The notes beneath the pieces were generated by a model that did not search any database, was not told the DNA's origin, and saw only the letters and a program-made list of their open reading frames with translations. A stretch of 63,990 nucleotides of DNA, counting the filler, from Collodictyon triciliatum (lineage: Eukaryota), in the NCBI GenBank assembly GCA_043381765.1. It is 7 parts of 7 records of this genome, joined end to end, with 100 filler letters (N's around TTAATTAATTAA, not from the genome) between each part and the next. Parts side by side here need not be neighbours in the genome. Positions count along the whole stretch, not along the records: positions 48,283 to 56,641 come from JBHJMP010002700.1; 6 more parts are not named here. One strand, 5' to 3'. Shown in pieces: positions 1 through 63,990 of the stretch. Within the stretch, counting starts at the first letter, position 1. The number at the start of each line of letters is the position of its first letter. A program made the position numbers and the translations under genes.

Positions 1-87
1 TTTGTTTTTTGTTTTTTGTTTTTTGTTTTTTGTTTTTTGTTTTTTGTTTTTTGTTTTTTGTTTTTTGTTTTTTGTTTTTTGTTTTTG
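1..87. repeat. (GTTTTTT)n heptamer microsatellite
   Basis: Tandem TTTTTTG units at the start of the window; they explain the F/V/C-rich spurious ORFs. Confidence 0.95.
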
Positions 88-431
88 CTTTTTCGCGGTT
101 AACACGAAAGCCAGCGCAGATTTTTGTGCCACAAAAAACACAAGACAAACAGTCCCCGATATCTACCTTCTCTCCGGATGTGCAATGGCTATTTTGTGCG
201 ACAGAAACATGGTGGAGCTACAGCAAAGGCAAGCCCAGCAACCGGAATACCACCGAAGAAGAGAAAAGAGAAGGGAAAAGGAAAGGAAAGGAAACGCAGA
301 CGATATGTTCGCCTATAACATTATGCACTTCACACACGCACACAGAAAGTACAGCGGAGGTGGAGGCGTTGCCGGAAAAAAAAAAAGCGAAGCAAGCATT
401 CCTTGGCGCTTTATACTGCATCTTGGCAACT

Positions 432-2439
432 TCATCGCTTGTGCCGGTTCTTGCGCGATGACCACCGCTTGGATTCGAAATCTAGCGAGTCCGAGTCTGA
501 TGCAGAAGACTCGCTCGATTCTGCGGAATCTGAGTTTGTTGTTGAGCCAGAGAAGGAGCTGGAATCAGACCCCGAATCAGACCCCGAGCCAGAGCTTGAG
601 CCAGAGCTTGAGCCAGAGCCCGACTCAGAATCGCTCCCACTTCCACTACTGGACGAGGACGATGAGGGGGAATGCAAAAAGGATCTCTCGCTGGTGCTGG
701 ACGAGCTGGTTTCAGGGTGCTGCCTTCCAAGGTGAAAGCCAGGTTTGCTGCGCACAGGAGTGTTTTTTGGGGAGGAGGCTGATGGGTCCCAGGAGACCTC
801 AGACGAGTCAGAGCTGGATTCCTCACGAGCCTTTGAGCGCTGTGTATGTCTCGGCTGCAGCAATCTTGGATTGTTTCTGGAATCAGCGCGATTGAGTTGG
901 CGAGCAAGTTGCAGCGATGAGGTATGGGAATCTTTGGCTGTGGACCGTTTTGGTAGCTTTGGAGAAGGTGCCGGAGCAGAAGAAAGGGCCCGTTTCCCAT
1001 ATGATGCCAATGATGGCTGCTTCTTGAGAGGAGCAGGTGAGGAGGATGAAGAGGTGTATGATGACGACGTGCTCTGACTAGACTGACTGCCGCTGCTCTC
1101 ATCACTACTTTCATCAGATGTCCTACTTGAGCTATCGTCAGATTCATCTCCACTTTTGTCTTCTGAATCACTATCCCTGCTGCTGCTGCTGCTGCGACTT
1201 CCTCGATCGTTACCACTGCTCATTCCGCTGTCTTCATCGAGGCCAAGATGCCGCAGAATTCTCCCTTCATCCAGAACACCCTTTTTGCGCTCGGTAGGGA
1301 CTTTAGTGATAACTTTCTCAGATTCAGCGTTCTTGTTTTGTAGCGAGGTAGCACCTCCGTGACTCATGGAAGTTTTCGAAGGCATCGCTGCCGTGGTATG
1401 AGCTGAGGATGACGGGTTGCTTATATGCGACTCTGCAAATGCCCTTGGATGGTTTGTATTTTGGGCGGCTCCATTCGATAAATCCTGCGTCTCTACCTTT
1501 GATGCTGGAAGACACATCGACTGCACTGCAAATTCGATATTGTAGAATTTACTTTCATATCATCGGTTGTCAATATTGCTATCATTTACAGAGGAAATAA
1601 GAATTCCTTTAATTACAATCTTGAATGGATGATGTTAAAGCCTCGAGAAGCAACGGTGCAGCCTTGTCCATAAACTCTTGATCTGAGAAAAAATTGTCTA
1701 CTTCTGTGTGAAGAGTATCCATCATATCCCTGTCGATAGCCGCATAGCCGATGGTGATTTATATGGAATACGATACTGCTTAGTGGAGCATCATATCAAA
1801 TAAATATCGAGCTGACATCATGATACGGTACCGAAGGAACGCACGCAAGAAATATTACTTTACAGATGCTTACATATTTATGGGGCTGTTTCGTCATTTT
1901 CGCTCAAAGAATAACGATGAGTAGAAGCACCGACTGTTATTCGGCTACTCTTCTTCAAAAAGAAAAGAAAATAACATACCTCTCCACCGCTGCCCTGAAC
2001 TGCCCGAGCTGGCTCGTCACTTCTTCTTGGCTCAAGGCGTCCATATTCCGCTCCTGGAGCCGGGCATGAAACTTTGCTACAGTCTGTTCTCTCAAGGAGC
2101 CTGTCAACCCCTGTATGGTCCATTATCCGGGTGGATTGTGAAAGAGGAAAAAATTTTAATATAATATTTAAAAAAACGAAGCAAAGACAAAAACAAAAAA
2201 AACTAGGAGAAAACTTAAGATATTAAGATTGAGAAGAAGAAGCGACGCGACCAGGGAGCAGAAGGCGATGGTTGCCGGAAAAAAAAAGCTGTGTTGCTTG
2301 TAACCTTCTTCTCGAAAGACTCCCGCAAGAAGCGACGCATTTTGTCAACGCTGCCATTTGACTTTAGAAGTGCATAAGCCTTGCTGGAGAGGTACTTTGG
2401 AAGATCTTCGAGGTCGTGTGGGACTGATTTCTTCAGCAT
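432..2439 (-). CDS. Spliced gene: N-terminal BOD1/COMPASS-Shg1-like domain plus a long Ser/Asp-rich low-complexity tail (5' end uncertain)
   Basis: GT-AG exons join in frame: LLKSNGSVDKMRRFLRESFEKK | GLTGSLREQTVAKFHARLQE..AVER | DMMDTLHTEVDNFFSDQEF..SSIQD | LQSMCLP..(ORF 432-1526). The N-terminus resembles the Shg1/BOD1 K-x-x-G-x-x-D-x-x-R-R pattern. A possible upstream exon lies at about 3030-3109. Confidence 0.55.
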
Positions 2440-2539
2440 GGCTTCCACTCGGCTGCCTTTTTTTTTTTCTACTTGCTTTCTGGAGAACCGCGTTTGCTGC
2501 ACCGGGTTGGATTGACTTTTCCGCGTTGCCTTTGCTGCC

Positions 2540-2995
2540 AAACAAACAAACAATAAAAAAAAAACATACAAATAAACAAAACAAAACAAAACAAACAAAT
2601 AAATAAACAAATAAACAAACAAATAAATAAATAAATAAATAAATAAGTAAATAAACAAACAAAAAACATACAAATAAACAAAACAAACAAACAATAAAAA
2701 AAAAACATACAAACAAACAATAAAAAAAACATACAAACAAACAAACAAATAAATAAATAAATAAACAAATAAACAAATAAATAAATAAATAAATAAACAA
2801 AACAAACGAACAAATAAACAAACATACAAATAAACAAATAAATAAAAAAAATAACAAACAAATAAATAAACAAATAAACAAACAAACAAAAAAATAACAA
2901 ACAAACAAACGAACAAATAAATAAACAAACAAACATACAATAAAAAAAAAATAACAAACAAACAAAAAAAAACCAAATAAACAAAACAAACAAAA
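2540..2995. repeat. Compound AAAC/AAAT low-complexity tract
   Basis: Mixed tetramer repeats; they produce the artefactual hydrophobic ORFs 2215-3109. Confidence 0.9.
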
Positions 2996-3818
2996 TAAGG
3001 TGGAAATGGTGCATTTAGTACCGTACACCTGAAGCAAGTGATGAATGCATTTGTGGAATTTAATGATTAGTGTTGTTTCCATCTCTATGTGCGATTTTGT
3101 AGCCTCCATTTTCGATTTTCGTGGCTATATTTTAACTGATAAGATCCCGTTTCTGTCAGGATTGATACCAGAAAATGCAACTCGCTCTGGCCTCTGCGGC
3201 GACAAACGTCGCTATTCATCAGCCCCGCACTTTGAAAGGACTGTGCAAACTCCTCGGATGTATTGACCGGACCGCGACATGAATGAAATCTCCTATCGCA
3301 ATTCTAGCTTTCTCTTTCGCGGTTAATGAATGATTTTAAGTTGCTCTGGCCCCTCTCTTGCATTCCGGATTCAACTTTCGATGATATGTTTGTTCACTTG
3401 AAAGAATTAACTGATGGGCTTTGTTTATTTTTATTTTTATTATTTTTATTAAAAATAGATAGATGAATAAAATAAAATGAACAATAATGTATGTCTCTTC
3501 TTCGCCTACTTAAGTTACATAGTAATGCACGGCTGGTTTCTGGGAAGTATGGGTTACGGGGCATTCTTTATGGTCTTTTTTTTACGTAATTTTGTTTTCT
3601 GTCACGTTGGATTTGTCAGGTGACGAGAAACCGTGTTAGTTGACTTCAGGACAGAGACTTCGAGATTGAAAGAAATATGGCAAGAAAAGAAGAAAAAAAA
3701 AAGGAAAAAGAAAGGAAAAAGAAAGGAAAAAGAAAGGAGAAAGAAAAGAGGACAAAAGGAAGGAAATAGGCCCTGCTGGCATAACACGTCAAGAATAGAT
3801 TGTGCACTTTGGTGCAAT

Positions 3819-6800
3819 CTAGCGCAATATCTTTTGGATTGCTTGTAAGGCTCGTCTTATTTCATCAATAGAAACGGAGTTTTTGGCATAGACATCAGGC
3901 TTATCGAGATTGTTGATTATCGGACCAGTTAGGCTGAGAGATGCAATCTTATGAGATAGGGTGTGGCTTTGCTTAGCTTCAAATTTTTTGATGTATTGGA
4001 AAAGAGCGCTTGTGGTATAGTTTTTGAGAAATCTTAGATTCGGGTTTGTTGCTATTCGAATTTCTTCTGCAGAAATCCGGAGAAGAGTTTTTACGTCGGT
4101 TTCATTCAGGTAATAATGATTTGTTATGTTCTGCTCGTTCACCTCCCCAATACTCTGCTGCAAATCTTCGATTGTTTCGAAATGGTTTTTTGCCATTTTA
4201 CATGCCAAAACAGGACAATTGTGATCAAGGAGAAACTCAACAAATTCACCTCTGTACATTTCAGAAAAATCACTGTAACGTAAAGTAATTTTAGTGGTAG
4301 CATTTTCTTTTAGGTACCTTCGCACATCTTCAAGCGGGGGGCGATAATGATATGTTTGCTTCCAGCATAGCTTAATTAAGTGCTGGAAAGATGCGGGAAC
4401 GTTCTCTGGTATTTCAGGTCGAAGCCCACTGATGGTGAAGCTTTGAGATTGGGATTCTCCAAGAAACGGCTCTACACCAGAGAAAAGGTACCAGAGAATC
4501 ATTCCAAACGCGTAGACATTGCTGGGCTCCCCGCGATGGCCGTAATTAACACCATCCTCACCATAATCAGAATCATCCCCACGTGGCTTGCAAACGGTAG
4601 CGTAGATTTCAGGAGCCTGCCAATTCTTTGTTCCGTCTTGTTTCATATCACCAAATCGAGTTTTCATATTTGAACCGACTCTATCAGTGGTACGGCGACT
4701 TACGATTCCGAAATCAACTAATTTTACGACATCATTAATTATCATAATATTATCTGCCTTCAAATCCTCATGATACAGGTCTTTGGAGTGCATGTAGATT
4801 AAAGCTTCACATATTTCTGTACAGAATTTCGTTATGCGCACTAAGGACATATGATTCCTTTTCTCACTCTCCATGATTTTTTTAAGGGATTCCCCAGCAA
4901 ACTCCATGACCATGTAAAAATCATTTTCGATACGTTTGACACCAAATAGATTTACAATATTACTACATTCCCTGCAATTATAGAGGAGTTGGCACTCGCT
5001 CACTAAGGATCCAATAATCGATGCCACAGAATTACTATTTCCAGATGGAATCGTCTGAATCTTGATGACGGCTTCTCTTTGTTCAGATGTCTTCGCTTTG
5101 TAAACTCGTCCAAAAGCACCACTCCCGATGTATTCTATTAGTTCTAGAGGTTCTTTGCACGTGATGTCCTTCAATTCCGAGTCGATAGTTTGAAGGTTTT
5201 TCTCTGAATGAAGCGCTGCAGGTGATAGTGGAGGTTTCTTAATAGTTCCCAATTTACTGTTGGATGCAAACAAATCATCCATGCCTGGTAGAAAAAATTC
5301 TCAAGTTAGATATAGACACGAAATACCCGAAATGATTTTATTAAATGGCAGGGACAGAAAATGAACAATAGATCGGAAAAGCTTCTGGAAGTTTGTACAA
5401 CAATACCCTCTTCTCGGTAAACATGCCCTCTTTTCATCCGATCGCTTTCGAGTTCATGACCTTTGGAGCATAAAGTCAGCTCAGAGTCGCCTATTTCTCT
5501 ATTTGGGTCGGGCAGCTCCACTGTATTCTTCTGGCATTCATAGCATTCCATCAGGCAGTATTTGATAAATTTTGATCGAATAGAGACAATTCGTTCTTTT
5601 AGAAAAGACAGGACCTTGAAGATGTCTATTGATTTTTGTTCTTTATCTTTCAAGTGATATCTTCGCACTCTTATTGTTACGATATTTTTGTGAATGTGCA
5701 ACAAGACACGAAGGTCATCTCCTGGAATAAGATCAAAAAAATTTTTGGAAGCAGATGATGAGGCTTCGTCAGCGTGTAGCTCAGATGTTGTCAAATGCAA
5801 AAGCGCTAAATTTCTTGAAAAATGGTTGTCGTACTTGATGTCATGGTTAATTCCTTTGGTCCAGCGAAGTGCCTGAACCATGATATTGCTACTGTCAGAC
5901 CTCTGGATATCTGTTTCACAAACTAAATCTATGGAGTTTTGAGACACGCAATTCGATTCCGGCTTTTCACTCCACACAGTTTCGATGAATGGGTGGTCTT
6001 CCATGAGTGATGGAAAAGCTATACACTCCTTGTTGAATCTTATTCCCAGTCCAAAATGATCAAAAATTCTCACGATTACAATAAAGACCTTTTCAAAAAC
6101 ATCTTCTTCCTTTTCCTCCATAACGGTCTTAAGTCTTGTCTTCAGCTGAGATATCAGGACAACTCCGTTGCTGTCCTTTGCGATTCCACCAAAACTAAAG
6201 ACACAGCGAAAAATATTGATGAGGAAGAGAGGGTCCAGGAAGACGAAGGCTCTCATGCTTTCGGAAGGATACCAGGCTATAGTACCGAGGTCATGAAGAA
6301 ACTTCAACGCCGATCTGCATCTGTTGTTGTTCAGATCAACATATTCTTCTGCATAGCTATTCACTTCGTCGATTGATAGATATTTATGTTGCTTTCCTTC
6401 CTTTTCAAAGTGGTCTTTCATAGTGATGTATGATTTGGGAATATCTGTGTTGACATTATCCAGCTGTTTCATTCCTTTGTAGATAGTATCCTTAAGCTCA
6501 CGTATACCATTTCCACTGCTGTTGCTTATTTGTAAATCATGTCGTAAAAAGGTGTGCCTTTTGTTATTCTTTATTATGTAATCTATTTCCGTTTTCATCT
6601 CGCCTTCACATCTAGCTATCAATTTGTCTTTATGGGTTCCAACTATGATGATTTTTGAACCAGGTGCAAAATCGTCCAACATCTTTATCCAACGACCTAA
6701 GTTGTTTTTGCTCTTATTTTCGTCCAATCTGTAGAGAATTAACACAAGTGCACCAGCCGAGAGAAAAAACGGATGTGTGACCTGAAATTCATCTTGTCCC

Positions 6801-9800
6801 CCAAAGTCCCAGACTTGAATTGATATGCCATCCTTTGGGGTGCCCATTGAAAGATCATGTACGTCAACAGCAATTTGCTCTATGCCGTCTGTTCGCTTTC
6901 TTTCAGGATCGACAGAGTTTTTGAATACAAAAGACTTCTGTGAAATCGACTTGATTGTTGTTGTCTTTCCTGCCATTCCCTCTCCAAGAAGCAGTAATCT
7001 CCCTTGCGTCCATTTCTGTGTTCCCGATTTTAGGGCGTACAAGTAATTAGCGATGGATTCTGAACCTTGATTAACCACATTTTCAGGTATGTTGGTAATT
7101 GGGTTGCCTTTCAGGTCAATATCTCCATATAATTCCTTCATAGAACATATAACATCAGGAACCACCGATATCTAGTAGAATTATGCCTGTTATTGTCTGG
7201 CTATTCATCGGTATCTTTGGATTCCAAAATAAAATATAGAATTAAATCTTTCCGAGGAACACCAAAGAACCTTATTGTTTGCGAGGTACAGGCTATGGAG
7301 ATTATGTAGCGTAGAAATTGATTCTGGAATTTCTTTGATCTGTATTTTGGTATCATAGAATTTGGAAAATAATTCGCATGATTTCTTTTTATTTTATTTT
7401 GTTTTGTTTTGTTTTCTTTTGTTTTGTTTTCTTTTGTTTTCTTTTGTTTTGTTTTCTTTTGTTTTGTTTTGTTTTGTTTTGTTTTGTTTTGTTTTGTTTT
7501 GTTTTGTTTTGTTTATTTATTTCTAACTTTCTATATTCATTTATATTTTTAAAATGTATGTTAGGTTTTGCATGGGGACTTATGATGACATCGTAAAGCA
7601 TAAAATGATATATATTTTATAGCAGTGACCTTATTATTTGACAAATTAAGAGATGTGACCCAAGGCATTTCCATGAGATGAGATGGAAATGCGCTCATCT
7701 TATCGAATGAATATAAGGTAAGATGTTATTTTCTGAAATGGAATATATGGCAGAGCATCCCAAAATAAAAAGAAAGAGAAAGGATGAGGCTAGTTCGGAG
7801 GAAAGAGTGCTACCATACCTCATTAAAAGAAAAATCGACTGCGCGTTTTCTTGGTAATAGAAAAATTTCGGGCGGTATATCCTTTAATTTCTTATGAGTA
7901 ATAGAGATGCTCCCTCCTCGGAATGATAAAGAGTTGTAGATGTCTTGTGTTTCAGTAGAAAAGTTGTTATCCGAAAGACTCAAATTTGTCACCAAAGTAA
8001 GATCGAATAGATTTGGCAAGGCAGAGACCTACATCCACAAATTATTGCTTTTTATGAAGCTTGCAATATAATTAGTATAGAGGAAGAGAAGTCGATATAT
8101 TAACCTTGTTGACAGAGACATTCAAGTGTCTAAGTTCCACCAATTTGTTTATTCCTTCTGATAGATGTGTTATCTGATACACAAATTTGATTATGAATAT
8201 ATGATATAGTAAATCATGAGATGAAAGGAAATTCAATAAAGCCTTTTATTTTGTTTTACGATTCGGGCTTAAATGATGTATGTTTTATCTTCATAACGAA
8301 ATATTCTTAAAAAAATCAATAATACACCTGGTTGTTATTGAGAAGGAGCTTTTGAATGCAATTCAAGATTGATATTTGCTCTGGTACATATGATAACTAC
8401 CGAATAGATTTGTTTCCAAAAATTATGTCAAGAAAAAAAAGTCAGTCAGACTGACATACGAGTTGATTTTTGGTGAACTTTTTTAGTTGAAATTATGAAA
8501 TATGGGTACCTGGTTCCAGGAGAAATCCAGAAGTGTGATGCGAGTTATCTTCAGCAAGACATGGGGTATTTCAACAAACTGGTAGCGAATTCGGTTCATT
8601 AGTAAGTGTGCGGTGAACTAAAAATCTATGTTTTTATCCAATATGTATAAATGTTTAAGGTTATGTTTTTTTCCATAAAAGAAAAAAGAGGCACTAAGAG
8701 AGAAAGAAGAATGACTATGGTCCAATAGTATGAAAGTTGAAAATAAAATATTAAATAAAAAAAACCTGGTTTTTGCTGAAACTTAGGCTTTGGATATTCT
8801 CCAAGGCTGAAAATGAAGTGGGCAAGCTCGAGAGCTAATCATATTTGTATTATACAATTAGGTGATAATAAATATTTGGACTATAACAATAAAGACAAAC
8901 CATATTGCAAGAAAAGTCTATGGATTTAACGAGACTCCATCCTTGCATCAGATGATCAATTTTTGGTAGCGTCATGTTATGATAAGAACACTGAAACAAA
9001 TCCAAGGTGTGAAGCGACTCAGATATCGTAAATTTTATTCCGCTCCAGGTATTCTTTTTTGTTTTGTTCCAGCAAGGTAGAACCCTCATGCCTTCTTGTG
9101 CTCTCTTAAGTTCTATGGTTCCGTTTACCTCAATCCAAAGTTGCTCCAATCTACTTAGGCAGGTCATGCCCTCTGGAAGTGTGTCCATCTATTGACATAA
9201 TGAAGTATGGTAATATTTAATGAAGAAGGAGGGGGACGATAGAATATGTACCAAAAGGAAGGGTAACAGAAAGAAATAATTCAGATAAAACGAAGTGAAA
9301 TGAAATGATACTAAATTGCAACCTTATTCCTGTAGAGACTAAGATAAGTAAGCTCAACTAATGAAGAGATTTCCTTGGGCAAAGAGGTCAACTCATTATT
9401 ATGGAGTGAAATCCAATTCAGATGTATCAATCTTGATATTGTACCGGGTAAGAAGCTTAATTTGTTGTCATTCATCCAAAGCTCTTTTAGCGCGCCCAGC
9501 ACGGAGATGTTTTCAGGAATTGATGGTATTTGGTTGTAAGCCAAATCCAAAATTTGTAGCGCTGTATATAAAATAACAGCTCTCGGGAACTCGGTGTATA
9601 TGATTTTTGGGGTGGCTGTTGTGGTTTTTGCCGTGGGGGGCTTGTTCATTGTCCCAAAACTTTGCTCAATGACGTTGTCTTTGTAAATGTAATGGTTGGC
9701 CGATACTCTGAGATGTGACATACCGGCCAAAGGCTGGGAGACTTCCGAACCCTTCAAAACTTCGATTTCTTTCCACTTACTAACATTTGCATCCAACCTA

Positions 9801-10201
9801 GCGAGATCAATTCGCTGACTACCAGACTTTTGACTCTTCAGTTTAGCAAGCATCCCTATCTTCTTCTTTGAGCAGATGACAACATTACCCTGAACCCACA
9901 CCGTGTCTTCTTTCTGGGTGCTAGGATCAAAATTGTCCCAGTGGATGCTTAGGCCTTTGCAGATTTTGTAGTCAGAGGTAGACTTTTCCTGATGGAAGCA
10001 CCTTGGGTAGGCAAGGCTGGCATTTTCTATACCACGCAGGTAAAGAACTTCTTCATAGGACTCATTCACGGGCTGAGTTGGCATCAAGTCTTCGGAGGTA
10101 GATGCTTCATCTGGGTCTACGATAGCCAGTGGAATGTGTTTCGTCTGCTGCTGCTCTTGAGATCCGCCGCTGAACTTCCGGGAGGCCCATCCAGTAGCCA
10201 T
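3819..10201 (-). CDS. Roco-family protein kinase (LRR - ROC GTPase - COR - kinase - two SAM-like repeats); possibly 5'-partial
   Basis: Exons 10201-9323, 9188-~8901, 8834-8766, 8578-8510, 8396-8328, 8173-8105, 8028-7819, 7698-7630, 7339-7271, 7171-5407 and 5284-3819 join in frame at GT-AG. ROC motifs GEGMAGKT, TDG, WDFGGQ, VGTHKD; COR motif LKFLHDLG; kinase motifs IGSGAFG, VIK, HEDLKADN, DFG, APE. An acceptor-like TTTGTAG directly precedes the first ATG. Confidence 0.92.
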
Positions 10202-10238
10202 CTACAAAATGGTTGGAGTAAAATGAATATGGGGGAAA

Positions 10239-10390
10239 GCGGAAAAGCGGAAAAGCGGAAAAGGAGTAAAGAGTAAAGAGTAAAGAGTAAAGAGTAAAGA
10301 GGAAAGAGGAAAGAGGAAAGAGGAAAGAGGAAAGAGGAAAGAGGAAAGAGGAAAGAGGAAAGAGGAAAGAGGAAAGAGGAAAGAGGAAAG
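10239..10390. repeat. Compound tandem repeat GCGGAAAA > GAGTAAA > GAGGAAA
   Basis: Visible units drifting from one variant to the next up to the contig end. Confidence 0.9.
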
Positions 10391-10490
10391 NNNNNNNNNN
10401 NNNNNNNNNNNNNNNNNNNNNNNNNNNNNNNNNNTTAATTAATTAANNNNNNNNNNNNNNNNNNNNNNNNNNNNNNNNNNNNNNNNNNNN
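10391..10490. other. Artificial contig spacer
   Basis: N44-TTAATTAATTAA-N44, giving stops in all six frames. Confidence 0.98.
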
Positions 10491-10709
10491 TTTTTTTTTT
10501 TTCTTTTTTTCTTTTTTTCTTTTTTTCTTTTTTTCTTTTTTCTTTTTTTTTTTTTCTTTTTTCTTTTTTCTTTTTCATTTTGGCACTTTATATACGATTT
10601 TCATATGTCTAGAGCCAAACTTGCAGCAAAGTGTATGTTGCATGACTTAGTAGTTGAACGAAATCAATACGGGCGGTTATTTCAACTACTTTTTTTTTCT
10701 TCCTAAAAG

Positions 10710-12477
<1,768 letters not shown>

Positions 12478-13507
12478 CAGCAACCGCACGCCATAAAGAA
12501 CACGATGCAAGGAATTGCTGGCGTCTGCCTTACATATCCTCCCGCTCATCGAAGCACTCTCTTCGCAACATAGGCACATGCCACGAGCTGATCTTCTCAG
12601 CTTGTCTGTCTGCTTATTGTCGGTACTGGGCTGAGTCAGAGGGATTGCGGCGACGTGTGGTTTCTTTCTTCATCAGAATGTCGGTGTGATTCTGCCCATT
12701 TGTTTGGGTGTTTTGGCAAAGAGTCAGACTGTGCAAATCGCATTTAACAACGATTCAGGCTGCGATGTCTCACCACGTTGGTGGGTTGACCATTCCTCAT
12801 CCTCTTTGAACTTACTGAAGAATCTTACCGTTGTCATGTGATGCAGAAGGTATAAGATTCCAGATGGCTACAAGGTTGTTGAGGCCATATTTATATTCCT
12901 CCAAGGAAGCAAAACATATTTTCCAGATTAGTATAATGCCAGAAAATTAATCTATATAGGTATCTACAGAATAACTTAATTTATGGGTTAGGCTCCATTT
13001 TGTTGACAACGCTATCGAGGCGCTCTGCTCATAGCGCGACAGACCACACGGGATGCATCGCGGTTGTTTTTTCTTTTCTCTCTGGTTTCTAACATGATTT
13101 ATTGATGGAGCCGTGAAGGGTTTCGACGGAGCAGGTTGGTGAGGCTTTGCTGTGTGAGACTGTCTTCGTGACACGAAAACCTAGTGAGCTGAGAAAGCTT
13201 CAAAGAAGAAAAGGGAAGAGAAAAAAAATATGCATTTGTGAAGAGAGAAGGCGAAAGAAAGTGCCTGTTCTGATGTGTTCGTCCCAAGACAGCTTTTTTC
13301 TTTAGTTGTTGACAAAGGTTACAAAAAAAAAAAAAAATACATCGTAGGAAGACAGCCTGAACGTGAGAAAGCGTCCTTGAGACCGGAAGAAACTATTAGA
13401 TATGGTGAGCGATCGATAAGCACACTTGTAGATGTGTTTCTTTTTTCTTTTTCTTTTTCTGTTTCTGTTTCTGTTTCTGTTTCTGTTTCTGTTTCTTTTA
13501 TCTTTTT

Positions 13508-13612
13508 CTTTTACCCTTTCTTTTACCCTTTCTTTTACCCTTTCTTTTACCCTTTCTTTTACCCTTTCTTTTACCCTTTCTTTTACCCTTTCTTTTACCC
13601 TTTCTTTTACCC
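13508..13612. repeat. 12-mer minisatellite (TTTTACCCTTTC)x~9 upstream of NOP56
   Basis: Visible tandem units, preceded by a (TTTCTG)n run. Confidence 0.9.
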
Positions 13613-13709
13613 TTGAAAAAGTATGTGAATACCTTCTCACTGCGCCAGCTCTGTTCACCAACAACGAGCGTTCTTTTTGTGTTGCCTTTAATCACTCCGT
13701 GCTCCCGGT

Positions 13710-14386
13710 ATGCAGTCACACTTCATCTTGTTTGAGTCTGCTTCGGGATACGCACTCTTTGAGCGCCTGCAGTCTCAGGATATTGCAGTCACGGACAGGG
13801 AGGTTTGCCAGCTGCTGGAACGTCTCCCATGAACGCAACCAGAATACTACATCGATTAGAATACGAATCTCTTCCTTGAAAACAAAAACTCTCATAGTAT
13901 GTAAAAGCCTGAAAAATGAGCATGCCTTTCTTTTCTCCCTGACCTCAAACTCCCAGGTCCAAGCAGCTATCCAAGACTATGGAAGATTCACCGAGCAGGT
14001 GATCCTCAAGTCCTTCCACCCCTTCCAGTCTGCCGAAAATGCGCTGGACAACATCAACCACGTTTCGGAAGGTTTCTTGTCATTCTACCTGAGTGCTTCT
14101 ATGTCGATGCAAGGCGCACTTCTTTCCCCTTGAGTAACTTGCGCTGCCTCAGGTATTATGCACGACACTCTTCGGAACTATTTGGAGCAGGAGTTTCAAA
14201 AGACCAAAGGAAAGAAGGGTGGGAAAGTTATTCTCGGCGTCTTTGATCCCAAACTTGGTTCCAGTATTCAGGTTTATTGTTCATCCCAACTGATTGTATT
14301 TCTGTCGTTTGAACCTGCGTGCGTAGTAGTGAGGAAAATAGAGTAGTTTGCTAGTATACACCTTGAATACCACAAGACGTTGACGC

Positions 14387-14478
<92 letters not shown>

Positions 14479-28327: not shown

Positions 28328-31030
28328 AATGTTCAGAAGCAAATCAACCATCCAAACCCTCGAATCGAACTTGGCCTCATCTCAGATGGAGTTAGAATTT
28401 ACAAAATCTCAACTGGAAGAAATAAGAGAAGCCTATCAGATGCTTATCGTGAAAATGGTTAGTTTATAGTGATACTGAAGATGAAGATTATAAAATTACT
28501 TGTACTAAATCCAAATTTATTGTCACCAAAGGCTGAATTAGAGAAAGAGTCAGATTCACAGCAAAGCAAACATCACAAAGAAGTCATCACATTCCAGGAA
28601 AGAATGTCGAACAGTGACCATGAAATACAGTATTCCATTCAATCGTATCAATCATGATTTGTTTATCCCTTTTGAAAATAGATAATAGCGCAAGTTTAAT
28701 CATTTTATTAGAAAATAACTTAATATTCATTTTGATTTGACATAGGTCTCTTAAACATACTATCACTCAGTCAAGGTTAGATGCTGAAAAAATTAAGAGG
28801 CAACTCGATTCCGCTAACCAGAAGGTATACAAATATTATATGCATTATTACAAGCGACTAGCAAGTCTCCAAGTATGTTAAACCTTGAATCCTCAATCGA
28901 AGCCCACATCCCATAATTTTTTATTTTATCAAATCTAACTATTTTTTTTTAAAAAAAAAGATTGGTGAAAAAGAGAATGAAATAATGGAAGCACATACTG
29001 TATTAAATGAAATATCTTCAAAATTTGAGCTTGCCGAAAAATCTATCTTAGAAACAAGGTTTCAATACATTAATGAAGTCATCACCACTAACCTCACTTG
29101 CTTACGTTCAAGTTGCTTACATGCTAGATTTTTTTCATTTTTCAAATATTTTTTCGTATGTTCCATTTTATCCATTTAAGAGATTTTGTTCATTCGAATT
29201 TCTTCTATATATTAGAAAAGACAACGACGTTTTAAAAAGAAACCTTAACGAAGCCAGAGAAGAAATCGAAGCTAAAGAAAAAAAACTAACCAGCCTCCAA
29301 TCTCAAGTTCATGAATACGAAGTTCGATTAGATTCATATCTAAATGAAGTAAGAGACGCACGAAGCATTACTTTAACGCAAGCATTACCTTATTATTATT
29401 TTATTGATTCGACTCATCTCTCCCACATGGTTTTTTTTTCATATATCACATATATTTGTAGAATGCCCAAATCAAGAGCACAAATAAAAGATTGAAGGAT
29501 GAAGTGAGAAAGAGTCAAGCAGAAAATATACATATTCGTGCAACACAAGAGCGAGAAATGAAAGCGGTCAAGGACAGAATGGAATTATTGGAAAAGGAAG
29601 CGATTCAGAAACTAGAGACTGTGGAAACAGAATGCAAAAGACTAGAGGCTGCAGCCCTTGTACACCAAGGTATGTTTCATTTTTATTTTTATTTTCATTA
29701 TTATTATTACTATTATTATTATTATTATTATTACTATTATTACTATTATTATTTCATACAATTTACACCAAGGTATGCTGAAAAATATGATTTCATTCGT
29801 TTATCTCTTCATGTTTGAAAATAAATGCACCCAAAAGACTACAAAATATCGTGCAAATGTCATTTAAGGGAGTTTATTCTTGTGCTATAAAGAAAAGATA
29901 ATTCTCAAACATACAAAATGCAATACCTTTATTTTGGCGGTATTTTTTCCATCATTCATTTTTCTCTCGATAATTTGCTTATTTGTAACAAATTCAGATG
30001 ACTACGAGAGGCTCCAACAGGAGTATAGCCGACAAGAAAGCCAGTTGAGGGACATTGGTGCGCAGCACACAAGTGTCCAAGAGCAACTCCACGAAAAATT
30101 AAAAATGCTCTCAGACTCTCGGTTGGCTAAAAAAGAGCTACAGGCGACCATCCAAACTCTAAAATCTCAAGTTCGCCAACTGCACCATGATTTATCCCAT
30201 CAAAAGGATTTAGTTGCCGACATGCTGGAAGAGAGAGCCAATATGGAAGAAAATTTCAAGGTTGTACATCTAACTTTATGTTTTAATCATTTCAAATGTA
30301 AATTAGAGTTGCATTGTTTTTTTTTCCTTTAGCATATTTCTTTTCGTCAATGCTCTTTCTTAATGATAACATTAGTGAATAAGTATGATTGTTTTGAAAA
30401 TAATGGAACGTAAAAAAAAAGGCGGAGAGAGGCGATTTCGAACAGCTTCAAAAAAGGTATAATGAAATGGAGGGACTGAACAAAAACCTTCTTGATCAAA
30501 TGGAATTACTATTGAAGGAAAAAGAAATCGACCGGTATGTGAAATATATTGTGAATATGTTGATTTTTTTAAAAAAAAATAATTATTTATTGAAGGATTC
30601 ATCCAGCACAAAGATATTAAGACACAGGAATGGAATCGATATTTTTTTGCAGGGCGAGACTAAGCGATATGGTGAAAGAGCTAGGCACAAAGAAACGTGA
30701 CTCTGACGTCTCCAAGCGAACAACTGAGCAGGAAAGGAGGGCATTTACTACAGCCCAAATCAGAATTGAAGAGGTAAGAATACATCAGCAACTGAAATTT
30801 TTGATTATTATCGGCATAACAAGATAAATAAAACATATGCAACGAGGTGCCAGTTTTATTTTTATTTCATATTGAAAGAAAAAATTAAGGCATATTTAAT
30901 AACAAGCACTGATTGGTTTGGGATTCAATAAATCAAAGTTGGAAGCAGAATTGAGAACAGCAAACCAGGAAATAAATCGAGCTCACAAGGTTATAGAGGA
31001 TAAAAAGTTGCAGCTGGTAGAATCAGAAAA
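21202..31030 (+). CDS. Very long multi-exon coiled-coil protein of unknown family, 3'-truncated by the contig end
   Basis: Many short E/K/Q/L heptad-rich exons bounded by GT-AG across the whole contig (e.g. ORFs 25782, 26862, 27320, 29492, 29880, 30630), with no catalytic motifs. The exact exon set was not fully resolved. Confidence 0.7.
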
Positions 31031-31236
31031 GGTCTTTGCCATATAGCCAATTTCTTACAGTTTACGTAATATACCAGTAATGTATTAACGTAATATAAAA
31101 TAAGAGCATATTTCAATTTCTTCGTTTTTTTTTTCACAATAAACTCTTTCATGAATATTATATTTCGTTTTACTGGGACGTCTGATTTGTATTCAGATGA
31201 CTCTAGTAAGTTTTTGTACCTTTCATTTACCCTCAC

Positions 31237-31332
<96 letters not shown>

Positions 31333-31432
31333 NNNNNNNNNNNNNNNNNNNNNNNNNNNNNNNNNNNNNNNNNNNNTTAATTAATTAANNNNNNNNNNNN
31401 NNNNNNNNNNNNNNNNNNNNNNNNNNNNNNNN
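31333..31432. other. Artificial contig spacer
   Basis: N44-TTAATTAATTAA-N44. Confidence 0.98.
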
Positions 31433-31497
31433 AAAAAAAAAGGGCAGAAAAAAGGGAAAAAAAAAAAAAAAAGGCAATTGAGCTAAAATTAACTGGC

Positions 31498-31531
<34 letters not shown>

Positions 31532-31537
31532 GCAAAC

Positions 31538-31683
31538 CTTGTATGGTGGGCGATGAAGCGCACAAGGGCCGGAAGGAAAGGAAAGATCGTCTCTGCCACA
31601 GAGATGATCACACGAGACACAAGCTCGATCGTAAAGAAGGTGATGGCCTGCACGGCATAGATCCACAGCAGAAACGTCTCCAT
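31538..31683 (-). CDS. Probable first exon of a membrane protein, truncated by the contig end
   Basis: METFLLWIYAVQAITFFTIELVSRVIISVAETIFPFLPALVRFIAHHTR followed by a GT donor and a poly-T tract. Confidence 0.35.
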
Positions 31684-33554
31684 CCGCCTGATTCAGAAGA
31701 CCGTCTTTGCCCTGCAGGAGGCCAAAAGTGTAAAGTTTCCGGACAAAACACCCCAAATGTGGGACGCGGCGGGGCGGGCTGAGAGGAGACGTCGCGCGGT
31801 TGGATCATAGCCAGGGAGGGAGTGCAAAAGTTGTGGAGTGGCAAAGACCGCCTTCGGAACGGCAATGGAGAAATAAGGAAGAAGCTCTGTCTTGTGCCCG
31901 ACTAAGCCCTTCTAGATTCACAGAAGGAGCGGAAAAAGAAAAGAAAAGAAAATAAAGGAAAAGAAAAGAAAAGAAAAGAAAAAGAGTTGTGTGGTTGTCT
32001 GTGGCTTGGAATCTGCAGCGCTCAAGCAGAATATGAGTCGAATGTTTGCGGCCGAATGGTGGGGGCAGCCTGTGTCTAAGGAGCCGCGTGACTCCGACTA
32101 GCCCGAGGCGTACACCGACTGTTCTTTGGCTCCTCGCCCTGCACCCCCTTTATTTGCCTTGGTTTCCTTACGCCTTCAGGCTGCGTCAGTGGCTGGCGTC
32201 TGTGAAACGCGGGCGGTGGTTTGGGGTGTGGCTGAATTCCAAATAAGTGTAATTATGAAATCTAGATCAGACCACATCCATAGTGGGTGACGCTCAAAAC
32301 CGGATACTTTTCTATTGTGGAATGAATGTAGTGCGTGACGTCATGGACATACGTTCGCCACATGAAGCACGCAATTTCCTGGAATTTTTCCAGATTCAAT
32401 TCCGTTCTTAATTCAATGGTCTCTTCCGGATTTTTTTCAATAAGGTATTCCAAATAATGGTCAAAGTTTTGTTCTTGGATGAATTGGTGCAACGTGGTGC
32501 GTGAATGGGGGATATATATATGGATGCCGGCTGCCGAGGGAATCAATTTTGCATAGGGCTGCGCCGTGTGAAGCGGAGAACTGAATAACGCACAAGCAAT
32601 TGCGGAAAAACATCCGGCCATTTTTCCAATTCTGGCGAAGTTGCTATTCAACCCAGACCATCACCAGCCCGCGAGCAACCGCAAGTTTGGATCAGTGGTA
32701 TTAGTATTATGGGGTTGGTTGTGGGTGCGACTAGCTCGCTTTCGTTGGCAAGCCATGGGACTCTTAGGTGGGCTACCACCATACCGCTCGGTAGCGCCTA
32801 ATAGCCGGGTGTAGCGCATTATAATGGAGATATAAAAAGCTGATTTCAAATAATTTTCACCGCCCACGCAAGTCTTCACACCCTGCAGCCCGCTCATTCA
32901 CCCACACACCCACAGTCTGTCGGGGTTGGAGAACGCTGCCCGACAGAAGCCTGTCTGCCCTGTCCCACCACCACCAACAACAACAACAACAACAACAACA
33001 ACAAAATAACAAGCCTCGACCCGATCATTGCAAACAGGCGGCAGCACCGTCATACCCACAGGGGATAACCCTTGGAGTGGTGCCACCTTCGCTGGGATCA
33101 AAGCGCACCTCTATACTCTCGCCTACGAGGCGACCTTCTACCTTCTCCTCCTTTATCTCTATTTATTACTTTCTATTATTGTAACAAAGTCGTCTCACAA
33201 GTCGCCTTGTTTCGCTGGTTATACGAGGTCACCTTGTTCCATTTGCTTACCGCACGCATATCCCCGCAATCCGTGCCGATCAACCCCGCTCCTTTCTTTT
33301 TTTCTTTCTTTCATTCCTTCTCTCCTGCCTGCCTGTGCGGGTGTGTCGTCACCTCGAAGCAAACAAAAAGAAAAAAAGAAGACAAAATACGAGAGAAAGA
33401 GCCAGAATTGTGGAAAGGAGATAGAGGGGCAAAGTGTGAGTGACACGTGTCTCCTCCACGCCCTGTGACCAACCCCTGCACTAACCCTCTCTCCCTCCCT
33501 CCCTCCCCCTGCCGAAGCCAACGCACCCGCCTCGAACGCGCGACTCCCCTCCCA

Positions 33555-34563
33555 ATGGCCTCCCGCAAGAAAGTCCTGATCAAAGTCATCATCCTCGGCG
33601 ACAGCGGGTAAAGCCACGCTCCTCCAACATGCAACGCCCTATGTCCTGTGTCCTTCAACCGACTCACTCAAGCCACGTACTGACCATCCACTCCTCAACA
33701 CACAGTGTCGGAAAGACCTCCCTGATGAACCAATATCCTTTTGCCGCGACCCCACCCAGATCCCTCCCTCCCTCCCTCCCTCTCTCTCTCACTCCCACTC
33801 TCTCACTCCCACTCTCTCACTCCCACTCTCTCCTCCACACACCGCCTTCCACTAACGCACGCACACGCTCCTTAACCACGCGGCACGTACGTCAGCAAGA
33901 AGTTCAACAGCCAGTACAAGGCCACCATCGGCGCAGACTTCCTGACCAAGGAGGTGATGGTCGAAGACCGCCTGGTGACCATGCAGGTACGGTACCGTCC
34001 CATGGCCCCCACCCCCCACCCCGTGTCTGACAGCCGCTCACTAGATCTGGGACACAGCCGGACAGGAGCGCTTCCAGTCGCTGGGGGTGGCCTTCTACCG
34101 CGGGGCCGACTGCTGCGTGCTGGTCTTTGACGTCAACAACGCAAAGACCTTTGAGAATCTGGACAGCTGGCGCGACGAGTTTCTGATCCAGGCGGGCCCA
34201 CGCGATCCCGAGAACTTCCCGTTTGTGGTGCTGGGCAACAAGATCGACTCTGATCAGCACCGCGCGGTCTCGGGCAAGCGAGCGCTGGCCTGGTGCCAGG
34301 GCAAGGGCAACATCCCGTTCTTTGAGACGTCTGCCAAGGAGGCCATCAACGTCGAGCAGGCCTTCCAGACCATCGCAAAGAACGCCCTCAAGCAGGAGGG
34401 CGAGGAGGAGATGTGCGTGACCCTCTTTCTTTTCCTTTTTCCTTCGCTCTTTTCCCTTTTCCCTCGGAATGACACGCGTCTCCCCCACAGGTTCGTACCG
34501 GACGTCATCAAGGTCGACGGCGACAAGAACAGCTCGTCCAACTCTGGCGGCTGCGGCTGCTAA
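33555..34563 (+). CDS. RAB7: Ras-related small GTPase Rab7 (5 exons; intron 2 is U12-type)
   Basis: [18 protein letters not shown] | VGKTSLMNQ | [27 protein letters not shown] | [35 protein letters not shown] | ..GGCGC* (CxC prenylation motif). Confidence 0.97.
33733..33886 (+). other. U12-type (minor spliceosome) AT-AC intron, 154 nt
   Basis: 5' ATATCCTTT, branch site TCCTTAAC at 33869-33876, 3' CAC. Removal restores the conserved SLMNQ-YV sequence. Confidence 0.92.
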
Positions 34564-35624
34564 GCGTGCGACCACCGTCCGCCCCGGGCCTACGCCAACT
34601 GCACCGCGTCCCGTCGATCCCCCCTCTCTCTCTCTCCCTCTCTCCCTGCCTTGTCCCCTTTCGCCTTAACCCTCCCTGTCTCGCTTTTGTTCCACACTCC
34701 CCACCAAGCAGCGCCCCGGCCTCGCTCTTTCTCCCGCCCTCCAGACCGAAGGGGCCCTGTTCAGCCCGTCCACCCGTCTGCCCTTCCTTGTGATTGACCT
34801 GGAACTAGAATCAATCCCGAGCAATTTATAAACGCTGTCTCCATCAAGTTCTCTCCGACGCTGCACCTCCCTCCTTCAACTTCTCCAGCTCCGATGCTCT
34901 TGCAGACAATTTTTTTTTTCCTGTCCAGGACACACCAACACGATCCACAGAACGCCTACGTTAATGCCAAACTGGAGTCTTTTCTGGAATTTATTTATTT
35001 ATCATATTCCATTTAATAGAAATCGAAGTATAGTGAACCGAATAAAAAAAATTAGCTTCGATTGCAGTCAGCCATACACGATGTGCATTAATATCGTGGT
35101 GCTGCAAAGTGCCATGTCAAATTTAATCCAGCGCATCTAAACGCCAGCTTGCGCAAAAACAAAGCACAAACAATTCAATGAATACATCCATATTGGCTGG
35201 ATACTGCGTCACATATACAGAACAATGCCCCTTTCAAGATTCTAGAACAGAAAAAGTTCTCCCGTCGTCCCTTCTTGCCAAGCTTCCAAGAGTTTCCTAC
35301 GGATCGAATAAAGGATAAAAAAAAAAAAACTTCCCAGAGCTTCCGTGTGTGTGCGCGTGTGTGTCGCCACAACCCAGAGTTTTATAACCACACATGTATT
35401 ATCTTGTTCCCTTCCCCTCCCTCTCCTTTCTTTTCTTTTTCCCTTTCCATTACTTCTCTCCCGTTTGTCATAAAGCCCAGGTATCCAATCCCCTAAAGAT
35501 TATGGGCAGCTGGTACACCTACTCCGTATCATTATTCACATACATCTTAGCCCTGTATTATCTTCTCTCTTTCTTTCTGCTCCAACCAATCAAACACCTA
35601 CATGCCCAAACAACAGAGGCCAGG

Positions 35625-37186
35625 ATGGAGAAAGCACATACCAGAGTGTGTCGCGTGATGAACCACTTCCACTTGGATGTGCGCAGCAAATACACAAATA
35701 ATCGCTCTCAGCCAATCGACTGTGGTGGCCGACACCAGGATGGTCTCCTGACGACAGAGCAACTCGAGTTCTACGATACAAACGGCTTCATTGTCATCCC
35801 TAACCTCTTAACCTCTGAACAAGTCGCCTTTTATTCTGAACGCTTCTTGGATTTATCAAGCGGTGCTCTGGACCGACCTCCAACTATGACAGTCATGCGG
35901 GATGTCGCTGCAAAAGGAGTCGAAAAAACTCACGAGCGTACAATCACAAAGTTTCAGGATTTTATGGACGAGGAAGGTCTATTTTCTTACTGTGAGCTGC
36001 CAGCCATCCTAGACCACGTCCAGGAGTTTATTGGCTCAGATATCATGGCTATGCATACGATGTTCATCAATAAGCCTCCGGTATCTCTTTCTTTCCTTCT
36101 TTCCTTCTTTCCTTCTTTCCTTCTTTCCTTCTTTCCTTCTTTCCTTCTTTCCTTCATCCTTGATTCTTTCTTTCTATCGTTTCAAGCCTCGATATATCAT
36201 ATCCATATGACACATCTCGTTTATCATAAATCTCAATATGTATATTTTCCTTTATTCGAATCCCAATATAGGTTTAAACTCTCACATAACTAGTTATTGA
36301 ATGCGTTTTATGAAACACATAAATACCGATTCTTTTTTCTTTAAGAAACAAACATTTTTCTATTCTTTTCATTTACCTTTTATCTATGTCCGATACGCCA
36401 TTTATATGTATTTGATTCCAATCTTACTGAGTGGGCTTCCTTCATATTATTTGCGTAGGACCTTGGACGCCAGACCTCGCGCCACCCACTCCACCAGGAT
36501 TTACACTATTTCCCCTTCCGCCCAGCAAACAGAATTGTTTGCGCCTGGGCGGCACTTCAGGTTTGTTTTTTTTTTTTCATTCACTTTTTTCTCTCGCCCT
36601 TGTATTTTTATCTGACAAGTACTCTTATGAATAGAGAATTGACCGCTCTAATGGTTGTCTTGTCGCGTTGCCCGGGTCACACAAAGGAGAGTTGTTGGAA
36701 CACGACTACCCAGACGTACACTTCTGCTTCTAGTTTTTCAACATTTTTTTCGGGTTCAAAACTCAAAGAACGGTCCGCTATGTCCTATAACCAACACATA
36801 AATACTATCTTGCCATGCGAATTGATACATGCCTTTCTCAACATTAGTGGGAAGGGGGTGTAAACAAAGCATATCATGGAGTCAAGGGTATCGGAGCAGA
36901 CCCAGGAAGAGTTTATCTTGAAATGAATGCTGGAGATGTCGCTTTCTTCCATCCGCTCCTCATACATGGCTCTGGTGCCAACAAGACAGATGGGTTTCGA
37001 AAAGCCATTTCATGCCATTATGCTTCCTCTGAGTGCTGCTACGTCGATGTTGCAGGAACCTCGCAAGAGACAATCGCCCGTGAGATTGAGGAGATGGCTG
37101 CACGCAAAGGAATTGAAGGAATGTCCTTTCAAGACGTCTGGCGTTGGAAAGGTCGCCTTGTGCGCGGAACTAAGGTCTCACTCTAA
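35625..37186 (+). CDS. PHYH: Peroxisomal phytanoyl-CoA dioxygenase
   Basis: PTS2-like [30 protein letters not shown] | ..[19 protein letters not shown] | ..[13 protein letters not shown] | ..[25 protein letters not shown]. The Fe-binding HxD..H motif is intact. Confidence 0.93.
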
Positions 37187-37526
37187 GCGCGTGATAAAGT
37201 AGCAACATAAGTTTGCCCCGTGCACTTTCAGTCGCTGTTTTACTTATGCTAGGAGTTATGGTTCATTTATGATACATATGCTAATTGAGCATCCCAACTG
37301 GTCTTTATACATTTGAATCATATGACAAAGTCAATTCCTGGCTTTTCTATTTATTTATTTATCCCGGTTGACTCATCCATTCTTTCTACGGATCATTTAT
37401 CATGTTTTACGGGAAGAAAACCTGGTAAAAAATTGCTATGAGCGCCACCAAGATAGCCAGAACCAAGCCGATAATGACATCTAATTTTGAATCCATAATT
37501 TTCATCTATGAGTGCATTAAGAACGC

Positions 37527-37635
<109 letters not shown>

Positions 37636-37696
37636 TAAATAAATAAATAAATAATACTACATAGGCCATCTACGAGGCACACATGTTTTTTTTTTT

Positions 37697-37796
37697 NNNN
37701 NNNNNNNNNNNNNNNNNNNNNNNNNNNNNNNNNNNNNNNNTTAATTAATTAANNNNNNNNNNNNNNNNNNNNNNNNNNNNNNNNNNNNNNNNNNNN
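37697..37796. other. Artificial contig spacer
   Basis: N44-TTAATTAATTAA-N44, followed by an (AATGAT)n run at 37797-37913. Confidence 0.98.
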
Positions 37797-37923
37797 AATG
37801 ATAATGATAATGATAATGATAATGATAATGATAATGATAATGATAATGATAATGATAATGATAATGATAATGATAATGATAATGATAATGATAATGATAA
37901 TGATAATGATAATCGGCATATAC

Positions 37924-38067
37924 TTTGGCTGAAGCAATTCCAAGAGCATCGATGACTGCGGTGAGGTGGGGGATTTTTTCCCGAGGATATCGGGCGAGAA
38001 AGGCAGAGTCGATCACTGTCACGTCCTTGTTGAACACTCTTTGAAGATTTACTGAGGGAAACTCCAT
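37924..38067 (-). CDS. ATAT1: Alpha-tubulin N-acetyltransferase (MEC-17/ATAT1), first coding exon; remainder lost at the contig end
   Basis: MEFPSVNLQRVFNKDVTVID..HLTAVIDALGIASAK then a GT donor; matches the family N-terminus MEF..ITVLD..IIDELGKASAK. Confidence 0.75.
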
Positions 38068-38879
38068 TCTGCTGGAAATAATCTAGCTTAACAACAACAA
38101 AAAAAAAAAAAGAATAATAAGAAAAATGAAAAGAAGGTATCGGATTTGAATCATTCTTTATTTTGAATAGATAATATAACGTAAAAGGTTAGATTTTTTG
38201 TTCCTTTTTTTCTCTTCTTTTTTTTTTGTGAGACTGTTCAATAGAAGCCAGTCCTACTAAAAGGGAAGCATGATGGTAGATAACGCGAAGAAAAAGACAC
38301 ATCAGAAAGGCTTCTGCTTCTAAAAACAGAGGACGATGCGTGCGCTTTGCGATGCGTTTTTTGGGGGTTGATCGAGTTGCCGATGGCGAAACAAGAGAAA
38401 GCCGTTGCTGATTGAACTGGAATTCCACGAAAGGATATACAACATTAGATACAGATAAAATAATACTGTACCATCTGCCTTTTAAAGGAACCGCGTTGTG
38501 TGGGTGAAAACGGTTTCTTTTCGTCTTGTGTACTTTTGTCTGTGTGCATCCATCCGTCTGTTGTGTATCAATTCGTGCTGCGTAAACACTAGAGCACATC
38601 CACGCAGATATAATGGTATGGATTTTTTTACATATTTTTTTGTCGTCTTTGCAAGGGGAGAGGTTTGAAAGGAAAAAAAAGTATCAAGAAAAGCACTCCA
38701 ATTATCTGTTGTTTGGCTGATGTTTTATTTTATTTTTTATAAAAAAAAGTTTCTCTTAATTCAAAGCAATAACAAACAAAACAACAAAATAAAACAAAAG
38801 AAGAGTAGATTAATTCACGAAGTAAACTTAACCTGTTTACTGATCAATAATTTCACCAACTTCTATATGAAAAGTCCAA

Positions 38880-41107
38880 TTAAGAGAAACTTTTCCGTTC
38901 CTCTTCAAGGTCTTCCAATTGAACGATGTTTCCCACGGCCTGTATGAATTCCTTCTCAAATTCCTCATCTGTCTTCACATCATCGGTCATGGGAAGTGAG
39001 CGAACTTTTTCGCGATGGATTCGCAACTTACTGATGTAGCCATCAAATGAAACTCTCATTTCTTCTAAACCAGGAGAAATATCCACATCTCTCTGGCAAG
39101 ACTCCACCAGCTGAACCCTTATCTTTGTTTTCAAGCTCTGGAGTTGCTCGTTTAATAATCCCAAGTGGTTCTTGTTCGAAAATACTCGGTCCTCCAGAGA
39201 CCTGACCTCTACTTCACTGCTGGCATATGAATTTGACACAGCTTCCTCGCCTTCTCGACCGATTTTCATCTTCTTTTTGGCTTCGAGCTGCAATTCGTTC
39301 TCTTGAAGCTCAGATTCAATCCTTTCGATATGTCGGGCCAATTCGCTTTCGAGCTCTTGTATCAGCTTTTCGAGGTCGTTTTTCCCTCGTTTTCCTTGAA
39401 CATGAATTCTTTTCACTGACTCGACCATTTTTCGAAAACTGCTGAATTTCTTTTCAGCCGAGCGCAAAGTATTTTTCGCAATGACAGAGTCAATAGCCTT
39501 TTCCTGTCGCTCTCGGCCAAGTGGCTCCAATATTGCCTCAAGTTCAACTATATCACTGTCAAGAGTTCTTCTACATCTGGAAGCAAGGCTGAGAGTTCGA
39601 ACAGAGCTGTCGTCATTAGTACGAAATGTATTAATATCTGAAAGGACACCATTATATCTTTGGGTGATTTCGCGCTCCTGGCTGGTATCCTCCTCGGATG
39701 CGACAACAAATGCCGGCATTACTGGAGCCATTTTAATCCGCAGCTTTGCAACCGGAGATTCAGCAGGATTGCTCCTTTTATTTTTTATTTCTGCGATATC
39801 AGACTTGATTCTGCTAAACTGACTTCGCATCGCATCGGGCCATAGGTCGATATGTGAGAGTTTCTTTACGATGTCATTGTTCTCTAAGTTAATTTTTTCG
39901 GCCAGGGGCTGAATGTCCTCCAACGTCTTATTTAGCATCATATTTACGAGCTGAATGACGGATTGAAAATACCTCTGCAATTCATCTGCTTTGAGAAGGT
40001 CATCATCCGCTCTTTTGAGACGGTCTAAAACAACGTTTGATGAGTCTGACTGTATCTTATCAGAAAGCATATTTCTCTTCTGCATGCATCGGCAGATACT
40101 TTTCATAAGCTCGTCGTATTTCCCTTGAATATTGTCTATATGTTCCTGGAAATCAACCACATTGGCTGAGATGCTATCCAGAATGTGTCTAAGTGTCGAC
40201 AGGCGCTGATGTGTTGTGGTGGAAAGCTGTTCCCGCTTTGATTCATACTGATTTAGCTTCTTGAGTGCCCCTTTCACGTTTTCAAGATGTTCATCCAGTA
40301 TATCTGGGCTCATTGCTGGCATGCTTGCCTCGACCTCTTCCAATGCCTTCAAGTCTCTGTCTAATGCCAACTTCGTTCGTTCAAGTATGCTAACCAATTG
40401 TGTGTCTTCCGCATGACTCTTTTTGATATGCGATAGTTGCATTTCAGATTTTGAGAAGCGAGTTTGAACTTCTCTTTCGCGCTCCGTCAGGTCATCTGTG
40501 CCCACCACTAACATCGGTATGTTTGCAACAGAACCATGTCGAGTTATGGCCTTCACTTCGGATGGTTCATCAAAACTAAGGACGATGGCACTTGTCGACT
40601 GCCTTTCATTAGACTCAGCAAATAAGACCGGGTCGCTTGCTTGGTCTTCGTTTCTTCCGACCAATATAGTTTTTTCTTCACCCTTGTTCCGATTTGCACA
40701 GCTTTCTGCTGCCTCTGGTTAGGTTATGAAAATAGAGTTGTTCGTTTTCACAGTGGTAAAACTATAATTGTGTATTTTTTTTGGAAATAAAGTACTGGTA
40801 AATTCAAAGCGAACCTATCAAAGTGGCGCCGCTATTATTTTCAGGCTGGACATTTGTGTGTGGATATGAGTCTTTTATGTTTGCAACGAATGATACCGAT
40901 ATGAGTGGCGTATCTCCAATGTCCTTCTTTCCATGCTCAAGCTTTTTCTTCTGCTCTTCATTGGCATTCGTTGTGGGTGGTGTAGAGCCAAGTGGACTAA
41001 TCCCTTGCTTCTTGTCTTGTGCGTTGGATATGTGCAGCTGCATTTCCGCGTGTGTTTGTGTTGGATTGGACTTCTTTACAGGGGGTGATGCGAGCGGGGT
41101 GGCGGTG
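38880..41107 (-). CDS. Coiled-coil protein of unknown function with an internal duplication (5' part runs into an assembly gap)
   Basis: 594-aa uninterrupted terminal ORF (38880-40664) plus an upstream exon at about 40813-41107. Confidence 0.75.
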
Positions 41108-41108
41108 A

Positions 41109-41590
41109 NNNNNNNNNNNNNNNNNNNNNNNNNNNNNNNNNNNNNNNNNNNNNNNNNNNNNNNNNNNNNNNNNNNNNNNNNNNNNNNNNNNNNNNNNNNN
41201 NNNNNNNNNNNNNNNNNNNNNNNNNNNNNNNNNNNNNNNNNNNNNNNNNNNNNNNNNNNNNNNNNNNNNNNNNNNNNNNNNNNNNNNNNNNNNNNNNNNN
41301 NNNNNNNNNNNNNNNNNNNNNNNNNNNNNNNNNNNNNNNNNNNNNNNNNNNNNNNNNNNNNNNNNNNNNNNNNNNNNNNNNNNNNNNNNNNNNNNNNNNN
41401 NNNNNNNNNNNNNNNNNNNNNNNNNNNNNNNNNNNNNNNNNNNNNNNNNNNNNNNNNNNNNNNNNNNNNNNNNNNNNNNNNNNNNNNNNNNNNNNNNNNN
41501 NNNNNNNNNNNNNNNNNNNNNNNNNNNNNNNNNNNNNNNNNNNNNNNNNNNNNNNNNNNNNNNNNNNNNNNNNNNNNNNNNNNNNNNNNN
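41109..41590. other. Scaffold gap
   Basis: Run of N without the TTAA linker. Confidence 0.98.
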
Positions 41591-42091
41591 ATGTGCCGAA
41601 GCTCAGAGACAAGGTGTATTTTACCTACTAGTCAATTACGCGAGAATCTAACAAATACCACAACACCAAACACATTGATGAAGATATTGCCAATCTGTTA
41701 TAGGTATTACTTACCTTATACATGATTTTAACATGAAGAGCACTACAAGACCGTCGAAAAAGAAATTTAAGTTCAATACAATTAATTTCCAAATCAGATG
41801 TATTCAAAGAAGCACGCTTCCATCCACATCAGGACGTCCCTCTTCCAGATGGAAGCGATCTATCACGAAGCCAGGATCATAAGAAGGCTGCAACAAGCCT
41901 AACAGCATTTTAACCTGGAGATATCACAGAATCCCGGTAGACGATCAGCGGCCGAAGCGTTCCCGACGGAGGCAAATGGCAGCCGGTCATCCATTCTGAC
42001 GAACACACTTAAGTCGCAACACCAAATCATTCATTTGTATGCCTAAATGACGTTGTCGACACACGATCCAGATAAGCCTCTCTCAGGTCTC

Positions 42092-43344
42092 ATGGCGCGC
42101 GGACAAGCAAGGTTCGCTGTGTTGATTGTATTGTGCTTGCTTGTGGGAGCAACGATTGGGATGGCTCCAAAGTCTGGCGAAATGCCACGAGACGGTCATG
42201 GATATGGATATGGACATGGTCATGATCACGATCATGACGACTTTGGCAATCATCACAGGGACGAGAAGGACAATGATGACGACATAGTGTGCAACTTTAA
42301 GCCGAAGGACTGCTCTGGTCTTGTATGTGATATATTTTTTTCTTTATTTTTGTCTTCTTGCTCTTGCTCTCTTTGGTAAACTGGTAACAATTTAAGTATT
42401 TTTTGTCCAGTTCATCTTTTGAAGCAGTTTAGAAACGCAAATGGCCATATACCTTTTTATGACGTCTCGCTGGCATACTCAATTGTACATAGCTGGTGTA
42501 AATGAGTGTTTTTTTTTTTGAGTTTATTCTCATTTTTTTGAAGCGAAAATCTAATATGTTTTGGGAATAGGTTGCTGATGCGCTGACCAAGTGCTTACTT
42601 GAAGCCATCCAAGTTCTCAACACCCAAGTGTTGTATCAGGAGGAACAAATGAATGATATTGACAGGAGACTGGTAATCAAACACTCATTCTTTTCACTTC
42701 AAATCATGATATTTTGAATAGTGTGACTCTAGCAATTATGGAGAAAGACATACACACTTATATTTTGATATCTGCCTCCTCAAATACATCATCACCACAA
42801 GACTTTGTACCACAGTGTATATTAGCTTTTTTATATCGAAACTCGTTCCATATACTGACAAATAATCCTCCTCATTGGAACTTAAATGAAGCGCGGCGTC
42901 CAAGGAGTGATCGTGCTGATTGTGGTTGCATCGAGTATCATAGGGTGCATCAAGTGCTACAAAAGAAGCCGCAAAAACAGACCACCCCAGGTCGTCCACT
43001 CGTTCTACCCAGCCCATCCAGGCGTTGTGGTGTCTGCACCGACCGGACAGAATCGCGAAATGAGCTCACTTAGCGGCAATCACGCGACAGGAGCCGGAGT
43101 TGGAAACGACAGCCACGGGGCGATACTGCGCGATGGACAAAACACACAGCGACGATCCGTAGATATGTCGCATAATGTGCTGCTTCGTGCAACAAACATC
43201 CAAAACCAAGGCCAGGTGTATCCACATGCACATGCAGTCGCAAACGAAGGATATATTGCATACCCTCAAGTTCCTGCTGCTTCCTATCCTGTACATGGCA
43301 GCCACCCCCATGGCCAGCACACCAGCCCGTTTGGAGCGAACTAA
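42092..43344 (+). CDS. Predicted type I membrane protein with a His/Asp-rich N-terminus
   Basis: Signal peptide (RFAVLIVLCLLVGATIG), GHGYGYGHGHDHDHDD tract, small Cys-containing exons, TM segment GVIVLIVVASSIIGCI followed by KCYKRSRK, and a Pro/Gln/His-rich tail. Confidence 0.6.
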
Positions 43345-44101
43345 ACCTGTTTCCTTGTGCCCCAAGATAAAAAAGAAAGACACGATATAACAAGACACTC
43401 ACTCCACCCTTTGAAAATGCACATCCAGAATTAGGAAGTAAATTCGACCACAAAGTCCCTATTCCAGATTCGACACACCACTTCCCCGTGCGTCCTTTCG
43501 GTAAACCAAGGGAAACAAAGCCCGCAGAACAAAGCGATTTGCAGATGTGGGCAGAAATAGCGCTTGAACACCTTCCGTAGCTGATTTTAGCCAATCTGTA
43601 GCCGCGAAGTCCCAGAAGACAGAACGATTGTCGCAGAATTCTTGAACTATTCAAAGAATTATACCAATATTGGACAAAATTGAAATCATACGGAGAATCT
43701 ATATTATATTATCCATTTCCATTGAAAAATACAATCTCTTGCTCCTCGTAATGCCGCCATATATATATCCTTTGCGATGCCGGCCGAGGGATAGTTACAG
43801 CATTCAACTTAGGATATTTAAGTAATGCTCATCAACCACGCTTTTATGGCGGTCACAATCACAGCCACATCACGTTCCAACCCATGACTTGTGGAGAAGC
43901 CGTCGTTTCACAGCGGAGGGAAAACGAGTCAGAAGCCCATGACTCACAAGCCCTTCAGCCTCGGCATCCTTGCCAAAACCCACCATTAAGCCAACCCCAA
44001 TACCCACACACCCTACAAAAGCAAACACACCGACCTGCACGCACGTATATTTTCACACAAGCAATAGCTAATCAAACCGCCTGTCAAACCCACAGAACAC
44101 A

Positions 44102-47100
44102 ATGAGCCGCTTCGTGGCCTTCGCCTTGATTGCTGCCTTGGCTCTTGCCCACGTGGCTGTTGCCCTTCCAGCTGCTCAGGCTGCTCCTGGCTTCACCGAA
44201 GTCCCCCGCACTTCGGACGAGCCGACTTTTGAAGAGATGCTCTTCGACATGAAGAAGCTGATGAAAATGTAAGCGAAAAGTAGTCCCTCTTTTTTTTTTT
44301 TTTTACGCTTTTCGTCTGTATTATGTGCGAAAATATATCGCTTCGTTTGTTTTACCCGTCATGTGAATGAATTCAGGTTGCCCACTGAAGAGGAGATGGA
44401 ACAGGCTGCCGAAGATGCTGCCCAGGCCATTCTCAAGAGCCACGGTGGAAAGATCGATGAGGCCAACCTCAACCCCGTCTTCCTCATGCCAGGTTAGAAA
44501 GATACTTGCCACCAATATTTTTTACTTGAAGTATTCATTGCCTTACGAGAAAGAAAATATTATTAATCTGCTGGAGCCTTGTGAAAAATTCCCTCATATA
44601 CCCACATGGGCCCGTAAGAGAATATACTATTTCTGTGGAGGTTGTTGCTGGAAGGAATCAACGAGTTAGTCTGACTTCGCTGAACACTCATCCCCACCTC
44701 CGTTCGTAGGTTTCTTTGCCAGCGCCCTGATGAGCGAGTACAACAAGGCTGACGTCCCCAACTGGCGATGCGACAAGAAAAAGAGTCTGCATCAAGTCTG
44801 GGTCAACTACGTTGACATCAACCCCCTCTTCCAGCCTCTTGTAAGATTCTTACGTTGACTACCCCTTTTGAGTTCCTGTCATATCATTTTTAATGATCAT
44901 TCTCCTGTGTCCTTTCTATTTTTTTCTTTTTACACTTCTGGTTACATGTGTATCGCACCAAAGAAGCCCACTCTTAAATCCTTTTGCCTCTACCTCAGGA
45001 CTGTCTCTTTGACACTCTCTCCACCTCCTACAACGCTGCCACCAACACCTACTCCAACAAGCCAGGTATACATATATTTCTCCCTATATTCGATTCATAG
45101 CAGGCCAGGTACACAGATTCCCTGACATCCCATGGACTATCTCTCACATTCGAATCATTGTGCCCGCGTTATATTTTAAAAAAACACAGGAGTCAGCGTC
45201 TATGAGAAGGACTTCGGCGGCCTCAGTGTAAGCACACCTTTATCAAGATGACGCTTCATGTCCCTTTTCCTACGTCAAACCCTGAATTGCCTCTCGGGTT
45301 GAAGATTTGTAATACACACACTATACCCGATCTTTTGCATTTCTTTTGGAGTAATGGAGCAAATCCTTCATTATTCGTGGAACTTAGGGTGTGGAGCATC
45401 TTGATACCCTGAACATCATTCCCATGTATGGCCCCATCATCAAGGCTCTTGAGAAAGTCGGATACACTCGCAACACAAACATCAAGGGTCTCCCTGTAAA
45501 TTCTTATTTTTCACAAATAAAAAACGCAATAAATATACTGGGGGCTGTGCGATTTGCCACGTTTATCTATCTGAAGTAAAGGCCATCCTATGCAACTCTT
45601 AAATTTGAAAATAAAAATCTCAGTATGACTGGATGTTCACCAGCCACCACTACGACCGCGTCGGATACTTCAACCGAGTGACTGCATTGATTGAGCAGAC
45701 TTATGCCAACAACGGAAACAAGCCCGTCGTGCTCGTTGGGCACAGCATGGGTATGAATATACCCTCTCCGTTAATTGCCTCTCGATGATGATGCATGTTT
45801 CTCTGTCTTTCATTATTCCTGGCTGGGCATGATGCTACTTATGTATTCATACGATAACTACCAACACATTACCGAAAGCTTTCATTCTGTGCATAATTTA
45901 TGGATAATGGTTGAACTAACGCACTCTAAATCCGTAAGGAACCCTCATGACCTACTACTACCTCCTTGGTCGTCCCCAGGAATGGAAGGATCGCTTCATC
46001 AAAGCCAACATCGCCATCACACCTTTGTACCTCGGTGCTCCTCTTGCTCTCCGTGTTCTCGTGCGTTTTTCTATCAATCACATACACACAAGAAAACTCA
46101 ACACAGCTACTCCTTTCTACTACCATTTGCCTTCCAAAATGAGCGCATATTTAACCAGACACACCGCGCCCCAAAACCCTATTCTCTTGCACAAATACAC
46201 CACCTAGACAATATGGAGCCCTCTCACACCTAAATCTAAATCACACTTGTTTCTAACTCTTAGCTTTCTGGACTCACCTTCCTTCCTGGATTCGAGGCTC
46301 TTTCCCGTGAGACTGCCCGCGGATGGGGTACGTGCTTTATTCTGCGTTGTTAGACATAAATCCCCAGTACCAACCACCACAACACAACATCACACAGGCT
46401 CGATTCATTGGTTTGTGCCAAACGAGTCGTACCAGAATGTGCCATTCGTGACAAACCCATCGCGCACATACAACTCCACCCAGTTCGCCGAACTCTTCCG
46501 TGACATCGGAGTCCCAGTAAAGAGCACGACCCTTTCTCACAACTTCTGCATCCTTACTTCTAACTTAAAAGATACAACCTGACCTGACCTGGCCTGACCT
46601 GACCCGACCGCATTTATATGTCCACATTATCGCAACTAACCAAACACAATAATAACCTACTAGGACTTGTATACCGCCAGCAAGCGCGCCTCTGAAGTCA
46701 CCGCCCGCCTGCAGCCCCCTGGCGTGGCCCTCCACTGCCTCGTTGCCCGCAGCTGGATTACCCCGTACAAGTTCACCTATGACCGCAGTACGTCCATGTT
46801 TGAAAGCCATCACTCCCTTTTCTTTCATTTCGTGCTTCTCGGTTCATCGACCTTGCGCACACACATACACCATACCTTTGGTGTTTGCATTCTATGACCG
46901 AACCTGGGCACAAACAAAACTTCAATACACTTCACAGATGATATGAGCGACCTTCCTAGTGTTGCCTTCACTGACGGAGACGGCCTTGTGCCTCTGGAAA
47001 GTGCCCGCAGCTGCACATTCCTCCGCCCAAGCAGCGTCCTTGAGTACGACACAAACCACTTGACCATCCTCTGGCTCAGCAAGCCCATTGAGGACATCGT

Positions 47101-47119
47101 CAATATCATCATCTCATAA
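44102..47119 (+). CDS. Secreted/lysosomal LCAT/PLA2G15-family phospholipase-acyltransferase, about 12 exons
   Basis: Signal peptide; PVFLMPG; DFGG; GLPYDW; KPVVLVGHSMG (nucleophile); WKDRFI; PPGVALHCL; GDGLVP; terminal His (NHLTIL). Confidence 0.9.
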
Positions 47120-48112
47120 AGTATCGGCACAAGTGCAGACAACACACATGTTTGGAGCACTTTCGTGTGCTGCGCCTTTCGGCTCACTCCAGCCGTGGTG
47201 CACTGAGAGTCCCCGCTTACCTGTGCCTCAATAAATATTCGCGTAGAATGATGTCCCATCATAAGCAAGCAATAGCAAACAACAGTCTCGTTGCCTTCTC
47301 TGCTGCATCCCCTTTCATATTCTTAGCCTTTGCTCAAAGACTTCAAAGAGACGCTTTCTCTATTTGCTTGCTTACTTGTCGTGCGGCATATATCTTCCTG
47401 CCGCAGCACTGGGATCAAAGAATCCGGCCTGCGAGGCCTGTTTGGCACTTTCGACTATTCCTGAGAGGCTTGCGAGCACATGACATTTTCTTTGAGAACC
47501 ATGACAAGACACAAGGCAGCGCCATACGAGGAGATCACATAAAGATCCGTCGCTTACTGTGTTTCTTTAGATCGACCGAAGAAGGGACTGAAGCAACTTG
47601 CTTATGGACGACGAAGTGCGCAGTTGGATTCTTCTGCTTAGCTTCTCACACTTTGTACGTACATCTAGTTCTGAAGAAAAAAAGAAAAAGAAAAAGAAAA
47701 AGAAAAAGAAAAAGAAAAAGAAAAAGAAAAAGAAAAAGAAAAAGAAAAAGAAAAAGAAAAAGAAAAGCGATTAGCTGCGACCACTGGCAGATAAGCGCTG
47801 GATTGGGCTTAATGAACATGATTTACTTCTTTCTTTCTTTCAATAAAGATCCATTAAAACACCGTGCCAGGTCATCGGCTTCTCGTACCTCATTCTTCCG
47901 TATTTCTACTGGTGGTCGGGATTCCTGATAATGTCCCACGGCTTGTACGGTTGTTTCGGTGCATTCAGCTACTCTCGGATATGGGCACGAGGGGTATTAC
48001 CATACTTAAATGCGTACTTGTGAGTCAGACGCAACACTCGGCACGTTTCTCTCCCTATATGTCATAATTTGATGCTGCTGTTTGCTTCTTTTCTTCCTTT
48101 TGCCCTTTTTTT

Positions 48113-48182
<70 letters not shown>

Positions 48183-48282
48183 NNNNNNNNNNNNNNNNNN
48201 NNNNNNNNNNNNNNNNNNNNNNNNNNTTAATTAATTAANNNNNNNNNNNNNNNNNNNNNNNNNNNNNNNNNNNNNNNNNNNN
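48183..48282. other. Artificial contig spacer
   Basis: N44-TTAATTAATTAA-N44. Confidence 0.98.
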
Positions 48283-48835
<553 letters not shown>

Positions 48836-48993
48836 TTTGGGCCAATATGCAAAGCATGAGGCAGTTCATTTAGTGGCTTCAGGGGCTCTGGCCGTAGCAT
48901 AGGCGAGAAGTGTGCAAAGAGGAAAAAGGAAAAGGGAGAAAGAGAGAAAAGAGAAAGAGAGAAAAGAGAAAAGAGAGAGGGAAGGGAAAAGGG

Positions 48994-49092
<99 letters not shown>

Positions 49093-49674
49093 AGGAGAGA
49101 CTTTCTGTTCAGTCCCTTCCACGAGCGCAGCCCGCGTGATAACCACAGTTCATGCACTCATCAAAAAGTCACGCCTTTCGTATGTGTCAAGATGGCGCTT
49201 GCAGATAGGAATATTGGGGGAAAAAAAAAAAAACATTCGAAATATATATGTGGAATTCATAATGATCTTGCCTACTACTCTAATATACTTTGTAAAATCA
49301 ATATCTGACGAATATTCTACATATTTAACACATCCAGATTATATAACCGAATAGCGGAGGCAACCTGAATCAAGATCACGCTTATCAATCTCAACACTAC
49401 CTCTTCGGATCCAACGCGCCTGAAAAAAAGAAAACGACCAACGAGAGAACAACAACACCAAAAAAAAAAAAAAGAATCAAGATCAGTGTGGAACAATAAG
49501 CCCACCCCGCGATAGAAACACGAAACAACAGCAAAGGATCACGTCTCGACCCACATCATCAACCCAGCACATCAATAAATAAAAATAACAATAATAATAA
49601 TGATAATAAAAAAGGGGGCACAAATAGGACAAACAAACAACCCCAGACGAGAGAGCCGCAAGAAACAAGTAAGG

Positions 49675-50188
49675 ATGTGGAACTACGTTAAGAGCTTCTT
49701 TGGATATTGCGAAGAGAAGACAGAAGGGGAAGCAAGGTTATTCCCACACAAATATAATAATAATAATAATAATCATAACCGTCACGCATCCGCCTTCATC
49801 GCCTTTGATATTGAAAGCAGACTCTAAAACACACAGACACACAAGCACACGGGTGGCTGCGGCTGCGACAGAGCCCGAGACTATTATCCCGCTCATTGTA
49901 GAGTAAGATAAGCATGAATCAGCCTCATATCGCCATTTCATGCGCTTTCCTAAGGCTTCCTTCCGAGCTGCTTCGACTCACTTCCTGGGCTCTATTTCCA
50001 GAGTCCCGCCAAACCATCCGCTAGCCGCGTGGAAGAAAGCACAGCTGCTGAATGACCCAGGAAACAACGAGTTGCTTTTTGTAGACGAGGACGGCTTTGA
50101 AGCCAACGAGTTCTTCATGGCCACTCTGGGCGGCGCATTCTACCGCATTCTGTTTAATCGCCCCAGCAAGCAGCAGAGACAATCGTAG
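49675..50188 (+). CDS. Small hypothetical spliced protein
   Basis: Coding-like segments MWNYVKSFFGYC.. and ASFRAASTHFLG..FYRILFNRPSKQQRQS*; the splicing phase was not resolved. Confidence 0.35.
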
Positions 50189-50670
50189 GCGGGCTCTACT
50201 TGTGCTGTGCTTTGACCTGTGTATCCATCATCAATGTCTTGTTTGTTTTGTGTGTGTGTGTGTGTGTTTTCACTCTATCTTCGCGTGTTGGAGATTCTAA
50301 AATAGCCTCGTTCTCTTGCGGCTGGCTGAGGTGCAGTTATCAGAAAATGGCAAAGGCCACAACATAAAGCGAATGAACAGAAGATTCTCAGTCTAACCTG
50401 CTTTGGCGTCCTGTCTGCTGTCTAGTGTTTGGTTATGCGCCCATTTATTATTGTACAAAAGGCAATGTGCTATATCAGAGTGGTCTCTTCTGGACTTCGT
50501 TCTGGTGGTAAAGACGAGCGGTGGATTCAATCATATTTGATGCCCAGCAAGACAAAGCGATATGTGCAGGATGGGAGGGCGAGTGTGGAGTGGATTGCGA
50601 TGCTTTGGTAGGAAATAACAGCAGGGTCATTCAAGACATGCCATCTTGTGGCGATGTGGACTTTGGAGGC

Positions 50671-52828
50671 CTAGCTTCGAGCCGTGTTTGCTCGTGGCGT
50701 GCTTACGCTGCGACTGTTTGTGATATATGCATACTTTGGATATTAGTGTTTTTTGAAATATTCGGAATATATATCATCATCATCATCATCATCATCATCA
50801 CCCATAACATATGAATAAAAACATGTTAAGAAAAGGAGAAAAGAGAGCAAGATTAAGGTCAAATACATAGTGACTGCATATATGGCTGGAAGTATACTAC
50901 GAAAATGATGTACAGAGTACATATCCACCAAACAAGATATGATTTCTGCAGTGATTGTGCGGTTACCTTGAACGAAGTGGCTGGCGGGCAGATTTCGGCC
51001 CATAGTCCCGCGAGGTTTTACTAGGCAGGTTCAGTGTAGGAAGCGTAGGCTTTGAAGAAAAATATATCGGGTGTTTGAGGTCGACGCGTGTGATTTGGAG
51101 CAATTAACGAAAGAAAGAGAAAAAAGGATGGCATAATTAGAATAAATTAAAAATAAAAACATAATTAGGACGATGTATGTATACTGCATGTCCGTGTGAT
51201 GACTTTGTATCGTAGAGTTGCGAGTTTTTCATCGTTCCATTGTGCGACTGGCTTTTCAGGTCGATAATTTCGTATTCTCCTGGACCAAGGTCACCAGAGG
51301 ATGGGAGTGGACCAAATTGATTAATGAAGCGGTTTGACCTACAGTAATCGAAAATGAAGTCCGAAGGTTTGGTAATCGAAAAACGTCGAGTCGAGAACCT
51401 CTCAGTAAGGTTTAGAGAAGGATCAGAGTTTGCAATCATCTATGGAGTTTGATAGTGGAAGGAAGCAAAGGAATATATGTGGTGATTAAGTATACTTTGG
51501 AAAGACACAAACACCGTTGTTGGGAAACGTCTGCGCACGCGAGTTGATTGCATCGTAACTTCCGGGACCAATCAACGGCTCTGTCCTGAATTCTCAAAAA
51601 TTAGACTAAAACACACTTTAGTACTTCCCACATGCGTTAGATGGGTCATGCGAGGCATTATGGCCCATAAGAGGACAACTCAACGATAGTACAGCATGGA
51701 GGTTTTGTAATGCAAAGTGATAAAGTGCACTTTGTACGGTATTCGGTATCACCGGGAAGCGAAGTCACTATGCGTGGTGAGTTCGATGCAAAACTCAGAG
51801 TGTGTCTCTTCGTGGTGCATGCTTTATAGCCTGGGTCGTAATCACCGGGCCCGACTTCCTAAATGTGTTTTGTTTGTATTAAATTTTATCAAGAAAATAA
51901 GGCTTCCATGTGTTGCACTATAAATGGCTCCGAGTTTGATGGTGAAATCGGTATTAGGCGGAATGGAGAATGGTATACTTGTTGAGGCGAGCAAATACTT
52001 ACAACATCATTCTTTATGTGTTTTCGAGGAGAAGATTTGAAGCTGCTTGATGCCCGAGAAGGGTCGTGAATGTTGATTGCAGAGACGACAGACTCATACT
52101 CTCCAGGTCCTAAATTTTATCTCGATAGTTAAACCAAGGAAGTCAATACACAAAGGTAAGTTGTAATCATATTTGCATCAACCATTGAAGGGGCCTGGTT
52201 AGGATGTGAAAATAATATTCATGCGAAGGAAAACTTAGTAAATGCTCTCATTTGAGCTTTGAGTCATACCAAGAGTTGAGGGAACATCAGGGAATCGAGT
52301 GATTTTGGAGCGAAACCCAACGCAGTAAGTTTTATACTACGTATTTCCCATATGGTCATTAGAAATCAAGGGTGTATTAATAAACAGGAATGTTTCTTTG
52401 AACAAAAGGGGTTTTACAAGAACCATGAATGGACGCGTTCATAGGACAAGTAAGAGATGTCACTATTTGAATGAAAACTTTGACTTTGTATAAATGAAGT
52501 AAATACCCTCAATGCAGGGTCTCGTAGGCTGTAGGAATCAAGACTCCTATGAGGAAGAGATGCAGTGACCGCCTCTATGAAGAAAAGAAACGATATTAGA
52601 CCCAGAAAGAGCATCAAGTTTCAATTTCAGATACACTTTATCTTTGAGGTCAGACTATGGGGGTATACAATCTCTTGAATATTTGAAAACACCTCGCACT
52701 GATGATGTGAAAAAGAATTCAACAAGCCCAACCATCCATACATCGAAGGTTACATGGAAGGATGGTGTAATGATATCATCTGTGTTGATAAGTTCCGGAT
52801 TCTGGTACTGGATCCTCTTCAGCTCCAT
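50671..52828 (-). CDS. SHIPPO/STPG (ODF3-like) PGP-repeat protein, probably axonemal
   Basis: Separate exons encode TLGPGEY, EVGPGDY, LIGPGSY and DLGPGEY repeats with intervening SF-x-S-x-x-PR-like segments. Gene ends are approximate. Confidence 0.7.
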
Positions 52829-52870
52829 GATTACTTTGTGCTCAGTTACCTTCAATATAATGTAAAATAT

Positions 52871-53602
52871 TCAACTGGCTAGTATGTGGATCTGTGAGTA
52901 ACCAAACGCATAGATATAGGCCGATCAGTATCATTGAGGTCTAAAGATGAAGATAAAGATGTCAAGAAAATTCAAAACTCACGCCCATGATTCCAAGAGC
53001 CGCGTATGTTGATGTGGTTTCTTGTACGGAAATCATACCGTCTTCGTCCGAGTCCGTGTATACAAACACTTGCTTTGCATGCGACTCGAGGAAGTTTATA
53101 AACGTGTATAGATCCATGCTAGAAAAAAAAGTGTGTGACTCAGATCAGTAAAGCTACAGATATAGAGATAAAAAAAAAGTATTCTACTCGCACAGTAAAT
53201 ATTGCTTACTTTTCTGAGATTTCTTCGACAGTCATTGTCTGAACGCCAAACTTTACTACCAGGGCCTTGAATAGAGAACACATGATTGCGTTTACAGGGA
53301 AGGAACCGATATGAAGGAGAGAGAGAGAGAGAGAGAGAAAGAAGCATAATAAAAAGGTAAAGTAAATAGATGGGAGACTTGTTACCCTTCAGCCTTGTAT
53401 AGAAACAAAAATATAAAGATAAAAAAAAAACGTAGACAATAACCCGATGGAGTGGAATATGAAAAGGTCGGTTGAGTATTTGCTTAGAAGTAAGGCATAC
53501 GTAGACTTCCTCAGGCATCAGATAGCCTCTGCCCTGTTCATCGGCACGGACAAACTCTCGTTGCAGATAGCGGTAACGTGCCCGTGTCAGCAGTGCGCCC
53601 AT
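52871..53602 (-). CDS. Small EF-hand protein with a possible N-myristoylation site
   Basis: MGALLTR..FVRADEQGRGYLMPEE | ALVVKFG.. | ..VFVYTDSDEDGMISVQE..IMG | IHILAS*; two EF-hand-like loops. Confidence 0.65.
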
Positions 53603-53814
53603 TTGCCTTCCTCCTTGCTTCTTCTGCCGGTGTAAAAAGAAGGGGAAAAGGGACCTGCTTTCAGTCTGCTTCTCGCTGGGCTGTCATGAGTTGTGGACAA
53701 AGTCTGATGCGGCTGCGCGAAAGGCTCGGAGGCCAGATCGGATGATTTTTTGTTGAAACATAGCCGTTGATCTAATGTGGAAATTAATTTGTTTGCTTAT
53801 TTATTTTTATGTAA

Positions 53815-54170
53815 ATCTGTATAAACCATACATTGTGTGATTTTTATACAAAAAAGAAACTTTATAATAAAATTAAGAAAAGATGCCCACATCCACTCGA
53901 CAATTCAGTCATCCCGGCTTCGTTTGGTATGAAATCTGCCTCTATGTCAACCCAACCCCATGTTGGAGGAGTTGCGCTTTTGTGCTGTCATCTGTTTTAT
54001 TTACTAGGAGTATACCAACTTTCGATTGGCAAGCCTGGTGTGCTAGCATCCAAGGTCTCCCTGCTTTTTTCACAAAGAATGTGTAGTGGCAGAGGCTGCC
54101 AGGAAAGACCCGACAGCCTGTTTTTTAGAGGAAGGTGTATGCATTTTTTGAAGGATTAAAAGAACTTTCT
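53815..54170 (-). ncRNA. Candidate Fanzor omegaRNA region
   Basis: Overlaps and follows the Fanzor 3' end, with stem-loops at 54093-54119, ~53952-53966 and 53818-53850. Boundaries are inferred. Confidence 0.35.
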
Positions 54171-56010
54171 TGAGTATATTATTAGCGCTGTTAAAGTCTC
54201 TTGTCAAGAATACACTTGGTTTGCTTTCTGGGCGATTGCATTCTTTTACATATGAGACATCTATATACTTTTTTGTATTTCCTTTCAGTGCTACATATTC
54301 CAGCTCTTTTTCGCAGTTGCATCATATCTTGTAGGTTCTAAATTCATCTACACTAACTGTTTCAAAACGTTTGGATAGTATTTTTCTCGTAATACTCTTC
54401 CGATTATTGGCATAAAATGGTTTCATCAGAGATTTTCTGCTCCAGTCTCCACACGCCAGTACAGCATCCTTGCCGAATGTCTTTTTGATTTGGTCCATAA
54501 ACAACTGTTCACTTCTTTTTGTATTAACATGCTGTCTCCATACCATCTTTCGAAAAGTTACTTCATAAAATCTGGAAAATTCTATCTGGTATCTTGATTT
54601 CATAGATACATATCCCCGAAATTTTTCATAATCGAACGTGCATGGGTTATGTTTACTCAGTTCTGTCTCTAAATCGATTAAAGATACTCTTGATGTCTCA
54701 AACTGCTGATTCTCTTCAAAAGTCATGTCACCAAAAGAAACAGCACTTTGTAAATCTGTTGCCATGTATATTCCTGAAGCATTCTACTTTTTTTTCTCGC
54801 GCAAGAGTATTTTGTGATTTTTAAGAGATTTGCTATCATGTCCTGTTTGGTGTGCCGTGTAACGTGATTTCTTACCTGCCTCATCCACCATGTAAACCAA
54901 ATTAAACTTGCCTTCGTCCTCTCCAACTATTTTTTTTTTTCGCTAATAATGATAACTGCTCTTCGGAAAGTTCATCTATATAGACATATTCTTGAGTTTT
55001 TGATTAAATTTGGAATCTTAAGTTTGAAATACCTTTCTTTTTCAAACAATAATGACACCACCAAGCCGTCTGTTTGTATCATGTATTTAAAAGTGTAGTC
55101 TCTTTGATGAAAGACCCTCTTCTTCATTTCAAAGAACACATCCCATATGGTCTCTTTGCATCCTGATATATTCTTCAGTAATGATGCTTTTCCAGATGAT
55201 ACCAATATATCTATCAAACATGCAGTATCTGGAGTAATATGGCATGGTGTATTGTTAGTTCTTATAGGGATTGGTTGAAACAGTTTGGTTACAATGTCCC
55301 AAAAATGCGATTCATGTAAATCAGACATGGAATGTACTTATTTGGATTGACTTGGACGTCATATTCGATACCATTTAAAACATCGCTGGAATGATACGAT
55401 TCAAATGCATTATAGTCCATCATTTATATTGTTCCAGTATTTCGAGTTTCTTGAAGATAGCTTCTTTTTTTTTTAACTTTCGTAACTCTGTCTTTTTTAA
55501 TAGCTCCCGTAATATTCTCATCTTTAGGAACTGTTTGATTTATTAAGCGCAGTAGCCTCTTTACAAAATATTCCTTAATGTTATTATGATAAGCTGTTAA
55601 CATTTGCTTCGCCAAGTACGGCAGTACATGAGACAGTCCAACCAACGGAAAGCGTTCTTCTCAGGACAAAAGGAATCGAAAATCGTAGAGATAAAAAAGT
55701 CATCATGTCATCACTCATATTTGGTTTTTTTAAAAAAACTTGTGGTTCTATCTTGTGAAACAACCCCGACTGTCTTTAAAGCGTACAAAAACTTTTCATC
55801 GATTGTTGGGAGTTGTTGTGATTTCAATATGCAACATCTTACAAACAGATAAGTGTCGGTAACCAAATTATGCCACAATAAAACCGTATCGTTGATTTTG
55901 TCATAGTCATCCGCATTCTTTACAATCGACTTCAGAGATGTTTTCAGATTTCGATAGTCTGGTTTTACAGACTTCAGATTCTCAAACTCAAGACGTTTTC
56001 TTTTATTCAT
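54070..56010 (-). pseudogene. Fanzor1 (eukaryotic TnpB-family RNA-guided endonuclease), frameshifted and with stop codons
   Basis: Intronless fragments in several frames: KTSLKSIV..TYLFVR..LPTIDEKF; MLTAYHNNIKEYF; FKYMIQTDGLVVSLLF; RuvC-I IVGEDEGKFNLVYMVD; ETELSKHN..YEKF..FRKMVWR..FGKDAVLACGDWS; RuvC-II VDEFRT; RuvC-III LTRDFNSANNI. Confidence 0.85.
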
Positions 56011-56210
56011 CTGAAAGTCTTTGTTTTACTTTTTCCTTTAGAAAACTACCAAGTTTTTAATTTTAATAAAAATTTTAGTCAATTAGTCAATTTAATAATA
56101 AAAAAGAAAAAAACTGCATAAAATCAATTCAGGTAAAATCATGCATCTACCGAGGCTTTCATAATATGCGCATTGTGGCAAACAAACGCACAAAGTATTT
56201 TTGTAAGCGA

Positions 56211-56240
56211 CTAGCAAGAGTACCCGTGCTTCGCAGCGAG
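56211..56240 (-). mobile_element. Helitron-like 3' terminus
   Basis: The minus strand reads CTCGCTGCGAAGCACGGG (imperfect GC hairpin), 8 nt, then CTAG followed by T. Confidence 0.45.
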
Positions 56241-56548
56241 AATGATAAAAGAAAAAAAAAGAAAAAAGAAACGGATAAATAAATCAGAGCAACTAATACT
56301 GAGCACCATATTCATACTTATCTTGTTACCTGAGGGTCGATGGCTAGAGCTTGAGGCCTTTCGGCCGTTCTTCAGGTGTCTCTTGTTCTCTTCGATTCCT
56401 TGCACGGATCGCTTGGTCATGGAGCCTTTCATCTCCCTTTGCTGTCTTTGTCTATCGTAAACCCGCATCTTTGCTAGTCTGCGTCCCCTTTCTTCAGGGG
56501 TCGCATTTTTCCTATTGACCTTTGCAACACCACTTTTCTCTCCCTCCT

Positions 56549-56641
<93 letters not shown>

Positions 56642-56741
56642 NNNNNNNNNNNNNNNNNNNNNNNNNNNNNNNNNNNNNNNNNNNNTTAATTAATTAANNN
56701 NNNNNNNNNNNNNNNNNNNNNNNNNNNNNNNNNNNNNNNNN
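56642..56741. other. Artificial contig spacer
   Basis: N44-TTAATTAATTAA-N44. Confidence 0.98.
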
Positions 56742-59700
56742 CCACGGCATTCTGCTTTCTTTCTTCCATTTGATACAATACTCGATGATTTTATCTTTAT
56801 CTTTATCTTTCTTTTTTTCTTTTTAAAGATCATAATGTAATCTGGATTTCGGCTGTTTCATTTTGTGTCTTTCTTTCATTTCTAACGTCCATCGTAATGA
56901 ACCGGCCTTATCTTGGTGTGCGTTTTGTGATTGTGGATCTGTGATTAGTTATTTAATATTTTTGTCGATAGAGGCGATGATGAACTCATCACAATAATCA
57001 CATTTTACCCATATGATAAAAAGCGATTTCTTTATATATCCCAGCTTCGTCTTTTTTTTACAGGTTGAATACCTAAACCAAAAAAACAACAACATCTCTG
57101 CAGGACGGTTGAGATCGAGCAACGGTCGCGGAATTTCAAGTCCCTGCAGGTTGGAGTGCGAGGCGTCTTCCGGCGCATTTAGAGCTATGGATTTATGGGA
57201 CGAGCTCAGGGGCTTGCTGAGAGAGAAAGGATGAGAAAATTGCATCTCGGCCGGAAATATGACAGGGCGGAAAACAGAAGAGCCGCAGGCCAATCCATGT
57301 TGTCTCTGGTAGTCGCCAGTGGAGGCTCAAGTTTTAGGCAAAGAAGACCCAAAGGCAGTGTGAGCTCGAAATCAAGGGCGTCTTTGGAGGCCTGTTGGGA
57401 GAGACGAGTGACGCCCGCTACCAGGCACGAGCGAGCCTCGCGTCCAAGCTGGAAATCGCGATTGAAAGACTGAGGCGCGAAAGCACGGTCCAGACATCAC
57501 AGTTGGCACTGTGGCAGCCGCAGGCACGGAGCCGTCTGACAGAGTTGCAAAAACCGCTCTCAAGAAAACTTGCGTTTGTCGATGAGCAGCAAAGGAAGCT
57601 CAAGAAACGCTTCGCTTAATGTCCTTTATCTTTTAAGTATTCCATCCCCATTCCTATTATTTCTCCCATTTTTCTAATTGTGCCTCGTGACATCTTTGTT
57701 TACTTTCTTTATTATGTTTCACCCCTTAGCCATTTGAATGTCATTCGCCAGCGTTAATTTTTTTTTCACACCAGAGGGCCTTTGATTACATGGGTGAAAG
57801 ACTCGTATCTTTTTCCTTTTAGAGGATTTTAAAGCCACACTTTGAATTAATGACCACCCGCTTCCAACACCTCAGCTCCATCCTCCGTCTTGCATGGTCA
57901 CTGGCACCACGTTTTTTTTTTTTCTTATTCTTACTCTTTATTTGCGATACATGTCCATGTCCAAACAAGCATCCTCTGTGCTGTGAAGCTGCCAGTCCCG
58001 TCTCGAAGCTGACTTGGAAAACATGGACTGGGATTTTGATATCAAAGGCGCGCTTGATAGTCCGCAGTTCTTGTTCGAGGCGAGATTAAACTGGCGACGC
58101 ACACCTCGCCCAACTCCGCCCCGTTGCGAAGCAAGCTGCGCAAGACGACTCGCCGAAGCAGAGCGCTGAGTTTTTGTAGAGGTTGACCAAGTTTGTCAGG
58201 CTGGAATTGGATTTTACCACGCATGGTCAGTGTTGCAAAGACATGACGACTTTGTTGAGAAATGATATCCTTAGCCTTCTTTTTCTCTTTCGTGGGTTTT
58301 TTTTTCTCTCTCTCTCTTTGGCATGGGTGGGAGAAAAGAAGAGATTGGGTACAGGATTTGTAATAGAAGGATGTATGGGGTTGTTTGCAGGAGGAAGCAG
58401 AACCCGTTTCATTCTGCAAAGAGGCGCGCGTTCTGTCTGCGCGGGAAAGGTTCGACAGCTTCTTCAGGGTCGCACACCTCACTCGAATTGCTCAGTCCGC
58501 TGCGTTTCTTGGCCCTTCTTCGTCATGTTGGTCGAGGCATGGCTGAAAGGAGGGGTGAAGGTAAGATGAAAAGGGCAGCTTAAAAGAGGAAAAAAGGAGA
58601 AACAATTTGAAATACACCTTTATCATCAATTACGCTGTAGCCTAAGTTCACGAATCTAATAACAGCCTGCAACGGCGGATTTCCCCCTCCTAAAGGCCGC
58701 AGCCTACTTGGGAATGTCCCGAATCGCAACGCCTCGGCCCCCAACTGCGCCGCCTCAGCAAGTCGCCGATTTCGAGTTCGGCCTCAACAAGGAGCATGTC
58801 GAAGAAACGAAGATTAACGCGGGGTGCGCCCTTTGCACTTTTGACTTGATATCAACTGCGCAATGTCCAACGAGGCGTTTTGGGATGCCCTGGTTTGGGT
58901 AAGCGGCTCTAATCAAACTTTTGTGGGGCATTGAAAGCCACAGCATGATTCTCTCTTTTCTTGAGTTTGTGGTTGTTGTAAGTTGTCGAATATTTAATCT
59001 TCCCAAGTATTATATTTTTTCAAGCCATCTAAGGAAAAATGATATAAAAGCAGCAGCTACATCAAACCACTTAAAGAATACTCACCAAAGCTGTAGATTC
59101 GCCATTATTAGTAAGGCATTCCGCAGCTGATGATGAGCGATTTGCGGCCAGCTAGAAAGCCAGTCTTCTACCTCTTCCTTCTACTCCTGCTCCTCGGGAA
59201 GCAAATCATCGTCCTGGAGATGAGCGGTGCAAAGTAAAGCGTCTGGTAGGCTGGCGATATTGACTGAGGGGCCTTGCGTCGAGGATTGGTCTGTGTACTT
59301 TCGGGCCAAATGGTATTGGAACTAGAGAGAAAGGAGAGCGGCCGGCAGAAATCCCTTTCATCTCGATATCATGAATTCGCATTTCTCCGCAATCGCTCGT
59401 TCAGCTGGCACAAGAATACAAGAGGTTTTTTTTGAAAACACATGCATATCGGATACTACCAACGCGTATGGACACGACAGGAGGCCCATATTTCCACTAG
59501 GCACACCGCGGAGGGAATACAACAGAGTCGAGTTAACCGCAACAATGAAACAATATAATAAAAGCAGAAAAAAAATGTTCAGTGTTTTGGCTGGTGGCAT
59601 AAATTTTTATTACTTCCTTTCCATTTTGTGCGGCGATGGTGGAGATGCCGCCTTGGATTCGCTAAGCCATCGTTTTGCATGACGCTACTTGTGGCCCGGA

Positions 59701-59949
59701 GTAGGCGGCGAAGTAGTCAATATCAGGAATTGCATCCTGCGATTTGGCCTGTAGCCTGGGTCTTATGGGCTTAGCATGAGACGATACAAGGCCAGAGGTC
59801 TTAATCTCTTTCTCGCCTCTTCCACATGTCTCTCTCCTCACGGGAGTCTTGAGCTAGTGAGAACGTGCACGGTGACCGAAGGAGCTGTTTGCAGGAAAGA
59901 GATATTGTATTGATGTCATTCAGGCCTATTCATCATGAATGGGTGTTGG

Positions 59950-61330
59950 TTGTCAACCTTGCTATTGCGCTTCATGGACTTCATCGCCTTCCACATTTCG
60001 CTTCATCAATTGTCTCTTGACCATCGGATTTGCCCTCCCTTTTTCGTTCGCCACAGAGGCAGTTGTTGTTCCGCTCGAGGCGGCATTGGTCAACTATCTC
60101 GTTTCTTCCCAACCATCGGCACGTTAGAAGTTTTGGTGAGTTGGGGTTGCCAATCTCTTCAGGTGGCGCGGTTCCATTCTCGCTCTGACTCTGGCGTGGG
60201 GGTTAAGGCGTCATTCTCTTTTTATTTGCCGCAAAGTCCGAGAACCATCGGTCGATCTTGCTCGTGAGTATCTTGGTGATGGGTCTGTATCGCAGTGATT
60301 CCCTTTTTTCGTCTTTCAGCTTTCGGGTATGTCCTCCGATTAGCGGTGCAATCAGTTTTCCATCTTCGACCGCATACGATTTTCTTTTTACCGCCCCTTT
60401 CGCTCCACGATGACGGGTTTTGTAGAGGTTGACATGGGAAGTCTCCATTTCTTTCGGTGTCCTCTCTACTGTTGCTTTTTTTCCTTGAACATTCGCTGGC
60501 ATTCTCGTTGAGCAAGGACGATGAGCTTCTCTTTGACAGCCTTCCAGTCGGCGTCCTACTCGTCCATCCTCTGGCGTGTTGACAGGAGACTTTCACGACT
60601 GTTGACTTGATTTCTTTCTAACAGTTTAAGGTCGTTGGTCTGCTCTCCATCGATCCGTTCGGAGATGCTGGCTTTTCCTCCAGCGTTGTTCAAGGAACGA
60701 CACGATAGCACTGATGGTCCGCATAGGTTGTGTGAATGTTGTACATCCATTCTGAAGCCATGGGACGTCTCGGTATTGCACAAGGAACGGTCATTCTGGC
60801 TCCACGTCGGCCGCTTCTTGCTTTGGCGCTGCACGAGACTCCCAAGCAGGATTCGGGATAGAGAGTATACGTCGCATGGGGTTCAGTTGCTACGATTATT
60901 GTTGATTGAACCAGCTTGATGAATGGCTATGTCTGGTCTTAGTGGGACACGCCTGTCCACTCTAGCTTCTGGGTCTAAGGACTGCGTGTGGACGATCTCC
61001 ACATATGATTGTATGGGGGTTGTCAAGTCCTTAGTGAGTTTGCTCGAACTCTCCCTTCTGTTTGGGAGGCCCAGCGTTTAGCAGGTGCATGTGCAAGTCG
61101 ATTCATCCTTTGTTGTTTTCCCATCCATCTGGGTATCCCTGCTTTTGGCGCGGGGCCGGGATATGACTTTGAATATGGGCTTCTGCTTAGACATCCACCC
61201 TTTTTGCCCCAGGATTGCTACGCCGGCGCATGTTTTGTGTTGTGAGTTGGTTGTAATTGATGGTGACCTGTGATCCATCCACCATCGGAAGTCTTTGAGT
61301 TAGATCATGTGCAGATGAGTCTCAGGGCTT
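59950..61330 (-). mobile_element. Degenerate L1/Tx1-like non-LTR retrotransposon ORF2 (APE endonuclease to the start of RT); an ORF1 remnant may lie at ~62400-63990
   Basis: Ordered APE motifs across frameshifts: ETH (~61320), AGVAIL (~61215), HAP, HTIICGD (~61000), PTW/NDR (~60795), ADH (~60718); then a LKDEK linker and WKAMKSMKRNS, resembling the start of RT. Confidence 0.6.
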
Positions 61331-61389
61331 TTGTCGTGCCGACCGAAGGCCAGTCTATGCTCCTTGCTGAGGAGGGAAAAGACAGTTGA

Positions 61390-61830
61390 CAGTTTTTATT
61401 GGATTATTTGATTCGTTTGTTTGAATTTATTTCTGATTCTTTTATTTTTTTTAATTCCGCTGTTTTTTATTGTTGGTTTTTTTTTTATTTGTTTTTTTTT
61501 TTTTTTATCTCTGTTTTTTTTCTTTATTTGATTTTTCCTTTGATTTGTTTTTAAATTTGGTTCTTTTTTTATAGTTTTGCTCTTTTTATTGGCTTTTCGT
61601 TTTATTTGTTTTTATTTTTGTTTTTAGTTTTTTTTATTTTGTTTTTGATTCTGTTTTTATCTGTTGCGTTTTTTATTGTAAGTTTTTTATGTTTTGTTTT
61701 TTATTTTTGTTTTTTGTATTGTGTTCTTTTTTTATTTGTCTCCTTTTGTATTTTAGTATTTTTAGTTTTGTTTTCTATTTGTTTTTATCTTGTTTTCTGT
61801 TTTTTTTTAATTTTCTTTTTTTTTTTTGTT
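61390..61830. repeat. T-rich low-complexity tract
   Basis: Interrupted poly-T (A-rich on the LINE coding strand). Confidence 0.85.
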
Positions 61831-63990
61831 CATGAAAAAGGCTGATCTCGTCTGTAAACCTCTTTCCGTTCGAAATTGCCAATATTTGAGAAACACATAG
61901 CTATCGGTTCTAGCCCTTCTTTGTGAGAGCACCGTCGGTAGTCGTACTACTTCCCCCTCCTAGTTCGTTCGCCATTGACAATTGTGACTTTATGTCTCGC
62001 CGAACGCTTTCCATGGAATTCTGTATTATTAGGATGGGTGGCGAGGAAGATGATAATAAAGACCCCTTCCGTGCTAGAGAGCCCACGCGGCGGCTCTTCT
62101 CGTTGTGTTCAGTTCGTGTTCAGTTGTTGTTTTCGGATTATACGTGTGTCTGACTCTTTATAGTGGCATGTAATGGCGTAATGCTGTCCGTCATGGTCCG
62201 CGTCTTTGAATCCCTTTTGCCGAGGAATAAATGATTGGTTGATTGGGTTAGTTGTCAGCTTGTGTTTGTCTTTGTTGATTGGATGATGTCGTGAGTGGAG
62301 TTGTGTGAATTTGGGTGATGAGTTGTGATTTGGTGGATTGTGGTGATTTGCGGTTGTATGTGTGTAGTTTTGTCGGAACGTGGATTTGGTGTATATCGTT
62401 TTAAATTGGGGATGTATTTGTCACATGCAGCGTTCTGCACTTGCATGAGTGGTGCATGGATTGATGATTGGATGATATATGTTGATGCATAGCCTCGATA
62501 GGATATTGATTGGAATTATGATGTTATCCCTTGATGAGTTGTTTTGTTGCGTGGTTGGATGAGGTTGGAATGAAGGCTTTGCGGATGGCTGGTGCGAGTG
62601 GGGTTCGAAAGATTGGGTTTGGTGATGGTTTTGTTGCTCGGCTCTTGATGAGTCTGAGGCTGTCAGCTCTGTGGCTTCGCTTCTTTTTGGGCTAGCGGTC
62701 TTGTCGCGAGCAACTATAATCATGGTCTGTGTAAGCATGCTGGTAGTTTTGCTTCTGTTGGGGTGCCCTCGAATCTTGGGAATTGGCGGTTGTGAGGCTG
62801 ACGCTGCTCGGGTGTTCTGGTTCATCTCTGTCTCGTTGGGACGCAGGTGAGAGTAGAGTGAGTCGTTGCTGGAGTTTTCTTCTTAAGTCTACTTCGATTT
62901 TTGCAACAGTGCTTTGGCTGGCAGGTCACGGCGGGGCTTCCTTCATGGGCATGAAGCTGGCTTATGATTTGGGTTGTGTTGACCAAATACTTTGGATTGG
63001 AGGCCGCTGGTGAAGTGTCGTTGCTTGCTCTCGGTGTGGTTTAGGATTGAGTGTTTAGAAGCTCAGGTTTACCTGTTTGGTGTATTCGTCTTCCTCGTCA
63101 GGGGTTTCTTACCCGGCGATAGGAGAGCCGTGGCCTTGCTCCATGTTGTTCGCGTCTTTGATTACAGGATGACATTCATATTCAAAGTCGCATTTACTTT
63201 CTCTGGGAGTTTCCTTGCTGGACGAGGAGCTTCCTTGGTTGGGTGGTGGTAATGGGCTTGAGGTGGTTCAATTCGTTTCGTCTTCCATGGCTGCGTCTGC
63301 TGGTCGTCGAAGGTTTGGGGCCTGTTGTGCTTTCACCCCTGGACTGCGGTGGGTTTGCAGAGGGTTATCACCGTTGTGGTATTTGGCTTGTCCTGGTATT
63401 TGCCCTGGTCTTGTTAATATGTTTGGTACTCGTGTTGGGGCTTCTCCTTCCGTTCGGGGAGGGGTCATGAAGGGGACGTGGAATCCTTGCAGCTTATTTT
63501 TCTTTCTTCTAGCACTTTTCGGGACTCTGATCTGATGGCCGAATTGACCAGCGGCACGTCATTGGTCCAGATACCGTCCACAGCTTCGTAAGTAACTTAT
63601 GTAGGCGGAAAATGTTGCTCTGCAGGGCCTCTTCGAATGGTTTCCTTAGGTGAAGCCTTGGGGGGATATTCCCGATGTCGCCGGAGAAGTGGAGGGTGCC
63701 TTCGGTTATGTGGCGAAAGAGCGGCCAAGCAGTTTAACTGTCTGCCATTTGGCGAACTCTTGCGGCTTTTTCTTGGTGCCGGGAAAGAGCCACTGTGGTA
63801 ACCTTGGGGTTGATAGTACAATTGGATGTTCACGTTTCTCCTCATAGCACATATAGAAGTTGTTGAAGGGACTTGGGCGAAGTTCTTTCTTTCGCTTGGT
63901 TGGCGGGCCTTCGTGGTTCTGGGGCCGTTTGTGCTTACCTCGAAGGCGGAGGTGCAGCCGGCTCGTACAGGGTTCTGCTCCTGGGCTCTC

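Follow-up and report, generated by a model that had tools for sequence, protein, structure and literature searches.

The decayed Fanzor1 gene

The DNA analysed here, hereafter the window, is a stretch of 63,990 nucleotides (filler included) from Collodictyon triciliatum. On its minus strand, from position 56010 to 54070, translation of the window and frameshift-aware alignment identified a full-length, intronless and broken Fanzor1 gene. Fanzor1, an RNA-guided nuclease with a RuvC domain, descends from TnpB and is found in eukaryotes and viruses. The G+C content of the region is 34-37%, and the decayed gene lies between intron-split cellular genes, the host context comprising ROCO kinase, Nop, Rab-like and PhyH genes.

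The decayed coding region (54070..56010, minus strand) opens with an ATG at 56010-56008 and closes with a local stop at 54072-54070. Its pieces are spread over three frames and were joined into one collinear read by frameshift-aware alignment to P0002, an intact metagenomic protein of 648 aa that served as the reference. In this alignment, which pairs P0002 residues 1-643 with window positions 56010..54079, 401 of 638 residue pairs are identical (62.9%), and the match of P0002 to the window by tblastn has an E of 1e-123, which chance would not produce. The original prediction had described the gene as intronless and had proposed such an alignment as a check; the match proved collinear over the full length, with no intron-sized gaps along it.

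All the motifs that the prediction had named (KTSLKSI, TDG, IVGEDEGK, GDWS, DEFRT and RDFNSANNI) were found in minus-strand translations of 54070-56025, in the Fanzor1 order from KTSLKSI to RDFNSANNI and with the RuvC-I Pro replaced, as it had stated. The N-terminal region (55918..56010, minus strand) holds the conserved KTSLKSI and a basic start, MNKRKR, which resembles the start of P0002 (MKKRKR) and is a possible nuclear localisation signal; N-terminal signals of this type are described for Fanzors in passages of an earlier report (PMC10530073). The RuvC-I motif IVGEDEGK (54904..54927, minus strand) retains the catalytic Asp, and at codon 54915-54913 it carries a Glu where 40 of 40 relatives have Pro. 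The RuvC-II motif VDEFRTY (54331..54348, minus strand) retains the catalytic Glu, with the near-invariant Ser559 changed to Tyr, and the RuvC-III motif RDFNSANNI (54175..54201, minus strand) retains the catalytic Asp codon at 54198-54196, which corresponds to the invariant D604 of the relatives' alignment. The whole D...E...D triad of the RuvC domain is therefore retained, its three residues (GEDEG Asp, VDEFRT Glu and RDFNSANNI Asp) being those invariant in the 40 relatives as D364, E555 and D604.

Lesions and related copies

The several frameshifts and stops that had been claimed are borne out by the alignment to P0002, which contains five in-frame stops (TGA 55663-55661, TGA 55422-55420, TAA 55006-55004, TAG 54786-54784 and TGA 54324-54322) and about 11 frameshift events, near 55746, 55700, 55513, 55386, 55300, 55043, 54940, 54420, 54389, 54276 and 54247. 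The last of these stops replaces C562, the first Cys of the C4 zinc finger located between RuvC-II and RuvC-III, three codons past RuvC-II. C565 is retained, and the second CxxC can be read only past a local pair of frameshifts. As it appears in the alignment, the zinc-finger site of the window copy is recognisable but destroyed. Among the conserved positions, 7 of 8 invariant and 26 of 31 near-invariant ones are retained; the changes are P365E, R388T, E391D, G539V and S559Y, and E236 falls at a frameshift. Judged by its reading frames, the window copy is no longer able to make the protein.

Some of the frameshifts may be assembly errors, because about 6 of the 11 places fall at runs of at least five identical bases, and the window is rich in N gaps and long homopolymers. 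That the organism itself has an intact gene and every break stems from assembly or sequencing error is nevertheless very improbable: the in-frame stops, five in number and of three kinds, result from substitution and not from indels, and conserved positions are substituted as well.

Further light on the lesions comes from public sequencing runs, which contain many copies of the window lineage that are 80-99% alike. In run X1, labelled with a single organism that may not be Collodictyon triciliatum, 370 contig pieces fall on the stretch (25 with a likeness of 99% or more, 89 of 95-99%, 140 of 90-95% and 116 below 90%), with up to 18 different contigs over one single place. Position 55663, where the window has a TGA stop, is G in 7 of 7 X1 contigs, in 6 of 6 X2 contigs and in most X3 contigs, giving CGA (Arg) as in P0002. 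Likewise, 54332 is G in most of the other public-run copies, which encodes Ser where the window has Tyr in RuvC-II, and the window frameshifts near 55299, 55038, 54385 and 54244/54247 fall where other copies differ from it by indels. At 55299 the single X4 contig present has the state of the window, a further point against sequencing error, although this run is possibly the window's own source. On these comparisons several lesions are private to the window copy. Since the other copies are many, 80-99% alike and free of several of its lesions, the window copy belongs, as a decayed member, to a multicopy family, and in its sequence relations it behaves as a member of a diverged multicopy repeat family, like a cellular transposon. 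The prediction that better-preserved relatives exist elsewhere is upheld both by these copies and by the intact P0002, at about 63% identity.

The part common to the family extends beyond the gene on its upstream side. A non-coding stretch (56011..56351, minus strand) is common to other copies, and four X1 contigs diverge from the window at 56351; the summed depth of X1 contigs, which does not equal copy number, is 45-65 over 56044-56400 versus 200-300 over the gene. The 3' flank (53897..54069, minus strand), the expected site of the omegaRNA and of the element end, is common to few other copies: the X1 depth, about 210 before 54070, drops to about 6 below that position, one X3 contig continues to 54019 with a likeness of about 90%, and an X2 contig spans 53683-53896 with 3 differences. 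Compared with the 3' ends of the viral elements described below, this flank gave no match.

Assignment to Fanzor1 and its giant-virus relatives

The solved Fanzor1 structures matched here are those of Spizellomyces punctatus (8gkh), Parasitella parasitica (9cf0) and Guillardia theta (9cer). A 290-aa read-through of 54073-54942, with X at two stops, matches 9cf0 (E 1.9e-7) and 8gkh (E 9.6e-5). A profile built from 40 relatives matches 9cf0 (E 1.5e-96), 8gkh (E 3.8e-94) and 9cer (E 7.3e-77) over nearly its full length (profile positions 7-592), and beyond these three no chain scored better than 3e-4 in the same search; LaTranC and Cas12m chains follow at E 3e-4 to 3e-3, through the zinc-finger region alone. 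The Fanzor1 identity, staked beforehand on a match to TnpB or Fanzor, holds for the reconstructed protein and for the family profile alike. The relatives are labelled DUF8286 (PF26935) in the protein database and in the ESM-Atlas, and by its relationship to them the window copy belongs to this Fanzor1 subfamily. The six gene pieces and the read-through gave no match in a Pfam set that lacked PF26935, and a literature search for 'DUF8286' or 'PF26935' found no paper naming either. A search for closer relatives of middle length returned two only, at 58% and 41% identity. P0002 and a further protein, P0005, are encoded on two contigs of roughly 2.6 kb.

In IMG/VR, 375 of 401 candidate stretches encode relatives, with a best identity of 44-47%, and all of the 80 loci kept have intact ORFs of 555-634 aa. 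Among the genes beside them are those for the NCLDV major capsid protein and VLTF3 (locus L005), an mRNA capping enzyme (L004), and RNR, Hsp70 and DUF5755 (L001). The ESM-Atlas clusters closest to P0002 are 92-100% Viruses, mostly Nucleocytoviricota. P0002 reaches 517 bits against L001 by tblastn versus 85-102 bits against the three solved cellular Fanzor1 proteins by phmmer, figures that come from different programs. Searched with P0002 alone, IMG/VR gave no relative, and the JGI metagenome contigs gave one distant locus only (L081, 21% identity). By their contigs, the subfamily members of known origin are on giant viruses, and the giant-virus style attributed to the gene finds its counterpart in this overwhelmingly viral distribution.

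The viral elements share a recognisable architecture. Of 81 related loci, 74 carry a conserved terminal inverted repeat about 26 nt long, with TA at the ends; a DDE_3 transposase of the Tc1/mariner-IS630 type is found in 31 of the 81, and there are also Fanzor-only forms of 2.4 kb; a small K/E-rich ORF precedes the Fanzor gene in 52 of the 81. The viral relatives are thus carried by transposons, and the labels 'viral' and 'transposon-borne' do not compete.

The surroundings of the gene

None of these features was recovered in the window. The best tblastn match to the DDE_3 transposase has an E of 1.3, in line with the earlier remark that no transposase is adjacent, and none of the 62 open frames of at least 70 aa between 48 and 62 kb matches a Pfam family at the curated cut-off. 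The viral terminal repeat of about 26 nt has 0 window matches at up to 3 mismatches, nhmmer profiles of both viral element ends gave a best E of 3.8 with none at the expected places, and the small K/E-rich ORF has no match near 56030-56400. For the 3' RNA, a covariance model of the viral 3' ends gave a best E of 0.45, at an unrelated place in the window, an Rfam search for a 3' omegaRNA in the window found no match, and the fold of 53880-54140 has a z of -1.94. Inverted and direct repeats around the gene are limited to low-complexity A/T matches. Viral hallmark domains are absent from the 62 open frames and from 20 larger frames across the window. With no detectable terminal repeat, DDE_3 transposase, small ORF or 3' RNA and no nearby viral gene, nothing in the locus itself therefore points to a virus.

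The word AAAATTGA is an early-promoter word of mimivirus. Near-matches to it stand 75 and 83 nt upstream of the window ATG and were dismissed as meaningless, because the word is found upstream of 0 of 76 viral Fanzors.

These surroundings bear on the proposal that the stretch is the remnant of an integrated giant-virus genome in which the Fanzor is the part still recognisable. The viral affiliation of the relatives favours it, and so does a precedent in Chlamydomonas, where, according to a preprint (bioRxiv 10.1101/2024.09.03.611062), integrated giant viruses carry Fanzor-Tc1/mariner elements of Fanzor families A-C and chromosome 17 of the host holds a stray fragment of a Fanzor. The AT-rich block in the window, however, is just about 2.5 kb long and flanked by host-type genes, the count of viral hallmark domains is 0 of 62 and 0 of 20 frames, and the other copies have in common only the gene and about 340 bp upstream, so that a viral remnant is an improbable reading. 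The likeness between the two cases lies in the combination of Fanzor1 with an IS630-Tc1-mariner transposase, in the Fanzor-only variants and in a degraded host fragment that speaks for sharing between virus and host. They differ in that the Chlamydomonas fragment, as described there, is 80% identical in DNA to a viral copy of the same host, whereas the nearest viral relative of the window copy has 44-47% protein identity, with no cognate virus known.

Phylogeny and proposed origin

In a tree of 74 rows (61 of them without labels), built by a quick method with SH-aLRT support only, the window copy and P0002 are grouped with a support of 100 on a long stem of 0.65. The pair falls within a 19-row clade (support 97) that also contains the four nearest viral rows, all of them in the 16-row sister clade of the pair (support 99). 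On this topology the two are a distinct sister lineage to the virus-containing clade, outside it; since the tree holds no labelled cellular Fanzor1, a closer cellular clade may exist. The phylogeny with viral Fanzors that had been proposed therefore gave no nesting among viral sequences. Of the viral-derived family once suggested, the part that stands is the presence of relatives on giant-virus contigs; a derivation of the window copy itself from viruses fits less well with its sister position and with the lack of viral element hallmarks.

Taken as one whole, the account that we consider probable is that of a dead Fanzor1 copy from a sister lineage of giant-virus elements, which arrived by giant-virus-carried horizontal transfer, multiplied and then decayed neutrally. 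Giant viruses would have carried the lineage horizontally into the ancestors of the host, and it would have multiplied in the nuclear genome as a transposon passenger; the window copy, in an intergenic region, would then have decayed neutrally. The protein of intact relatives may act like the solved Fanzor1 enzymes, with an omegaRNA from the 3' end of the element guiding DNA cleavage, and such cleavage beside a short target-adjacent motif may help the element to persist. As for the direction of transfer, virus to host is slightly favoured.

The opposite course is that the lineage is native to cellular genomes on a host transposon, that giant viruses took copies from their hosts and that the window copy owes nothing to a virus. 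It agrees with the position of the branch formed by the window copy and P0002, which is outside the sister clade that contains the viruses, with the numerous and diverged copies, like those of an old resident transposon family, with the lack of a viral hallmark at the locus and with the absence of any IMG/VR relative when P0002 is used alone. It is harder to reconcile with the 12 of 12 labelled rows that are viral in the 32-row part of the tree (labels being missing for 61 of the 74 rows), with the 92-100% viral Atlas clusters closest to P0002 and with the lack of introns in the gene, long-resident cellular Fanzors often having introns according to passages of a published survey (PMC10530073). 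On balance this course appears rather unlikely.

Transfer with giant viruses as carriers also admits a bolder and doubtful version. In it, the window copy and P0002 would represent an unsampled Fanzor1 lineage, set apart by a long branch of its own and by an identity of no more than 47% to any IMG/VR sequence. A freshwater protist would have acquired this lineage from giant viruses, and many copies would then have arisen in its nucleus. Intact members such as P0002, which has the full catalytic triad and a basic N-terminus, would persist and work as RNA-guided nucleases, each with an omegaRNA and a target motif proper to the lineage, on a transposon other than the viral Tc1/mariner type.

Comparison with known systems

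With the solved Fanzor1 proteins (8gkh, 9cf0 and 9cer) the window copy has in common the family, the full-length domain order, the D-E-D triad of RuvC, the position of the zinc finger and a length of about 600-650 aa. They are distant, as the low bit scores of P0002 indicate, and they come from intact cellular genes for which an omegaRNA has been demonstrated, whereas the search for an omegaRNA of the broken window copy found none. TnpB (of IS200/IS605 and IS607) and Fanzor2 resemble the window family in the RuvC fold and in the general logic of transposon-carried RNA-guided nucleases, as outlined in sections of an earlier study (PMC10432273). They differ in that no chain so named was found at E <=0.01 with the family profile among PDB chains, a set that may lack Fanzor2.

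Fanzor1 genes in Tc/mariner elements of giant viruses and eukaryotes, for example PGv-1 and PUl-4, are described in passages of Bao & Jurka 2013 (PMC3627910), where viruses are already proposed as spreaders of Fanzors. Like those elements, as characterised there, the viral relatives found here carry Fanzor1 alone or with a mariner-type transposase between TA-ended inverted repeats. The window copy differs in having no detectable repeats, TA-flanked ends or transposase, the comparison with PGv-1 and PUl-4 being made by their description only.

Fanzor1 on Tc1/mariner elements common to giant viruses and hosts is thus already in print, and a dead Fanzor1 copy is ordinary by itself, relics being expected wherever such elements were active. 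The window copy has some value as a marker: it shows that a sister lineage of the Fanzor1 subfamily that dominates metagenome bins of giant viruses has multiplied in a cellular genome. It is thus a further example of selfish DNA exchanged between giant viruses and the hosts they infect, as already reported. For the search for new compact RNA-guided nucleases the viral elements may serve better than the window copy, since they are compact and clearly delimited, have a 3' RNA that covaries and exist in very many intact copies.

Identity and state of the gene copy

The Fanzor1 copy lies on the minus strand of the window at 56010..54070, where the motifs KTSLKSI, TDG, IVGEDEGK, GDWS, DEFRT and RDFNSANNI are all present and split among three reading frames. 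A Pfam search with the gene pieces and with P0001, the 290-residue read-through of window 54073-54942 with X at two stops, recognised no family. P0001 matches two solved Fanzor1 proteins, from Parasitella parasitica (9cf0, E 1.9e-7) and Spizellomyces punctatus (8gkh, E 9.6e-5), and an exhaustive search with it returned 1,047 proteins at E <=0.001, many of them of 600-700 aa. A search of longer proteins gave P0002, an intact relative of 648 aa from a 2,610-nt metagenome contig. In a frameshift-aware alignment, residues 1-643 of the 648 of P0002 span window 56010..54079 with 401 of 638 residue pairs identical (62.9%) and no intron-sized gaps. The same alignment places on the minus strand five in-frame stops (TGA at 55663-61, TGA at 55422-20, TAA at 55006-04, TAG at 54786-84 and TGA at 54324-22) and 11 frameshift events (near 55746, 55700, 55513, 55386, 55300, 55043, 54940, 54420, 54389, 54276 and 54247). 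Both the motif set and the breakage described in the original prediction are therefore present; no second Fanzor copy was found within the window.

A profile of 40 full-length relatives aligns near end to end with 9cf0 (E 1.5e-96), 8gkh (3.8e-94) and the Fanzor1 of Guillardia theta (9cer, 7.3e-77), in agreement with the family identity first proposed; beyond these, E <=0.01 was reached only by LaTranC and a Cas12m chain (3e-4 to 3e-3), matched in the zinc-finger region alone. The RuvC triad D364/E555/D604 is among the invariant columns of this profile and all three residues are retained in the window copy, where conservation extends overall to 7 of 8 invariant and 26 of 31 near-invariant positions. 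Glu stands in place of the invariant Pro of G-x-D-P-G, as the reported replacement of the RuvC-I proline implied. Furthermore, S559 is changed to Tyr, R388 to Thr, E391 to Asp and G539 to Val, E236 falls at a frameshift and the first zinc-finger Cys is a stop codon. By homology the window copy is therefore a Fanzor1 gene, and its lesions make it a dead one.

Other copies and the reality of the damage

Among sampled words of 53600-56400, no public run contains more than a tenth. Contigs of four runs (X1-X4) were placed on the window copy at 80% likeness. X1, which carries one coded organism label not tied to the window's species, gave 370 contig pieces on the stretch, 25 at >=99% likeness, 89 at 95-99%, 140 at 90-95% and 116 below 90%, and a single place is covered by up to 18 different contigs. 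The summed contig depth, which does not equal copy number, is 200-300 over 54070-56043, 45-65 over 56044-56400 and nearly nil below 54070. Since these pieces are of graded likeness, reach 18 contigs at one place and pile up on the gene, the window Fanzor1 belongs to a diverged multicopy family.

A G at 55663, which makes the stop TGA a CGA codon (Arg) as in P0002, is found in seven of seven X1 contigs, six of six X2 contigs and the majority of X3 contigs, and at 54332 most contigs encode Ser559. Moreover, indel differences of the other copies match the frameshifts near 55299, 55038, 54385 and 54244/54247; the sole X4 contig across 55299 has the window's state, and X4 may be the window's own source. 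These comparisons provide evidence that several lesions occur in the window copy alone. Homopolymer runs of at least five bases coincide with about 6 of the 11 frameshifts, so that some frameshifts could be assembly errors; the five stops, all of them substitutions, argue for real decay.

Outside the gene, the flank at window 53683-53896 matches a 216-nt contig of X2, a freshwater metagenome run, with 3 differences in 214 nt, and because of this match the window's host or a close relative is present in that sample.

Viral relatives and phylogeny

With an alignment of eight sequences, relatives were found in 375 of 401 candidate stretches of IMG/VR. Each of the 80 viral loci retained (L001-L080) carries an intact ORF in a single piece (555-634 aa), and the closest are 44-47% identical to P0002. 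Their neighbour genes mark the contigs as giant-virus bins: an NCLDV major capsid protein and VLTF3 within 7 kb in L005, an mRNA capping enzyme and a SNF2 helicase in L004, and ribonucleotide reductase, Hsp70, DnaJ and DUF5755 in L001. In the ESM-Atlas, the clusters closest to P0002 (score 0.99) bear PF26935 (DUF8286) and are 92-100% Viruses, mostly Nucleocytoviricota. P0002 scores 517 bits against L001 (tblastn) and 85-102 bits against three solved cellular Fanzor1 proteins (phmmer), a large gap even though the programs differ.

In a quick IQ-TREE analysis of 74 rows (SH-aLRT support only, 61 rows unlabelled, no cellular Fanzor1 among the labelled ones), the window read-through and P0002 form a pair (support 100, stem 0.65) within a clade of 19 rows (support 97). 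Of the viral loci, the nearest four belong to the other main branch of this clade (16 rows, support 99), and the remaining eight viral rows to the next clade out. In this part of the tree, 12 of 12 sequences whose origin is known are viral, in partial support of the giant-virus link first suggested; the window's branch itself lies outside the viral clade. The window's family is thus probably the sister of a Fanzor1 subfamily abundant in giant viruses, there on Tc1/mariner-type elements.

Viral elements and the window locus

L001-L004 carry a DDE_3 transposase with an HTH_28 domain, placed about 320 bp upstream of the Fanzor and in divergent orientation; by tblastn this transposase occurs in 31 of the 81 fetched loci, which include L081, a distant locus from JGI metagenome contigs. 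A conserved, inverted terminal repeat, about 26 nt long (TTACACCYTT...AAAACGCC and its inverse), delimits the elements; at least one copy, with up to 4 substitutions, is present in 74 of 81 loci. The distance spanned by a repeat pair is 2.37-2.46 kb for Fanzor-only elements and 3.3-5.5 kb for those that include the transposase, as in L034:7523-9912, L001:6638-9951 and L081:1972-4214. The TA found outermost at both ends would be consistent with a target duplication of Tc1/mariner type, the search pattern itself having included TA. L081 is bounded by the same terminal repeat, though its Fanzor is only 21% identical to P0002. In 52 of 81 loci (for example L034:7607-7885 and L081:2048-2308), the interval from the 5' repeat to the Fanzor start contains a small K/E-rich ORF of 86-92 aa. 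In a giant-virus contig, L046:5944-6318 is a 375-bp pair of terminal repeats without room for a gene, which looks like a miniature non-autonomous derivative.

The final ~180 nt of the viral elements are conserved as DNA past the stop codon. An alignment of L001:9772-9951 with 12 other ends folds into two helices, one of which involves pairing with the terminal repeat; compensatory changes occur at 8 of the 18 base pairs. This 3' end fits a candidate omegaRNA scaffold ending at the element terminus, with a weak consensus energy (-8.3 kcal/mol).

None of these features was recovered in the window: the viral terminal repeat has 0 matches at <=3 mismatches, nhmmer profiles of both viral ends reach a best E of 3.8 at unrelated places, the covariance model of the 3' RNA reaches 0.45 at an unrelated place, the small upstream ORF has no match near the gene and Rfam gave nothing relevant. 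The 3' flank of the window copy has an only slightly more stable fold than shuffled sequences (z -1.94). The ends of the window's element are either lost or different from the start.

Genomic surroundings

The window bears intron-split cellular genes, namely an LRR-Roc-COR-kinase (ROCO) gene at 3819-10201 on the minus strand, a Nop-domain gene, and Rab-like GTPase and phytanoyl-CoA dioxygenase (PhyH) genes at 33485-37186, each over several frames, PhyH being split between two. G+C reaches 59% in the stretch holding the latter two genes and is 34-37% in the Fanzor block. This block fills the space between two host-type frames of the minus strand, the first starting near 53605 and the second ending near 56300. 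As had been stated, no transposase adjoins the gene: a DDE_3 query found no match in the window and 0 of 62 open frames of at least 70 aa in 48-62 kb reached the Pfam cut-off. Repeat searches around the gene gave only A/T-rich low-complexity pairs, and the surroundings bear no sign of a larger viral insertion. N runs and many long homopolymer or microsatellite tracts occur at window 41100-41580, 56600-56740 and elsewhere, with at least 50 T before 56600; the assembly is therefore gapped and repeat-rich.

Origin of the copy

The locus is a decayed solo Fanzor1 copy from a multicopy family. Horizontal transfer with giant viruses as vehicles would be the most economical link to the viral subfamily. 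Transfer may have run from host to virus, as the position of the window's branch outside the viral clade, the lack of a known cognate virus and a locus without viral hallmark would allow; the gene, however, has no introns and all its labelled neighbours are viral, and for these reasons we lean slightly towards the virus-to-host direction. The observation made in the original prediction is thus confirmed, while its viral-derived interpretation is supported only in part.

Bao and Jurka (2013; PMC3627910) described Fanzor1 carried by Tc/mariner elements in both giant viruses and eukaryotes, some forms having the Fanzor alone together with mariner repeats and TA duplications, and proposed viruses as spreaders of Fanzors. 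The 2023 surveys (PMC10432273, PMC10530073) report that Fanzor1 occurs in giant viruses, that clade 1c is associated with Mariner/Tc1 and that nuclear localisation signals are present at Fanzor N-termini. A 2024 preprint (10.1101/2024.09.03.611062) describes Fanzor plus IS630-Tc1-mariner elements in an integrated Chlamydomonas giant virus, variants with the Fanzor alone, and a degraded fragment located on a chromosome of the host. DUF8286 and PF26935 were not found as literature terms, and the supplementary tables of the 2023 surveys may already list the subfamily. The window copy adds a further example to this published giant virus/host pattern. Among the viruses, 75 (L006-L080) of the 80 Fanzor proteins are at least 70% identical to one another despite coming from many different giant-virus bins, which suggests a recent spread of Fanzors between viruses.
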